Assembly (NCBI GenBank): GCA_946965045.2 | Contig: OX337240.1 | Location: 434,001 to 498,000 of the forward strand | Length of the DNA stretch: 64,000 bases | Source of the DNA: Epithemia pelagica | Taxonomy: Eukaryota > Protista > Bacillariophyta | Direction of reading: 5' to 3' | Shown here: piece by piece, positions 1 through 64,000 of the stretch | How the letters are laid out: each line of letters opens with the position of its first letter | Numbering within the stretch: the first letter of the stretch is position 1 | Notes under the pieces: model-generated | The model's database searches: none | Told to the model about the DNA's origin: nothing | Seen by the model: the letters and a program-made list of their open reading frames with translations, nothing else | Translations under genes and position numbers: made by a program

Positions 1-417
1 CTCTCTCTCTCTCTTGTGTGTGTGTTCACAGTCTTGTCACCGACAAGAATCCCAAAAGTCTCTAGGAAGGAATCGATCGAGACGGCATCTCAACACATTG
101 TGTCGCTTGTTCTTGTATGGAAGCCACATGAAAGGGCCGGTTCGTGACTCCTCATCTTGGATCATAACACATACAGCACGATCCTTTCTCTCGCAAAACA
201 CAAGTGTGTGGACCCTCCCTCTAGTAAGAAGCGCGCGACATCCAGAGCAGTACTTCACGCCAAAGTCTCACCTGCTCCTCTTGAACCGTTGGATCCATTC
301 TTTTCATGTTGTGATCTTTGGCGGTTGCACCAGAGCAACAGCACAAGTCGTTGGAAGTCATTCCACTACGAGAGCCCCATACTATACGAGGTCCTTGACT
401 CGATCATCCGTATCATC

Positions 418-3400
418 ATGTCGGAAGCATGGTGGCATCGGGCCTGGAAGTGGTGGACCAAGGGATCCGGTGCCCCTGACACCACAACCGAACCGGATCC
501 AAACCAGGACCTGCACCAGCCACCACCATCCGTGGCTGCTGCTTCGTTGTCGTCTTGTGCTTCTCAATCACACCCATCGAAACGACGACGACGAACTCCG
601 CAAGAACCACCCACGGACGGTACCGAGCCGCCACACAACGAGCCAGGATGCTGGTCCCCGCACCAACCACCAGGACCCCAAGATCCGGAAGGACAGTGCA
701 CTCACGACGACGACAACAACAACCAGGCGGATCGGAATCACGTCTGGTTTCAGAGCCTTGATCGAGAAGCTCCGACTATCCAAAAAGATTCGTATCATGA
801 TTCGGCGAGGAATCATCATCCCACTCGAGGAGGAGTGGCCCGGTTGGTCTCTCCCTCCTCCCATCCAGAAGAGGACGAGGATGGTGCTGGGAGTACGAGA
901 GTCGAGAAGCCTGCCGCATCATCCACCCATGGCAACAAGCAGAAGAAGAGGGAAAAGCAGATGGTGCAGCGCCGGAAACGCATCGCCACTGCCAAGCAGC
1001 AAACGGCCACCAAGAAGAGAAAGAGCAAGCGCCGCATCCTGGAAGATACCTCCTCCTCCTCCGAAGACGACGACGACGATGGTCCAAGAAGAACGAACCG
1101 GCCTCCTCGCAAAAAGCAGTGCCGTTCATCGTCCCACGAAAAAAGCATCAAAAAGAAGAAGGACCCAGAAACGCCGAAACCATCCAGTCCTCACAAGGCC
1201 ACCCGAACCAGAACTACCGCACAAAAATGCAAAGAAGACGACGATGATGACGACGACGAAGACATCACCTCAGCCACTCGTCGATCGAGCCTCCGGTTGC
1301 AACGCATGTTTGATGCACGGCGTCGTTACGCACGGCGACAGGGAACCCTTGCTCCTGCCAAACCCAAGACCGACTCCATTTCCCGCTCGGAACCACACGG
1401 CACGATCAGCGGCAGCCCACGAGCCACTCGGAACCATCGAACCAAGGAATCGAACCATGACGACGACAAGATGGCGTTGCCCCCGAACCTGTCCTTGCAA
1501 CAGCCGTTGCGCAAGAATACGAGTACGTGTCAACCTTGGAGCACTATAAGTTTGGCGTTTGCACAAATACGTTTTCTGACCCCTCGTTGTGTGATTGTTG
1601 ATTGTGTTGCGACCAGATGCGCAACGGCTCGGTCGTTGCTATTATCGGAGCTTGGTGTGGTCGGGGACCGAGTTTTCGGTGGGTTCCGTTGTCCTTTGGA
1701 AGACTTCCCCCCAGAAAGACCACAGGAGTCCGTGTTGGACCGTATTGATTACCGGCATTTTTCAAGCGACACTCTCGGTGCGGGGAGTTGCCTACCACCA
1801 CTCGGAGGACAATGACGACGAGGGTGATTCACCTCAAAGGAAACGTTTGCAACAAAAAGGCCGCGTCTATGCCTTGGTTCGTCAGGTGCGCTTTCGACAG
1901 GTACGCGATGGCATTCGAGCCTACAGCTTGCACCGAGCCGATGGAAGCGATTGCTTGGTGCCCTTTCCCAAGAAGCAGCAGCAGCAATGCCCGTTGGATC
2001 ATGTGCCCTACGACAAGGTCATGGTGGAAGGTCACGCCCACACACTGCATGCCAAAATTGTTCGGGAAGGTCATGACGATACTGGATGGCCCGACTCGAC
2101 CAAGGCACTGATTGTCCAGGAGGATCCATCGGACGAGTGTTTCGAGTCGTCTAGCGAGGACGACGACGAAGACAGGGACAATGAATCGGACGAGGAAGAG
2201 CAAGAAGAAGAAGAAGAAGAGGACGCCGAAAACACTAAAGATGGAGCGTCTGCGGACAAGGACCAGAACCAAGTGAGAAGCAATCGATGGTACCAGTTTA
2301 AGGATATGGTGGTGATTCCCAAAGTGACAAACGCCGGTGGCAAGAAGGGAGAACGAACAGGAGTGTCATTGCACGACCATATGCATGGTACGTCCAGGGT
2401 GTTCTCTCGTTTCAACATTCGCCAATACCCCTTAATTTTCATGCTGATACGCTCATTCCATGTCACTTTTTGTTCTTGTTGCTGTGTTGCTTGAAACAGT
2501 CTCGAAAACGTTGGGTCGCTCCTACTATCGTCACTTGAAATGGAACGGCAGAAAAGTCTCGGTCGGATCGATTGTTTGGTGGGACCGGCCACCGCGACCG
2601 GATCAAAAGCCGATTTGTGTCTTGATTACGGCCCTCTTTCGATCCACTCGGTCCTTTCAGGGCTACAACTATCACCACCTAGACCACGTTGGTCCATTTA
2701 AAAAGGAGGAGGAGGATCCCAAACATCAGGTGACTCGTTTGCAAGAGAAGGGTCAGTCCTTTGCCTTGGTTCGCGTCTTGCGCTGCCGGCATCTTCATCC
2801 CGAAAAAGGAATACAATTGTATTCGCTTCAGAAAAATTCGGGTTGGACTCGACTCGTCTCCTTGACGGCGAATCCAAAGACCATGGCGTGTCCCTTTCGA
2901 TTTCCCAATGACTCGGTTGCCCTGATCGGCGAAGCCATACCGTTGTACTCCACCATTCGTAAGAAGGGGCAGTTTGATAATGGATGGCCCAAGAGTGCCA
3001 AGGCCCAACCTTGCAAGCAGAGTCATTCATTTCATGTGGATGGACCCTCGAGTGACGACGACGACTCGGCGGAACACGAGTTTACCGATGAAGAAGCGGC
3101 AGATTCGGATGCCTCCATGGATGCAAAACGTGGCAGACGACGAGCCTTGAATACTCGCCGTCACTCTCTATCGAGGAACAAGAAAAAGACGACAACCACG
3201 AACGAAAGTGGTAGTAGTAGTGAGATGGAATTCACCGACACCGACAACCAGGATGGAATGGAGTGTGATAGTTCGGAAAATGAATCAATGGATGACGAGA
3301 TGGATCCCAAAGATTCGAATGTCAAACGTACCCATACACTTTCCGGCAACCTTCCTCCCACTCGGAACAAGACCAATCAGAAGTCCATTCTGACACGAGA

Positions 3401-6400
3401 TCAATCCTTTTTTGATACAGTGGGAGGTTTGCGTGACTTCAAGGGAGACGATGGGACACTTCGAGTGTCAATGTCGGATCCTTTGAACCTCTGTACGTAG
3501 AGCTTGTTTCATTGTACGATTCATTGTTTATCTTGTCTCATGTCCTTGTCCAATACAATTTGCCTTTTCAGATTCTCAAGTACTTGGTAGGGTTTACTTT
3601 AGAGGCTTCAAATGGTCGGGAAAGGAATTTACAGTTGGATCGATTATCAAATTGTGTAGCGAGAATTGCATCATGATTACATCCATATTTCAAGCAACCA
3701 AGTCGTTTGAAAACCTCCCAAAGAGCTCCAAAGACAGCTTCTCTCTCAATAGTCACTATGGTGCACTACAGAAGCGGGGCCACGCGTACATGACATTCCG
3801 TACGATGTCATATAAGGAAGGAGATAAGGACGGAGTAGCTTTGAACAGCAACGACATGGCATCAGACTCCGGTGACTTGTTGCCAATTTGGCTTTATGAA
3901 CCAGGCCTCTCCATGGAGCACCTACCAAAGAATACAGCATTGCAGCCTGATGTCGTTTTGGAACAAAATGACGTACGAAAGGTGGGAGTCAAGGATCCGG
4001 GTTGGCCTCCACTGGTTCATGCACGACAAGTCCATTACATTTCGCAACAATGGGAAAAAGTGCGTTGGTGGCCTCGGTCCAAGGAAAGCCGTCTCAAGAG
4101 TAACAAAGCAGGAAAGCGTTGCAAGATCCAACACAGGTACGCACCCTACGAAAACTCCTTCCGGAAATGCTCATGTTCTCACTTTCGTCTGTTGTTTTTC
4201 ATAAGATTGACGTACGATTCCTCCGATGATTCGGATGCTTTCGACTCTGAATCTGAACACTTGCTCATGTTCAATCAAAAGCAAAGGAAGAAGCATCTAG
4301 ACATGCGCAGCAAGAGTGACCAGGACCATATAGAGGGCAATGACAACAGGAGTTTTGACGAAAAGCTGAGGAATGTGGAAGTTGCTCATGAAGAAGCAGC
4401 ATCATGTGATGATTCTGACACGTCGAATGTGACTCCACCTGAGAGAACGAGCCATCAAAATCAACGTCTGGTGTTCGATACCAAGTGGCCAGATGAGTCT
4501 GACTTTACTTCTAGTGACAGCAAGGAACGAGAGAAGGGACTTGCTGTACTAGGACCTTACATGGAGGCATTTCCTGAACTTTCAGCAGAGATTCAAAAGG
4601 CTGTGTTTCGGCAGGAAGAGAAAATTGAGTATGAATATGTCGATTCATCATCCGTATCATCGACCACTCAGACGGGGAAAAGTGTAGATACTGCTACCGA
4701 GGCCAAACTTAACGAGGCAAAGAAGCTGCTTGGAGTCACAAATCTCCGTCCACTGCAAGAACGAGTTTGCGCTCACATTGTACAAAACCCAATGCAAGAT
4801 GTTGTCGTCAACTCACCTTGTGGCTCAGGAAAGGTAAGTTCTGATCTCCACTAAGCCTGTGCCACACATTTATCTTATCACCGGGTTTTTATTGGGGGGA
4901 AATAGACTATGTGTTTCATGGTTCCTACTGTTTTATGCGGTGGCATCACACTTGTTGTTGAACCACTACGAGCTTTGATTGAAAGTTTGTTCAAGGAACT
5001 CCGGAAACGTAATATATGCTGTGAGAAGCTCCGTAGTAAGGAAGCTGCAGACTATCACGATGAACCGGCAGCCCATGACCGGTTACTTACATTGCAGGAG
5101 AAGGGTTGCGACGACAGCCCCCTGGTGCTTCTTACTACTCCAGAACTTGTTTGCAGTGATCGGGCAATGGATTTATTAGGGAAACTTCAAGATAAGGGAA
5201 AATTGCGAAGAATTGTGATGGACGAATATGATTTGTGGTACGTCCGTGTTGCTCCATCAACATGCTTAAAGAAAGTCCTCTGGGGCCTCACCTTTGTTTC
5301 TGGTGCTTCAAACACGCTTTTATTGGTCAGCACTGAACATAACAAGAGCGAACCTCAATGTAATCGTGAGGCCTTTGCTCAAATCGTACCACAGATAAGG
5401 AAGTTTCTCAAAAACACACCAACGTGAGTTTATCGCCTTGCAATTTAGGGACACTTCTGCACTCGACCTCATCCTACTTGGTGTATCATGCAGAATTTTT
5501 CTTTCGGCAACTGCGTCTGAGGAAACAGTGAAGCTCGTTGCTTGGCATCCCTGCCAAGGGATACGTCCAAAAGTTTTTATTCAGAGCAACCCTGTTCCCG
5601 ATAATCATTGTTATTTGGTCGAATCAAAGTCTCCGTCTCTAAAAGAGAACGCGGCACGGATTGCAAGGATTCTTTCAGAGTATGCGAAACAGCATGAAGG
5701 ACATCCTCCCCCAAAAGCTTTGTGCTACGTTGTGTATCCATCATATGCAAAACAATTGAGCAAGTACCTTTCAGAATGTGGCGTTTGTTCGCGGGAGTAT
5801 GTTCGCGCGGACAATGAAAAGCAAAAACAAGAGAACGCAGCTATTCTGGAAGAGTTTAAAGGGCCGAAGCTTCAGGTGGTGTGCGCGAACGCAGCACTTG
5901 GACGAGGAGTTGATGATCTGCCAAAGAACATCCACTTCTGCTTCCATGTGCAGATGCCATTTTCTCTTGGTAAGCTTTTTATGGTTCTCTTGTCATATGA
6001 TACTTCATACGTCTGACGATGTTGTAGCCGAATATCTGCAACAGACAGGAAGGGCCGGTCGTGATGGTGGAACGACATTCTGTTACCTGTTTTATCGTTC
6101 TGAAGATCGACATGGTGTTAGCAAAGTACTGCTTGGCTCGAAATCAAAGCTAAGCCCAGGAGAGAGGAGAGGGTTGGATTACATCATGGAGTATGGAACA
6201 AATGGTGTGATATGTCGGCGGGAAGCGTTAGCTAGTAGTACGCTTATTCGCCAATCGAGTGATGTTGTGTGTCAAGTTGGTGGTAAAATCCTTTGTGACA
6301 ACTGTTACGCACGCATGGAGGTACCAAAGAATGGTACATCGATGGTGACAGATGTTACGGAACGAATGCAAGCATTTCTTCTTCGCATGAGGGAAGAGTT

Positions 6401-6758
6401 TCTCAAGGACAATGACGACTGTCCCATTAGGGATACGAAATTTGAAGTAATGAGGTGGCGTAAGATTGCGCGAAATCTTGCAGCGTGTTCTCAAGACGAA
6501 AGTGAACAACAATTTCTAGAAACCGTCTGCTCGGGCAATTTCCTATTTGGCATATTGCATGACCTGCGTCGCTATATGAGCGATGCATACAACCAAGCTC
6601 ATGGCGATAAGAAACTTTCCGAACTTCTTGAAGACCAGAAATCTAGATCTCAACTCATCGATGCATTACTCGAACAACAGACCGCACGACGATTTCTGCT
6701 TCAAAGATCGCCTCCTCTAACTATTTTTTCGCAGCCGACGGTTTACCCCAAAATTTGA
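418..6758 (+). CDS. Multi-exon RecQ-family SF2 helicase with a low-complexity N-terminus and three tandem BAH-like repeats
   Basis: Joining ORFs 157-1815, 1595-2494, 2460-3500, 3652-4854, 4909-5427, 5438-6016 and 5778-6758 across GT-AG introns (e.g. 1523-1616, 2388-2499, 3493-3571) gives RecQ motifs: LRPLQE (motif 0), PCGSGK/T (I), LVVEPLRALI (Ia), MDEYD (II, variant), LSATA (III), NAALGRGVD (V), YLQQTGRAGRDG (VI) and CRR...CDNC (RQC Zn site). First in-frame ATG is 418; the 3' end is approximate. Confidence 0.75.
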
Positions 6759-7639
6759 AAATTGAGGAATAACGTCGTTTCATCTGCAGTCTACGACGTC
6801 AATCCACTCACATGTTCCTTGCTTGGGGGACAACTACCTCGTTCCGAGGACTAATTTTCATGGCCTGGGCGGGTAATGGTTGTGCTATTGAAGGAACCAT
6901 CGTTGTCTGGCACAATAGAGGATTCATAATGAAAACGCTGGAATTAGAAGCATGGCGACGGGGGTGCAATGATCATCTTCGGGTCTGAGATTGTTTGCTC
7001 TCCACGGCTGGTTGAAGGACTGAACGATGACCGATGTTCCCTATGTGGGAAGCGCTGCAAAAGTACTGCCACGTACTCTCATGGTAGAGACGACGAGAAG
7101 AGCCCTAACATCACCTGGTGGTCGATTGTCGATGTCCTGATGTTGAGCTATGACTGAGACATGAATTTCCCCTCGCGTCATCAGGGACTCAGAGCAAAAC
7201 TAGGTTCCTCTCAAATCGACAGAAGTATTTCGCTTTCCACGGGTTTGGTCTACCGAACTGTTCAGAGGGTTCGCTGCCGGGTTTGGAGTTGGACACTTCA
7301 CAGTTGCCAATCCTGAATCCTGGACAATCTCGACATTGCGAACAGATAGACCAACATCCAAAGATGCAAAGAGGAATGATGATGTACGCATGAGATATGA
7401 TGAGTGGCCGACTAGCTACTTGTTTGACTGAATCTATCATGCTTAATCCTCTTGTCTCTTGTACACGTAGTCTTTCTCTAGAGGCTACTTAATTGTAGTA
7501 TATTATTGTACTAGGCTAATGTGATGTCGCATTCGCAATTGGCATGTCCCTCATCATTCATCATCACTCCCTAACCCTAGTCTGTCGCAGTTCCAAGTTG
7601 TTCCAAGTTCCGAGAAGAGACAAGACATAGGACACAGGG

Positions 7640-8160
7640 CTGTGTAGTACCAAAGTCCCATTTTTGGCATAGTAACGGACTTTGTACTGTACTTTAAGGA
7701 CTTTGCCAAGTCCTGAAGTACAGTCCCCCCTTCTCATCCAAGGGACTGTTAGTCTTCTAGTCTATTCTCCCTCCCTCCATCAACAGACTCGGCCTTAGGC
7801 TTCATAGTCCCCCCCTCTCTAACAAGCGTACTTTTAGTCAGTCAGTCTAGTCCCCCTGTCCTCTATTTGGTACTATTAGTCTCGAGGTCAAGTACCACTC
7901 GTCAGCATCAGCATTATGGACTTTCGGAGTATGCAATAAATGGGGTAGACTATGGTACTTTAGAGTCCGATTTTTCGTCAAAAAGTACCATAGTATAGGG
8001 TAGAAAGTACCAAAGTACAGCGTACTTTTTGAGTTAGCCATAGTCACTAAGTACAGTCTATGGCTATGCGTCTATGGACTTCAGTACTGTGAGAAAGTAC
8101 ATCGCACTTGTGAGCATGTACTATAGTCTTTGAGCGAAATCGACTCGGATTCTACTAGTC
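7640..8160. repeat. Motif-dense non-coding segment with many AGTAC/GTACT and AGTC/GACT words; possible transposon subterminal remnant or regulatory cluster
   Basis: Roughly 25 such words by eye in both orientations over about 520 bp; no coherent ORF and no TSD identified. Confidence 0.4.
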
Positions 8161-8705
8161 AATGCTACCTTTGCTCCCACTTCCAATGCCTACGGCTACT
8201 TTAAAGACTTTTTGACCTCCTTGGCCGATATTGGCCCCGACAAGATTGGTACGGATGTTGCTCTTGGTCCCTTGTCCATTACAGTGGGTCGCGCCGCGTC
8301 TGTGTTTTATACGTGTGCCTTTACCACCATCAACTTTTCCTTTGTTCGTGGTCCTTTGGACAAGGACACCGTAAACGTTACGAAGAAGGAAGACTTTGCC
8401 GGTCTCAAGGTTTCCGTTATTGAAAAGTCGACAGAAGATGACGCGCTTACCAAGTTTTCGGCCACTCTCGCGACCAACATTACTATTGTCAGGAAAGCGA
8501 TGAAGTCTTGAAAGCTGCCCTCAATGAAGAGGTGCATGCCGCTCTTTTGAATACCCCTGCTGCCTTGGATTTTGTCAAGAATGACGAAACCGACACTGTC
8601 ACTGACCTTGGCTTTGAGCTGTTGGATGAGGCGGATGCCGACAAGATTGGTTTTGCCACACCCAAGTATGCCTGTGGCCTTTCCGACGATTCCGATGATG
8701 ACTAA
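8161..8705 (+). pseudogene. Small protein-like reading frame split by a frameshift near 8500; unknown function
   Basis: ORFs 8212-8511 and 8508-8705 overlap in different frames, read like one acidic-tailed protein and share a DKIG word. No in-frame ATG was found. Confidence 0.3.
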
Positions 8706-9001
8706 AGTCTATATTGATTCTACCATGGCACTGCACCATCCGATTGCGAAACGCGGACGCACAAGAGAAGAGATTTACCATTGCATGATAATTTAGAACA
8801 AGAACACCAAGAGAAGTGAGAAATGATGAAGGTTCCACTAAAGACACCCTCTACTTTAACAAGCCGCAAATCAACGTGACTGGTAAGCTACCTAGATAGG
8901 CAGCTATGAGAGTATCTATCTGTTCTGGTAGACTTCGAAATAGCCGACCAAAAATCTGCGACCGTGCATCATCGGGACTCTTTGGTCGCTTTTAATGGGA
9001 A

Positions 9002-10711
9002 ATGGGTCGTCTATGGGACGCACAAAGCGACAACCAAAGAAAACACGTACATTTTTCAAGTCATTTTTTCTCATGTTGTTGTGGTCCATTCTTCTCCACT
9101 CTTGTTGTAGTACTTGTCGGTTGTCAAAAGAGCCACAGACACAGTATAGTATCCAGGAACCAAATGGCACGACAACAACCGCCAACAAGAGGAGGTTTTC
9201 GAGGAAGGAACGGTCGACCACGAGGTGTCAAGACGACGACGAACGGGTTTTGTCGGAGGTTCCAGATACTCCTTGTGTATGGACTTCCCTGGATACTGCT
9301 TGTATCCTATGGTTATTACTGGTACTTTGAGCCACTGTCGTCTTTTGCGCAACAACAACAACAGCCAAAACAACTTTTACTACCACGACAACAACAACAA
9401 GGTAGCACAAACCCGAATGAATTTTACCATGTGTCTTTGAAACAGTTTCAAATTCCCCACATTCTCATTTTTACTCATCGAGACAATCTGTTGCTAGCAT
9501 TGGAACAAGAGCAAAAGGAAACAAGGCAAGAACAAAATAAGAAGAAGAAGAATCATGAGCTGAAATCAGTGCGCCTGTCAGATCCATCCTTGCAACCCTT
9601 TCTCGACAATGTCCTTGACACCATTCAACTCTATGTCACTGCCTGGTACAAACAGCAGCAGCAACAACAAGCACAACCCAAAACGACTCATCCTCGTGTG
9701 TGGTTTTTGGACAATGACGAATGTCGCCGTGTCATTGGCCGAGTGGAACCACGATTGGTGCCCTATTTCGACGAGGAACCCCTGGGCAAATATCAAGGCG
9801 ATGTTTGTCGAGCGGCTGCCCTCTACCTATCGGGTGGCTATTATATGGATGTCGATATGAAGACGATCCAACCCTATCCGACATTTCCTTGGCTGAATCA
9901 CACGGCAATCAACGACAAGCCATCTCCAATAAAGAAGAAGAAGAAGAAAGCAAAGAAGGATCCTTCTTTGGTGCTGGTTCAATCGCCCGATGGAAGCATG
10001 TTTAATTCCTTCATGGCATCGGCCCCACGTCATGCCGTCTTGTGGGATTCCTTGCAAATCATTTTGTCGTATTATCAGAAGAACGAACAAGGGTTGTTTC
10101 AAGGTTATTATGACTATGCTGCCAATGAGCCAACGGTGGACTGTGACACCTTCTCCGTCTCGTCGAGGCCTTCTCAATTGGAGGAACCATCATCCTGGTT
10201 CTCGTGGAGTTGGGGTACCAGCCAACCATCCTTGAAACAGGTTGCTCGTCATGCACTCTGTCACATGGCACAAGGATTGGGTGGTAGTCGTTCCAAATTG
10301 GGACCCTTTTCCCTCGAAGCCGCTCTGGAATGGCATCAAGTCGTGTGGCGGCAACAGTCGCAACAACCACATAATCACAACGATCCATTGATTCATGTCC
10401 TGTCCGAAGACAATTTTGATTCCGCCGTACAACAACAACGACAAGACTGGTATCCGTCCTTGTCGTACCAAGATGAAGGGGAAGGATGTTGTTGCAATTA
10501 CGTGGTACACGATCGGATCCATCACCAGGCATACTTTTTTTCGCGATTTGTCGGAGCCGGAGAGTTTTGTCAAGTCGCCGCAACTCCGTCCATGGACGAT
10601 TCAATCCTAAAACAGAAAACAGCCAAAATGCCGAAACAGTCAGCAACAATACCATCCGTATTTGGTCGTCCTCTGTATGATGTAGTGGAATTCTTTCACA
10701 TCACGTCATGA
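9002..10711 (+). CDS. Type II membrane glycosyltransferase, GT32-like sugar-binding DXD family
   Basis: Hydrophobic anchor ILLVYGLPWILLVSYGYYWYF; IPHILIFT; GDVCRAAALYLSGGYYMDVD (DxRxxxLYxxGGxYxDxD); FNSFMASAPRH. Confidence 0.8.
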   Translation: MGRLWDAQSDNQRKHVHFSSHFFSCCCGPFFSTLVVVLVGCQKSHRHSIVSRNQMARQQPPTRGGFRGRNGRPRGVKTTTNGFCRRFQILLVYGLPWILLVSYGYYWYFEPLSSFAQQQQQPKQLLLPRQQQQGSTNPNEFYHVSLKQFQIPHILIFTHRDNLLLALEQEQKETRQEQNKKKKNHELKSVRLSDPSLQPFLDNVLDTIQLYVTAWYKQQQQQQAQPKTTHPRVWFLDNDECRRVIGRVEPRLVPYFDEEPLGKYQGDVCRAAALYLSGGYYMDVDMKTIQPYPTFPWLNHTAINDKPSPIKKKKKKAKKDPSLVLVQSPDGSMFNSFMASAPRHAVLWDSLQIILSYYQKNEQGLFQGYYDYAANEPTVDCDTFSVSSRPSQLEEPSSWFSWSWGTSQPSLKQVARHALCHMAQGLGGSRSKLGPFSLEAALEWHQVVWRQQSQQPHNHNDPLIHVLSEDNFDSAVQQQRQDWYPSLSYQDEGEGCCCNYVVHDRIHHQAYFFSRFVGAGEFCQVAATPSMDDSILKQKTAKMPKQSATIPSVFGRPLYDVVEFFHITS

Positions 10712-11104
10712 GACACGACGACAAGAGACAGTTCTGAGAAAGGAAATGGAGCACTAAAGCGCATGCCCATCCGATGTTTTGATCCAGCACTGAATCGAAT
10801 GAGGGCTATCCTCCATGTTGAGAGTACAACCATGACGATGCCGCAACCGTTAGTGACTGCTACCGCGATTCGTGAAACATCGTTCCGGGTACAATAATGC
10901 GATAAGCTGCTGTTGCTGTGCTGCCACATCTATCTATCCATCCCCAGTGTTCGAAAGACAGCGATTGTAAATAGATTAAACACGGTGTTGCGAAGGCAAA
11001 CATCAAGTAAAGAGAGAGATTAGGATAAACCTTTAGTAAAACCGATAAGGTGTCGGAGATAGAAACCAAAAAAGAGACAATCTAGGTTGCTCAAGAGGAG
11101 TCGA

Positions 11105-14100
11105 CTACGCCGTTTGTCCGTCACAGAATGTGCGAGCATTCTGAAACATTTGCAACCAGGGTCCCACCTCCCATGACTTGTCCGTCCACTCTTGAGGCAT
11201 CCAGGGCCATTGCCAAGACGTAAAGACACGTTCCGGGTGAGGCATGAGGGCCAAATGCCTTCCATCCGGTGAGCACAAGGCGGCAATTCCTTTGGGGCTG
11301 CCATTGGGATTGAAGGGATACTTCATGGTTACCGAGTTCGAGTCATCTACATAACGAATAGGAGCCAAATGATCGGTTTCAACCTTGTCCAGGACAGCAG
11401 GATCAGGAAAGTGAAACTTGCCTTCTCCATGGGCCACCCAAACTCCCAAGGAGGATCCCTCCATGCCTTTGAGCATAACCGCTGGACTTGTCTTTTCGAT
11501 TTGAACATTGACAAAGCGACTTTCAAACTTGCCGCTGTCATTATGTAGAAGCCGAGGTTGTTGCGTTTCTTTTTGAATAACGGTGTCCAGGGAGGGAACC
11601 CATCCCAAAACGGCCATGAGTTGGCAACCATTACAGACACCCAAACTAAATGTATCAGGTCGATTGCGAAAGGCTTCAAATTGTTTCAACAAACTGGGAT
11701 TGAACTTGATTACGCCAGCCCATCCCTTTCCACTGTCCAATACGTCGGCAAAGGAAAACCCGCCCACAAAAGCAATGCCACGGAATTGGTCCAAGGTCAC
11801 ATTGCCGTCTAGCAAATCGCTCACAGTGACATCCCATGCATCAAAACCTGCCGCGATGAAGGCTGCAATCATTTCACGATCACCATTGCTCCCTTCTTGC
11901 CGCAGAATTGCAACCTTGTGCTTGGAAGAGACAGGGGCATCCAAAAGAGAAGCTGGAGTGGGAGTGGGTTCATAAGTCAATGACCATGCAGGAGCCTTGC
12001 GATGCTTCAGACCCTCTTCTTCTTGAACAACGCATTCAGGGTTCCGTTGTCGTTTCTCCAAGATGAAACTTGTCGCCTCCCATTTATCTCGCAACTCAGC
12101 CGTACTGCCTTGAAGCTGCAGAGTTCCATCAATGGCAACCTTGATGGTTGGATCGAGAGTGACCGAGCCAATTTCCATGACAGTTGGAACACCCACATCT
12201 TGAAAGGCCTTCACGACCATGGCTGCCTCGGCCGTTGCAACTTGTAGAACAAAGCCAACTTCTTCGGCAAACAAAATGTCCAAGGCGGTCGTTTCAGACG
12301 TTGTTTTTACAGGTAGATTGACGTCGATGCCGCAGTTTCCGGAAAAGGCCATTTCCAGGAGCGTCACAATCAAGCCACCATCGGACCGATCATGACCCGC
12401 CCAGACTTTGCGTTCGTCAATGAGTTTCTGGAGCACTTCAATGCTGGATTTCAAAATAGTAAAATCCTCCAAATCCGGCGATATGGTACCCACTTGATTG
12501 TACACTTGAGCCAAGGCCGATCCACCCAAACGAGCCTGACCAGCCCCCAAGTCGACATAGACGAGTGTGGATTCCTCATTGGCCCGTTTCAGGTCTGGTG
12601 TTACCGTCTTGGTGATATCCGGACACGTCACGTAGCAGGTCAGAACGAGTTCTCCGGGTGCCTTGACCACCTCGTCACCACACTTGGCGGCCATGGAAAG
12701 TGAGTCTTTGCCACCATCAATGGAAACATGGAGTGTCAACAGGGAATCCCGAAGAGCTTGACAGGCGTCGTACATTTTGGCTCCTTCGCCGGGTAATTTG
12801 GCGGCGTACATCCAATTGCCACTGGCCTTGACATGGGTCAAACTGGAAATGGGAGCCCACATGAGATTGGTCATGGCCTCTGCCACTGTCATGCGTGCCA
12901 TGCTGGCGGTATTGATCAAACCTTTAATGGGTTGTTCGCCACAGGCAACGGCCGTTCCCGTAATACCAAAATGAGTATGGGCCGTCACAGCGACATTAGA
13001 GAGAGGTAGTTGCAAGGGACCAACACATTGCTGTTGCGCACACAGCCCTGTCACGGATCGATCCACCTTGTGAACCAAGAATCGTTTCGAACCCACCGAG
13101 ACGAGTCGCAGCACACGATCCAACGCCATGTCGACTGTTAAACCATCTGGGAGGGACAAGGCTTGCGTCTCCATGGGCAATCGCTCATCGACAAAGGTTT
13201 TTTGCGGCATTTTCCCCAGGACCAGTTCCAACGGCAAATCTACCACAGGCGATACAGCCGCTTGGGGTGCCGAATCGTGAACCACTACTCGTCCGTCGCC
13301 CGTGACATGGCCCAAATGCGTCACGGGACATTTTTCTCGTTTCCCAATCGCCTGGACCATGTCCCAATCTTTGGAACGGATTAAAATGGCATTGTTTTCT
13401 TGGTATTCGGCTCCCCACAATTCCAAGACACTGAGCGTATCATCGCCCACCAAGACTTTGCGAATATCGTACACGGCTCCCGCGGGTTCGACAATTTCCT
13501 TCAACACATTGCCATTGCCCCCGGCTCCTTGATCATGGACCGAGACAATGGGATTGGCATCTCCCAAATCACAACAGGCTCTCATGAACCGGTTGAGTCG
13601 ATTTTCCATTTCGGCATCACCACGTTGGACGGCATCAAAATCCAAGTCGGCATGTTCCGAACTTTGGACGCGCGACGATGCCGCACCACCGCCAATACCA
13701 ATGCGGTAGGCTGGACCACCCAACTTGATAATCCACATGTCTTTTTCACACTCGCCCTTGACGGTATGGCGCCCGTCCAATTGTCCAATACCGGCCGAAA
13801 ACAAAATAGGTTTGACCCATTCGTATCGGGGACCCGTTGTTCCCGACAAGCGTTGTCCAAACGATCGAGTAAAGCCTCCCAATACAGGCTCACCATACTT
13901 GTTGCCATAATCAGAGGTTCCATCACTCCCCTCAATCAAAATATTGAGAGGGGACGCCATGTTGTTGGGATACACAAAGGCGTCCTGGTCCTTTTCGGGC
14001 TCTTCCCACGGCAGCGCATGTTCTCCCGGCAAGCGCAACTGTCCCACACAATAGGCACAAATACCAGCAATGGGATAGGCACCTCGTCCCGTGGCCATGA

Positions 14101-15420
14101 CATCGCGCAATCGTCCTCCCGTGCCCGTTTCGGCACCAGGAAAGGGTGCGACGCCGGTGGGAAAATTGTGTGTTTCGGCCGTCAAGAGGGGATGCAATTC
14201 TTGCGATTGCAATTGGACCGACGACGCTTGATGAACCGACGTGGGATGCAAGGCCTTTGCGCACATATATCCTCGAATGGCCGACGAATTGTCATGAAAG
14301 GCAATGACGGAATTTTCTTGCACAGTCGGATTGGCCAAGGTAGCCTTGACCATTTGAAACAAGGTTTCTGGCATTTCTTTTCCATTGATAATTAACTTGC
14401 CTCCAAAGAACCAATGACGAGAATGCTCGGAGTTGGATTGTCCCATGTCAAAACATTCGACATTGGTAGGATTCCGACCCAATCGTTCCTGTTGAAACAC
14501 ACACAAGTGTTGTCGTAGAGAATGATGATACCATGACATAGAGAACCGAATCGCAACAACAAATATATGTCCAGAGAAGAGTTGACAACGTCGCAAAGGG
14601 GGCAAAAATGGACACAAAAAGATTGGTCGAGACCAACGCGTGAGACACGTGCCGATCAATCCAAGCACCCAATCTCCATGCAACGGGTGGTCGTGTATAT
14701 CGATTGATTTACCTGAAAGAGTTTGGTATAATATTCCAAATCAAAGTCATCAAATCCCAATCCCATTTCTTGATTCAATTGCTCCAAGGCCGTTTGTCCT
14801 TGTTCCAAAATGGGAATGGTTCGGACGGGTTCCGGAACATGATCAATCGCATCAAATTGCAAGGGTGTCGTATATTCTTGTTGCGTCATGCGATCGTGCA
14901 AACCGTCGCGAATCACGGCTTGCGCTGGAGAAGAGAGTGGGTCGGACAAGCCAAAGAGGTAGCGTTGAGATTTTTCCAATCGTTGCAAGGATTCCGGACA
15001 GGCACAGGCTTGACAAATACTAATGGCATTGGACGAAAAGGCGGACGTAAAGGTCAAACGAGGTCCAAATTCCACCAACCATGAATGAGGGGATGTGGTG
15101 GATGTGGTGGTGGACAAAAAGGGTTGTTCCAATTGCAATCCCTTGGGATCAAAGGTTTCGGCCAAGAGCCACTCCAAGGTTTGTTGGTGGGTGGGTGACA
15201 GAGGATAAGACGATGACGACGACGCTTCTGGTTCGCCGTGTGGTTCAATCAAGACATTGAAACAATCTTCCGTCTCCACCGACAAGAGTTTGGTCGCTTC
15301 CTCCGACAAGCCAGCTCGAATGAGTTCTTGTTGCAAATTGGACAAGAAGGAATGCAATGGCTTGGTGGTTCGATAATAGTGCAAGACCACACGGCCCTTG
15401 TGGTCCGTCGTGCTGGTCAT
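11105..15420 (-). CDS. PFAS: Phosphoribosylformylglycinamidine synthase (large PurL), 2 exons
   Basis: Exon 1 15420-14713, intron 14712-14490, exon 2 14489-11105. Motifs AETHNFPT, GAETGTGG, HDQGAGG, HDRSDGGL, GGFSFAD, LGVCNGCQ (glutaminase Cys) and MPHPER. Confidence 0.97.
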
Positions 15421-16078
15421 ATTGTACTGCTGTGCAAGTCTCGTGGTTCTTTCTCTCAATCACTGGTCGTCTTGTGGATCAACAAGAGGCGATATTTTCT
15501 CTGATTTTAGAGGCGTCCACGAATTCCTTTTCCTCGCCTTGTCGAGTAGCAACAATGGAGATAGGGTCGAGCAACGTCAATCCAGAAACACGGACTGACA
15601 ACACGCAACAGTATCTGTTGTTGTGGGCGAGAGCCACAGACAAACAAAACAACACCTTGTCCAAATCCCCACGAAAAAGTGAGTGCCAATAAGTCGTTGA
15701 CGCACAGGTTCCAGACACACACACAGATCAACGTTGGTCTCGGGAGTCGGGAGGTTTTGTCCTTCTTCAAACACACGCTCGGCAAGAATCTTTCCAAAGA
15801 ATGTGGGTGTGATGGATGGCTGCCATTCACCACCCAAAAAATCTTTGTGGTTGGTCGTCTGGATCTTTGATGGGCTTCGTGGAAGGGTGCGCGTTTGGCC
15901 AAAAGATTCGTGTCTGGACGTCGATCGACAAACGTCACACTCGGAACCGGACGTACAGACGCCCCCCAAAAACGACGATAGGGATATCCCTGAATTCGAA
16001 AAAAGATCGTAACGACCCCCCCCCAAAAAAAGACGGCAGATCTTTGGACGAAATCTTGCGTCACATCATCCTGTCACC

Positions 16079-17590
16079 ATGGCAACAACGGACGAACCAA
16101 CGTCCACAACAACCACAAGCATCCATCCTGAAGAGGAGGATGGGTTGCCCTCCTTGTTTCTATCCATGGGATCGGAAACGAGTGACTTGAGCGATGCCAC
16201 ACTGCAAGACTGTTTGGCACGGTTTCTCGAGGCACTGGGTCCTCGCGACGACGTGTTGTTGTTGCCACCAGATTTTTCACGCGTTCATTCGCAAGCGGGC
16301 AAAATTACACGCATGATTTGTGAACAGTACCGTTTCATTCCCAAACAGGAACAGGAAAAAGAAGAATCGACGGAAGCAACCACCACCACCACCACCACCA
16401 CCACACCACTGTCCACGCCCAAGATTCAAATTTTGCCCGCCTTGGGCACTCATGCACCCATGACGCGGGAGGAAATTCAAAAAATGTATGGACCGGAATT
16501 GGCTCAAAAGTCACCGGATTGTTTTGTCGTGCATGATTGGAGAAACGACGTGGTCACGATTGGTCACGTGTCGGCCGAAATGGTGCAAAAGGCCACCTAC
16601 AATACGGTCGATCGTCCCTGGCCCGTCCAATTGAATCAAACCGTGTGGGCCAAACGCAAATGTTTGGTTTCCCAACCATCCAACGATGGCAACAGCAACA
16701 ACAACAATAGGCCGCCGAAAAAGCCCTATCCCTTGGTGTTGAGCATTGGTCAAGTCGTCCCGCACGAAGTCATGGGTATGTCCAATTTCAACAAAAACTT
16801 GTTTGTGGGAACGGGCGGTGTCCAAGCCATTAATTTGTCCCATTTCATTGGAGCCGTTCATGGGATGGAACGCATGATGGGACGACAAGACAATCCGCTG
16901 CGGGACATTTTGAATCAGGCCTCAACCGAATTTTTGCACGACGAATTGGATTTGTGGTACATCTTGACCGTCGTGGCACAAGATGCCGCCACGGGCCAAC
17001 TCTGTATCCGAGGCTTGTATATTGGCAATGACATGGGCTGTTATTCGCAAGCCTGTCAGCTCAGTTTACAAGTCAATTTTACCGTCGTGGACCAACCCAT
17101 TCCACGCTGCGTCGTGTATTTGGATCCAGACGAATTTCACAGCACCTGGCTAGGCAACAAGGCCATTTATCGAACCCGCATGGCCATGGCCGATCATGGA
17201 CACTTGATTATTTTGGCACCAGGAGTTCAACGGTTTGGCGAAGACGACCAAGTGGATGCCTTGATTCGCCAATACGGCTATTTTGGTACCCCCAAAACCA
17301 TGCAACAACTCCAAGACCATTCCGAACTCCAAGACAATCTATCGGCAGTCGCACACTTGATTCATGGATCGTCCGAAGGTCGTTTCCGTATCACCTATTG
17401 TCCAGGACACTTGACCCAGGAGGAAATTACCAGTGTCGGCTTTGACTATCAAGACTTGGCCGAGGCTTTGCAACGCTACGACATTACCACCCTCGCGGAT
17501 GGCTGGAATACCGATGAGGAAGGAGACTTTTATTTCATTCGCAAACCATCCTTGGGATTGTGGACCGTCCAATCTCGATTTGAGAAATAA
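16079..17590 (+). CDS. LarA-superfamily (lactate racemase domain, DUF2088) nickel-pincer-dependent 2-hydroxyacid racemase/epimerase
   Basis: Intronless. Motifs LLPPDFSR, ILPALGTH, VHDWRND, GQVVPHEVMG, FNKNLFVG, NLSHF, STWLGNKAIYRTR and AHLIHGSSEGRF, as in bacterial LarA homologues. Confidence 0.8.
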   Translation: MATTDEPTSTTTTSIHPEEEDGLPSLFLSMGSETSDLSDATLQDCLARFLEALGPRDDVLLLPPDFSRVHSQAGKITRMICEQYRFIPKQEQEKEESTEATTTTTTTTTPLSTPKIQILPALGTHAPMTREEIQKMYGPELAQKSPDCFVVHDWRNDVVTIGHVSAEMVQKATYNTVDRPWPVQLNQTVWAKRKCLVSQPSNDGNSNNNNRPPKKPYPLVLSIGQVVPHEVMGMSNFNKNLFVGTGGVQAINLSHFIGAVHGMERMMGRQDNPLRDILNQASTEFLHDELDLWYILTVVAQDAATGQLCIRGLYIGNDMGCYSQACQLSLQVNFTVVDQPIPRCVVYLDPDEFHSTWLGNKAIYRTRMAMADHGHLIILAPGVQRFGEDDQVDALIRQYGYFGTPKTMQQLQDHSELQDNLSAVAHLIHGSSEGRFRITYCPGHLTQEEITSVGFDYQDLAEALQRYDITTLADGWNTDEEGDFYFIRKPSLGLWTVQSRFEK

Positions 17591-17984
17591 AGAGGAGGAA
17601 CAGAAGAGTAAAACTATCGAAGAGAGAGAAAACATTCGGTCGATGTGGAAGGAATGGAGCTCTCTTTTGACAATAGACATTGGAATCGTCTTGCTCCTCT
17701 GGACACATAGCGTTGTATCGACAAATTCCATCCAAAAGGAAACGTCGTCGCACAACACAGCTCCTTTTCCGAGGCTTTTCTTTTATCCATATCTCAGGGC
17801 ACTTTCATGAAGCCTCCCTCTACGGTCGAGGCATTGGTTCCTTTCTTTGAAAGACCTGTAGAAAACATAATGATGAGTCATGCCTTTTCGCCTCGTGGCA
17901 ACACACTGGTTTTGTATGGTTCAGTGACAAGTAGGAAGAAGCATCCCGAACAAACCCAATGTTTTGATGCATCCAATTCGTTTC

Positions 17985-19915
17985 TCAAAGCGCTTCCAGA
18001 CCTTGCAGGGTAATGGTATAGGGGACTGGAACGGTCGGTGTGGCAATAAGATTGCTCTTGACAATGGACGCGTACCCCTTGGTACGCTGTTCAGGGGGAT
18101 GGTCCGACGGGTAGGGAGTGTCCATTGCCGGAGTGAATAAAATACGGGTCGAAACACAATGATGCCAACTGGTTCCCAAGGCGGCCCGAAAGGACGAACC
18201 GTGATTCGACGTGTGATCCTGACCGTCGTTGTGGATTCGGAGAAAGGTTGTCGTATCGTAGAAGTAATGGTAGTTGTTGTAATCATGGGAATCCAATGAC
18301 TCTTGGTTTGTGGTTGTTGCGTTTTCATTGTGCTCGTCGGCGTTCTCCTCCCACCATGCGGCTTGCGTATCGGCTTGTCGTGATTCCCTTCTCTCCAATG
18401 TCGATCCATCTGTGTTGGACGATGCCACTTGATTGACCACCACGACACAGACCTGAAATTCGTGAGCCATTCGTTTCAAGGTTTGTGCCACTTGGAGCAA
18501 CTGTTGGGAAGAGGAGGATGAATGAGAATGGCGACGAAAGGGTGCCGCAATACTGTCCACCACAATCAAGGATACAGGCCGTCGTCGTCGTCGTCGTTGT
18601 TGTTGTTGTTGTTGAGGATAAGAGTCGTCCAGGATGGAATGTTGTTGTTGCTGTTTCGGCGCCCGTAACGAAGTGTACCATCCATCTTCCGATGCCGCGT
18701 GACTATGGGAAGGCTCCAGCCAACCATTCTGTGAATATGGCGCATCCAGGGCCATGGTGGTTCGATCTCCAGTCATGTTTACTGTGGATTCTTGTTCCTC
18801 TTCTTCTTCGTGTTCTTCCTTGTTCAAATACACAAACTCTTGTACTTGGACCAAAATGGTTTGCACCAAATCTTCTAGAGAGGACTCGGGAAAAGACCAA
18901 TACTCAATGGGATACGACGAATCCTCATACGGCAATCCTCTACTACTGGAGGAGACATGTCCTTCGGGTCGTACCAGTGAACCCGTGTGGTCCTGGTACT
19001 CATACTCGTCGTGTGGTTCGAGTCGTGTCGCTGTCGCTGTAGCTGCGGCCATTTCTCGCAACCGATGACGAGCCATGGCTTTGCCTTCGGTGTCAATGTA
19101 AATCGCCGTTTCCCCTCGTCGTTGTGCTGCGACATGGAGACAGAGTTGAAAGGCACACTGTGATTTGCCAACGCCTGCGGGACCTACCAGTTCCGTCACG
19201 GTTGCCCTGGACAAGCCGCCATGGGGCAACAATTGTTGATCCAATTCCCTCAATCCAGTCGGCAGGCCGGTTCCAACTCCAGGAAACACAGAAGCGCCGA
19301 CCGCGGTGGGTTGCCGATTCGATGGTTGTTCGTCTTGCCAAAGATCCCAGGCAGTCGTACCGGTCGTAGTGGTGGTGGTGGTAGTGGAGTGGGTGGTTTC
19401 GGGGGAACAAACGGCTGCAATTCGTCGTTGCAGTTCTTGACATTCCACTGTACAGCATGTATGATAAGGAACCAATCGTGAGAGAACGAAAAAACCACAC
19501 TCGACAGTATATATCCAATGGACACGGTATTGTACGCACCGTAGGTCAAGAGGGGATCCAAGGTTTTCACCAAGGTCCAGAGGGGGAGCCAGAAAAAGTC
19601 ACCCACCGTCTTGATTTTCACAGTCCCACTCGCATTCATATTCCACAATGGACCCTCTTCAACGAGAAACCATGAAGGATGGGACGACGACGATGCCAGT
19701 TTGACGTGTTGCAACTTGTCACAAAGTTGCATCCGAAGCTGAATGGCTGCATCTTGTCGTTGCGCTTCTTGTTCTTCTTGTGCTTCTTTGGCAGTAGCAT
19801 TCTCCCTGGAGTCGACGTCCTCCCTACCCAACGAGGAGCCGTCATTTGCTTCCTCCACCAGTCCTTCAAAGACGGACAGCGGCAATCGAGCCAAACTTCG
19901 ATGCGAGGCGCTCAT
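17985..19915 (-). CDS. RAD51B: RAD51 paralogue, most like RAD51B
   Basis: Exon 19915-19540, intron 19539-19448, exon 19447-17985. N-terminal QLCDKL...TVGDFFWLP domain; LRELDQQL..GG; Walker A GPAGVGKSQ; Walker B LIVVDSIAA; VVVVNQV; ALGTSWHHCVSTR. Long low-complexity inserts. Confidence 0.75.
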
Positions 19916-20119
19916 GGCTCATGGTCAAAATGCGTGTTCGAAAAACTGGAAACCAATGACATGTCACGTTTGGGCGACCGATAACACGGAAGTGCGAGTC
20001 GCACTACAGCAGCTAGGCAGATAGTAGATAAGACTGAACGATATATCTAGAGCTACGGATAGTATATCTATTCTCCATGTCTGGCTTGTATTCTTCTGCC
20101 ATTCAGAATGGTAACCTTC

Positions 20120-21286
20120 TCATGGACACTTGTTGGTATGATTGATGATCACATGGTTGAGTCGAGGACGAATGGAGGCAAACGTGGGGCGAAGTTGGGG
20201 CACTGGATTCCAGCACTCTTGCAAAAGGGCTCGTAGTTCGTCCGAGGCAACTCGTTTCAAGTTTGGTGTAATGACATCACTTTCGACACATTGCTTGAGG
20301 CAAAGGAGGCGTTGGTGCGCCTTTACCTTGCTGACCCTGTCTTGATAGGGTTTGTCGAGGGCACAAACGTGCCACAAGAGTATACCAAACGAGTACACAT
20401 CGGCCGAAAAGGTGTAGATGGACGAGTGCGCTTGCGCCACTTCGGGAGCCATGTACCGGAGTGTGCCAGCCTTGACACTGGTACACACTCCGTCTTGGTC
20501 GTGCAATGGTGTGGCCAAGCCAAAGTCCACCAATCGGACTGTACCGTGTCGATCCAAACAGACATTGGATGGCTTCAAGTCGCGAAACAAAATACAATGC
20601 TGGTGCAAAAATAACATGGCATCCACAATTCCCAATACAACTTGCTGCACTCGCTCTAATTCTAGGGAGGCACTGGACAGTGTTCCAGCAACGTCTCCGA
20701 ATCGTCGTCGTCGTCGCCACAAGAATGGACGACGAACCGAGCAAGCCTGCGTCAGCTTCCAGCGTTGGAGACGAGCCGCCAGAGTTTCGACCAATTGTTC
20801 TTCGAGGAAAAAGGCTGTTTCGGGGGACTGATCCCAAAAATCCCGAGAGATTGCCTGAAGTTGTACAATATTGGGATGATACGGCAAGCTGGAAAGGATT
20901 CGAACTTCATTGTGAAGGTCTTCCAAGCCAATTCTGGTATGAATTGGACACGACAAGGTTTCTTGATGAAGCCGTTTCATGGCATAGGGTTTGTCTGCCA
21001 GTGCTACGACATGGTCCTGGTCGTCCTCAGTATCGTTGGACGACGACAAAGTCGAAGAATCTGTCGTTGAAATGGTCGTACAAGATGTTAATTCGTTGGA
21101 TTCTTTCATGGTCTTCCACAAGAGGCTGCGATTGGGGGTGTCACCACTCCCACTTTCATCTTCTTCCGCAGGACGAATGCAAACACTGCAGACACTGGAA
21201 AATCCACCCTCTCCCAGGACTTGGCCTACCACAAGTTGGTGGAGATCCACAGTGGGCAGCTTGGTACAGGCTTGCATCGATGGCAT
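20120..21286 (-). CDS. Protein kinase, TKL-like
   Basis: LGEGGFSSV, YAMKRL, HPNIVQL, FRDLKPSN, VDFGLA, GTLRYMAPE, ADVYSFGILLW and RPTF. Confidence 0.9.
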   Translation of the reverse strand: MPSMQACTKLPTVDLHQLVVGQVLGEGGFSSVCSVCIRPAEEDESGSGDTPNRSLLWKTMKESNELTSCTTISTTDSSTLSSSNDTEDDQDHVVALADKPYAMKRLHQETLSCPIHTRIGLEDLHNEVRILSSLPYHPNIVQLQAISRDFWDQSPETAFFLEEQLVETLAARLQRWKLTQACSVRRPFLWRRRRRFGDVAGTLSSASLELERVQQVVLGIVDAMLFLHQHCILFRDLKPSNVCLDRHGTVRLVDFGLATPLHDQDGVCTSVKAGTLRYMAPEVAQAHSSIYTFSADVYSFGILLWHVCALDKPYQDRVSKVKAHQRLLCLKQCVESDVITPNLKRVASDELRALLQECWNPVPQLRPTFASIRPRLNHVIINHTNKCP

Positions 21287-21922
21287 GACGAAATTTTGTG
21301 TGAACCATTCCGATGAGAGACTGGATGACTGATGGTTTCTTTCATGTTGTCACTTGTGGATGGCTTCGGCTGCTCTGGTCGGAAATTTCTCCTTGCTTTT
21401 GTTTGCGTTTCCGTCATCGTGGTTGATTTGTGTTGATGGGTCCACATCAAAGGGAAAAATGCAATCCCCCGAACTCGGAAGTAAAAAGGGAATAGTCTAT
21501 TCTTCCAGCTGCCGCGCCTACCCGCTAGGGTACGGTCGACCGACTGCCCTGGCGCCATTACTCTCGGAATCATGGAGCGGGGGGACAGCCCGCTTGTGAC
21601 AAGGGGCCACATAGACGAACCGCTTTTCGGGCCCCACATCTAGCCCTCCCAATCTCCGAAATCCGAAACAATAGGTTCTACTGGTTACTCTTTGAGCTAC
21701 TGTGTAATCTCACTGGGGAGTCGGACTAACTATCGGGGGTTCCTCACCCTCTGGTGGGGGTTCGGGCCCCTGGAATCTGCGATGCCCCCTTTTTCGAGGA
21801 GCTCAGAATCGGTGTGTTTTGTTATTGTTCGGTCTTGTCGGTGCAGTTGCAGTGCATTCCATCAGACTGTCATAAAACTTGCGGACTGCCATCATCATCA
21901 TCATCAACCTCATCATCATAAT

Positions 21923-24297
21923 ATGGAGGACGAGCATCCCGCCGTGAACCGCTCCGGCGAGGATGAGGATGAATCGGAAAATTTGACCGATGAAACTCAT
22001 AATCAGCAACAGCAACAGCAACACAGGTCAGTGGCGGCGGCGGCGGCGGCTGTGGCGGTTCCACTGGCTGCTCCTGCTTCGGCGGCTCCCATTCCGCCAC
22101 CACCACCACCCGACCGGGTGAGCAACCATGTAGACTACAATATCAACAATGACCAGGATCGGCGAGTGCATGCCCTGTCCGTTTCCAATCGGTCTTCGGG
22201 AAGTTTCAACAACAATAACCACAATGCCAGTACTTTGTTACGAGGGCAAGCCTCTCAACCGCAACACCCTACATCTTCATCCTCGGGTGGCGTGGGGTAC
22301 GAACTGTCGGTGGGAGCCGCCTTGAGTATGCGAAACATTCAGCAAAGTTCCGGTTTTCCGAATCATCGTCATCTCTCGGACGAATATCACCATCCGGACG
22401 AATCCTTTGATGATCCCGAAGAGGATGAGGAGGAGGAAGAAAATGTCGAACAAAATTCTTGTGGATGGTCCGTGGTGGAACTTGCCCAAAATCCAGGATT
22501 GGCGCCTTCGGCACGATCCTTGCATGCCGCAGCTCTGTTGGTACGTATAGAGAGAGTCAACTTGTACTTGCGTTGAGGTTTCTCCTAAGCCAAGTTTTTG
22601 TGTTTCTGATTCACGATTATTGTCGGACTCTGTGTTTTTTCGAACTCGAAACAACAATTTTCAGAATGGTATTCTATACGTATTTGGAGGCTATGATGGA
22701 AATCATCGAGGTAGGTTTTCACGAGGTTCTTGATCAGCTTTCTCCCCAAACTCCCTTTGCTCATGATGTTCCTGCTGTGGCTCGCCATTGTCACATTAGT
22801 CAATACATTTCACGCCTTTTCCTTTGCCGACAAGCGATGGTCTCCCGTTCTGCCCTCGGCGAACTCGGCTCTTCCACCATCCCCTCGAGATCGTCACATT
22901 GCTGTGGCCTTTGGCAATTCGCTCTTTATTCATGGAGGCTTTGATGGAACGTCGCGTGTGGCTGACTTTTGGGCCTTTGATTTTTCCACAATGACCTGGC
23001 GGGAAGTCTTTGCCTTGCAAGGTCGAGCGCCTTCGGCACGTCATTCGCATGCCGCGACGGTCCACAAAAACAGTCTCTTTATCTTTGGTGGGTACGATGG
23101 TTCGTACAAGTCGGATTTGCACGAATTTGATTTCACGACCAGTCAATGGACGGCCATCTCCAGTTTGGGCCGGCGCCCCAGGGCCCGTTATCGGGCCACA
23201 TTGGTCGCACACAAGAATTCCCTCGTCTTGTTTGGAGGGCACGATGGAACCCGACACATGAGCGACACACATGTGTTTGACGTCGACTCTCGTACTTGGA
23301 CGTCCTTGGTTGTGGAAGGGACGCCGCCGATTCCCCGCGACTCTCATGTTTCGGTGGTGCATGGCAATTCCATGTATGGTGAGTGAATTCCGGAGTGCTA
23401 GTGTTGGTTTGAGTCGTTGTTTCTGTGACTCAAACTTGGATTTTCCACAGTCTTTGGTGGCAGTTCGGGGAGTGCCATGAATGATCTTCATGAACTTCAA
23501 TTATCGTCCAATTTGATTGGACAAGCTCGGTGGCGGACCGTCAATACCTTTCGGGCAGATCAACCGCGACATCGGTTCTGCCATGTTGGTGTGGTGGCAC
23601 ATGGTACGTAGGCGAGAAGAAGTGAAAAGGATCTCGGTAGAATGGCAGTACATCTCACCGAGTCTGTCGTCCTGTAGATTCTCTCTATGTGTTTGGTGGT
23701 TACGATGGCTCGGATCGGTTGAACGATTTCATCAAATTTGACTTTGCGGTGTACGACTTGAGTTTTGACGTTCCCTCGTCAACGATTGTGTCCGACTTTC
23801 GATCCTTAATCAACAATGACACCTTGTCCGATGTGACCTTTGTGGTGGAAGATCGAGAAATTTATGCCCACAAGTTAATGCTGGTACGATGTTCCTACTT
23901 TCAGTCTCTGTTTTTGGGACAAATGAAGGAATCCAAATTATCCACCATTCATATTGAACAAGTACGACATCCCATCTTTTTGGCCGTCCTGGAGTACCTC
24001 TACACGGATCATTTGAAAATTCCGCTCGCCACCGCCATGGAGTTGTTTGAGGCGGCGGATTTGTTTTGTATTCCTCGTCTCAAGACCATGTGTGAGAAAC
24101 GCATGCTCCAATCCATTACGGTCGAAACGGCCGCCAGTATTTTTCATGCGGCCGACATGCATTCGGCCGCGGCCTTGCGACAAAAGGCACGCAAGTACAT
24201 TTTGTCGCATTTTGAAGAAGTCTCCAAAACGAGTAGCTTTGAAGAAATGGGTCGACAAAACATTGATCTCGTCTTTGAAATTTTGCAAAACCGATGA
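21923..24297 (+). CDS. Kelch-repeat plus BTB/POZ protein (LZTR1-like), 5 exons
   Basis: Exons about 21923-22540, 22665-22710, 22800-23378, 23451-23604 and 23678-24297. Repeated FGGYDG/FGGHDG kelch blades; BTB SDVTFVVEDREIYAHKLML.RCSYF...LEYLYTD. Confidence 0.88.
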
Positions 24298-24734
24298 CAA
24301 CCAATGCCGTACGGACCATGATTGACGTTTGCTCTATCTCGGCAAAGGTCGAGATGCAAACGAACTATACCCTCTTTACAGAACCTCAACCCTACTTATA
24401 GATTGGCAGACGGCAAAGTATATGCACACAGACGACTAACCTTTATCATAGGCCTGGTTTTCTTGGTTTCCTCCGAATAGTCCTTTACTTACCTGGATCG
24501 CAAAACTGTGCAGAGAGAGGCCATTCAATCCGCCCATGATGGTGATGATGGCCACACACACTCTACAAACACATCTTGAACAACACTTTTGTTGTAGTAG
24601 TATGGATCGTATTCTATGTTACTTGTTCGGCCACAAGAGACGACCTCTCCTAGATAGTAGAGGCGTGTGGGTTCCCCACACTCCTCCTCGTGTTCTCCTC
24701 TGTGGTTTCCTGCGCCGCCACTCGGTTCTCTCTC

Positions 24735-27257
24735 TCAACTGGGCACTCGCACATGTCCGAGGGCCATGCCATGAAGTTTGGCAAAGATTTTGGCACCATC
24801 ATCGCGCAATCCGGAATGTTGATATTCATTGGTCACATAGACGTGGCATCCTCGCGCCAAGGGTCCATTGTCTTGTAGTAATTTCATGGAGCAGTCAAAA
24901 TCGACATAAAAATCGTCGTAATAGACGGCCGCGGCCGCCCGACTGGTACCCGATTCCAAGACGTGACGCATGTGGTCGGTATTCCACAAGGGCGTCCAAT
25001 CCGTCTTGGCCGCAATGGCGTGCGCGACGGATTGCACGCCAAATCCACTCACTTCGGCATAGTCGCCGTCGGCCATCCAGGGAAAGACCATTTCACCAAA
25101 CCACAAGGTTGGAACGGTATCGTCGTCCAACGCACGACTCGTGGTGCGATAGTCCCAAATCTCGGGATGGGTCTCGACCAAGTCTTGGTAGGCCCTGTGG
25201 GCCGCCCAAGCCGTGGGACAATTGTTGGCGGCGGCAGTACCACTCGACGACGACAAAGGACCCCCATTGGCATAAATGGATTCGTGCATCCAAAAATAAA
25301 TGGGATGTCCCTCAAAGCCTTGCGACGCGTCCATGGATTTTAAAAAGGCCTTGGTGAATTCCAATTCCGTCACGTCAATATTGTCATCGTCCCACAGGAG
25401 CGCCGTCGACACGACATGATGCAAGGCGGCAAAGGACGATGGTGAGGATCCCAAATAGCCCAATCCCAATTGCAAAAATCGTCGGGCCGTCAAGAAACCT
25501 CCACTGGGCAAGGAAATGGGTTGATGGATCAAGCGTTGGACCATGCGTTTGACCAATCGGACATCGCCCGGATACATGTCATAGTAGAGCAAGGAACGAC
25601 GTCGTACCCGATGCCACAACCGGGTATACACCTCATGCAGCGGTGTCAATATCGGTGCCAAGCCGCCCGTAAAGAGTGCCACTTGCGGTGGATGCGATAC
25701 CTGCGACAAGTAGGTCAAGAGACAAAAGCCGCCATACGATTGACCCAAGGCACAACCCCAGGGTTTGGGAGTCGTGGTCTCGTCCGTCTTGTCCTTGTTG
25801 TTGTTCTTGTCGTCGTCCTTCTTGTCCTTGGAATTGTCGTCGTCATCAAAGGTGGGAGGAGCCAACAAGGCTTGTCGGACCAATTCGGCATCTTGGACAA
25901 TGCTATCGGCCCGAAAGCACGACAGGTACTCGGTCACCTCGTGAATGGCCGTTTGCACCAAGGCCGTTTCCTCGGGATGCTCCGGTTGCAACGACTGCAA
26001 CAGGGATTCGGTTTGTTCCAACGTGCTGGTACTGTCACTGGATGATGCATTCTTGGCAACAATGTCATCGAGGACAAAGAGATTGGGAAAGTTGCGTTGC
26101 AAGACTTGTTTGGTCACGGGGGACGACTTGCCAGTCCCTCGTTGATCCAAGAGAACAATTTTGGCATACAAGTTGGTATGCAAGGCGTGGGCGGCCCAAC
26201 TACTTCTGGCGGTCTCCAAGCCGAGTTGGGCCACGGGGGCCGGAGCCCCAAAGCCGGGACCGCCTTGCAAATACAAGCACAGGTCGTCGGCCGTGGCCAA
26301 GTTGGATTCTTGCACATATGCTTGGGCCCGTTGCGTCGGCGACACCAGGGCCGACACGCGACGCAACCACGCCTCATGCTGTTTGGTTTCGACCCGTTCG
26401 ACCATGGTAAAGTACAAATCGAGGCGTTCGCGTTGTGGCTGTTGTGGGTTTGGAATGGAGGATTGGGAAGAAGAAGAAGAAGAAGAAGAAGAAGAAGAAG
26501 AAGAAGAAGAAGAAGAAGAAGAAGAAGAAGAAGAAGAAGAGGATTCCGAATCATGTCGTAGGGGGACAGAGAGTTTGTGTTCCGTCACGGCAAGTTTGCA
26601 ACCCGCCGACGTACAATGAAAGGCTACCGGAGACACCATGCGATGATTCCGTTGGGCTTGCTGCATGGCGTATTGCAATCGTTGACGTGCCACATTGGTT
26701 GTAGGAGTGGCCTCTGGTTGTTGCGATTTGGATTTGCTGGGCGATGCTTGATTGTGCAACCATCCCGTCCGAAGCGAGGTCGTAGTTGTTGATGATGTGG
26801 TGGTAGGTGGCGTCCCCGAGGCCTCCTGGTTGTTCCCACTCGTCGAGGAAGAAATCCAAAAATTACTGGATTCGTCGGGAAGATTGTGATTCCATCCAGT
26901 ACGGCCTTGTTTGTTGTTGTTGGTACTCTTTGCTTTGGGAATGCCATTGATAGTTCGGTCCACCTCGTTCGTCTCGTCGTTGTCTGGATTGTTGTTGTTG
27001 TTGGCGTTGTCACTCATGCTTCTTGTTGTTTGGGACGACGAGGGTTGAACGAATGGTGGTCCTGTCGTACTGCTCGTCGTCGTTCGTGTCCCCACTGTGG
27101 TACTACTACGAGAATAATGATCGCCACGACCGCCACACGAACGCAATCTCCAAGAATTGGTTGCGGCACCCACAGCAAAGGCCCACGACCGTCGAATGCC
27201 AATCGTCGGTCCCAGAAGCATCAAATACAGCAACACAAACCGTCTTCGTCCTCCCAT
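24735..27257 (-). CDS. Proline iminopeptidase (alpha/beta hydrolase, S33), probably plastid-targeted
   Basis: YLQGGPGFGAP, LLDQRGTGKS, FRADSIVQDAE, GQSYGG nucleophile elbow, YYDDFYVD and TNEYQHSGLRDDG. ATG 27257 begins a signal peptide with an SWA-FAV cleavage-like site followed by an S/T/R-rich transit region. Confidence 0.88.
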   Translation of the reverse strand: MGGRRRFVLLYLMLLGPTIGIRRSWAFAVGAATNSWRLRSCGGRGDHYSRSSTTVGTRTTTSSTTGPPFVQPSSSQTTRSMSDNANNNNNPDNDETNEVDRTINGIPKAKSTNNNKQGRTGWNHNLPDESSNFWISSSTSGNNQEASGTPPTTTSSTTTTSLRTGWLHNQASPSKSKSQQPEATPTTNVARQRLQYAMQQAQRNHRMVSPVAFHCTSAGCKLAVTEHKLSVPLRHDSESSSSSSSSSSSSSSSSSSSSSSSSSSQSSIPNPQQPQRERLDLYFTMVERVETKQHEAWLRRVSALVSPTQRAQAYVQESNLATADDLCLYLQGGPGFGAPAPVAQLGLETARSSWAAHALHTNLYAKIVLLDQRGTGKSSPVTKQVLQRNFPNLFVLDDIVAKNASSSDSTSTLEQTESLLQSLQPEHPEETALVQTAIHEVTEYLSCFRADSIVQDAELVRQALLAPPTFDDDDNSKDKKDDDKNNNKDKTDETTTPKPWGCALGQSYGGFCLLTYLSQVSHPPQVALFTGGLAPILTPLHEVYTRLWHRVRRRSLLYYDMYPGDVRLVKRMVQRLIHQPISLPSGGFLTARRFLQLGLGYLGSSPSSFAALHHVVSTALLWDDDNIDVTELEFTKAFLKSMDASQGFEGHPIYFWMHESIYANGGPLSSSSGTAAANNCPTAWAAHRAYQDLVETHPEIWDYRTTSRALDDDTVPTLWFGEMVFPWMADGDYAEVSGFGVQSVAHAIAAKTDWTPLWNTDHMRHVLESGTSRAAAAVYYDDFYVDFDCSMKLLQDNGPLARGCHVYVTNEYQHSGLRDDGAKIFAKLHGMALGHVRVPS
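26467..26540. repeat. (GAA)~24 microsatellite encoding poly-Ser in the iminopeptidase
   Basis: Perfect trinucleotide run, in frame with the minus-strand gene. Confidence 0.95.
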
Positions 27258-27736
27258 GGATATGCTGGTCTCGAGCTGGAGGAAGGAAAACAACACACGC
27301 CAGGTGTCTTGAGAGAGAAGCAACTTGAAACACAACCACACAAAAGGATTCTGGAACAACCCAAGAACGATCTTTTGTTGATGGGGAGATGAAAAGATCT
27401 TTTGCGCGAGCCATCCTCCTCTCTCCGGTCGCTGTATGGGGTCGCGTGTCGGTCACTTCAAATGGGATGCACGGTTGGAGAATGCCGTCTGGTCGACGCC
27501 CGTCATTCCTTCATACGTCACTCGGAACTGGTCCCGGGAGAGAAGCAGGGGACCATCTGTTGGTGTCGACGACAGTGTCGGTCATCCTTCTCATTTGACA
27601 CAATCTGTTGGAGAGAAGATCTTCTGCTACACTGCATTCTGGATTCGGCAAAAGCGCATCCTCCGTCGTTTTCGCTCCAATTCTTTTCTCAAACACTTTC
27701 CCACAAACACACAACAAAAGAGAATACACGAAAATA

Positions 27737-28937
27737 ATGTGGACCATGGGAATGCAATCTCGTCTATGGATGGTCGTCCTGGGGACTTCGTCGTCGGTTC
27801 TGGCCTGGGTTCCCCCGACCACGTCCTTCTTGGCTGCCACCCGCAGTACTAGCAGTCCCTCTAGTCCCTTGTACCAAATGGGCGGTTACATGGACAATTT
27901 GAGTCGCGAGTTGCGTCAAGAACCACCCGAGGACAAGGAAGCCGAATTGGATGAAGCGGCCCGTCAAGCTCGGAATATGGACAAGGAACAATTGGATCGT
28001 TACGGCGTGGGCAATTGGAATGAATATGTCGAATTTAGTGAATTTGATGGCGGCGATGGTCAAATGGGTGTCGCCGGCGATGGCAAACAAGGCCTGGACA
28101 AGGAATGGGACGACGACGGCGGCTCGGCCACGTCCAAATTTGCCAAGTCCCGAGCCATGAGTGCCAAGGTGGCCTGGGGCGCGTCGACCGGTTATGCCGA
28201 TGAATTGCGCGCCCAGGGGGTCGAAACGAGTCGGGCGCAACAAATGGAAAATTGGATGAATCAACAAGAATTGCAAAACATGCGCAAGAATCAACGATTC
28301 ATGACGGAAGAATTTGATGCCGTCTCCAATCCCGACGAAGATTGGCGCAAATTGGCCAAGTTTGGCGTCGAACGCAATCAAGACTTTGATTTGGATCAAA
28401 CCTTTGGAGCCGTTACACCCGGCAGTACCATTTATCATCACATTGAACTGTCGACCCGTGTCAATCGAGGAGAAGTCTTTGAATTCAACTTGTTGGTACG
28501 TACGATCGAAACATACAAATATATGTATCTCTCTGGACAATAGGATGTGTGCTCAATGTTGGAACCTTGTCGTCTCACGTGTCATTCTTGTCGTCGTTGT
28601 TGTCGTTTATTTTTTTCGTTCCACACGGAACCTTCCATCTCTTGTTGTATCCGAATTGGAAATAATGATTCCGTTCTTCTTGTCGGTCGGCTCTACTTGT
28701 TGGATCCTCTAGAATTCCTTCATGGGCTATTCCGATTTTCGGGCGCGCTTCACTCCGGACACACCGGCGGGCGATTGGACGGTGGAACCGGCCGAAGGGA
28801 GTTTGAATGGCAAACAGGGCACGGACTTTTTGGTCAAGTTTCGACCGCAAAATCCCGGCATTTCCACGGGATACCTCGTCATTCAAACCGAAGATGACAA
28901 GTGGACCTTTCAAGTCACGGGAACCGCCTCCATGTAG
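27737..28937 (+). CDS. Putative plastid-targeted protein of unknown function with a C-terminal beta-sandwich (Ig/ASH-like) domain, 2 exons
   Basis: Signal peptide ending VLA-WVP plus an S/T-rich transit peptide. Intron 28496-28712 (phase 0) joins ORFs 27608-28543 and 28722-28937. The C-terminus WTVEPAEGSL...FLVKFRP...GYLVIQTE...WTFQVTG resembles ASH/Hydin-type Ig folds. Confidence 0.65.
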
Positions 28938-29478
28938 TAAAAAAAAGCAACACCACAAAACCAAACGGAACAAACAAGAGGAGTGGAGAATATAGAAAGT
29001 CCGTCCCTCACCACTCTCCTCCTGTTCCATTGCAACCCATTCCAAACACACACGTCCTTTCCAATGACTGTACACACAAACACGTAGGTGTGAATACCGT
29101 AGATAAGACTTTTTTCAAAACGAAACCGTATAGTCCGTAGACCGTTGGATTCTCTCGAGCGATTCGTAGCATACGTTATTGTAGAGAGCCAACCAAACGA
29201 TCCAGATTGAAACGAGCGAGACAAGAACACATTCGAGAGGAACACCCGCATCACCAACCAGACCAACCCCCCAATCCTCCAAAGCACACACACACATAGG
29301 TTGTCGGAGTGTTCCTCTTGTGTGTGTGAGTCGCACATCCATAGAAGGGGAGACTCATGGCGGTCTAGTGGGGAATGACTTGCACGACGACTACTACTGC
29401 AGCTGCTCTATTATATGTATATATACAAACACACACCATTGTCTACTCGAACGTGGACGTGTTGGTTGCCTTTTCTTC

Positions 29479-30582
29479 TTATTGGGGTTGTTGTGGCGCG
29501 TGTGCGGCTTGTGCTGCCTCGTAGGACTGCCAGGCTTGTTCGAACGTGGCATTGGGCAGTTGGAGGGGGAGCATAAAGTGGTCGGGCAAGACGGATTCGA
29601 GTTTGCTGGCCTGGCAGGGTCGCTGGATGATTCGATTGCCCGGCCCTCGAGTGTGGTAACAGCCCGGTTCGTAAAACAAGTGCATATGGTCCGGCAAGGC
29701 GGCCACGACCGGATTCAGAAAGACGTGCCACGTCGAAGACGCAGCTGCTCCTGCAGTTGTGGTTCCAGTGGTAGGAGCCGCCGCATCCCAGGCTTGCAGG
29801 GTTTGCGTCAAGCGCAAATGGGGCTTGAACTGGTACTGGTGAATCAAGGCATGGACCAATGCTTGGACGGACGATTGTGGGGATTCCTTCGAGGCGGCAG
29901 ACCTAATGACCAACAGGGCCGCCTTGTTCAAGGATCCCACCACGTGGTCCAAATGGTCTGGGACCAGTGTGGGAGCGACCAAATCTCCTTCCATCCACGC
30001 CAGGTCGACGGTCGTTTCGGGCCACCAGGGACCTTGGGAATAATCGTGTTCCACCATCAATTCTCCTCGAGTCTTGATCCAAGAATGGGGCAAGACATTG
30101 GCGTCGTCGTCGTAACGATTCGGAACGACACAATGGGCCGGTGTCAATCCATGACTGTGAAACCAGGCCGTGACACTGGAACACGTGCCCAGTTCCAAAA
30201 TGGAATGGAGATTCCAGGTTTGGACCATGGGCGTCCACACCCACGGTTTGGCCGCCACGGGCAGTGGTGGTTTCTGGTTCTGATTCGTTCCAACACGACG
30301 CTGTTTCGTTTTGGAGGGTAGACGAGGTACCACTTCCATGGGAATGGAGCGATCCGACGACGGCTTGGAGGAGGAATCCAAGGAAAGCAAGAGATGGGAT
30401 GATTCCGTGCCATTCGTCCAGTCGTTTCCTCCTCCTCCCCACCACACGACCATGCCCAGCAGGACGGCAGCCAGCACCACGATTCCACGACGACAATGGG
30501 TCCGGATCGAGGAACACAAGAACTTGGAGGAGGAGGAGGAGGTCATGCGAGTCGATGGATGGGTCAGATTCATCATGCTCAT
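29479..30582 (-). CDS. Type II membrane protein of unknown function
   Basis: 367-aa ORF with one TM segment (GIVVLAAVLLGMVVWW), a stem and a globular C-terminal region; no family recognised. Confidence 0.55.
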   Translation of the reverse strand: MSMMNLTHPSTRMTSSSSSKFLCSSIRTHCRRGIVVLAAVLLGMVVWWGGGGNDWTNGTESSHLLLSLDSSSKPSSDRSIPMEVVPRLPSKTKQRRVGTNQNQKPPLPVAAKPWVWTPMVQTWNLHSILELGTCSSVTAWFHSHGLTPAHCVVPNRYDDDANVLPHSWIKTRGELMVEHDYSQGPWWPETTVDLAWMEGDLVAPTLVPDHLDHVVGSLNKAALLVIRSAASKESPQSSVQALVHALIHQYQFKPHLRLTQTLQAWDAAAPTTGTTTAGAAASSTWHVFLNPVVAALPDHMHLFYEPGCYHTRGPGNRIIQRPCQASKLESVLPDHFMLPLQLPNATFEQAWQSYEAAQAAHAPQQPQ

Positions 30583-30630
30583 CTTATGGATCTCAGTGTC
30601 TCGTTGATTTGCTTCTGTCTGTTTGGTTGG

Positions 30631-30844
30631 TGTTGAAACACAACTCCGGTCGTACCGTATAAGTAACCACTAGAGATGATCTCGTGTTATTTTAAAAAGA
30701 ATGAGCCTCCTCTTGGCTCATGTGTTTGTTTCGCCTCGATCTTGTGTCTATGACTCTGACGTGTCACCAAAGTCCATTGGGCCTTTTCCTCTTCAGTCGC
30801 ACTTTTCGTTTCCTTTGCCTTACTCGCATCCACTTGTCCTAACA
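30631..30844 (-). repeat. 3' LTR of copia A
   Basis: Direct repeat of 36309-36522; differences at 30635, 30660 and 30722. Confidence 0.97.
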
Positions 30845-33800
30845 CACTCCTTCGCGAGGAATGGTATTTACTAGTTCTCGGGATATTCATTAGGGCATCA
30901 CGAAAAGTATAGAAGATGGATCCTTGCAACGGCTTCGTGTGAAAGTCAGCGATCATTTCTTCAGTAGGGCAATATTCAATGCGTAAGTCTTTCTTGTCAA
31001 CACGATCCTTGATATAGAAATATCTGATGTTGATATGTTTTGTTCGTTTGCTGCTTGACGCACGTCCATTTTTCTCGAGCAAGATGGTACTCTTGTTATC
31101 TTGATACAAGATCACGTCCTTTATTGGATAGCCTTGGGCCTCCATAAATTGCTTACTCCACATGATCAATGGAAGTCCATCGTGGACCCCAATTAGTTCG
31201 CTTTCAGTTGAACTTCTGGCAACTAATTTTTGCTTGCTTGACATGTTCAGAGCGGCCCCTTGTCCCATTGACATGCCTGCTCCAGTATGTCCTCGCATAT
31301 TTGGATGAATTGCGTATGACGCATCAATCCACCATTTGACAATGCCACTCCCATCACAATTGAGGCGTAACAGGAGGTCTTTTGTCGACTGCAGGTATTT
31401 CATTAGTCGGGAGAGTTTCCTCCAGTCTTCTTCAGTCGGCTCAGCAACTCGAGTACTCAAGAAAGCCAGAGTTGCTCTCAAATCAGGTCGTGCCCGTTGG
31501 GCCAAATACATGAGCTGCATGGTGAGACTATGGAAGTAGTCGGCTTGGTCTTGTTTCAGTTTTGGGGACTCTTCTGTCACCATGAAGAGATAATTAGCTG
31601 CTGGTGTCAAGGCTTTGCCATGGAATTCCTTTGGCGCCTCCTCAATCAATCCTTGGATATATAATTGCATATCGACCATAAGGGTACCGGGCTCACTAAA
31701 GTCCAACCACATTCCCAGATAATCATGACGCTTGCCACGTGAAATGGACAGTTCACCAAGGGTGGCAAAAGTGTTGTTCAAATCCTCAATGATTTGCGTT
31801 ACTACGGCAGGATCTTTGTGAGAGATCTTAAGATCGTCCACATGCCAGGTAAGAGTACATTGATGGCCGTTGATTGTTTTGTTTGCCACACAAGAATCGT
31901 ATGGATTAATCTCGAAGCCCCAGCTTTTCACAACACTTGTGAGCTTCTCCCAAAATAGTCTTGCTGCTCTGAGTGTACCGTATAGAGCTCGTAGTAATTC
32001 CACATATATAACTTTTTCTCCACGTTCATAAACCACAAATGGTTCGTAGCTTTTGTCAATTTCGATCAAGAGGTCGACCATCAGTCCCGTTATACGCATA
32101 TAGACGTCCTTGTCCATGATTACTTGCATAAATGCACCTGGGATGTCAACTACTGCCACCTCTCGCTTCTCCATCGCGTCAACTTTTGCCGTGATAAATA
32201 CCGCCTCGGTTGATACTGTTGGTGAGACTGTGTCTTCCTTTGCAATATGACCCCGCTGCTTTCTACCGTCTGCACAACCACGACCTTTGATCTTCCCATT
32301 CCTTTTTCTTTTTAGGAACATCAAGTATCCTAAGGCTTGGCGTATTTGTTCTTTCGTTAGTTGGCTTTTGTGAATTGCTCGAATCACGTCTCTGTCATGA
32401 AGTTGTAGAACTTCTTTCTTGACTGCCGAGACTCCCAGATCTCCAAACATCCTCACTCCTTGTTTCATACCCATCTGTGGAGTTTCGTTGGTAGCGCTCG
32501 TCACATAGATATCATGGTCATATCTATGCGCGTAGCTACGTTCTCTATTTGTACGTAGATTGTATCCTCGTTCCGATGGGTCTCTATCGCCACTTGGTGC
32601 TGCAGTGGGTTCTGTTCTGGGTTCCAGGGCCGGCTCAGCTTGGTTCTCTACTAACATGTTGTCTGCCACGGCTTGATCAACAAAATATTCTATATTTTGT
32701 CCGTCCTGTTGGTCAATCTCAGTTGCCAATACAGGATGTTCATTGAATTCTCCTTCGTGATACTGCTCCACTCCTGGATTTTCAGCTGGAGCATTGATTG
32801 GACCATCGAAAGGTTCTTCTTCTGCAGCTGGAGCATTGATCGGACCATCGAAGGGTTCTCCTTCTACTGATGGTTGGTCGAATACTTGATCATCGTTTTC
32901 CACATCCGCCACTCCTTGATCCCCCACTCCTTGATTTTCCTCCATCTCCTCCATTGGATCACCTACTCCTTCCTCTTCTACCTCTTCATCCACTTCTTCT
33001 AGCTCACCGTCAATATACTCTTCATCATACCGAAGATCAATATCTTGCTCTTCTTCGTCAACAATGAATTCCTCATCGTTTGATTCATCATCATCATCAA
33101 ATTCGAGGGCTACAATTCGGTTGTCACGATTGCCAAATGCCAAATTTGGGTACCGATCTTGCGCATTGGTTAAGTCATACACGCGTTTTTCGATGCCTTC
33201 AGGCATTGGCACAATTGTTGCATGATTCCTGTTGATGATTCGGCCAGTGACTAGGCTCATGAAGTAGTATCCTCCCTGGCGGTTCCCTGTAGGGCGAAGG
33301 GTAATTGCTCCCACTGTTCTTGGTCCCATGTTGTTTGAATGCTGCTCGTGGGTTTGGACGTACTGACCAAATTCAAATTTGCAGTGACGATTAAAGTCAA
33401 TCATTTCCCCAGTTACGAGAGTTCTAGGGCTGAGCGTGTTCGAAAGTCCTTGGGATGCTGGAAAAGCGTTCAGCCAATAACAAGCATACTTTGCCAGTTC
33501 AATCACCATAATTCTTGGGACATAGCGAAATGGGAGTGTGTTATATACACAACGCATTCGTTCCTTGAGCGTTCGTATGTATCGCTCCACCTCACCAACA
33601 TGTTCTTCTCTTGAAGTTGGGTTGAGCTTGATCCCAACGTTGTTGAGTGCTGCATTGATCTCTGTCGTATCAAAGGCTCCATCAGCTAAGAGAACACGTG
33701 GTCTCAGATCTCCTCGTCGATATATTGACGCTACCTGTTTGATTGCCGTAATGACAGACTGATCTGTAACTGACGGTAGGGTATGGACTGTTCCGAACTT

Positions 33801-35666
33801 GATATTCCGAGAGATGGTGACAAGGAAGCCCACACCATTAACATGCATTACATCCATGCTGAGAACAACATCTTTTTGTTTGTCCGGGATGGGGACGTCA
33901 ACAAGTTCTTGGAATTCCACTTTGTGTGGGCGTCTTCGCGTTGTTTTTCCTTTTAGAATCCCTATGTCGGGTCCAAAGATTTTCATTGCTAACTTGACAT
34001 CATGACTCGTGAATGGGCAATTCGGAAGTAAATTTGAGTCCAGAATCTTACACAATTCACGGTCACTTGGTCGCCCTATTTTTGCTTGAAGCGACCGGAC
34101 TCCCTTAGCTCGAGCAACTTCATTCTCCGTATATCCTTGCTTATTCTTAGACACAGTGGTGACTAGGCATGATTTATTATCTGAATTACGCTCAGTATAA
34201 TACAAGCCCTCTCCATTTGATTTGAAGCAGTCCACCTGGTCTCCATTTTTGTCATATACTGTGAATGTATCGTTGTCGTCGTTGTACTTGATCTTGTGGG
34301 TTTTGGTAATAATATAGAATGAAAGGATGTTGACCCAGCCCCCTTGGTCAAACCAGACCGTTCCATAAGGGTCAAATTTGCCTTGAAGTGCTGTTGTCCT
34401 GGATCCCCCATGTCCCCGTATTGTTATCTGATGTGGGGCCTTGGATGGTTGATTTCGTAGAAGTTGTGGATTTGAAAAGACATGGACTGTTGCCTGGTTG
34501 TCGAGTAGGATCCAGGTCTTGGGTATGTTAGTCTGGGAAGTTGAAAGAGAAAGAACAGGTGAGGTTGGAATAACAGTTGATATATGGTCAGTATGATTCA
34601 AACCTTGTTGATTGGCACCACCTTGGGTGTCGCCTTGATTTGTAGTTGTTGTAGTGGTTGTTGAATCGGTGATGAATGCAACACCAGTACCTCCATTTGC
34701 ATTTGTCGTATCCTGTGGACTCTGTTGTTCTTGTTTTCTTGTCATTCTTGCATCCATGATTGCTCTAGCGTTGGCCAAGGTAGCTGGATAAATATTCTGT
34801 CCATCTAGGAAGCTGTTATGAAGATGAGCTTCATACTCCTTCTGCTGGCATGCTCGAATGAAGCGATTGGCGATCATTCTTTCTTGAGCTTCTTTTGTAT
34901 CCTCATCGATGGCTTTGCCAGCACGTCCATTTTTCTTGGCAATCTCTTCAACATAGGCCGCATCATAGAGGATAATGCCAAGTTCCTCTATCACTTTCAC
35001 CTTCGCCTTAAACACTTCATAGAACTGGTGGACACTCTGACCGGGATGCCGTTTCAGGTGATAAAAGTCAAACCGAATTCGATCCATTGCCATTCCAGTG
35101 TAAACTCTCCCAGGCTGGTAGGTGAAGGTAGTTGTTTTTATGAGCTGCAATAATTCAATCCCGTCTCTCTTGGTTTGAATTGATCCAAATTCTTTGTGAG
35201 CACGAAGTTTATCCTTGAGGAGCTCTGTTGACTGTCCCAATATAATACTATATAGAGCAGATCGAAAATCTGCCACTGCATCTCGCTTATCCATCATTCG
35301 CTTGTACTCCATCTTCCAGGCTTCGACTTGGATGTTGGTTGCAGTAGGTCCTGGCTCCGTTGGTGTAACTGGATCTTGTAGGTTGAGGTTCTCCACAGCG
35401 ACTTGAAAATCTTGGTTGTATTTCGAGAACTTGGTTCCGATGTAACCGATTAATAATTCTATGTTTCTTAAATATCTCTTCGCTTGGGAGTCTTCAGCGT
35501 AATCGAAAATGCACCCTTTGAGCAAGGGCTCTTGTCCTTCAAATTTACTATTTGTACCTCCTCGGTTGCGTCCGCCACGACCACGGCCTTGGTTTCCTCT
35601 ACCTCGTCCTTGTTGTCCTCGTCCTCTACCACCTGAGTCCATTTGGTCAGGTCTTGCTTCTGACAT
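30687..35666 (-). CDS. Gag-Pol polyprotein of copia A (1659 aa, intact)
   Basis: RGG-rich N-terminus; gag helices; protease WILLDNQAT; integrase SMDVMHV..LADGAF..VERYIRTLKE; RT ADGRKQR, VDIPGAF, LYGTLRAA, WHVDD; RNase H WWIDASY, SSTESE, YQDNKS, ADFHTKP. Confidence 0.97.
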   Translation of the reverse strand: MSEARPDQMDSGGRGRGQQGRGRGNQGRGRGGRNRGGTNSKFEGQEPLLKGCIFDYAEDSQAKRYLRNIELLIGYIGTKFSKYNQDFQVAVENLNLQDPVTPTEPGPTATNIQVEAWKMEYKRMMDKRDAVADFRSALYSIILGQSTELLKDKLRAHKEFGSIQTKRDGIELLQLIKTTTFTYQPGRVYTGMAMDRIRFDFYHLKRHPGQSVHQFYEVFKAKVKVIEELGIILYDAAYVEEIAKKNGRAGKAIDEDTKEAQERMIANRFIRACQQKEYEAHLHNSFLDGQNIYPATLANARAIMDARMTRKQEQQSPQDTTNANGGTGVAFITDSTTTTTTTNQGDTQGGANQQGLNHTDHISTVIPTSPVLSLSTSQTNIPKTWILLDNQATVHVFSNPQLLRNQPSKAPHQITIRGHGGSRTTALQGKFDPYGTVWFDQGGWVNILSFYIITKTHKIKYNDDNDTFTVYDKNGDQVDCFKSNGEGLYYTERNSDNKSCLVTTVSKNKQGYTENEVARAKGVRSLQAKIGRPSDRELCKILDSNLLPNCPFTSHDVKLAMKIFGPDIGILKGKTTRRRPHKVEFQELVDVPIPDKQKDVVLSMDVMHVNGVGFLVTISRNIKFGTVHTLPSVTDQSVITAIKQVASIYRRGDLRPRVLLADGAFDTTEINAALNNVGIKLNPTSREEHVGEVERYIRTLKERMRCVYNTLPFRYVPRIMVIELAKYACYWLNAFPASQGLSNTLSPRTLVTGEMIDFNRHCKFEFGQYVQTHEQHSNNMGPRTVGAITLRPTGNRQGGYYFMSLVTGRIINRNHATIVPMPEGIEKRVYDLTNAQDRYPNLAFGNRDNRIVALEFDDDDESNDEEFIVDEEEQDIDLRYDEEYIDGELEEVDEEVEEEGVGDPMEEMEENQGVGDQGVADVENDDQVFDQPSVEGEPFDGPINAPAAEEEPFDGPINAPAENPGVEQYHEGEFNEHPVLATEIDQQDGQNIEYFVDQAVADNMLVENQAEPALEPRTEPTAAPSGDRDPSERGYNLRTNRERSYAHRYDHDIYVTSATNETPQMGMKQGVRMFGDLGVSAVKKEVLQLHDRDVIRAIHKSQLTKEQIRQALGYLMFLKRKRNGKIKGRGCADGRKQRGHIAKEDTVSPTVSTEAVFITAKVDAMEKREVAVVDIPGAFMQVIMDKDVYMRITGLMVDLLIEIDKSYEPFVVYERGEKVIYVELLRALYGTLRAARLFWEKLTSVVKSWGFEINPYDSCVANKTINGHQCTLTWHVDDLKISHKDPAVVTQIIEDLNNTFATLGELSISRGKRHDYLGMWLDFSEPGTLMVDMQLYIQGLIEEAPKEFHGKALTPAANYLFMVTEESPKLKQDQADYFHSLTMQLMYLAQRARPDLRATLAFLSTRVAEPTEEDWRKLSRLMKYLQSTKDLLLRLNCDGSGIVKWWIDASYAIHPNMRGHTGAGMSMGQGAALNMSSKQKLVARSSTESELIGVHDGLPLIMWSKQFMEAQGYPIKDVILYQDNKSTILLEKNGRASSSKRTKHINIRYFYIKDRVDKKDLRIEYCPTEEMIADFHTKPLQGSIFYTFRDALMNIPRTSKYHSSRRSVLGQVDASKAKETKSATEEEKAQWTLVTRQSHRHKIEAKQTHEPRGGSFFLK

Positions 35667-35668
35667 GC

Positions 35669-36271
35669 TTATGATTCTCGAATGAGTTTCACGTTGTTGA
35701 GTTGTCTTTGATGTTCTTCGAACTTATTTGTGATCTTGTTCCAAATGCGGACCCAAACTTGCTCGCCTGACTTTGTGTATCTTACTACAGTCCCTTGAAG
35801 ATTCGAAATCCCCCGAGCGTGTTGTGCCAACTTGACAGGTGTGAGGACTGAGACTTTCGAGTGAACTTGAATCACGTCTGCTACTTCTTGTTCTTCTGTG
35901 TCTTCAACTTCAATTGCTGCTGCTTCAGGTAGTAGTTCACCTCGTTCTGCTTGTCCCAAAATATGTTCTTCTTCTTCAAGTGCTGTTCTGTATACTGCTC
36001 CTGAGTCGGCTTCAAACTGGTTTCTTGCTTCACGAAGCGCTTGTCTATACCGCGTATTCGAAGTAGCACGTTCCTCTTGATAGCGCTGTTCTAACTGGGC
36101 TTTATCAGCCCAGTACCGGCGGTCCACCGCACGAAGACGGTCTTCGTGGGCTTGTTCCAGCTGGCCGGTCTTGCGCTTTTCTGTTCGCTGGAGGCGTTTA
36201 AAGGCAGTTATCAATCTTGAGATTGGACCATCCGCGGGACCTTCAGAACACGGGCCTTCACTATTGGACAT
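35669..36271 (-). CDS. Extra upstream ORF of copia A (200 aa; coiled coil plus small beta-barrel-like domain)
   Basis: Lies between the PBS position and gag-pol; its stop is 2 nt before the gag-pol ATG; homologous to ORF 58142-58846. Confidence 0.8.
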   Translation of the reverse strand: MSNSEGPCSEGPADGPISRLITAFKRLQRTEKRKTGQLEQAHEDRLRAVDRRYWADKAQLEQRYQEERATSNTRYRQALREARNQFEADSGAVYRTALEEEEHILGQAERGELLPEAAAIEVEDTEEQEVADVIQVHSKVSVLTPVKLAQHARGISNLQGTVVRYTKSGEQVWVRIWNKITNKFEEHQRQLNNVKLIRES

Positions 36272-36308
36272 TCAGTGTAAGCTGAATGATTGTTTTCTTT
36301 TTAAAATA

Positions 36309-36522
36309 TGTTAAAACACAACTCCGGTCGTACCGTACAAGTAACCACTAGAGATGATCTCGTGTTATTTTAAAAAGAATGAGCCTCCTCTTGGCTCATT
36401 TGTTTGTTTCGCCTCGATCTTGTGTCTATGACTCTGACGTGTCACCAAAGTCCATTGGGCCTTTTCCTCTTCAGTCGCACTTTTCGTTTCCTTTGCCTTA
36501 CTCGCATCCACTTGTCCTAACA
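36309..36522 (-). repeat. 5' LTR of copia A
   Basis: TG...CA, 214 bp. Confidence 0.97.
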
Positions 36523-36555
36523 GTATGAAGAAGAAGTGAATCCATTCTTGTCCAC

Positions 36556-37923
36556 TACCCCCAAGCAGGGGTGAGTTGTCTGGTCGCGCATGAATCGTGT
36601 ATTTTGCACAATTCGTATACTCACCCCCATGGCGCGAGCAGACAAATTTGGCGATTTCTCGAGGGTGATACAAAACTCCTTCTACCTCAACACAAACACC
36701 ACGGTGCCAATTTGCCGAGGTCCCTTTGTTCCACTGCTAACGTTTCAATCTCTCTTTAAACCACTTGGGATTACCTTCTATACATACAAGAAGGTGTGGG
36801 AGTCCCGGTTTCGCGACCGAAAGGTTCCTTCACGTTACCCAGTCCACCAATCCACCCCATCCCCATGCTTCCGTTCTTCACTCAAGGCGGCTCTGACCCA
36901 TACAAAACAAGCCTTTCCCAACCTCCTCCGTCAAATCAAATGCCTTCTAACACCCCTATCCTTCCTCCCGAGGAAGAGAAGGGTAAGAAGAAGTGAATCA
37001 TGGCTTCCACGACAAATCAGAGTTGTTTTCAAGATGATTTCTGGCGTGATGTATGCGAAAGCATTCATTTAGAATACGTAACTTGATCTAGATAATGGCT
37101 CGCGTTGTCTTCATAAACTTCACTATGGATCATTCCATAGGGCTTTATTCCGTGTTTCCCCGTAATCACGCTATAACCCGCGATCAATTGAAGCCGTAGT
37201 GGTTCAGCATACGGTTCCCTTGGACGCTTATGCACATGGTGCATAAGTCAAAACACTGGATATCGGATATACAAGCATGACAAAAGGTTTCGGAATGAAT
37301 CATCGTCAACTACTTAATTTAAGCTACGTACTTGGACTGCGGCTGGTGAGTTTTTGTGGGTGCTCACTTGACGACCGAAGGGGACTTGCGGAAGTGAAAG
37401 CCATCGGCATAGACGTGGTGGGTAAGGTCTGTTGTGGTGATGGAAACGTCGATGTTTGTTGTGAATAGTGGCTTAGCCGATCTTTAAACTTGATTTCACC
37501 AGGCAAAGCTCTTGACGGCTCTGACAGATTGCTCGGGGGAGGTTTCGTCCGTTGTTGGGCTCGCAGCGCTTGAGGAGGCGTCGTGTAAGGATGGAACGGT
37601 ACCAGTTCACGTAGGGAAGAGGCTTCTGGTGGCGATGAAGAACGTTGTGTTGTTGTTTTCGGCGATGCTGTTATCGACAACCTGTGTTGTAGGAAGGGAC
37701 AACCTTGCGGAGGCATGGTGCGTTGAGAACCTTGCCTTGGCATCTTTTTGAGAGAGTCATTTGCGTTTGTGGGAGGAAGACGACGACATTGGATGCGATA
37801 TAGGGCTACTGCACCTCCACCACTGTCCTCGAGAGCTGGGTGGCCGCGCCGTGGGGGTGAGTATACAATTCGCCAGAATACACGACACATGTGCGACTAC
37901 CTTCTCACCCCTGCTTGGGGGTA
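36556..37923. mobile_element. Non-autonomous DNA transposon with ~80-bp TIRs and a 10-bp TSD (MULE-like)
   Basis: Starts TACCCCCAAGCAGGGGTGAG and ends CTCACCCCTGCTTGGGGGTA; TSD TCTTGTCCAC at 36546-36555 and 37924-37933; no transposase seen. Confidence 0.88.
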
Positions 37924-38439
37924 TCTTGTCCACGGAGAAGAGCGCGCCCTGGAACATCCGAAACTGGGGGCGGATTGGAGCGATCGCCATCCTCGCACAT
38001 TGTTGGCGTGGCGGGCGTGGCGTGTCCTTTGTACGGACCGATCCAACATGCTCACGACTTACCGCGATCCATCCAGCGGTCTCACACAATCGGACACAAG
38101 ATAGGCAATCTCCCGAGGAAAAGTCGTCCTATTCGTTTGTGTGGTTCGACTGTGTTGTCTCTCTACTCTATAATATCATCGACGGAGTGTCTCTCTCTCT
38201 CGCTTATTGCGGGCAGAATATCCTTGTCCTTGTAACACTATTAGTATGGAACTACCTACTTTGAAAGACTCTTTCCTTGTCTTGTGCCATGTTCGGTTTT
38301 GGGGGTTCCACGGTCCACACTCACAAACAACCATGGCATCTTGAGAATCATGATTTGGAACACCAGTACACCACTAGTGTGTGTGGAGCGTCTGGCCCCT
38401 CCTCCTCCTGGCTCCTGTTCCTCCTCGGAAGTATTCTTT

Positions 38440-40049
38440 TTAGGGATTGCAATACCCGGGTTCACACCACATGGAACAATTGCAAATGGCACAATCCACC
38501 TTGAGATTGGCCAATTCCGACGCGGGCGGCAAGAATATAATGAGCGAGCAAATATCTTGCGCCAAGGCGGTAAAATTGTTGCCTTGCACTTCGAGGGAAT
38601 CCAAAAAGGTGCGGGGCTCATATCCACCGGGAACCGTGCCCGTCAAGCGATTGTTTCCAACATGAAAGAGTTCGAGGCGGCCATTGCCCAAGCCCGTGGG
38701 ATAACTGTCGGGAATACTACCGGACAAGGCATTGTCATTGAGAAACAAGTGTCGGAGATGCAACATGCGGGTCGAACCTTGCGACCAATCCACGGGCAAA
38801 CTACCATTGAAGTGATTGTGTGACAAGTCCAAATAAAACATGAAACGGTAATCAAGATGGGCCGGAATGGTTCCCGTCAAGTCATTGTCGTAGAGACTCA
38901 AATAGGCTGTGTCCCATAAAACACACAAGAGGCAAGGAGGAGGACAACGAGGACGACACACGCGTGTGAGAAATCAAGCCACTACTACAAACAGTCCCAA
39001 ACCAAACAACCAGAACTCTTGGACGTACTCAGTGGTCGTGCATTGGTGGCATTGGGTGCCGTGCCCAATCCTTGTGGAAAGGGACCGACAAATTGATTCA
39101 TGCTCAAGTACAAGTGTTGGAGCCGGTCCAAGTTTGCCAGCCGTTCCGGCAAGGTACCCGTCAAGGCATTGTCGTGCAAGTACAATTTTTCCAATCGGGT
39201 ACAGTCCCACAAGCCGTCGGGCAAACTGCCCATGATTTCGTTTTCGGCCAAATCCAAGACCGTCAATTGATTCGACAAGGCCCGCACTTCGTCCGGCAAA
39301 CGTCCCGTCAAGGTGCGATGGGCCCAATTCAAGGAGGCCACGGCGCGCGTGGGATGATGCGTGGCACAAGTAATGCCACTCCAATCGCACGTCGACACGT
39401 TGGGACGTACGAGATGTGCGCCCAGGGCCAAATCCAACACAACGACGGCATAACGTTCTTGCAACAACAAACCGTCGTCGGTATAGTCTTCGTCCAACAA
39501 CCATTGAACGGCTCGACTTTGGATGGAACAAGGGTCGTCGTCAAAAACGGACGTGGGCGTAATCGGAGACAGGTACGAGACCAGGTCGCGGTAGGCCAAG
39601 GACGAGGTTTCAATTTGGACACTGCCACCACAGTCGACCATCGTGGGCACGGGCGTCGAGGCCGAGGACGACGAGGAATTCTTGCGGTTGCCGCCCCGTA
39701 CCACCACCACAATAAACAATACCAGGGTCGCCACAATGGCGGCCATCACGAGACCGAGTTTCTTGCGTTGCGCCCGTCGTCGTTGCAAAATACTCGTGTG
39801 AACCCGACGTTCGGTTTGTTGATGCCAATCGTGCGCTTGTTTGGAAAATTCCTCCAAGTCTTGCATGCGCTGATTCAATTCGACATCCTTGAATTGCAGG
39901 CGATATTCATCGTCAAAGACGTCAATCGGGGCATCCAACTCATCGTCGTCGCCGTCGTCGTCGTCATGGTGGCCTTGTTCCACACCAGTGGGATCGTCCT
40001 GGTGCGGCGGCGATGCTTGATTGGCAAAACTGGCTTCTCCAGAACTCAT
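38440..40049 (-). CDS. Single-pass membrane leucine-rich-repeat protein, 2 exons
   Basis: Acidic N-terminus, TM LGLVMAAIVATLVLFIVVVV, QSRAVQWL/ERYAVVVL/CDWSGITC cap, and plant-type LRRs (LTVLDLAENEIMGSLP). Intron 39028-38907. Confidence 0.88.
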
Positions 40050-40376
40050 GATGCGATTAGTAGTTGAGAGAGAGAAGAAAGAATGAAACCAGGGAGGAAG
40101 AAGTCCAGGGACTCGAGGAGCAACACCCAGGGAACGACTCCACACACGGCGATGGATGGAATCTGGATTTTACTAGGTAGTCGTCCTCCCAAACCACCAC
40201 GCCAGCCACCTGCTTCCAGTGGGCGCGACACAACTCAAATGGACCCGTCAACGCCGGCACGGCCTCATTCAAACATGCTTCGGTCTTGGTGGGACTCACT
40301 TGGAATCTGATGGGGTCGCTTCTAGGTCGCTCAAATCAGAAGATCCAAGACCCCAGATGCCATCCATGTATCTCGG

Positions 40377-41432
40377 ATGACCATGACCAGCAGCATCTCC
40401 AAAGCAATGGTGGCATCTCACAGAGTTTGCTTGCGGCGGTCGGCGTCCCAATGGCTGGCCAGGACGACGTCCTTCACGGTCCAAAGGACGACGACTCGGT
40501 ACGCTCCATTATTCTTCTCCGTGAGAACCCTCCAGACTACTACGACGACAACGACACATCCGACAACGACGACACCGATTGGCACGACGGACCGCAAGTG
40601 GTTCTCCTCGTCTCGCACTCCCACCACCCACCACCAGAATGATCCTATCATTACGGGCACTATTCCCCCACGGGGCCACGGTGTACAAGTCGGACAATTG
40701 GCTCAAGTTCAACGAACCTTTTCCTTGTCCGACGTGCAAACCTATGGGAGATTGGTGGGCGACGAAAATCCCTTGCATCAACCGCCCTCGTCCTGGACCA
40801 ACAGTGAGTTGGGTCTGAGCCAAGACGATGTCGAGTTCTTTCAAACTCATCCCCTGTTGCAGCAACCAGAACAAGAACAGCAATCCATGCGGAATAATGA
40901 CAACGACAAACCCACAAGGACAACACCAAAACCGTTGATTGTGGTTCACGGCATGTTGGTGGCCAGTTTGTTTAGTTGCATTTTTGGGACCCTCGCACCG
41001 GGCGCCGTCTACATGAAGCAATCGCTGCAGTTTCACAAGCCCGTCTACGTGACTCAACCCGTCGTGGCCACGACCACCATTACACGAATTCGAGATTGGA
41101 CCGGTGGTCGTCGTCGTGGCACCCAAGCACAAGCCACTAACTCACGAGGTGGTGTGGTACTCACTTGTGATACCACGGTGCAATCCCTGGCTTCCAACAA
41201 CAACAACAACGACGACAACAACAACAAGGACACGAATCCAGAGGATGATGCCACGATCCTGTACGTGTCGGGAGAAGCCACGGTCTGGTTGTTGCAAGGA
41301 TATCCGGCGACCGTCGATGCGGTCGATTCCTCCTCACGGGACAACGACAACGACAACGACAGTCATCCCAAGAACGATGGATCCAATCCATCGACAACCT
41401 CTACGAGTCACACGACGACGACGACGACATGA
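40377..41432 (+). CDS. MaoC/hotdog-fold dehydratase (mitochondrial HTD2-like)
   Basis: R/S/T-rich presequence; RTFSLSDVQTYGRLVGDENPLH; IVVHGMLVASLF; GAVYMKQSLQFHKPVYV. Confidence 0.82.
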   Translation: MTMTSSISKAMVASHRVCLRRSASQWLARTTSFTVQRTTTRYAPLFFSVRTLQTTTTTTTHPTTTTPIGTTDRKWFSSSRTPTTHHQNDPIITGTIPPRGHGVQVGQLAQVQRTFSLSDVQTYGRLVGDENPLHQPPSSWTNSELGLSQDDVEFFQTHPLLQQPEQEQQSMRNNDNDKPTRTTPKPLIVVHGMLVASLFSCIFGTLAPGAVYMKQSLQFHKPVYVTQPVVATTTITRIRDWTGGRRRGTQAQATNSRGGVVLTCDTTVQSLASNNNNNDDNNNKDTNPEDDATILYVSGEATVWLLQGYPATVDAVDSSSRDNDNDNDSHPKNDGSNPSTTSTSHTTTTTT

Positions 41433-42382
41433 CACCACCATCCACAACAACAACAACAACCACAACCAAGGAAACGACCCACCCAAAGTGTTGTGGGTGT
41501 CTCGGATATATATATATCTACCTGACACTACTACCAACAACAACAACAGCCAACGAAAACACTCCATGGAGGCGAGTGACACTGTCTTGTTCTCTCTACC
41601 AATAGTACCGAAGGAATGGGTTTGGTTGGGTGGATGATTTCTTTGGAAATCACGTTGCTTCGACTCGTCGGTCCACACACTGTTATTATACACGCAAACA
41701 ACAAACACTCCACAACTACAATACACTACAATACAGTACTCTCCAGTGCACCCATCACAACGACGAAACCAGCACTGGCCGTGTCTCGCACGAATGCATG
41801 CCTGCAGAGAACAATGGACGACTGCGGCCGGGAGAGTACATGGAACGAGGTGGAGAATACACACACGTGTGTCGATTCATTCGCCCCACAGAGTGCGACG
41901 TTCCACTTGGAGTGCGTCTCTCTTTTCACCACAACCAAACAACCACAAACGCGAGAGGGATTAAACGCCACAAAAAATTAGTCGCCTCTGATCAAAGTTG
42001 GAGCATTCCATCTTTTTCGAGGAACACGGACCATTCAGTGTTTGTTGCCCTACAAGTCTCGCTGTTGTGAGTGGGAAAACGGCAGGTACCAACCTTGATG
42101 GCCAACCCTTGTCCACCTTTCTTCGTGTTGAAACACTCGATGGAATAGGAGTAAGGACTCTCGGTATATACATCAAAAATGGTGTGTTTATTGGTATATA
42201 TATATTTCTCTCTAGCGCAACACATCATCCTACAGAGCACTCCAGTACAAACATTCCTCATTCACAAATGCGGATTCCAAAAAAAAAGACCCGAGACGGC
42301 TGGTAGAGGAGACCAAAAGGGCACTTGGTTGTCCACTGTGGTCGTCCTTTGTGGTTGTTGTTGTTGGTTCTTTGTTTTTGTT

Positions 42383-44809
42383 TCATCTCCACACCACTTG
42401 CCTCAAGGCTGCATTTTCATGTCGGAGAGCCGCTTGATAAATTTGCGTTTCTTCGGCTGTCGTGGCTCGTTCCAATTGTTCTTGCAAGACGGCAATGTTT
42501 TCATGAATTTTGGTCCGTCGTTCCGTGGGGGAGGCACCGGGTTCGCCACCATAATAGGGCAAGAGGTAATGATTGGCGGGAAAGGCTGATCCCACCAAGG
42601 TTCCAAATTCGGCCCGCGTCGGTGACGTTTTGGGATTGGCCGCCTGCAAGCGTTCTTCGGCCGTGCCAACATAGACCTCGTCGCGTTGAAAACCCGCCAC
42701 GTTCTTGTGAATGGCCGCCAAGACCCAGGCGCCATTGCAAATGCCCGTGGCTTCCAACAACAAACAAATGCGCAACAACAAATACGTGACGGGCGTGGAC
42801 AAAAAGGCCAAGGGAAAGGCGGACGCCATGAGTTGCCAGGCAATGGACGCCAAAATCGTCGTAATCAATGCTCCGAGCAGACCGGTACTAAAAAATTCTT
42901 GCGCTGTATCGGAAACTCCCAAGACATTGGATTCGCCCTCCTCCACATCCATGGAAGTGACGCGGGCAATGACAAAGAAACAGGCCACGACAAACAATTG
43001 TCGACCCACCATGAATCCCGGCAAGTTCCGACCTTCGCCCCGAAACAAGAGATCGCAAGTCCGAGAGGCCCAGACGGACGAATTGCGTTCTTCGTCTGTC
43101 AATTTGGCCACGGCAAAAAAGGCAATTTGCATCCCTTCCAACATGCCCACAATGGACATGAGAAAGAGAAACAAAATAAGAGCCACCGCTTCGGGGATAC
43201 CATCCCAGACGGTCGTTTTGCCTTCAAACAGGGCGGCAATTGTCGCCACCAGGGCAAAGGTTAACAGGGCACAGGACAGGAGGACGCGTCCCCAGAAAAG
43301 TGTTTTCTGGCAAGCGTCTCGTGGTTCTTCGTTGGATTCAATGGTTTTACCCGCCAATCGAAACAAGAGAATTTGAATCAAGTAGGACGCGTGCAAGAGA
43401 CCGGACGCTTCAATGGCCATGGCCACCTTGACGGTAAACCAGTTGCCCCAGTCATTGATGAAATCCAACATGCAATGAGAGGCATTGACTTGTGTATTGA
43501 GCTGACCAATCATGCACGTCATGAGAATCATGGCCAAGCCCGAATCCAAAAAGGCGTTGGAAACCACATCGGGCAGATTCAAGACACTGGCATCTTGAAT
43601 GGGGGCACCCGACAAGTTGATGATAAAGACCAGAGCTAGAACCATGAACTGACGACCAATCAAATAACGATCCAGATTGTCTCCACGGTGACCATGCTCA
43701 CAAATACGATAACTAATGGGATGACTTTCCTTGTACAGTTGACGATCAATCGGTGGAAGTCCAACCATGGAGGCTTGTCCACCTTCCACCAAGGATAACC
43801 ACAACAGGGAGACCCAAATGAGCAAAAAGGCCACGGCCGGGTGCGTATCTTCCGACAAGCTGGTTTGTTGATCAAAAATGAGGGCCATGACGACGACAAT
43901 GGAAAAGACGAGGAGCGCCAAGGAAAAGACCGACTTGATAATGCCCACCGGATTTTTCAAGTGTGCTTGAGAGGCTGTTGTGGGTGTCGCCGAAGCAGGA
44001 GAGGTTGGTTCATTGTCGTTGGCGGCGGCAGCATGGGCTCGTTTGGTCAAGGTTGCCACAGCCGCAGGACTAGTAATGATTGGAGTGGGTGGCACCGCCT
44101 GTTCTTGGCTGGTATTGGTCGATGCTGCTGATGCACGGGGAAGAGGAACCGACACTTGCAATTCTTCTGATTCCAATCCATCGCTGACATCGGAACATTG
44201 AATAAACAAGGCATCGGCAATTTTGACCAGGGCATTCTCTTTGGAAATCTCGTACCATTTTTGAGAGGCGGCACTCAACCGACGCTTGTTATTACTTTTG
44301 GTCGTGTCTGTTTCTGCCGACACGGGTTTGTGGATCAAAAATCGACCTCCCTGATCTCGTATTTGGGTATAAATGGAATTGGAAATTTGGTTTCGTTCAG
44401 CTCGACTCGTGGCTCGAAGATAGGCCGATCGATGTTGGGCTACCAGAGCTTCGTATCGTCGCGTACCAATGTGATTGAGGGCCTTTTGAGTCCGTCCCAA
44501 CAAGGGAACATCCCATTCGCCCCACTCAAAGACGGAAATTTTGGGACTGTCCGTTTCATCCTGGAGTTGGAACAATTGTTGTTGTTGTTGATCCTGTTGT
44601 TCTCGAATCGCATTCTGGTTGGAATCAAAGGGTAAGGCCATTTCTTGAAAAATGGGTTCTCCCGAATTGCCCAAATCCCAATCATCGTCATCCTCGTCAT
44701 GGGACAGATACGAAGAAGGGTCTCCCCTCATGCGATCGTCAAGGGGCAAGCCATTGATGGAACTAAATTGACTCGAGGACAAATCGGTGGTTGTCTCCGA
44801 AGTACTCAT
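42383..44809 (-). CDS. SIT: Silicon transporter (SIT) with a ~285-aa N-terminal extension containing a DUF6824-like domain
   Basis: All four GxQ motifs (EGGQ, IGRQ, EGMQ, VGRQ), CMLDFIN, EASGLLHASY, about 10 TM segments and a C-terminal coiled coil; uninterrupted 808-aa ORF. Confidence 0.93.
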   Translation of the reverse strand: MSTSETTTDLSSSQFSSINGLPLDDRMRGDPSSYLSHDEDDDDWDLGNSGEPIFQEMALPFDSNQNAIREQQDQQQQQLFQLQDETDSPKISVFEWGEWDVPLLGRTQKALNHIGTRRYEALVAQHRSAYLRATSRAERNQISNSIYTQIRDQGGRFLIHKPVSAETDTTKSNNKRRLSAASQKWYEISKENALVKIADALFIQCSDVSDGLESEELQVSVPLPRASAASTNTSQEQAVPPTPIITSPAAVATLTKRAHAAAANDNEPTSPASATPTTASQAHLKNPVGIIKSVFSLALLVFSIVVVMALIFDQQTSLSEDTHPAVAFLLIWVSLLWLSLVEGGQASMVGLPPIDRQLYKESHPISYRICEHGHRGDNLDRYLIGRQFMVLALVFIINLSGAPIQDASVLNLPDVVSNAFLDSGLAMILMTCMIGQLNTQVNASHCMLDFINDWGNWFTVKVAMAIEASGLLHASYLIQILLFRLAGKTIESNEEPRDACQKTLFWGRVLLSCALLTFALVATIAALFEGKTTVWDGIPEAVALILFLFLMSIVGMLEGMQIAFFAVAKLTDEERNSSVWASRTCDLLFRGEGRNLPGFMVGRQLFVVACFFVIARVTSMDVEEGESNVLGVSDTAQEFFSTGLLGALITTILASIAWQLMASAFPLAFLSTPVTYLLLRICLLLEATGICNGAWVLAAIHKNVAGFQRDEVYVGTAEERLQAANPKTSPTRAEFGTLVGSAFPANHYLLPYYGGEPGASPTERRTKIHENIAVLQEQLERATTAEETQIYQAALRHENAALRQVVWR

Positions 44810-45499
44810 GGTATAGGAGGCAAGAGTCCAAAGGATAGAAGAAGGAGCAAGACTTTTTGGCTCTACCTCTGGTAGAGCGATTGTTGTTCAGGCGATTCTA
44901 GAGAGAAATCAACGTACGATGATGAGACCGTGGCACTTCTTTCTTCTTTATCAGATCTCTGTGTGGAATGGACAGAATCGAGAAAGAAAAATCATAAGTC
45001 ATGTGTCTGGGCAGGTTGTTCTCTCTCTCATCGTGAGGTTAAGTAGATTTGCATGGATCGTGGTAGCTTCAACCGTTGGTATCTGATTCAACGGAGGATA
45101 CTCCAACCCATAACGCTCCTTTACCTGCGCATAAATGTTCTCGAACACGTTTTGTGCGCTCAATGTATCACAGAAATAAAAACGTTTATGGTTTCGGTTT
45201 TTGTCAAAAAAATGATGAAAACCTTCTCTGATATGTACTACGATACAATAGAATGATTTCAACGGATTTCAGAACCGAAATAGTTTATGTTACCATACAA
45301 CGAAATCCGTCAAACACTTTCTAGCAGAAACACAAACGATGACCACGTGCGTCCACGTCCACGGCGCACCGCGCACCTCGCCTTTCATTGGGCGCACCGA
45401 ACGGAACGCAGGGCGATCGGTCCATATCTATCTGTTGGTGTTGGGGAATAGAACAATGGTCTCACGAATCACATTCTCCCACAATCAACATCCCTCAAT

Positions 45500-45812
45500 A
45501 TGGAGCACCTCTCTTACTCTGTCGCTTTCCGACATGGTAGGTAGGCGAACGCGAAACTTTCATGTGACAACCACGACTTGTGGAGAAACTACTCGCGATG
45601 GTATACGACAACTATTGAATCGTTCCATTCGTTCGCAGGCATTTTGATATTAATATTATGGAGCACCTCTCTTTCCTGCAGCTGTAGAGGAAAGCGAACA
45701 TTATTTCATGTGCCACGCACGACTTGTGGAGAAACTACTCTAGCAATGGGATACGACAACAACTCAACAAGCACTATCTCGACTACCTAGGAATCGTTCC
45801 ATTCGTTCGCAG
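45500..45812. repeat. Diverged tandem duplication, unit about 158 bp
   Basis: Copies 45500-45638 and 45658-45812 share ATGGAGCACCTCTCT, CACGACTTGTGGAGAAACTACTC and GAATCGTTCCATTCGTTCGCAG in the same order. Confidence 0.85.
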
Positions 45813-46176
45813 TCCTTCGTGGTGGAGACTGCGCACCTATATGGAATGGTGGAACGAAGGCGACCGATCCACATGGTTTTGGTTCGTTTTTCATTCCCTC
45901 TCTACGAATCTTGTCAAGTCGCTTGCTAGTCCCGACATGGACGGACATGGGGCATGATACTAGGCGTGCGACACTTGGTCGTCGTACCATTGTCGTATAA
46001 GACGTTTCTGGATTGTGTCGATTGGCAGCACTCTCTTGTTTCTCATACTAGGTATGATTGTTGTTCCATAGACATACACCACAACACTCTATGGTATATG
46101 ATTTATATGGTGTATGCAAGATCATTGGTACGATTTCTAGTAGATTTCAGAACTACAATTTTCTAGACTGGCGTTC

Positions 46177-47457
46177 TTAGGCGTGTTGCTGCTCGGTACA
46201 CTGCTTGGCAGTGGATTCTTGTGGTTGTTGCCACGACGACACTAAGGATTTCAAGACTCGGTTCGCAGCACTCACGGCTCCTTCCATGACACCGGGCGAG
46301 TGCCAATCGGTTTCCGACCCGGCAAATTCCAGCAGTCCATTCCATTCCAGTGTGGACAAGGCTCGCAACGGATGCGGATGGGGATGAATGGTCGTGGGCG
46401 CCGCATCTTCACTAATATATCGTTCCAATGGCCATCGTTGGACATGATAGTGGGTATAGGACAAGGCTTGTTGGGCCGCCTGTGGTTCTTGGAGGTGCGT
46501 CCAAACGTGCACCATTTGCGTGGCCACTTGTCGGGCCAAGACGGCATTGTCGTGGAGTGCATCATTGGCAGTGTTATTGCTGGGGAGCGTAAAAAAGGTC
46601 AAGGCCGACACGGATGAATCATCATTGTCGACGACGGTCGTACTACTGTCATAAACTTGAAAGGCGGGTGCCCCGGGCCCTCGTGGCAATCCCATATTGG
46701 AGGAATCGGACTTCCAAAATTTGTGGGCATAGACCAAGGCCACCTTGGTGACTCCGGCCATCCAGGTAGGGGAGGCCGCCCAAGCCCGTTGTTTGGCCAT
46801 TGAGACGGGAGGATCAAATTCCACATGCTTCTCGACGAGCTTGGGTGGGACACAAAAGACGACGCGACGAGCCCACACGAGGGATGGTTCGTCCTTGTCC
46901 TTGTCGTTGTTGGTGGTTTCCAATTGGATCAACCGTTGGCCGTCGTTGGTAGATTCCTTCACAAGCGTGCATTTCGTCACGGGCGTATTGAGAACAATGC
47001 GCGGTTCCTCGTCGTCATCATCCCTTGCTTGTTGTTGTTGTTCAATTTGCGCCCGCAAGGCATGCACCAGTTGAACCGCTCCTCCTTGAATCCGAGTCGA
47101 CGACGCATCGTCGGGTTGCACAAAGGTTGTGAGATTCAAGTCGTCGACCAACTTTCTCATGTGGGGTTGATGCGACGGCCAAATCCAGGCCCCGCCCATG
47201 TCAATGGCGTCCGTCGTCGACTTTGTATTCGTAGTGGGCAAAGGATTAGCCAATCGTCCTCCGAGGACGGACCGTGCTTCCAACAATTTCCATTCCAGGG
47301 CTGGTTGTGCTTGCTGTTGCAAGCCATGACCCAAGACCAAGCCACTCAATCCACCTCCCACCACAATGACATCCCAAATTTTGCGGGCTACAGTCGTTGT
47401 TGTTTCATGAGAGGAGGAGGGAGGCTTGGGGAGGGAAACCATTTTGATTGATACCAA
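46177..47457 (-). CDS. Flavin-containing amine oxidase (short monoamine-oxidase type)
   Basis: DVIVVGGGLSGL, LEARSVLGGRL, DMGGAWIWP, FAGSET and GVMEGAVSAANR. Confidence 0.88.
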   Translation of the reverse strand: MVSIKMVSLPKPPSSSHETTTTVARKIWDVIVVGGGLSGLVLGHGLQQQAQPALEWKLLEARSVLGGRLANPLPTTNTKSTTDAIDMGGAWIWPSHQPHMRKLVDDLNLTTFVQPDDASSTRIQGGAVQLVHALRAQIEQQQQARDDDDEEPRIVLNTPVTKCTLVKESTNDGQRLIQLETTNNDKDKDEPSLVWARRVVFCVPPKLVEKHVEFDPPVSMAKQRAWAASPTWMAGVTKVALVYAHKFWKSDSSNMGLPRGPGAPAFQVYDSSTTVVDNDDSSVSALTFFTLPSNNTANDALHDNAVLARQVATQMVHVWTHLQEPQAAQQALSYTHYHVQRWPLERYISEDAAPTTIHPHPHPLRALSTLEWNGLLEFAGSETDWHSPGVMEGAVSAANRVLKSLVSSWQQPQESTAKQCTEQQHA

Positions 47458-47897
47458 AAACGTTGGTCTCGAAGCAGTAGACAGAGAAACTGTGTGTGTG
47501 TTGGAGAGTTGGCCTTTGACAATTGTGGCAAAGTTGGTTTTATGAAGAAAGAGAAATCATGTCGTTTATGATAAGCTCGCTTGGCCTCTTCTGATACCGT
47601 CGAATCTCCACCATCAAATACCCTTTGACAACATGGTCTATCATCGATGCTGCTTGAGATCAAAAACGATATATGGAAGAATGACGTGTTGGTGGTGGCG
47701 TTGGACTGTACAGTTTCTGGTAGTGTCGACTTTGGTCTATTGTATGGGATCTTCGTCCGATCTCGCGCTCCAATGGTATTGTACACTTTGAAAAAATGAA
47801 TCCAAAGTTCTTCCGAGTTCGACCGCTGCGAGCGCCTCGAGCCTCGAGCACGTGGCTCGCGCGAGCGAAGTTCCCGCTCCAAGTATGACCAGACCCC

Positions 47898-50327
47898 TAC
47901 CCCCTAGCGGGAGGGTGAGTCCAGATCGACAGACAGACCAAGAGCATTCTGATACTCACCCCCAAGGCGCGATTCTCAGGGCCTGTGTCCAGGGAATGTG
48001 TTTTTGAGTTCTGAAATCGAGTTTCGAGTTTCGAGGTTGAGCCAATAGGTTATGGTCCCCTTGAAAACTCGAAAACACAACCTCGAATCCCCCAAATCTT
48101 GGCAATCCCCCAACGACCTTGCCAAGATTCTGAAATCGAGTTTCGAGTTTCGAGTTTTGCAAAGAGCCCCACGCGCTCCTACAAAACCCACCTTTCAGCC
48201 GCCGGGCTCTCTGTCTCTCATTTCGATCTCTCCGACAACAACAACGAGGCAATCTCTCTTGTCCATCATAGACAATAGTACTCCTAGCACAATGATTGAT
48301 GTGATATAAGTAGGAGCTTCTCTAGAAAATAAGCAAGTATTATTAACCTGTCGCTGCCATGGAAGTAATGGTCATAACCACTGTCAATGGTCAAAAGCAA
48401 ATAGTTCTCATCTCTCCATAGATGACATGGTTACGGAACAAAGCCCGCATCCTGCTCCATGGACGGGCTCTACAAATATTCTACCTTCTCCCGTTATGCA
48501 ATGTAATATTAGGAATTAGGAGTACTCAAGCGACATTTGTTTGTCGTCATTGTCAATTGCCGTTGTGCTCGTTCATGCGCCGGTAGGGGGGAAGCATGGG
48601 AGTGCACGAGTATTGAAAAATAAAACTCGAAACTCGAAACTCGAAAATACAGTTTTTACCTGGACACGTACATCCAGATCGTTGTTTCAAGGTAGTGACA
48701 GAGCCCCACCTCAAAACTCGAAACTCGATTTCAGACCTCGAAAACACATTCCCTGGACACAGGGCCTCAAAATCGGCGATCTTTCGACTTTGACACAAAC
48801 TCACAACCACCACAAGGCAATCACTACGAGACCCATCTTGTTGTGGTTGTAACAACACCCATGGCCCCTCCCAATCAGATCCGCTTTGTTCCTGCTGTCT
48901 CTAACCACCCAAGGAACACTCCTGGCCGTGAAATGGCATGTGTAGACCCTTTGATCGCTCCAAGTGCTCAGTACCACTACGGTGCAAACCCAAACAACAA
49001 CAATCAAACAGATAACCCTTTGTCTGAACGTGTTATGGATCCCTTTGCCTCTTTACAAGTACCTCCCACGATCAATTACCCCTCCCCTATATACCTGGTG
49101 ACTCTCAGTGTTGTTGCACGACTCTCCGAATCCACTATTTATGGATTTGTGCTGTGAGAGACGAAATCAGGAGGTGGGCTCTCATGGCCGTGCCATATTG
49201 GTGAAAGCAGCCAACTAAATTTGTTGGCATTTCTTGTTATGATAAATGCTCTTTTTCAGGATTCAGCAGCTATCAACGACTAATCTACATCCATTCAATG
49301 GAATCCAATTGTTTTGAGAAAGCATAATCCACAAGTGAACGAGAACACCAGAAAATAGCAATGTGTTGAATCAGGCGGTGGGTAGTGTCATGTATGGACA
49401 GTGATTGGTTGTGTGAGGTGCTATGTTTGATGATTGGTTGGGTTTGGTGCTAGTGACAGGTTCGCCACCTGGTTTTGCCGTGATAGAATTCTTGATTTAG
49501 TTGTCTTGTTGCCATTGTTGTTTGGGTTGTCACTGTTTGGACAGCTTTGTTTTTAACGATAGCACTGACAGCTGGAAAATGTGACAATGGCTTGCACAAT
49601 GTTGGCAAAACAACATAGTAAATGAAAGGAGGATTCTGGCTGGACTGGCACAAGCGCGTTTCTTTCCTCTTGTTCGAAAACAACGACCATGGTGACAATA
49701 GACGACATTATCTCGCACAATGCTGCCAAGGATTTGTTGCAAGTCTTGCAGACAGATGCGGCCAACAAGGAAGCAACACAATTGCTTAAAATGGTACGAG
49801 CTCAATACCACAATGATTTGGAGCATACCACCATGGAAATGGGACACAAGAACGTTTCTCTTCCGTTGTCTGAGGTGGTGGAAGTGTGCTTGGAATCGTC
49901 GTTGTTGTCATCGTCATCATCATTGTCCAACGCGGGAAAATGATTCACTTGACCATTCAATGATCTTCGCAAGCGGTCAGGCATCCAGCTTGTTGTCGAT
50001 CCTACTTGATCTTGTACAACAAACCAAGCAGTGTTGCAACGGTTGTTGTTGGTGGCTTCAATACTGCTTGGTATGCCGCTTCCGCACGGTGATACGCCTC
50101 TCACCTCATACAGGGGACCGACGGTGTCGCTTGTGGGACGGAGAAGACTTGGTGGACGACATGGTATAGTGTTGCACCTCCACCCACCGTGGTGGATGCA
50201 GTGAATGTGTGAGATGAAATTTTGGGTTTGTGTCAAAGTCGAGTGAGCGCGATGGCGCCTTGGGGGTGAGTATCAGAATTCACAAACCCTCATTCACGAC
50301 CAGGACTCACCCTTCCGCTAGGGGGTA
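47898..50327. mobile_element. Second member of the long-TIR family (MULE-like), non-autonomous, 9-bp TSD
   Basis: Starts TACCCCCTAGCGGGAGGGTGAG and ends CTCACCCTTCCGCTAGGGGGTA; inner block ATTCTGATACTCACCCCCAAGGCGC at both ends; TSD CCAGACCCC at 47889-47897 and 50328-50336. Confidence 0.88.
47979..48766. mobile_element. PIF/Harbinger-like MITE nested in the long-TIR element
   Basis: About 60-bp TIRs starting GG(G/C)CCTGTGTCCAGGGAATGTG; subterminal TTTCGAG repeats in inverted orientation; 3-bp TSD TCA (47976-47978 and 48767-48769). Confidence 0.82.
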
Positions 50328-50655
50328 CCAGACCCCAAGCCCCAAAGTTTCGTTGCACAAAAAAAGAGAAAAGACCCCAGCAAAAGATCTCGCCACTCGC
50401 CACCACCTGGTCTCACTCTCACCAGGGACACCCGGCATTTTGGTTCCCCCAGGATGACTTTACCTAAACTCCTTTTGGGTAGCTAGGGCTGATCGCTAAT
50501 CTTGCGAGGGCTAGCTATTTTATTTTATGCACAATAGGGTTCGGGTCAAAGACACGTGTTCAAGACCAAACGAATTGTTAATTAGTTGTTTTTTGTGTCA
50601 CATCTGAGTCTTGTATTACGACGATCGCTAAAGCTTTCTCGTTTTGAGTCGTGTT

Positions 50656-50809
50656 GGTTTCGGGTTGGTCCCGTTTTTAACGTCTGGTTTCGAGTTGGTG
50701 TCCACTGGTTTCGAGTTGGTGTCCACTGGTTTCGGGTTGGTGTCCACTGGTTTCGAGTTGGTTTCCAAGTTGGTTTCGAGTTGGTTTCGAGTTGGTTTCG
50801 ACCCCTCTA
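50656..50809. repeat. GGTTTCGAGTT(GGTGTCCACT) array ending in a hAT-like terminus
   Basis: 11- and 21-bp units. It ends CGACCCCTCTA (reverse complement TAGAGGGGTCG, a TAGAG start like the hAT MITE at 60121). No partner end with matching TSD was found. Confidence 0.6.
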
Positions 50810-51061
50810 CAAACTGCGAACGCAATAATCAACCATGTCGCGCAACAGACGGATCGTTTTGACCCAACAACTATGGAAACAACAACAACGAGGAAGCAAC
50901 AAACAACGACCTCCCGAACAACAACAACAAGCACCATGGATGCAACAAGGTGATACGCATGTCTCGGCTATGGCCTTCTCGTCTTCCTACCCTCCTACTG
51001 CTGGTCCTATCGAACGACAGTGAACGGGAAATCGAATCGCGGCAATCAGACGGCGACAACG

Positions 51062-51301
<240 letters not shown>

Positions 51302-51629
51302 TACGCAACAATCAATCGATAGCCTTGACGAGGGTGGTGGTGTATAGGGTTGAATCTCGACGGACAATCCTCGTCGAATGGGTCGATGGGAGGAGGCGGA
51401 TGGTCTCTGCTAGGTTCTCTTGTTTCACTTGCTCGACAATCTGATCGAGACGTTTCACGGCACCCATGGCTTTGGCTACGGTATCGGCTGTGAGTATTCG
51501 AGCGTCGTTGTTGTCGTTTTGTGCCCGAAAGCACGTTTGGACAAACTCCATGGCATCGGCCACCGTCACATTGTCCGAACCGGAAGTTTGAAACCTCATC
51601 CCAGTCCGTACAAGAGGACAGGACATGGG

Positions 51630-52607
51630 AGGGAAGAATGGTGGTTTTGGATGGAGGAAGTGTCAAGGAAGCAGTAGTGGTGATGGCGACGACGTAGCGA
51701 CGACAAGGACTGTTGCAGCAACGACAACAACAGCAAGTGACTAGCGGCGACAACGACAACGACAGCAAGCGGCGACAACGGAACGACTGGACAGAAAATG
51801 GCTGTGCCCCAACAGCCCCAATGCGACAATCAACTACTGGCTACCACCAAACGAACAACAACAACTACAGCACTCGGAGACAACAACGACAACAGTCTGA
51901 TGCTGCGACAACACCAAACGCAACAACACCTTACTCAACAATCAACTCCCAGGGAAGAATGGTGGTTTTGGATGTAGGAAGCAGTAGTGGTGATGGAGAC
52001 GACGTTGCGACGACAAGGACTGTCGCAGCAACGACAACAACAGCAAGCGACTAGCGGCGACAACGACAAACCCAACGACGACAACGACAGCAAGTGGCGA
52101 CAATGACTAGCGGCGACAAGGACAACGACTGGACGGAAAATGGCTGTGCCCCAACAGCCCCAATGCGACAATCAACTACTGGCTACCGCCAAACGAACAA
52201 CAACAACTACCAACAACGACAACAGTCTGATGCTGCGACAACACCAAACGCAACAACACCTTACTCAACAATCAACTCCCAGGGAAGAATGGGGTTTTGG
52301 ATGTAGGAAGCAGTAGTGGTGATGGAGACGACGTTGCGACGACAAGGACTGTCGCAGCAACGACAACAACAGCAAGCGACTAGCGGCGACAACGACAAAC
52401 CCAACGACGACAACGACAGCAAGCGGCGACAATGACTAGCGGCGACAAGGACAACAACTGGACGGAAAATGGCTGTGTCCCAACAGCCCCAATGCGACAA
52501 TCAACTACTGGCTACCACCAAACGAACAACAACTACAGCACTCGTAGAAAACAACGACAACAATCTGACACCAAACGCAACAACACCTTACTCAACAATC
52601 AACTCCC
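51630..52607. repeat. Three tandem copies of a ~325-bp unit
   Basis: Units start AGGGAAGAATGG at 51630, 51951 and 52281; each contains GAAAATGGCTGTG(C/T)CCCAACAGCCCCAATGCGACAATCAACTACTGGCTAC and ends CAACAATCAACTCCC. Confidence 0.93.
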
Positions 52608-52967
52608 CCGTTGGAACCTTTGTCGCTGGGTGCAATGTCAACGAGAGCCCCTTTGAAACCTTGATGGACGGTGAAACAACAACCAACGAAGACAAATGGA
52701 TCGATGCAGGATGGTGAAGATGAACGAAACGATTGCCTACGACCTACGGCATATACAAGCATGTACAAAGCTAGGTAGATGTTCTATAATAGTAGCTGTT
52801 CATATTCAAAGAGGTTGATTGTTGTGCTAGCGATGGTGTGGTTGGAGGTGGAGCTCGTATGTAGGTTTCGAGTTGGTTTCGAGTTGGTTTCGAGTTGGTG
52901 TCCACTTGTTTCCACTTGTTTCGAGTTGGTGTCCAGTGGTTTCGAGTTGGTGTCCAGTGGTTTCGAC

Positions 52968-53180
52968 TGTTGAAACCTGTAACGAACCGTGCTGTAAAGG
53001 CAACAATTCCTATAACAAATTACGTATTCTCCTTAGAATGAGCACTGTTGTTTGTTTCGTTGCTCTCCTGTCCACGTCGTTTCACCTCAGTCCATTCGTC
53101 ATCATTTGCAGATGGATCTTCGCCTTGCTCAGTCGCTGTTTTCGTTTGTTCTGCGACTCCTCGCGGGACTTCCTTCAACA
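52968..53180 (-). repeat. 3' LTR of copia B
   Basis: Identical to 58905-59117 on base-by-base comparison. Confidence 0.97.
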
Positions 53181-56100
53181 CACTCCTTCGTGACGAATGG
53201 TATTCACTATGAGGAGCGATATTCATAATGAGGTCCCGCAGTTGATAGAACAAGCGACCCTGCAGCGGCTTGGTAAAAAAATCTGCAATCATTTGTTCAG
53301 TTGGGCAAAATTCAACCCGCAACTCTTTCTTGTTGATTCGATCGGTAACAAAGAAATAGCGGACATCAATATGTTTGGTTCTTTTCGAGCTTGAGAGACG
53401 CCCATTTTTGGCTAGGAGGATGCTGCTTTGGTTGTCCTGGTGGAGTACAACATCCTTCACAGCAATCCCCTGCGCTTCCATGAAATTGCGGGTCCATAAC
53501 AGTGATGGCATCACATCATGGATCCCTATCAGTTCACATTCGGTGGAGCTTCGTGCCACCAGTTTTTGTTTTGCCGAAAAGCCGATGACAGCTCCTTTAC
53601 CGAGAGTCATGAACCCACCGGTATGACCCTTTGTGTTGGGATGGACTGCGTATGACGCGTCCACCCACCATTTCACTATCCACTCGGGTTTTCCTTCAAG
53701 ACGCAAGACAAGGTTCATTGTGGTTTGTAGATATTTCAGAACGCGGCCCAATTTCCTGTTATCATCTTCGTCTGGTTTAGAGACTCGCGTGGAAAGGAAG
53801 GATATTGCTGTTCGGATGTCCGGCCTCCCACGGTGAGCCAAGTATGCCAATTGCATAGTGATACTATGAAACCGATCCGCATCATTCTCGCTCAATTTTG
53901 TTGCATGCTCATTGACATGGTACAGATGATTCGCTGCTGGTGTTTGTGCTCTGCCTTTGAATGACGAAGGCATGCCGTCAAGGATGGTCTTGATATACGG
54001 GCGCATGTCTACTTGCAATACTCCATCCTCTGAATAATCGAGGAACATGCCCAGGTAGTCGTGTCGCTTGCCTCGCGACACTGAGATATCACCCAAACTA
54101 CCAAACTCTGCCTGTAGGTCCGCCACAAATGCTTCGACGACTTTCTGATCAACATGTGAGATCTTGAGGTCGTCGATGTGCCATGTTACTGTGCATTGTT
54201 TGCCATTGATAACCTTGTTGGCAACGCATGAATCATATGGGTTGATAGTGTACCCCCAACTTTTTAGAACGCCGCTCAATTTGATCCAAAACAATCGGGC
54301 AGCTCGTAGTGTCCCGTAGAGTGCCTTGAGCATCTCTACGTAGATCACTGGTTTGTTGTGTTCATACACTAGGTATTTTGTGTACATATCTGGGTCGACT
54401 TCCAACAGCAATTCTGCCATGAGTCCCTCAATCCTCATGTGCACGTTAGGGTCCATATCCGAGTGCATGAATGCACCCGGAATGTCCGCTACGATCACAT
54501 GTCTACGTTCCACTGCATCCACAACCGCTGTGATGAAAACAGCCTCGGTGGCCACGGTTGGCGATGCGGCGTCTTCTTTGTCGATGAAATCACGTTGCTT
54601 TCGCCCATCGGCGCACCCGCGCCCCTTGATTTTCCCACAACGTTTTTGTTTTAGAAACATCAGATAATTCAGTGCTTTTTTGATTTGTTCCCATGAGAGG
54701 TCCGTCTTGTGTACCCCTCGCAGAACGCCGCGCTCGTGAAGCTGCCTAATCTCTTTTTTCACTGCTTCCCGCCCCTTGTCACCAAATAGTTTGATGCCCA
54801 TACGCATTGACATTTGGGGTGTGGCCAAGTTTGTTTCGGCCTCAATGAGATAGAGCACTCCGCGCAGCAAATATCCATCGTACCGTCCTGCTGGTAGTGT
54901 ATCGACTGATGCAAAGGTGTGCCCATACCTATGTGCATAGCTTCGCTCTCTATTTGGCCGTAGATCGTATCGATTTTCGTTGGTTGTTGTTGTTGTTGCT
55001 GTTGTCGATGAGCTTGATTCATCACTAGCATCAGGACCAAACACGATCTCCATTTCCTCATCGTCATTCTCGTGTGCGGTTGCATTTGATGCGTCATTCA
55101 GATCCTCCTCTGTTCCCATATCCACCTCGTCCAACATACCCCCGTCCTCTGCGACATGCTCTTCAACATAATCAGCATCGTCCTCCTCCTCCACATCAAC
55201 TCCATTGACGCCAACTTCGTTTATAACCACTCCTTGGTTTTCCACTCCTTGGTTTTCCACTCCTTGATTTCTCGGTGGGACAAGGATATCCATGAGTTGG
55301 TTTTCGTTTTGATTAAGTCCTAATTCGTAAAAAGGACCCGGTGGATTGTTCATATCATAGTGATTTGTGTCGTCCAATGGACCGTGGTTTGGGTCATCAT
55401 CAGCATCCAATTCGCCATCCACGTATGCGTCGTCATAGCGGAGGACATCATCGTCCTCGTCAGGAGGCTCATCATATACGCTTCCTTCGTCGTCGTATAA
55501 TGGATTGTCCTCTTCCATTGCCAGAATGCGATTGTCCCGATTACCAAATGCCAGCCCTGGCTGCATTTGTTGTGCAGCCGCTAACTGAGCGACACGCTGA
55601 ATGACTTCATTTGGCATAGGGAGGCGTGTTGCGTGGTTTCGTGTGATGATTCTTCCGCTCTCCAGACTCATAAAGTAGTAGCTACCTTGACGGTTGCCGG
55701 TCGGCCGCAAGGCCAGGGCACCAATTGTCCGCGCTTCCATATTGTTGGAGTGCTGTTCATGACATTGAACGTACTCCCCAAACTCGAAGCGACAATGGCG
55801 GTGATAGTCCACGGTTTCTCCGGTGACAAGTTCTCTTGGACTTCTTGTGGTTGACAGCTGGTTGTTCTGGTTGGGAAGTCCATTCAGCCAGAACGTCGCA
55901 AATTTCGCCAGTTCAATCAACATGACCTTTGGCAGGGCTTCGAATGGTAGAGTGGTATAGACACTCCGAATTCGTTCCTTGATCGTGCGAATGTGGCGCT
56001 CTATGTCACCGACATGCTCGTCTCGAGCTGTTGTATTAAGTTTTATTCCAAGCTCCCCTGTTCCCGCTTCCATGCTGTCACTCGCAAAGGCGCCGTCAGC

Positions 56101-58182
56101 TAGGAGAAACCGAGGGCGCAGACCCCCTCGTCGAAATACAGCGATGGTCTTCTTGATGGACCGAAGTAGGGTTCCTTCTTCTTTGTCTGCGATTGCGTCC
56201 ATGGTGGAGAATCGAAATACGCGAGATGTTGTGGCGAGAAAAGACACATCATTGATATGCATTACGTCCATGGCAATGGTGACGTCTTTATGTTTTTCTT
56301 GAATGGGTGGTGGTATTGTGTCCGTTGTGTCCACCTTGGGTGGTCGTCTCCTGGTAGTCTTCCCTTTCAGGGAACCGAGGTCTTGTCCATAGATATGCTC
56401 TGCCCGCCTCACATCATCACTTGTATAAGGGGCGTTGGGTAGGAGCTTATGATTCAGAATATAGATAAGGTCTCTAGTTGACGGTCGGCCAATTTTGGCT
56501 TGTAGTGCCCGTACCTCTCTAGCTCTACGAATCTCAGATTCAGTATAAAGCGCTTCGTTGTTATTAACCGTGGTTAAGAAGCTACCATGTATCGAAGAGA
56601 GATTCATATAGAAGAGGCCTTCAGGACTTTGCACAAACTTGTGCTTCAAGCGCCCCGTGGCTGGGTCAAGTAGTTGAAATTGGTTGCCTTCATGGCTGTC
56701 GTAGGTAATGCGGTATCTGTTTTGAGCGGTGTGGAAAGATAAAATGTTGGCAGGCCCTTTTGGGTCATACCATACTAAGCCATATCCTGGCAATATTGCT
56801 TGTTGGTTCAGGATGCGTTCTCCGGCATGGCTGCTGATGGTGATTGGTGTCGTTGCTTGATGGATGTTGTGTAGAATGCTTGCATTGTGGATGATATCCA
56901 CTGTGGATTGATTGTCGAGCAGAATCCAGTCAGGGGATATGTTAGACTGTAAGGCAGAAAAAGAACAATGTTGAGAAGATGCGTTTTGGTTCAACATGGA
57001 TTGGTGGTAAACTGTACCGTTTGAGTTGTCTCTGTTTCTATTGGTGGAGTCGGTTCCCTGAGCTGACTGTCGCCCACTTTGCGATTGACTCTGACCCGTA
57101 GTGGTCATTGTGGATCCTGTTAACGTGGATGCATCGTCGCCTTGCGTACTGGCGTTCTCGCGCGTGTGATAGGCCACACCTGTGGCGTTGTTCTCGTTGC
57201 TTTGTGTCTGGTGGCGACTATGCGTCTGCATTCTGTTATCTATGATGGCACGCGCATCGGCCAGTGTCTTTGGGTAACAGTTGCGTTTGTCCATGTCCAA
57301 GTAAGCGTTTTGTAGATGCGATTCATACTCGCGAGCGCCACATGTTCTGATAAAACGGATGGCCAGACACCTCTGTTGAGCTTCTTCTTCGTCAGCCGTT
57401 GTTGGTGACCCAGCGCGACCATTGTCAGCCGCTACTTGCTCCAGTAGATCCTTGTCGTATAACACCACGTCCAGTTCCTCCAGGACTTGCGCTTTTGCGC
57501 GAAACAACTCGTAGTAGTTGTGCAAACTTTGGTTTTTACCCCTGCGCATCGTGTAGAACTCTTCCTTGAGCTTGTCACGACCGACGAGAGGATAAATGCG
57601 CCCGGAATCGTAGGTAAAAGTAGTTTGTTTGATCAATTTCAACAACGCTATACCGTCGCGCTTCTTCCGAATGTCATCATATTGCGTCTTCGCCTGTAGT
57701 TTGTCTTTCATCAACTGGGTACACTGCCCCAGGATGAGACTAAACATGGCGGCGCGAAAATTCTGATACTCCATCACCTGCTCAGCTCGCATTTTATACT
57801 TCATCTTCCACTCTTCTACGGCAAGGGTGTCTTTGTCATCTTTCGGCATTTCTACCTGGTCGGGTTCATCCAGTGACAATTCCTCCACTGACTGTTGGAA
57901 CTCCAGATTATATCGGTTGAATGTTGAGCCAATGTAACCGACCAGATACTCTACATTGCGCAAATACCGTTTGGACTGCGGGTCTTCGGAGTAGTCGAAG
58001 ATGCAGTCTTTTAATGTAGGTTCCTGTCCTTGAAACTTGTTTGAGTTTCCTTGTTGTCCTCTGCCTCCACGTCCTCGACCACGACCACCACGTCCTGGTC
58101 CGCTTCTTCCTCCGCGTCCGGTCATGCCGCCGCTTGACGACTCAGCTTGATCGGGCCGTGGTCCTTGCGGGGGTGTACTCAT
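53020..58182 (-). CDS. Gag-Pol polyprotein of copia B (1720 aa, intact)
   Basis: RGG N-terminus; WILLDNQST; AMDVMHI..LADGAF..IERHIRTIKE; ADGRKQR, ADIPGAF, WHIDD; WWVDASY, HQDNQS, ADFFTKP. Confidence 0.97.
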   Translation of the reverse strand: MSTPPQGPRPDQAESSSGGMTGRGGRSGPGRGGRGRGRGGRGQQGNSNKFQGQEPTLKDCIFDYSEDPQSKRYLRNVEYLVGYIGSTFNRYNLEFQQSVEELSLDEPDQVEMPKDDKDTLAVEEWKMKYKMRAEQVMEYQNFRAAMFSLILGQCTQLMKDKLQAKTQYDDIRKKRDGIALLKLIKQTTFTYDSGRIYPLVGRDKLKEEFYTMRRGKNQSLHNYYELFRAKAQVLEELDVVLYDKDLLEQVAADNGRAGSPTTADEEEAQQRCLAIRFIRTCGAREYESHLQNAYLDMDKRNCYPKTLADARAIIDNRMQTHSRHQTQSNENNATGVAYHTRENASTQGDDASTLTGSTMTTTGQSQSQSGRQSAQGTDSTNRNRDNSNGTVYHQSMLNQNASSQHCSFSALQSNISPDWILLDNQSTVDIIHNASILHNIHQATTPITISSHAGERILNQQAILPGYGLVWYDPKGPANILSFHTAQNRYRITYDSHEGNQFQLLDPATGRLKHKFVQSPEGLFYMNLSSIHGSFLTTVNNNEALYTESEIRRAREVRALQAKIGRPSTRDLIYILNHKLLPNAPYTSDDVRRAEHIYGQDLGSLKGKTTRRRPPKVDTTDTIPPPIQEKHKDVTIAMDVMHINDVSFLATTSRVFRFSTMDAIADKEEGTLLRSIKKTIAVFRRGGLRPRFLLADGAFASDSMEAGTGELGIKLNTTARDEHVGDIERHIRTIKERIRSVYTTLPFEALPKVMLIELAKFATFWLNGLPNQNNQLSTTRSPRELVTGETVDYHRHCRFEFGEYVQCHEQHSNNMEARTIGALALRPTGNRQGSYYFMSLESGRIITRNHATRLPMPNEVIQRVAQLAAAQQMQPGLAFGNRDNRILAMEEDNPLYDDEGSVYDEPPDEDDDVLRYDDAYVDGELDADDDPNHGPLDDTNHYDMNNPPGPFYELGLNQNENQLMDILVPPRNQGVENQGVENQGVVINEVGVNGVDVEEEDDADYVEEHVAEDGGMLDEVDMGTEEDLNDASNATAHENDDEEMEIVFGPDASDESSSSTTATTTTTNENRYDLRPNRERSYAHRYGHTFASVDTLPAGRYDGYLLRGVLYLIEAETNLATPQMSMRMGIKLFGDKGREAVKKEIRQLHERGVLRGVHKTDLSWEQIKKALNYLMFLKQKRCGKIKGRGCADGRKQRDFIDKEDAASPTVATEAVFITAVVDAVERRHVIVADIPGAFMHSDMDPNVHMRIEGLMAELLLEVDPDMYTKYLVYEHNKPVIYVEMLKALYGTLRAARLFWIKLSGVLKSWGYTINPYDSCVANKVINGKQCTVTWHIDDLKISHVDQKVVEAFVADLQAEFGSLGDISVSRGKRHDYLGMFLDYSEDGVLQVDMRPYIKTILDGMPSSFKGRAQTPAANHLYHVNEHATKLSENDADRFHSITMQLAYLAHRGRPDIRTAISFLSTRVSKPDEDDNRKLGRVLKYLQTTMNLVLRLEGKPEWIVKWWVDASYAVHPNTKGHTGGFMTLGKGAVIGFSAKQKLVARSSTECELIGIHDVMPSLLWTRNFMEAQGIAVKDVVLHQDNQSSILLAKNGRLSSSKRTKHIDVRYFFVTDRINKKELRVEFCPTEQMIADFFTKPLQGRLFYQLRDLIMNIAPHSEYHSSRRSVLKEVPRGVAEQTKTATEQGEDPSANDDEWTEVKRRGQESNETNNSAHSKENT

Positions 58183-58846
58183 GGTGTTCTTGACGCGGTG
58201 CTAGGTTTTGTCGTTGTCTACGGTGTTGCTCTTGGTCGTGGGTGAAGGGATTGTATACCTGGATGGTGTATACAGTTCTTCGACCGTTTGCCTTTCCTCG
58301 CGACAACACTATTCCTTTTAGATGAGATCGTTTTTGCACTCGAGCCAACTTGAGGGGATTCAGAACCCAGACAGCACTGCCGATAGCCAGAACCGGTGGA
58401 ATGGATGATGCGTTGGCTGGCAAAACAGGGATATTGTAAATAATCTCCACTCGTCCGTTCTTGTCTCGTACCACTTCTTCGGCGTCGAGAAAACCGGATG
58501 AGTCCCGCGACAACTCCTCGTCTCCACTGGTGTTGTCCGGCACGACGGCGGCTGCCACTGCAGTTCGATCCTCCTCGGTTTGTACGTCCACAATTAACGC
58601 GCGACGTCTTGTCTGAAAATCGGATACGATCCTTTCTCGTGATGCTGTCAGCACCGTGTTATCGTGTTCAACCTCCGCCTGATGTTGTTGTTCCAACTCG
58701 GCTCGGTGTTCACGAAAGGTCGCCTCGCGCAACTGCACGTTGTGCTGGTGCCGACGATGCACCTCTGCAAGGCGTTCTTGTTCTTCAATGGAAAGGGCGG
58801 TGAGTTGGTTCAACAACGTAGTCAAACGACTGGGATTCTCCGACAT
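58142..58846 (-). CDS. Extra upstream ORF of copia B (234 aa)
   Basis: Overlaps the gag-pol start by 41 nt in another frame; homologous to 35669-36271. Confidence 0.8.
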   Translation of the reverse strand: MSENPSRLTTLLNQLTALSIEEQERLAEVHRRHQHNVQLREATFREHRAELEQQHQAEVEHDNTVLTASRERIVSDFQTRRRALIVDVQTEEDRTAVAAAVVPDNTSGDEELSRDSSGFLDAEEVVRDKNGRVEIIYNIPVLPANASSIPPVLAIGSAVWVLNPLKLARVQKRSHLKGIVLSRGKANGRRTVYTIQVYNPFTHDQEQHRRQRQNLAPRQEHHEYTPARTTARSS

Positions 58847-58904
58847 GCAGTGTACTTCACCTCAAAATGAGAATCAAGAGGTAGTTATTTTTCTAAGGAG
58901 AATA

Positions 58905-59117
58905 TGTTGAAACCTGTAACGAACCGTGCTGTAAAGGCAACAATTCCTATAACAAATTACGTATTCTCCTTAGAATGAGCACTGTTGTTTGTTTCGTTGC
59001 TCTCCTGTCCACGTCGTTTCACCTCAGTCCATTCGTCATCATTTGCAGATGGATCTTCGCCTTGCTCAGTCGCTGTTTTCGTTTGTTCTGCGACTCCTCG
59101 CGGGACTTCCTTCAACA
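58905..59117 (-). repeat. 5' LTR of copia B
   Basis: TG...CA, 213 bp. Confidence 0.97.
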
Positions 59118-59153
59118 TCGACTAGGTTTCGACGTGGTTTCGACTCTGGTTTA

Positions 59154-59789
59154 GTGCGTTCAAGTTTCATTTCCTAAACTTCATCCCCTAAATTTAGGCA
59201 CCTAAGTTTTGCCTATCTTTCACGACGCCGAAAGTGCCCACCAAAGTTTAGGTAGGTCCTCTCCAAGAAACTATGGATGCTACCATACTATGTGACGCCG
59301 GGTTGAACAGTGAACGCAGCTTGATTGTTGCAATGGTGAGTCAGTACAGGTGGACACACAGGGCAGATGATCTTCCTCAGCATTGAGCCACTATCGCAAC
59401 TGTACAACCTTGTGATCGAACCTCTACTGTCGATCAGTCAACTGGTGGGATCTCAGTTGAGCGTATTGCAAACCCATGAAAAATAATGTGTGGAGTTAGC
59501 TCCGTAACATATGCATGGGCAAGACAAGGCTGATGTTTGCTTGAGGCTTGAGAGTTGGCCTTAATCTCAGATACTTGATGAAGGTAAGATATACTTACCA
59601 CAAACAAACAAATGAACAGGCCTGGAGGAAGATGACAAGGATTTGTACGGTGTCATTACGATGTGAACTAAGTCACCATAGATGGCGGAACTGGTAGCCA
59701 CCTAAACTACATAAATTTCATTACCTAAGTTTACCTAAACTTAGGGAAGAAACTACACTTTAATTTCTGCAACCTAAGTTTGAACGCAC
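59154..59789. mobile_element. MITE with short TIRs flanked by TA (Tc1/mariner-like)
   Basis: GTGCGTTCAA ... TTGAACGCAC with TA at 59152-59153 and 59790-59791; clusters of CCTAAA/CCTAAG/TTTAGG motifs near both ends. Confidence 0.65.
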
Positions 59790-60120
59790 TACTTGGGACA
59801 CGGCACGCACGGACACGGCCCATGCGCAACAGCGACTGCAATTGTGCACGATGACTACGTACAATGACAAGAAGTTGTGTGAAAAGGACAGACAATACAA
59901 GAAGAGAATGATGAAGGTGTGGCAAGTGGCAAGGGTTCCAGTCATGTATTGACAAATGTCACAATTCTGACCCAGAGTCCTTTTTCATTGGGCCACACAC
60001 TGGTTCGTTCAAGCAAAATGGGCAGTGCACGTGCAAGAAGTAGCTAGCAATAACTAGTTCATATTCTATATAAAGTTTCATACAGTGTGCAATAGGAGCA
60101 CTCAAGAACATCTTGCTTGC

Positions 60121-60425
60121 TAGAGGTTGGACCCGCACCGCGGTGCTGCGGATCGGATCCGCGGATCCGCGGTGCTGATCCCTGGAACCGCAACGAAAGA
60201 GACTGGCGGGTCCGATCCGCGCTACTCGCACCTACGCACAGTAAAGGCGGGGTGCACCGATTTGGTGCTTTCGAGGTCTGACCGCCCGTACGTCAAATTT
60301 GTTCAGAGTACATAAAATCCCATAGTGGTGCGGAACTGCGGAACACGCGGGTATTTGGAACCGCAAAGGCTGGGATGCGCGGGTATCCTACCCGCATTGA
60401 TTTGAGCTCGCGGGTCCAACCTCTA
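60121..60425. mobile_element. hAT-type MITE (305 bp)
   Basis: Perfect 16-bp TIR TAGAGGTTGGACCCGC; 8-bp TSD TTGCTTGC (60113-60120 and 60426-60433); internal CCGCGG/GCGGA motifs. Confidence 0.92.
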
Positions 60426-61051
60426 TTGCTTGCAGTCGTGCCATGTGAATGCTGCATAGTGTATACTCTATGTAGTCTTGGAATTGTGGGGTCGAGGATG
60501 TGACGTATGTCTACTTCACAGGAGTGGCGGGCGCGGGATTCAACTGCATGCTCTACTATGGCCCGCATTACTGTGTTTCAAAGAGTACGAAAAATTGACC
60601 AAAATCGACCCTCGACAGAATAGGATCTCTCTTCGTGCTGTTCTGAAGTTTCCTCAAGAATAGGCCACGTGCCAGTGCCAAGTGCCAACGGTCGGTCCAG
60701 TAAATCTTTCTTCACAAACTCTTGAGCCCCCTTTTTTTCTTTTTTTCGATCACACAATTGAATCTTTCGACAGTCGACACTTTGAAGACAAGAGTTTGAC
60801 ACGACACACACAAAGATTGCACACGGCACACAAAATTCGACCCGAGAAAAGGAAGAACGCGCCACTAGAGGGGTTCTAATCGCGTGTGGTGTTCCGAGTT
60901 CCACAGTTTCCTTTAGAAAGCTCAACTCTCAACTGGCAACTGGCAACAGCTCATCAATATTTGCGAACATACAACTCGAAAGCGGAAAAGTCCAAGCTGC
61001 TACCAAATTACCGGGTGTCCCAGACAGGACGACACCGACAAGAGGACGACC

Positions 61052-61771
61052 ATGACGACAACGGAACCCAAACAAGAAATGGCACTGGACGAAGCATCTT
61101 CTTCTTCCAAGATTGAAAATGGAACCGATCACCACAAGACGTTGCTATCGGGCGATGTGGAATCCTTGTTGCAAGCAACGGACGGCAAGGACGAGGAGGA
61201 GGAAGACAAGCACAATCCGGATTCCGAAGAAGTATTGGTGGATCCCCCACCACCCGAAACCGACTCGGACCAGGATGATCATGATAATGACAAGGACGAG
61301 GACGACGACGACGAAGACGATTGTCCCTCGAACAAACCGACGGAATTGCAATCCTATTATGCCTGGTTCATGTCGGACGTGTTGATTTTTGTCACGGTCA
61401 TCAACATGGCGGCCGAATTTACCAGTTCCGTCAAGGTCGATTCGTTTTCCTTTTCCATTGTCAGTGGCATTGTTCTCAAAGTCATCTTGGATTTGGTCGT
61501 CTTGATTGGCTTGAAACTCCATCAAACCTTTTTTGTCGTGCGGGGTCGCAAGATTTTGGGCGGATTCTTGATTTGGCTCGTCATGTTTTCGTCGCGGTTT
61601 TTAATTTTGTGGATTGACGATTTGATTTTTGGAGACTTTGTGGATTTGGGCGGCTTGGTCATGGTGTTGATTTTGTCTGGCATTTTGCTCGTGGCCAGCA
61701 GTGTCAGTCGCATCTTGTACCATAGCTTGACGAGTCCCTGTGCCGAACGCGTCTTTGTCTTGAGTCAATAG
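61052..61771 (+). CDS. Multi-pass membrane protein of unknown function with an acidic N-terminal tail
   Basis: Intronless; 4-5 hydrophobic helices (DVLIFVTVINMAAEF..DSFSFSIVSGIVLKVIL..LVMFSSRFLILW..FGDFVDLGG). Confidence 0.75.
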   Translation: MTTTEPKQEMALDEASSSSKIENGTDHHKTLLSGDVESLLQATDGKDEEEEDKHNPDSEEVLVDPPPPETDSDQDDHDNDKDEDDDDEDDCPSNKPTELQSYYAWFMSDVLIFVTVINMAAEFTSSVKVDSFSFSIVSGIVLKVILDLVVLIGLKLHQTFFVVRGRKILGGFLIWLVMFSSRFLILWIDDLIFGDFVDLGGLVMVLILSGILLVASSVSRILYHSLTSPCAERVFVLSQ

Positions 61772-61939
61772 GAACGCGTCATGACTATGATTTTTACCTA
61801 TCCGCTCACCCAAGGAAAAGCCCTGTGGAACAACAAGAACAACAAGAAAACGGACGACGACGACAAGGACAAGGACGACGACGACGAGTCGTCCAAGAAG
61901 CAACAAGACAACGACCCAGTCAAAGTACACAGGATACTC

Positions 61940-64000
61940 TGTAGTAGCTAGGGACAGTACCTATATTGGCGTGGAGGTGATCAAGTCTCCACGACAATAC
62001 ACTAGAGAAGTTGTTTCACAACTTTCTGTTTGTTGATACTATAAGCTCTAGGTTTAGGAACTACATTCGATTCCTCATTTGATTCCTCACGAGGAATCAA
62101 TTCCTCATTTACTCATGGAGGTTAGTTTGGAACCATTGATGCCAATGGCTAGAGCTTGGTTACTATGCGACGGGCAATGCCTTCTCTGGTAGTAAGGCAT
62201 TGCTCTTGGATACATAGTGGGGACACGATTCTATGTCTCACAGATTCGAATCGTGACTGCCATATCGCCTGTCCGTCACACTGATTAACCGCGACTCTCC
62301 CTCTTGACAAGGGCGATATCTTTTCAAACACAGTCAATCACCAACCTTGATTCAGTTTCCGAATCTTCTCAAAAACATCACGGCAGAGTCCTTTGGTAAG
62401 ATAGTCCGCTCGTTGCATCGTTGTTTCGATCTTGGAGATTCTAACTGTTGCATTCGTCCCTTTCACAGCTTCCCAGAACCAGTGGTATTTGTTGTTGTTG
62501 TTATCTGGAACGGGACGAGAGGCGCTGGTTGTTGGCAAGAAGATACGCGCTGTTGTTGTCCTCATGGACTTCAGCAAAGATGGTTGGGGAGTCGGTGCCG
62601 AGGTCAAGGTGATGGTTGATCTCAAACAAGATGTCTTGGAGCCACACAACAACACGCATGCTTTGCGAAAGCGCGACGTATTCGGCGTGGAAGGTACTGG
62701 TGGCAATCTCACTTTGGAGCTGAGATTTCCAGACCAAAGGACAGCCGCCAAAATGGATGATGTATCCAGTGCGTGATTTGGCACTGATCGGTTCGTCCTC
62801 GGATTCACGGCCATGGAGGCCCATGAAATCCGCATCCACATAGCAATCAACCTTGAAGGCGGTTGTTGGCCGAAAAATTGTCCCGCAATCTACAGTTCTC
62901 CAGAGGTATCGGACAATCATTTTGATGGCTTGGGCATGGGATTGTTTCGGGTTGGTTGAAAAGCGAGCGACTTGAGAGACGGCAAAACTGATATCTGGCC
63001 GTGTGTTGGTGGAAAGGTAAAGGAGCATGCCGACGATGGAACGGTAGTTCCATTTTTCTTTCATCGGTGGTCCATCAGGGTCACTGCCAAGGCACACTTG
63101 GGAGGCTGGCACAAAGTTGCCATTGCAATTTGTCATGCCTGTGGCCTCAACGATCTTCTTAATGAGCCCTGGTTGGGTCATTGTAATTGTTCCATTTTTC
63201 CGAGTGAAATGGATGCCCAAGTACTCAGCAAAATCACTGTCCACGGAGAGCTCGAATCCTCGAGCCTTGAGTCGTTTCACAAATTCGTTGATTGCGTCCA
63301 TCGTCGGAGCGATAATACCACAATCATCCACCCAGAGAAACACCATCATGTTTTCCTTGAGGAAGACACATTCGTCGAATTTGCTCTGGGTGAAGCCGTC
63401 GTCGAGCAAGGCTTGTCGGAGACGTTGGTACCACAACCGAGGTGCGACCGAGAGTCCATAAAGGCTCTTGTGGAGTCGGAGACAGGTTTTGGTGGTCTTG
63501 GTGGAGGAGAAACCGCGCGGGATGTGGATCCAAACAGGATCTTTTAACTCGGCCTGGACGAAGGCATTGTTGAAATCGATGCAAACCATTGCCCATTTGC
63601 GAGCTAGGGCGAGTACCAGAGCAATACGGATCGAGGCCCAATTGACGACGGGTGAGTAGGTGTCGAAGTCGCCTTCTTGGAGATCCCCACGGACACAGTA
63701 TCTGGCCTTGTATTTCTTGATGGTTCCGTCTGGGTGGCGCTTGCGCTTGAAGACCCAGGTACCAGGGATGATTCTTGATGTTGCTTCTTCCTCTGGAACC
63801 TCACTCCATGTTCCCTTGCTAGTTAATTCTTCAATTTCTATTCTAGCCGCTTCTCTCCAATAGTCGATATCCTTGTCTTGTCTTGCTTGTTCGTAGGACA
63901 GAGTGTCTGGATCTGAAATGGCAACCTTGAATCCACTGATGTCATCGAATTCGGCTTGATTGGCGACATAGGATTGTTGGGCGGCGTCCATATTCTCGAT
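61940..64000 (-). mobile_element. 3' part of a second-lineage Ty1/copia element (RT, RNase H, probable 3' LTR), truncated by the window edge and frameshifted
   Basis: TWVFKRKR..KARYCVRGDLQ, IDFNNAFVQA, SLYGLSVAP, LWVDD, YVDADF, EDNNSA and ADYLTKGL. A stop/frameshift at about 62490-62503 splits ORFs 62501-63991 and 62338-62850. PPT-like AAGAGGGAG at 62305-62297; LTR tentatively 62296-61940. Confidence 0.9.

Follow-up and report, generated by a model that had tools for sequence, protein, structure and literature searches.

Probable self-priming by the RNA 5' end in a group of Ty1/copia-type retrotransposons from diatoms

The window analysed here, a 64,000-nt stretch of contig OX337240.1 from the diatom Epithemia pelagica, contains a 5.9-kb LTR retrotransposon, Copia A, on the minus strand. 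All features of the element lie on that strand and are given in window coordinates. The 5' LTR (36309-36522) is 214 nt long, has the termini TGTT...AACA and is a direct repeat, at 99% identity, of the 3' LTR (30631-30844), which is likewise 214 nt long and differs from it at 3 positions. Downstream of the 5' LTR lie ORF1 (35669-36271; 200 aa), whose ATG at 36271 is 37 nt from the LTR end, and, in a different frame, the polyprotein ORF (30687-35666; 1659 aa), the stop of which is located within the 3' LTR. This ORF extends 158 nt into the 3' LTR (30687-30844); the C-terminus of the polyprotein is thus encoded by U3, and the polypurine tract GAAGGAGTG (30845-30853), directly upstream of the 3' LTR, lies inside the ORF. 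At the polypurine-tract position, AAGGAGTG is kept in elements related to Copia A. The 5-bp flanks of Copia A, read on the element strand, are unlike (CATAC at 36523-36527 versus CCAAC at 30626-30630), and perfect 5-bp target duplications occur in most of its relatives. With its unlike flanks and near-identical LTRs, Copia A may be a recombinant of two copies.

The reverse transcriptase (RT) of Copia A is of the Ty1/copia type and matches the Pfam family RVT_2 at residues 1121-1321 of the polyprotein (42.2 bits, with a cut-off of 31.6). PF07727 was present in all 120 of the 120 relatives listed. Only 338 residues follow the RT, and searches with Pfam (E-values up to 5), NCBIfam, PDB sequences and motif patterns identified no integrase, protease, RNase H or zinc-knuckle, and nothing beyond RVT_2, in the polyprotein; the copia-type domain order, with the integrase upstream of the RT, is putative and is read from the position of the RT. 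ORF1 gave no family match above the cut-off. Three related elements (L050-L052) are devoid of ORF1, and their polyprotein begins 5 nt past the primer-binding site (PBS). Copia A is placed outside the Tf1/sushi group because its RT is copia-type and not Ty3/gypsy-type; the combination that marks that group, a Ty3/gypsy-type RT with the integrase located after RT and RNase H, was not found in this element.

The PBS of Copia A, TATTTTAAAAAGAA (36295-36308), adjoins the 5' LTR directly. A sequence-only reading of this DNA had proposed that these 14 nt (36308-36295 on the element strand) are the exact reverse complement of a 14-mer in the element's own LTR, that GCTCA directly precedes this 14-mer, from which 57 nt remain to the LTR end, and that the PBS has no TGG start such as a tRNA complement would have. 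Sequences and coordinates were confirmed in every respect: the PBS pairs at 14 of 14 positions with the LTR 14-mer TTCTTTTTAAAATA (36379-36366), the spacing and the preceding GCTCA (36380-36384) are as described, and the absence of a TGG start extends to every PBS examined. The 37 nt before ORF1 contain neither a TGG nor an alternative candidate PBS. The 14-mer, which is the proposed self-primer and with which the element RNA would begin, divides the LTR into a putative U3 (36380-36522), assigned as the promoter part from its position upstream of the 14-mer, and a 57-nt loop (36309-36365) consisting of the rest of R and U5. A further copy of the 14-mer is located in the 3' LTR (30688-30701; G000:C16:464688-464701).

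Several controls bear on this complementarity. The runner-up match of the Copia A PBS within its own LTR reached only 9/14. When control 14-mers were taken from the internal regions of 26 elements and compared with the element's own LTR, none of 9,672 matched at 13/14 or better, and the best matched at 12 positions. Within the Copia A family, the 14/14 match was found at all seven 5' LTR copies (7/7), and sequences following 3' or solo LTRs gave only 1-6/14. A count over the 60.5-Mb genome gave 40 copies of the Copia A 14-mer, as compared with 0 of its reversed control, and these genomic 14-mers are spaced as an LTR 14-mer, a PBS 71-73 nt off on the opposite strand, and the copy in the other LTR at a distance of about 5.7 kb.

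Elements related to Copia A are numerous in this genome, with 53-74% amino-acid identity in pol. Twenty of them were taken, their LTRs being set by self-alignment, and genome elements at 72-74% identity were covered through pattern matches only. Together with Copia A and a second element of the window, Copia B, these 20 elements yielded five PBS types, each complementary to its own LTR 14-mer at 13-14 of the 14 positions. In all five types the 14-mer is located 55-60 nt before the LTR end and is preceded by CTCA or TTCA. Copia B, also on the minus strand, has a 5' LTR at 58905-59117 and a 3' LTR at 52968-53180; its PBS, TATTCTCCTTAGAA (58891-58904), is complementary at 14/14 to its own LTR 14-mer, the putative primer TTCTAAGGAGAATA (58962-58975), which lies after GCTCA and 57 nt before the LTR end. 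Near Copia B there is a tandem array of about 40 copies of a 9-nt unit (50990-51358).

Ten further PBS types, all with 14/14 complementarity and one of them GC-rich, were obtained from other assemblies, namely two ENA assemblies, one NCBI assembly, one JGI metagenome and several Logan assemblies. Relatives of Copia A were found in the diatoms Mayamaea and Nitzschia; a metagenome scan for relatives returned one 2-kb locus, which was uninformative. In total there are 15 distinct primer/PBS pairs, from families sharing 44-74% pol identity with Copia A. Every one of the 15 is a 14/14 Watson-Crick duplex, with changes on both sides at most of the 14 positions, and none of the 210 base pairs is a G-U pair. 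A matrix of each PBS against every LTR, self versus non-self, is diagonal. The geometry is equally constant in that the PBS starts at the first base past the LTR. The loop spans 51-104 nt; the 14-mer is located 55-70 nt from the LTR end, or about 103 nt from it in two families. On the sequences compared, this arrangement, shared by 15 element families, is real and extends across the lineage; its kind is known but uncommon.

Counted by element, the match is 14/14 in 28 of 31, 13/14 in two, and absent in one. These counts exclude L032 and L039, which have no LTR pair, and L043, in which the 5' LTR is rearranged and devoid of the 14-mer segment. The element lacking the match, L040 from Mayamaea pseudoterrestris (GCA_027923505.1; L040:2380-2620), is 5.2 kb long, with 100% identical LTRs and a perfect target duplication; its post-LTR sequence pairs with the LTR over 7 nt only (TTTTCTC with GAGAAAA). 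L040 may be a deletion derivative, or may be primed in another way. A different irregularity was seen in L031 (G000:C6:3378513-3387242), where the terminal repeat is 874 nt instead of about 240 nt and a second copy is located 16 kb off on the same contig; this layout points to a segmental duplication, or to a tandem arrangement of which the element is part.

In 14 of the 15 families the pairing does not extend outward by even a single base; the remaining family extends it by 3 bp. If the primer is copied over its full length into the PBS, the RNA would have its 5' end at the outer border of the duplex. TCA stands directly before the 14-mer in 12 of the 15 families and is absent in three, and together with the first bases of the 14-mer it reads TCATTCT or TCACTCT; in Copia A, GCTCA plus the next four bases gives the initiator-like TCATTCT. 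The oomycete initiator (INR) is YCAYTYY, with TCATTCT as its commonest form (PMC3599244), and an initiator-like consensus proposed for P. tricornutum is TCAH(+1)W, where +1 is the base after TCA (PMC4686930). The motif at the 14-mer start agrees with both. The sequence-only reading had put the transcription start at about the A of GCTCA; judged by these motifs and by the duplex border, the RNA of Copia A more likely starts at the base after TCA, that is, at the first base of the 14-mer.

No TATA box was found in the U3 of Copia A. An ACGT-core motif, often GACGTGGC and thus resembling a G-box, occurs about 35-50 nt upstream of the 14-mer in U3 regions that are otherwise diverged; its sites include 36400-36450 of the window and the U3 of L031, L035, L044, L041, L050 and Copia B. 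It may be regarded as a candidate promoter element.

The segment from the 14-mer through the PBS is predicted to fold into one hairpin per family, with the 14-bp duplex as its outer stem. For Copia A the hairpin has a minimum free energy of -23.5 kcal/mol (z = -4.2). When all families were aligned with MAFFT, RNAalifold gave no consensus structure, owing to misalignment in the variable loop. A consensus was therefore built from a six-sequence seed, followed by covariance-model alignment of 16 representatives and pair counts. Three helices were obtained. The outer stem is fully canonical across the 16 representatives. The inner stem, predicted in every family, joins the bases just past the primer to the conserved terminus of the LTR; 80-90% of its pairs are canonical, and it shows a few compensatory changes and modest covariation. 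The third helix is a small apical hairpin, invariant in the covariance-model alignment, which in the Copia A loop is predicted as a conserved hairpin of the GTTGC...GCAC type. Self-priming of Tf1 reportedly requires a U5-IR-like stem-loop, to judge from the title of a study on that element cited in PMC7175516, and the predicted inner stem may be comparable to it, with modest support.

We consider it probable, at about 80%, that Copia A is one of a large set of Ty1/copia-type elements of diatoms that prime minus-strand cDNA with the 5' end of their own RNA, in the manner of Tf1, and not with a tRNA. This is the self-priming that the sequence-only reading had suggested for Copia A, and it gains strong support from the covariation of the 15 primer/PBS pairs, the perfect 14-bp duplex and the shared geometry. 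The sequences themselves show the complementarity, where it lies and how it covaries, and that neither a tRNA-type PBS nor, for the 14-mers checked, a tRNA gene carrying them is found; we infer from them the start site, cleavage by RNase H, the choice between cis and trans, and a PBS that descends from the primer. In the proposed cycle, RNA polymerase II would start at the TATA-less initiator (TCA|TTCT), yielding an RNA that begins with the 14-mer. The 14-mer would fold back across the loop, 57 nt in Copia A, and pair with the PBS directly past U5, and a putative RNase H of the element would cut after nucleotide 14. The RT would then extend the freed 3' end through U5 up to the new 5' end of the RNA, and the cDNA would transfer to the copy of R in the 3' LTR. 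Plus-strand synthesis would finally copy the primer into DNA, so that the PBS would be rewritten in each cycle. Such rewriting from the primer would account for a duplex that is invariably perfect Watson-Crick and has a fixed length of 14 bp.

The same scheme makes a prediction about descent: both 14-mers of the progeny LTRs would come from the 3' LTR of the parent, and the progeny PBS, through the primer, from the 14-mer of the parental 5' LTR. In element L030 (1231-1324, 7279-7363), position 14 of the primer is a C in either LTR, and the PBS keeps the T that pairs with A. A mismatch of this kind is expected if LTR 14-mers and PBS descend from different parental LTRs.

Four other explanations of the duplex were weighed against self-priming by RNA fold-back. 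The composition of the Copia A 14-mer, in which 13 of 14 bases are A or T and which contains the palindrome TTTTAAAA, could raise the suspicion of a chance match in AT-rich, partly palindromic sequence. The control 14-mers, not one of which reached 13/14 in 9,672 trials, refute a chance origin, and pairs that contain G and C or lack a palindrome behave no differently from that of Copia A; the probability left to chance is practically nil. A host tRNA, tRNA fragment or other small host RNA might instead act as the primer, the LTR copy of the 14-mer being incidental, and other Ty1/copia lineages are indeed primed by the 3' end of tRNA-Met or by half-tRNAs (PMC6317226). For this, however, there would have to be 15 separate host RNAs, every one of them with a counterpart at the equivalent site of the corresponding LTR, and no PBS has the TGG start expected with a tRNA. 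Host tRNAs, which the sequence-only reading had named as a check on its proposal, were compared by the coordinates of exact 14-mers, and the outcome speaks for self-priming too: the 14-mers of types 1, 3 and 5 showed the LTR/PBS spacing, and in spot checks by coordinates none overlapped any of 63 tRNA loci, defined as genome matches of the Rfam tRNA model. ARAGORN found no tRNA in the 64,000-nt window. On this evidence a host-RNA primer is close to refuted and must be called extremely improbable.

The duplex might also be a structural RNA element, serving packaging, dimerisation or translation control of ORF1, with something else as the true primer; in favour of this are the stability and conservation of the hairpin and its place close before ORF1, whose ATG is 37 nt past the LTR. 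Yet the partner of the 14-mer starts at the first post-LTR base, exactly where the 3' end of a minus-strand primer must lie for the LTR to be rebuilt, and the 37 nt before ORF1 offer no other PBS candidate and no TGG. A purely structural stem would, moreover, tolerate G-U pairs, of which there were 0 in 210, and a solely structural role is accordingly quite improbable. Alternatively, the 14-mer RNA could prime in trans, as a 5' fragment of another element RNA such as a co-packaged partner; the primer would still be self-derived, but with no intramolecular fold-back. Priming in cis and in trans look alike in sequence data, and two features could favour RNA dimers, namely the palindromic cores in the 14-mers of types 1, 6 and 9, and the TACGTA formed in many families by the last two primer bases and the next four. 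The constant loop length and the inner stem joining both arms suggest, on the other hand, an intramolecular hairpin, and we regard priming in trans as unlikely.

The closest mechanistic parallel to the self-priming proposed for Copia A is that of Tf1 and Tf2 of Schizosaccharomyces pombe, members of the Tf1/sushi group, in which the PBS directly past the 5' LTR is also complementary to the beginning of the RNA of the same element. In Tf1 the start of the RNA folds back and RNase H frees a short primer, with no tRNA involved; the primer is made up of nucleotides 1-11 of this RNA, the cut falling between nucleotides 11 and 12 (review PMC7175516). The primer of the Copia A group would be 14 nt long instead of 11, and the RT of the Tf1/sushi group is that of Ty3/gypsy elements (chromoviruses), whereas that of Copia A is copia-type (RVT_2). 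The Tf1 mechanism was demonstrated by experiment, whereas that of Copia A is read from sequence.

Self-priming has precedents among copia elements as well. The statement that Ty1/copia elements classically use tRNA holds for the lineages primed by tRNA-Met or half-tRNAs, but needs qualification for the plant TAR lineage: among 203 elements of that lineage, 89% are predicted to self-prime, and self-priming has also been proposed for the plant copia elements Houba and Osr-1 (PMC6317226). TAR elements, which are compared here by their description, resemble Copia A in being Ty1/copia elements without a tRNA-type PBS and with predicted self-priming; they occur in land plants, and the Copia A group in diatoms. 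The fungal GalEa elements are also copia elements without a tRNA PBS, and carry a conserved palindrome or hairpin, the 'conserved hairpin site', at the PBS position (PMC5445492). No LTR complement of this site was found in GalEa, and the Tf1 model was rejected by the authors, whereas the LTR complement is exact in the 15 families related to Copia A.

Copia elements are abundant in diatom genomes, and some of them respond to stress. To our knowledge, the priming of diatom copia elements has not been described so far. The diatom CoDi elements (Blackbeard, Surcouf and others), compared by description, are Ty1/copia-type with short LTRs, as is Copia A, and neither PBS nor primer is discussed in their description (PMC2806351). 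In the literature check that the sequence-only reading had called for, neither a PBS nor a tRNA primer nor self-priming was seen to be mentioned for CoDi elements, and none of the papers searched linked self-priming with diatom LTR elements. Self-priming in copia elements is thus already known, and for diatom elements we found no earlier report.

The Copia A group would represent a third major self-priming lineage, after Tf1/sushi and plant TAR, the latter being compared by description. Hairpin self-priming has been proposed to predate tRNA priming, and a third lineage bears on this proposal (PMC3601003). More broadly, self-priming by a 14-nt primer that is defined by where transcription begins could be ancestral and general in the diatom, or wider stramenopile, copia clade and share a common origin with plant TAR, perhaps even with Tf1/sushi; we hold this to be rather doubtful. 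If it were true, it would support the view that LTR retrotransposons began as hairpin self-primers and took up tRNA priming only afterwards, and initiator and PBS would form a single co-evolving unit, rewritten at each replication cycle.

In practical terms, tools that seek a tRNA-type PBS would miss the PBS of self-primed elements. A suitable search rule is that the 14 nt after the LTR are the reverse complement of an LTR 14-mer following TCA. The PBS sequence, in turn, predicts the transcription start family by family, and the 15 natural compensatory variants provide a ready design for mutational tests.

Copia A itself is present in three public runs of one study, on contigs of up to 509 kb, which reveal neither starts nor ends of its RNA. 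Logan contigs of 5.0-5.3 kb from several public runs (L048, L050-L054) have variable ends that lie within or beside the primer-loop-PBS hairpin; L048, for example, starts 58 nt before the PBS and has its far end exactly on the final 14-mer base. These contig ends could be an assembly effect or could be RNA ends.

Follow-up and report, generated by a model that had tools for sequence, protein, structure and literature searches.

Biologists have long asked how diatoms sense silicon. Silicon transporters (SITs) have been suggested as sensors before, with no structural feature to support the suggestion, and DUF6824 is a large diatom-expanded family without known function, with 1,203 representatives at 50% clustering. 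One locus in the window, the 64,000-nucleotide stretch of DNA analysed here from the nitrogen-fixing rhopalodiacean diatom Epithemia pelagica, appears to encode both in a single protein. A first-pass annotation, made from the letters of the sequence, had proposed an in-frame fusion in which the transporter carries a regulatory or DNA-binding module, possibly as a silicon sensor. The locus thus raises three questions: is the join real, could the transporter half still work, and what might the other half do?

One reading frame for two domains

The gene lies at positions 42383-44809 of the window on the minus strand, as do all features given below. It is a single ORF of 808 codons plus a stop with an ATG start, as the ORF list bears out for the frame described earlier. 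The coding sequence is one exon without joints in all four sequencing runs (4/4), and the same protein is recorded as one gene on ENA contig ctg1339l. The protein begins with an acidic region (aa 1-97, 44519..44809) that has a net charge of -17 and is predicted to be disordered, with AlphaFold2 pLDDT values of 42-53 over aa 1-95. Within this region we found a linear motif, 'QFSSINGLPLDD' (aa 14-25, 44735..44770), which alignments with soluble proteins and with the ortholog identify as common to a soluble subfamily ('LLSSPIG.IDG'). The best-conserved block of the extension, 'WDLGNSGEPIFQEMALP' (aa 44-60, 44630..44680), is also located here and is identical in the aligned Epithemia ortholog. The DUF6824 domain follows (aa 98-203, 44201..44518), as delimited by Pfam and the AF2 model; it starts with the subfamily signature WGEWDVP, and its Pfam envelope spans aa 103-201 (44207-44503). 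The S/T/P/A linker claimed between the domains was recovered at aa 204-286 (43952..44200), where 57% of the residues are S, T, P or A, conservation with the ortholog is poor and Met is absent. A complete SIT core occupies aa 287-796 (42422..43951). The conserved C-terminal tail (aa 763-808, 42386..42523), which may form a coiled coil as described for SITs, ends in 'VWR' in both fusion proteins of the ortholog alignment, and in both it lacks the acidic end of ordinary SITs. An apparent sequence variant lies beside the stop codon. Met occurs at aa 1, 27 and 57 and next only at 308, inside TM1. As a result, there is no Met between the DUF6824 domain and the first transmembrane helix, just as the first-pass annotation had read it. 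Chance cannot account for the ORF, the two domains and the long SIT N-terminus.

Sequencing run X1 gave RNA-like coverage of the gene. Depth was present in bins 42182-44939 and zero at 41591-42181 and 44940-46121, and we took the run to be RNA from this gene-only coverage. Read depth outlines a transcript at 42182..44874, with a 5' UTR of at least 65 nt and a 3' UTR of about 190 nt. The X1 contigs cover 42489-42913, 42915-43735, 43706-43892, 43863-44461 and 44526-44874, a set compatible with a minor internal start or with more than one transcript. The contig at 43863-44461 bridges the domain, the linker and TM1. Depth was similar in both halves of the gene, with no joints, and contigs of three DNA runs and of the RNA-like run matched the window across the junction, also without joints. 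Separate transcripts, or splicing that removes the domain, had been named beforehand as findings that would overturn the fusion; the RNA-like run shows neither splicing nor a break at the junction. We conclude that the fusion gene is apparently expressed.

The transporter core and its N-terminal extension

PF03842 (Silic_transp) matched aa 287-796 with an E-value of 3e-217 and 722.5 bits, compared with a gathering score of 26.8 bits, and the match covers profile positions 4-490 of 513. All four GxQ motifs were found by motif scan (4/4), in agreement with the earlier description of a complete SIT: EGGQ at aa 342-345 (43775..43786), GRQ at aa 385-387 (43649..43657), EGMQ at aa 558-561 (43127..43138) and GRQ at aa 602-604 (42998..43006), each invariant with respect to the ortholog. 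The NCBIfam model TIGR00811 ('sit' subfamily) scored 663.7 bits over positions 6-523 of 548, less than its curated cut-off of 1047.6; the match is near full length but below the cut-off, and we therefore regard the protein as a family member outside the narrow trusted set. A crude hydropathy scan detected seven strong segments, with more at a lower threshold, and the full-length profile alignment implies ten TM helices. Considering the SIT columns that are at least 95% conserved across 112 unfused SITs, the fusion protein keeps 130 of 130 and the Epithemia clementina ortholog 125 of 130. Because every one of these columns is kept, the fusion protein is, as far as its sequence can tell, most likely still a silicic-acid transporter. 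A degenerate, non-transporting sensor of the Ssy1/Snf3 type was rejected, there being no deviation at highly conserved SIT columns.

The N-terminus sets the protein apart from other SITs. Its first EGxQ lies 341 aa from the N-terminus, and that of the ortholog 382 aa, compared with a median of 61 aa over 114 SITs, a median that agrees with the prior statement that typical SITs have short N-termini. The extension of the fusion is the longest among the 114. The longest real N-terminus before EGxQ in an unfused SIT measures 195 aa (P0090); a value of 210 (P0053, P0051) comes from N-terminally truncated proteins, with a Pfam match from profile position 65, in which the second EGxQ was picked up. 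SITs are predicted to have an inward-facing N-terminus (PMC5100055). Given this predicted orientation and an N-terminus that is acidic rather than hydrophobic, we rejected a signal peptide or a lumenal location of the extension. With its 286-residue extension, the protein resembles transceptors in being a transporter homolog with a distinctive, predicted cytosolic extension.

The first-pass annotation had identified the extension's folded part as a DUF6824 domain and held that the assignment would fall if no profile matched. PF20710 matched aa 103-201 at 55.4 bits, above its gathering score of 27 bits (E 8e-15, profile 3-82 of 84), and the cut-out domain scored 60.1 bits. The peptide quoted earlier for 44515-44207 agrees with the translation; that stretch starts one codon early, at W99, and the D of 'DVPLL' begins at 44512. 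Of the 24 columns with at least 80% conservation in DUF6824, the domain keeps 19, and it also keeps all hydrophobic-core and GGRFL/W positions. The five deviations are N116T, R120E, K139R, Q199D and R202F. Among them, N116T and R120E/Q are common to both fusion proteins and fall at positions near-invariant across the family, which changes the signature GN.R[FY]R to GTRRY[EQ]. Loss of these two signature residues could mean altered binding, or an ancestral function that has partly decayed.

We modelled the extension as aa 1-215. The AF2 model of the domain was confident (pLDDT 84.9), and against an ESM Atlas cluster with 99% DUF6824 members it gave a TM score of 0.72 and an rmsd of 1.9 over 96 residues; as modelled, the domain shares its fold with other DUF6824 members. 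A PDB profile search by sequence with the domain yielded no match (best E 0.78), Foldseek of the domain against the PDB returned nothing at E <=0.001, and VIA-align against 48,161 chains reached a best Z of 5.3, less than the noise guide of about 8. The fold search of the ESM Atlas returned DUF6824 alone. In line with the earlier description of DUF6824 proteins as normally soluble, a hydrophobic segment is lacking in 144 of 149 relatives, and there is no polytopic protein among the 149. Over its full length (aa 1-205), the extension aligns with the first half of proteins from a soluble 'WGEWDVPLGR' DUF6824 subfamily, from the N-terminal motifs through the domain; the aligning soluble proteins include P0121, P0125, P0126 and P0128.

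Distribution, ancestry and selection

The same architecture was present in none of 112 other SITs and in none of 149 other DUF6824 proteins. A region search with aa 1-285 in proteins of 444-1414 aa returned the two orthologs only. No further fusion was detected with the cut-out extension in proteins of 160-507 aa or in JGI metagenome contigs, and Pfam detected no DUF6824 in the other long-N-terminus SITs that were scanned. Our literature search retrieved neither 'DUF6824' nor the motif string. A soluble-domain fusion goes unmentioned in papers on SIT evolution (PMC5100055, PMC10700740), and SITs are not discussed in the Epithemia genome paper (PMC12377750). Going by the proteins in the present comparison, the fusion is the first example of a non-SIT domain attached to a SIT. 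The architecture is a lineage-restricted variant of a known transporter.

The E. clementina ortholog (P0005) is a protein of 852 aa encoded by a single uninterrupted ORF, with the same two Pfam domains and likewise without Met between the domain and TM1. BRAKER2, supported by RNA-seq, produced its gene model (PMC12377750). Neither species retains the ancestral SIT start codon, and a homologous LRR gene adjoins both fusion loci. In the tree, the SIT part of each fusion is the sister of the other (SH-aLRT 97), and the pair lies inside a rhopalodiacean SIT clade (SH-aLRT 99), adjoining the unfused E. clementina P0008. We conclude that the join is real and is kept in a second species.

Synonymous sites are saturated between the orthologs (pS about 0.7). 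Because dS is saturated, the dN/dS ratio is unreliable, and pN and pS are given separately. We obtained a pN of 0.16 for the motif block, 0.37 for the DUF6824 domain, 0.49 for the linker and 0.12 for the SIT, and over aa 36-70 a pN of 0.16 compared with a pS of 0.81. The linker is 30% identical to that of the ortholog, and the stretch adjoining TM1 is better conserved. By these measures the extension is open across 286-330 codons and under purifying selection, with the fusion known in two species and conservation covering the one split between them.

Possible roles of the extension and likeness to known systems

We consider it reasonably probable that the locus is a genuine, expressed fusion of single origin that encodes an active transporter with the extension as a docking or regulatory module. 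The fusion would have arisen once, before the species of the window and E. clementina split, when the 5' half of a soluble WGEWDVPLGR-subfamily DUF6824 gene took the place of the start of a SIT gene that had recently been duplicated. From the donor half would come the globular domain and, ahead of it, an acidic disordered stretch with two short linear motifs. The product, most likely still active in silicic-acid transport to judge by its conserved columns, would hold the extension in the cytosol on a flexible 80-aa linker, since the SIT N-terminus is predicted to face that side. Because DUF6824 has no known function or structural relative, we infer the docking module from architecture. The motifs and the DUF6824 domain may bind a cytosolic partner, probably one common to the soluble paralogs, and through such binding the trafficking, turnover or activity of this SIT copy would come under control. 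The extension would probably not be a released DNA-binding factor.

A bolder alternative is a true transceptor, in which conformational cycling during silicic-acid transport alters what the N-terminal module binds and so signals to gene expression or the cell cycle, for example by sequestering or releasing a partner also used by soluble DUF6824 paralogs. We judge this unlikely. The architecture would, by analogy, parallel that of Ssy1, Snf3/Rgt2 and SLC38A9, purifying selection acts on the extension, whose motifs also occur in soluble proteins bearing long low-complexity tails, and a sensing role has been proposed for some SITs such as TpSIT3 (PMC5100055, PMC10700740, PMC10098502). However, DUF6824 fold searches stayed at noise, and the core shows no sensor-like degeneration. 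Moreover, the fusion is confined to two species and is therefore not a general diatom silicon sensor. The more specific proposal that the DUF6824 module couples a working SIT to the partners of a large diatom-specific soluble, and possibly gene-regulatory, family, making the protein a true silicon transceptor, seems to us more doubtful still; if it holds, the fusion would serve as a 'Rosetta stone' that makes both DUF6824 and diatom silicon sensing functionally accessible for the first time.

The extension might instead be the passenger of an accidental fusion, neutral or partly decayed and tolerated because the transporter is undisturbed. The restriction to two species is consistent with such a join, as are a Pfam score of 55 bits compared with roughly 70-90 per domain in typical members, the lost signature residues, and slightly longer branches of the fused SITs (0.29 and 0.41 versus <=0.26 for others). 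A passenger is nevertheless improbable: the frame has stayed open over 286-330 codons despite saturated synonymous sites, for the motif block and the domain pN is much lower than pS, the two species share a block of 17 identical residues, and the hydrophobic-core and GGRFL/W positions are all kept.

We hold it to be very improbable that the protein is a membrane-tethered transcription factor, with a DNA-binding DUF6824 module that is cut off in response to silicon status and then moves into the nucleus. On the side of this reading are the basic charge of the domain (net +8 over aa 98-205), the zf-BED or C2H2 fingers of rare DUF6824 relatives, and weak top structural matches, among them small helical domains that bind DNA (GT-1 trihelix, Z 5.3; Zeste, Z 3.8). 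By the VIA-align calibration, however, these Z-scores are at noise level, and the corresponding E. clementina domain piece has a net charge of -4. By inspection, no conserved nuclear-localisation-like motif was seen; the sole basic cluster, KRR (aa 180-182), is missing in the ortholog. In addition, both fusions carry other residues at the near-invariant positions N116 and R120, little of the linker is conserved except next to TM1, and we know of no polytopic transporter from which regulated proteolysis releases such a factor. What stands of the first-pass interpretation is the in-frame obligate fusion, the soluble DUF6824 relatives and the short N-termini of SITs; its regulatory or DNA-binding domain, its silicon sensor, and cleavage with nuclear import found no support.

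It is hardly credible that a separate DUF6824 gene and a SIT merely seem fused through misassembly, read-through of a mis-called intron or separate SIT transcription, for although the public record of the window holds prokaryote-style ORF calls only and X1 was assigned to RNA from its coverage pattern, the continuous ORF is also present in an independently assembled and annotated species, the three DNA runs and the RNA-like run agree across the junction, and the first Met downstream of the lost SIT start lies inside TM1 in both species.

The fusion could reveal binding partners of DUF6824 and whether transporters can be wired into regulation. Its reach is limited by confinement to one small diatom family and by organisms that are hard to manipulate, and the functional statements made here are inferences.

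Compared with diatom SITs, the core is full length, 76% identical to P0008 (E. clementina ACA910_007252) and 55% identical to the Cylindrotheca fusiformis SIT (SIT1), and it has both EGxQ/GRQ pairs, all highly conserved columns and the conserved C-terminal tail. Unlike those SITs, the fusion has 286 extra N-terminal residues with a folded DUF6824 domain, absent from the 112 compared, has no SIT start codon of its own, and ends early at 'VWR'. Tandem SIT-SIT proteins (P0002, P0003, P0006, P0017) are also SIT gene fusions in pennate diatoms, and multi-SIT proteins have been reported for Synedra (PMC6114903); these join SIT to SIT, whereas the present fusion joins a SIT to an unrelated soluble domain. 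PtSIT3 of P. tricornutum, a divergent and weakly expressed SIT, has been reported to possess 'a long N-terminal extension', and a role other than transport was proposed for it (PMC2758714); by this published description it resembles the fusion as a SIT with an unusual N-terminus.

The soluble WGEWDVPLGR subfamily has the same order of 'LLSSPIG.IDG'-like motif, acidic 'DD.W' block and domain, and the domain pattern WGEWDVP...GGRFL...W.EI..E.AL.KI..AL is common to it and the fusions. Its members carry long low-complexity Q/S/P-rich tails and no membrane segments, whereas the fusions have a transporter in place of the tail. Among nutrient sensors, yeast Ssy1 and Snf3/Rgt2 and human SLC38A9 are homologous to transporters but bear a cytosolic extension of their own. 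By analogy with these proteins and Arabidopsis NRT1.1, a long, predicted cytosolic extension, which might bind partners in signalling, marks the fusion off from its paralogs; the likeness is one of architecture alone, with no homology between these proteins and the fusion. Unlike Ssy1 and Snf3/Rgt2, the fusion has a transporter core that has lost no conserved residue.

The fusion gene and its apparent transcription

The first-pass annotation had described window 42383-44809 (minus strand) as a single open reading frame of 808 codons joining a DUF6824-like domain to a complete silicon transporter (SIT), and this observation was confirmed in every detail. The ORF listing returned this frame with an ATG start. 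The DUF6824 profile (PF20710) matched aa 103-201 at 55.4 bits, over its curated cut-off of 27 (60.1 bits with the domain scanned alone), and Silic_transp (PF03842) matched aa 287-796 at 722.5 bits, over its curated threshold and spanning profile positions 4-490 of 513. The NCBIfam 'sit' model matched end to end at 663.7 bits, which falls short of the very high threshold set for that subfamily, 1047.6. By profile definitions, the product is a member of both the SIT and the DUF6824 families. The peptide quoted for the domain is indeed the translation of 44515-44207, a stretch that opens one codon early, at W99, and all four EGxQ/GRQ motifs are present (aa 342, 385, 558 and 602). As had also been noted, the domain and the first transmembrane helix (TM1) are not separated by any methionine: Met occurs at 1, 27 and 57 and next at 308, inside TM1, and therefore no stand-alone SIT is expected from an internal AUG.

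Four public sequencing runs contain the fusion locus. Three spread over genes and intergenic DNA alike and are therefore DNA runs. The fourth, X1 (39 million letters, longest contig 19.6 kb), has depth over 42182-44939 and over the next gene from 46122, weak depth over a gene end at 41197-41590, and zero depth across both intergenic stretches, a pattern that we infer to be that of a transcriptome, the RNA nature of the run being read from its coverage. The first-pass annotation had set splicing out of the domain, or two separate transcripts, against the fusion; this run, RNA-like by coverage, showed neither splicing nor a break across the junction, and its contigs have no joints within the gene. 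One contig (43863-44461) spans the linker and links part of the DUF6824 domain to TM1, another (44526-44874) extends 65 nt upstream of the ATG, and depth is alike in both halves of the gene. Judged by X1, the fusion gene would seem to give a single transcript; this evidence is good but not final, as contigs cannot prove a single molecule.

At the 3' end, just beyond the stop codon (42383-42385), contigs of all four runs diverge from the window sequence at 42349 and 42366. In an X1 contig of depth 152, positions 42350-42480, including the last 32 codons, are swapped for 37 other letters. The altered stretch (42349-42480) may be a structural variant between alleles, or else an alternative 3' end; the C-terminus as in the window is the version conserved in Epithemia clementina. 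The upstream neighbour, a flavin amine-oxidase-like gene (46177-47457, minus strand; PF01593 and PF13450), has about a quarter of the SIT-fusion contig depth in X1.

Ortholog, origin and rarity of the fusion

Among the best 120 of 617 SIT relatives, only one other protein carries both Pfam domains: P0005 of E. clementina, which has 852 aa in one uninterrupted ORF and matches with 59% identity over 98% of the query. P0005 is annotated only as 'hypothetical protein', from a gene model that BRAKER2 built with the help of RNA-seq (PMC12377750). The two fusions are orthologs: a phylogeny of 49 SIT cores pairs their SIT parts as sisters (SH-aLRT 97), nested in a rhopalodiacean clade of 11 members (support 99), and their nearest neighbour is the unfused 548-aa E. 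clementina SIT P0008, whose start-Met position aligns with non-Met residues in both fusions. In the simplest history, a SIT was duplicated within this lineage and then fused once, in a common ancestor of the two species.

Both fused SITs end in '...ALRQ[VL]VWR' (aa 763-808 region, 42386-42523), and both are missing the acidic C-terminal tail of P0008 and the C. fusiformis SIT, which reads as a second derived trait common to the pair. A gene for an LRR protein (window 38440-39887; 384-1736 of DNA record L001) neighbours both fusion loci a few kb off, with 54-69% identity by tblastx; it lies downstream of the fusion here and upstream in E. clementina, and thus a local rearrangement is implied.

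An exhaustive search with a profile of the extension's conserved portion gave 1,203 representatives at E <= 0.001, and all Pfam-scanned matches (110 of the best 150) were DUF6824 proteins. The best non-orthologous matches listed (P0121, P0125, P0126, P0128, P0130, P0132 and P0136) form a distinct DUF6824 subfamily with the signature WGEWDVPLGR...GGRFLDKK...W[YF]EI.QEKALAKISQALR. Ahead of the domain, members of this subfamily have two further elements in common, the motif 'LLSSPIG.IDG' and the acidic block 'DD.W', which align to aa 14-25 and 40-50 of the window protein. As the domain signature and the upstream motifs are shared, the whole extension (aa 1 to about 205) corresponds to the first half of a gene of this subfamily. 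The soluble WGEWDVPLGR proteins continue after the domain into a long Q/S/P-rich low-complexity tail, whereas the window protein has the transporter there. The closest soluble relative among the best matches listed, P0121 (1006 aa; L003:3001-6021, ENA ERZ25042306 ctg2935l), comes from another ENA assembly than the window's, has a 'QALRIP' continuation after the domain in common with the E. clementina fusion protein, and may be descended from the donor gene.

The expectation that DUF6824 proteins are usually soluble held: 144 of the 149 best representatives (ortholog excluded) have no hydrophobic segment, and none is a polytopic membrane protein. Other Pfam families beside DUF6824 were single cases only (zf-BED, C2H2, NB-ARC, PP2C, a few weak matches) in the 107 scanned whole. 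Typical SITs do have short N-termini, with a median of 61 residues to the first EGxQ in 114 SITs (the two fusions have 341 and 382), and a Pfam scan found no extra domains in other SITs with longish N-termini. A long N-terminal extension has been reported for PtSIT3 of P. tricornutum (PMC2758714). A literature search found no mention of DUF6824, nor of a SIT fused to a soluble domain. Dedicated searches found no further copies of the architecture beyond the two species; the word-indexed ones among them can miss distant relatives, and the rarity counts rest on the best 120 SIT relatives and the best 150 DUF6824 matches. At present sampling, the fusion is restricted to Rhopalodiaceae. One SIT of 562 aa (P0070, 55% identity to the query) is labelled by NCBI as derived from a Clostridia metagenome-assembled genome (MAG); it falls among diatom SITs in the tree, where P0115 and the C. 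fusiformis SIT are its neighbours, and probably represents diatom DNA that was wrongly assigned to a bacterial MAG.

Possible roles of the extension

An AlphaFold2 model of the DUF6824 domain from 67 family sequences was confident (pLDDT 84.9, pTM 0.76); in it, a short strand and a short helix are followed by two long helices, then by a beta-hairpin whose loop is variable, and the fold closes with another helix. Its only meaningful structural match was another DUF6824 cluster (TM 0.72); Foldseek found no match in the PDB, and VIA-align scored highest with the DNA-binding trihelix domain of GT-1, at a Z of 5.3 that is under what VIA-align itself rates common. With aa 1-215 folded, the first 95 residues were at pLDDT 42-53; this region is acidic (net -17) and predicted to be disordered, and the conserved blocks within it are probably short linear motifs. 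S/T/P/A residues make up 57% of the linker (aa 204-286), which is poorly conserved. In SITs the N-terminus is predicted to lie on the cytosolic side (PMC5100055) and there is no hydrophobic leader, so the extension should be cytosolic.

The window SIT core keeps 130/130 of the columns that are at least 95% conserved in 112 unfused SITs, and P0005 keeps 125/130, its changes being conservative; among ordinary SITs, the median number of such columns with a deviation is 1. Nothing in the core suggests lost transport. Our main explanation, which we consider rather likely, is a real fused protein in which the core would still transport silicic acid and the extension, on its flexible linker, would serve as a tethered module for docking or regulation. 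The extension would probably bind a partner common to the soluble paralogs, so that the trafficking, turnover or activity of this SIT copy would be specially controlled. A true transceptor, in which the extension reports transport to the cell, is less likely and on balance improbable: silicon sensing by some SITs is an idea already raised, for TpSIT3, but the fully conserved core speaks against a sensor form.

Between the two fusion genes, synonymous sites are saturated (pS about 0.7) and the extension is nevertheless open in both. The pN values are well below pS, at 0.16 in aa 36-70, 0.37 in the domain, 0.49 in the linker and 0.12 in the SIT core, and the two proteins share one block of 17 residues, WDLGNSGEPIFQEMALP, without a single difference. 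By these measures the extension of both genes is under selection, and we regard a neutral passenger as quite unlikely.

All DUF6824 core positions are kept (DV, G, Y, GGRFL, W.E, A..K). Two near-invariant polar residues of 'GN.RFR' are replaced in both fusions (N116 by T, R120 by E or Q), R202 is F in the window protein, the sole basic cluster of the extension (KRR 180-182) is not conserved, and the E. clementina domain piece has net negative charge. The replaced residues, the unconserved KRR and the negative ortholog piece speak against the view that this copy has a conserved role in binding nucleic acid and moving to the nucleus, and they fit a DUF6824 module retained but retuned; a cleaved, membrane-tethered transcription factor is very unlikely. 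An artefactual fusion has an equally slim chance, given P0005 with the same domains in one ORF and the lack of joints in X1. The fused protein is very probably real, and taken together, these results show a gene that is conserved, selected and apparently transcribed, and that encodes a SIT whose DUF6824-containing extension is predicted to be cytosolic.

The window protein differs in kind from the tandem multi-SITs of Synedra (PMC6114903). Six matches (P0002, P0003, P0004, P0006, P0011 and P0017; 737-1399 aa) are probably tandem SIT-SIT proteins that resemble those Synedra genes, with two full Silic_transp stretches in P0006 and P0017. Compared with the main explanation of a regulated active transporter, yeast Ssy1 and Snf3/Rgt2 are sensors that have lost transport, whereas the window SIT gives no hint of such loss.

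Follow-up and report, generated by a model that had tools for sequence, protein, structure and literature searches.

The 64-kb window, by which we mean the whole stretch of DNA analyzed, holds two LTR elements, A and B, both on the minus strand (Table 1). Element B belongs to the Ty1/copia LTR retrotransposons; its host is a diatom, and the copy is young and intact. It combines a copia-type reverse transcriptase (RT) of the RVT_2 type with TG...CA LTRs, a 5-bp TSD and a polypurine tract (PPT) before the 3′ LTR, all of which are Ty1/copia criteria. A Tf1/sushi element would be expected to have a gypsy-type RT and the domain order PR-RT-RH-IN, whereas B has RVT_2 with integrase motifs before the RT. 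The match of the ORF2 RT to RVT_2 (PF07727) was the only significant Pfam match in B, and none was obtained for ORF1. Integrase, RNase H and protease were not detected in ORF2 by Pfam, also with the threshold relaxed to E = 1, and alignment A1 gave no match in a search of PDB profiles. By eye, these three domains are visible in alignment A1 as short motifs only, with the integrase-like motifs lying N-terminal of the RT. Given that the domains are recognizable only as motifs, the clade must be very divergent.

Several further properties of the coding region and its surroundings were observed. ORF1 and ORF2 of B overlap by 41 nt in different frames (58142-58182), in a frameshift-like arrangement; in A one in-frame stop (35666-35671) lies between the ORFs, and in several relatives from other assemblies a single ORF runs through. 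The pol ORF of both elements crosses the PPT, U3, TCA and the 3′-LTR copy of the 14-mer described below (53020-53038 in B; 30687-30701 in A) and stops 0-5 nt from the 3′ end of that copy, the distance in B being 2 nt. The junction of the PPT with the LTR start, AGGAGTGTGTTG, encodes the invariant pol residues RSVL (columns R1666-L1669). Tandem repeats surround element B (window positions 50643-52998), with 21-nt units TGGTTTCGAGTTGGTGTCCAC, a 9-nt array at 50990-51358 and 329-nt repeats at 51666-52625.

Table 1. Features of elements B and A in the 64-kb window, and one related copy elsewhere in the genome. Positions are those of the window unless a contig is named; assignments to RNA start, U3, R, U5 and primer are predicted.
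Feature	Position	Strand	Remarks
Element B	52968-59117	-	LTRs 213 nt, 100% identical to each other
TSD TCGAC, right copy	59118-59122		same 5 nt flank both LTRs
5′ LTR, element B	58905-59117	-	213 nt, TGTTG...CAACA; identical to 52968-53180
Inferred U3, element B	58976-59117	-	142 nt; 3′ end is initiator-like GCTCA 58980-58976
14-nt putative self-primer TTCTAAGGAGAATA	58962-58975	-	predicted RNA 5′ end, start of R
Remaining R + U5	58905-58961	-	57-nt fold-back loop
Hairpin motif GTTGCCTTTACAGCAC	58941-58926	-	within 57-nt loop; alignment A2 columns 40-53
PBS TATTCTCCTTAGAA	58891-58904	-	abuts LTR end; exact complement of putative self-primer
ORF1, upstream ORF of element B	58142-58846	-	234 aa
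ORF2 polyprotein	53020-58182	-	1720 aa, copia-type RT (RVT_2)
Polypurine tract GAAGGAGTG	53181-53189	-	adjoins 3′ LTR; same in A and B
3′ LTR, element B	52968-53180	-	second 14-mer copy at 53025-53038
TSD TCGAC, left copy	52963-52967
Element A	30631-36522	-	LTRs 214 nt, 99% identical
Element A fold-back	36295-36380	-	primer TTCTTTTTAAAATA 36379-36366, 57-nt loop, PBS 36308-36295
L073/L074 copy	C13:769285-776221

The sense strand of B reads GCTCA, then TTCTAAGGAGAATA, 57 nt closing with the LTR end GTTTCAACA (..CAACA), and then the PBS TATTCTCCTTAGAA; in plus-strand terms, 58891-58904 is TTCTAAGGAGAATA, and 58962-58975 is TATTCTCCTTAGAA followed by TGAGC. The perfect 14-bp pairing of 58904-58891 with 58975-58962 that had been claimed from the sequence alone was confirmed by this direct reading. 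The helix ends at 14 bp, where an A stands opposite an A on its outer side. The 57-nt loop and the preceding GCTCA, also part of that claim, were found as described and are the same in A, for which the corresponding order on the sense strand is GCTCA, TTCTTTTTAAAATA, 57 nt, the LTR end GTTTTAACA and the PBS TATTTTAAAAAGAA. In both elements the PBS lies at offset 0 from the LTR end. These two fold-backs are the only perfect inverted repeats of at least 14 nt with a loop of 30-170 nt in the 64-kb window, and 20 shuffled windows yielded a single repeat of at least 12 nt in total (∼0.05 expected per window). Predicted folding of the B segment gave -32.6 kcal/mol (z = -5.8), and the A segment likewise folds as predicted.

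Comparison of the two 14-mers bore out the statement that they differ at 5 of 14 positions: the differences lie at positions 5, 6, 7, 8 and 10, and each change is mirrored in the partner strand. The accompanying description of the two LTRs as not obviously alignable holds only in part; they are weakly alignable, with ∼50% identity and with conserved blocks that consist of the termini, AAACGAAAA, GCGACTGA and the hairpin motif. Unlike the loop around it, this small hairpin within the loop, GTTGCYTKTACRGCAC (58926-58941), is nearly invariant across families with 63-100% RT identity; its candidate roles are those of a U5-IR-like stem, a polyA signal and a packaging signal.

Relatives of B were sought in the genome assembly (60.5 Mb, 23 contigs), where at least 122 matches to the B RT were found at 40-100% identity. 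The 5′ and 3′ junctions were sampled across the spread of these matches in sequence pieces of 0.4-1.3 kb, and LTR ends were set by comparing both LTRs. Three elements (L037, L042 and L051) fall outside the count, the pieces having missed the junction, and two more (L049 and L053) were positive as L077 and L078. The 5′ LTR end could be defined in 40 elements, with RT identities to B of 41 to 100%, and every one of them has the fold-back. The pairing is a perfect 14 bp in 38 of them and has one mismatch in the other 2 (L069 and L095). Twenty distinct 14-mers occur among the genome elements; 291/294 cells are Watson-Crick, and at least 2 pair types are present at 13 of the 14 positions. They share a duplex length of 14 bp and a PBS that begins directly at the LTR end (..CAACA), at offset 0. 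Of 45 genome elements, 43 have TCA ahead of the primer, and 39 have an A behind the PBS that ends the helix. Loop length varies from 46 to 103 nt. The “identical geometry” ascribed to A and B by the sequence-only reading accordingly stands for the 14 bp, for the offset of 0 and for the loop that these two elements share, but the 57-nt loop is no constant of the family.

In L069 (C6:171215-172215) an A in the primer faces a C in the PBS, leaving 13 of 14 positions paired, and the sister element L059 is fully paired; the mismatch either arose by mutation after insertion or represents an intermediate that has not been compensated. Elsewhere in the genome, a 443-nt unit is repeated in tandem at least four times directly 3′ of a copia element of 52% identity (C1:4037292-4039204). 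At many loci a 249-nt part of this unit is present again at a distance of 7.5-9 kb, a pattern suggestive of another repeat family.

The distribution of the B 14-mer itself was also determined. TCA followed by this 14-mer occurs 34 times in the genome, as 15 pairs and 4 lone copies, and the members of the pairs are 5.6-18 kb apart, most of them ∼5.9 kb, as expected of LTR pairs. The B 14-mer is confined to LTRs in this genome.

ENA, JGI, NCBI and Logan assemblies contain many proteins with 31-59% identity to the B polyprotein, the nearest named homologues being those of Mayamaea and Nitzschia. Eight intact elements from other assemblies, chosen by protein identity (L102-L106, L187-189, L190 and L191), were inspected. 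The sequence-only reading had set against its own proposal the case that most intact relatives lack the complementarity; the opposite was found, the signature being present in 8/8. The Logan contigs among them (L187-L191) stop short of the RNA 5′ end. A Mayamaea copy, L101, keeps the first 7 PBS bases only and appears to be internally deleted.

Among 80 metagenome contigs, 64 carry the signature, and the other 16 do not contain the 5′ part of the element. A scan independent of LTR positions scored 59 of the 80 as positive, and 5 further contigs were positive when the 3′-LTR primer or an LTR end of ..CAGCA was used. In these contigs (455 kb), 69 of the 71 sense-strand inverted repeats of at least 12 nt carry the signature; on the antisense strand of the same 455 kb it was found in none. 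Loops range from 38 to 152 nt, and TCA precedes the 14-mer in 45 of 69 cases. Complementarity after the LTR, for which the earlier reading had proposed a check in related diatom elements, was in all observed in 40/40 elements in the genome and in 72 elements elsewhere, and no testable counter-example was encountered among the relatives in the genome, the other assemblies or the metagenomes. The first bases of three metagenome contigs (L111, L114 and L115) fall within 5 nt of the predicted RNA start or cut site, and that of L115 is the one immediately following the 14-nt primer. These contig starts are possibly due to chance and are given no weight, most such contigs being circular k-mer-overlap artefacts.

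Pooling of the genome, the other assemblies and the metagenomes gave 70 distinct primer/PBS pairs, of which 62 are perfect. Watson-Crick pairs occupy 971 of 980 cells, and at least 3 pair types occur at each of the 14 positions, such that every position covaries. When primers were instead paired with non-cognate PBSs, a mean of 6.1 of 14 positions matched. RNAalifold analysis of 16 family representatives returned the 14-bp stem with double changes at 10 of 14 pairs and no broken pair, together with the small hairpin GTTGCYTKTACRGCAC of the loop; the covariation expected by the sequence-only reading is evident from both approaches. Its conclusion that A and B belong to a self-priming copia lineage is likewise supported by the 70 primer/PBS pairs, which come from this genome and from unrelated assemblies. 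As judged by their first letters rather than against the tRNA set of the genome, none of the 70 PBSs starts with TGG. The 64-kb window contains no tRNA gene.

The same reading took the covariation as a sign of selection for the duplex rather than for a fixed external tRNA. The 70 pairs do exclude a fixed host tRNA, but the changes need not have arisen as independent double mutations, as an element changed at three sites illustrates. In this copy, L073, both LTRs have an A at one and the same primer position and the PBS has a T, where its three sisters (L067, L057 and L071), at 97-98% identity, have G, G and C. Independent mutations would not be expected to change three sites together in a short time, but regeneration of the LTRs and the PBS from RNA and primer would. 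Templating, in addition to selection, thus probably underlies the covariation.

Taken as a whole, the clade very probably primes reverse transcription with its own RNA, in the manner of Tf1. In LTR retroelements the 3′ edge of the 5′ LTR is set by the 3′ end of the minus-strand primer, and in every case examined here the helix that forms with the element's own LTR has its first base pair at this edge. The partner differs by subfamily, and its copies in the genome are confined to pairs spaced as LTRs; host RNA, tRNA included, does not account for this pattern, whereas priming by the element's own RNA would. The following minimal model can be proposed. The first transcribed base would be the A of the initiator-like TCA in the 5′ LTR, or a base adjoining it; counted from the A, the 14-mer would occupy nt 2-15 of the RNA. 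These 14 nt would fold back over the R/U5 loop, of 57 nt in B, and pair with the 14 nt after the LTR. The element's putative RNase H would then cut the RNA after duplex nt 14 to leave a 3′-OH on the first PBS base, which RT would extend into U5; the LTR end would coincide with the start of the duplex because of this extension. After the strand transfers, plus-strand synthesis would copy the still-attached RNA primer. Since the primer would be copied in each cycle, the PBS would be rewritten, and primer and PBS would evolve in concert.

Transcription start, cleavage and primer copying are steps that we infer, and that the RNA start and the cut site lie exactly where proposed is somewhat probable. 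The initiator-like TCA is the one feature by which the putative RNA start was placed. The stramenopile initiator, which the TCA fits, is YCAYTYY/TCATTCT (PMC3599244), and TCATTCT is the commonest initiator of oomycetes, with transcription starting at the A. The motif is documented for oomycetes, and no documentation of it was found for diatoms. Public contigs that hold the element (four runs of unrecorded type, one study) are DNA-like and break at the LTR ends.

Among the alternatives to self-priming, the fold-back might be a structural leader that serves packaging, dimerization or translation control, with RT using some other primer. Such signals are common in the leader RNAs of retroelements, the loop closed by the stem is structured and contains a conserved small hairpin, and priming by the 14-mer is itself a prediction from sequence. 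A pure stem, however, needs neither a fixed 14 bp nor an exact offset. The LTR end, which is set by the primer 3′ end, is in all cases the point at which the duplex starts, and no other candidate PBS (TGG... or tRNA-like) adjoins the LTR. We regard a purely structural role as very unlikely. It is also conceivable that the primer acts in trans, as a 5′ fragment of a second RNA copy (a co-packaged genome or another transcript) that anneals to the PBS. Pairing in cis and in trans look the same in sequence data, and a loop of 38-152 nt with little conservation makes geometry seem unimportant; on the other hand, the predicted intramolecular structures are stable, and priming in trans would be a sub-variant of self-priming in which the origin of the primer is unchanged. 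This variant is judged very unlikely. Complementarity arising by chance, or through a host tRNA or small RNA that resembles the LTR, has in its favor only the a priori expectation of tRNA-Met or half-tRNA primers in copia and was rejected as having a negligible probability in view of the shuffled windows, the occurrence of the 14-mer in LTR-spaced pairs only and the existence of 70 primer/PBS pairs that differ from one another but fit their own LTRs.

Self-priming with the element's own RNA, the reading favored here, is proven for Tf1/Tf2 (gypsy), and the Tf1/sushi and Tcn1 groups have been proposed to use it as well. The Tf1 primer consists of the first 11 nt of the RNA, which anneal to the PBS and are severed from nt 12 by RNase H. 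As in Tf1/Tf2 and Tf1/sushi, the PBS of B directly follows the LTR and pairs with what is predicted to be the 5′ end of the element's transcript. With Tf1/Tf2 it further shares a structured R/U5 loop between primer and PBS and the expectation that primer sequence passes into the PBS; complementarity to tRNA is absent from Tf1/Tf2 and probably also from the B clade, none of whose 70 PBSs starts with TGG. The differences from Tf1, a Ty3/gypsy element of Schizosaccharomyces pombe, are the diatom host, the copia-type RT, the putative integrase before the RT and a helix of 14 rather than 11 bp; self-priming of the diatom clade is a prediction from sequence.

A self-priming copia lineage is not unprecedented, as one has been predicted for the plant TAR lineage of Ty1/copia, which includes Houba and Osr-1 (Neumann et al. 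2019, PMC6317226). TAR resembles the diatom clade in superfamily and in that its self-priming was predicted by the same kind of evidence, but its hosts are land plants, and an origin of self-priming in the diatom clade independent of TAR is plausible. In fungal GalEa copia elements, a “Conserved Hairpin Site” replaces the PBS, and complementarity to the LTR was sought and none found (PMC5445492). GalEa is thus similar to B as a copia element without a tRNA-type PBS and dissimilar in that the complementarity to the LTR is perfect in B. The copia CoDi groups of diatoms, such as Blackbeard, have been described with no mention of PBS, tRNA or priming (Maumus et al. 2009, PMC2806351). They are similar to B in host group, superfamily and element size, and B and the CoDi elements probably belong to the same radiation. 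A full-text search of the literature found no report of self-priming in diatoms. To our knowledge, no self-priming experiment exists for any copia element. The diatom clade would be a new lineage for a known mechanism, with a predicted helix of 14 rather than 11 bp.

Copia elements are the dominant transposon class of diatom genomes, and nitrogen limitation and aldehyde stress activate them. It is a possible but still tentative proposal that the entire diatom-centered copia radiation is independent of tRNA, that its 14-nt self-primer arose separately from those of Tf1/sushi and TAR and that its subfamilies carry barcodes. If this is true, rewriting of the PBS from the primer in each cycle would give each subfamily a private primer/PBS barcode, and such barcodes would limit cross-priming and help subfamilies to diverge. 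Independently of this proposal, sequence evidence of unusual strength, the 70 covarying primer/PBS pairs, points to a large clade of diatom copia elements, including those on marine and microbial-mat metagenome contigs, that has the solution of Tf1-type gypsy elements, for which alone self-priming is proven. For annotation, the order TCA, 14-mer, ..CAACA and then the reverse complement of the 14-mer is a simple diagnostic for elements that tRNA-based PBS finders would miss, and the elements that carry it form a natural data set for the co-evolution of primer and PBS. The model also predicts that stress-activated elements of this clade would be independent of the host tRNA supply.
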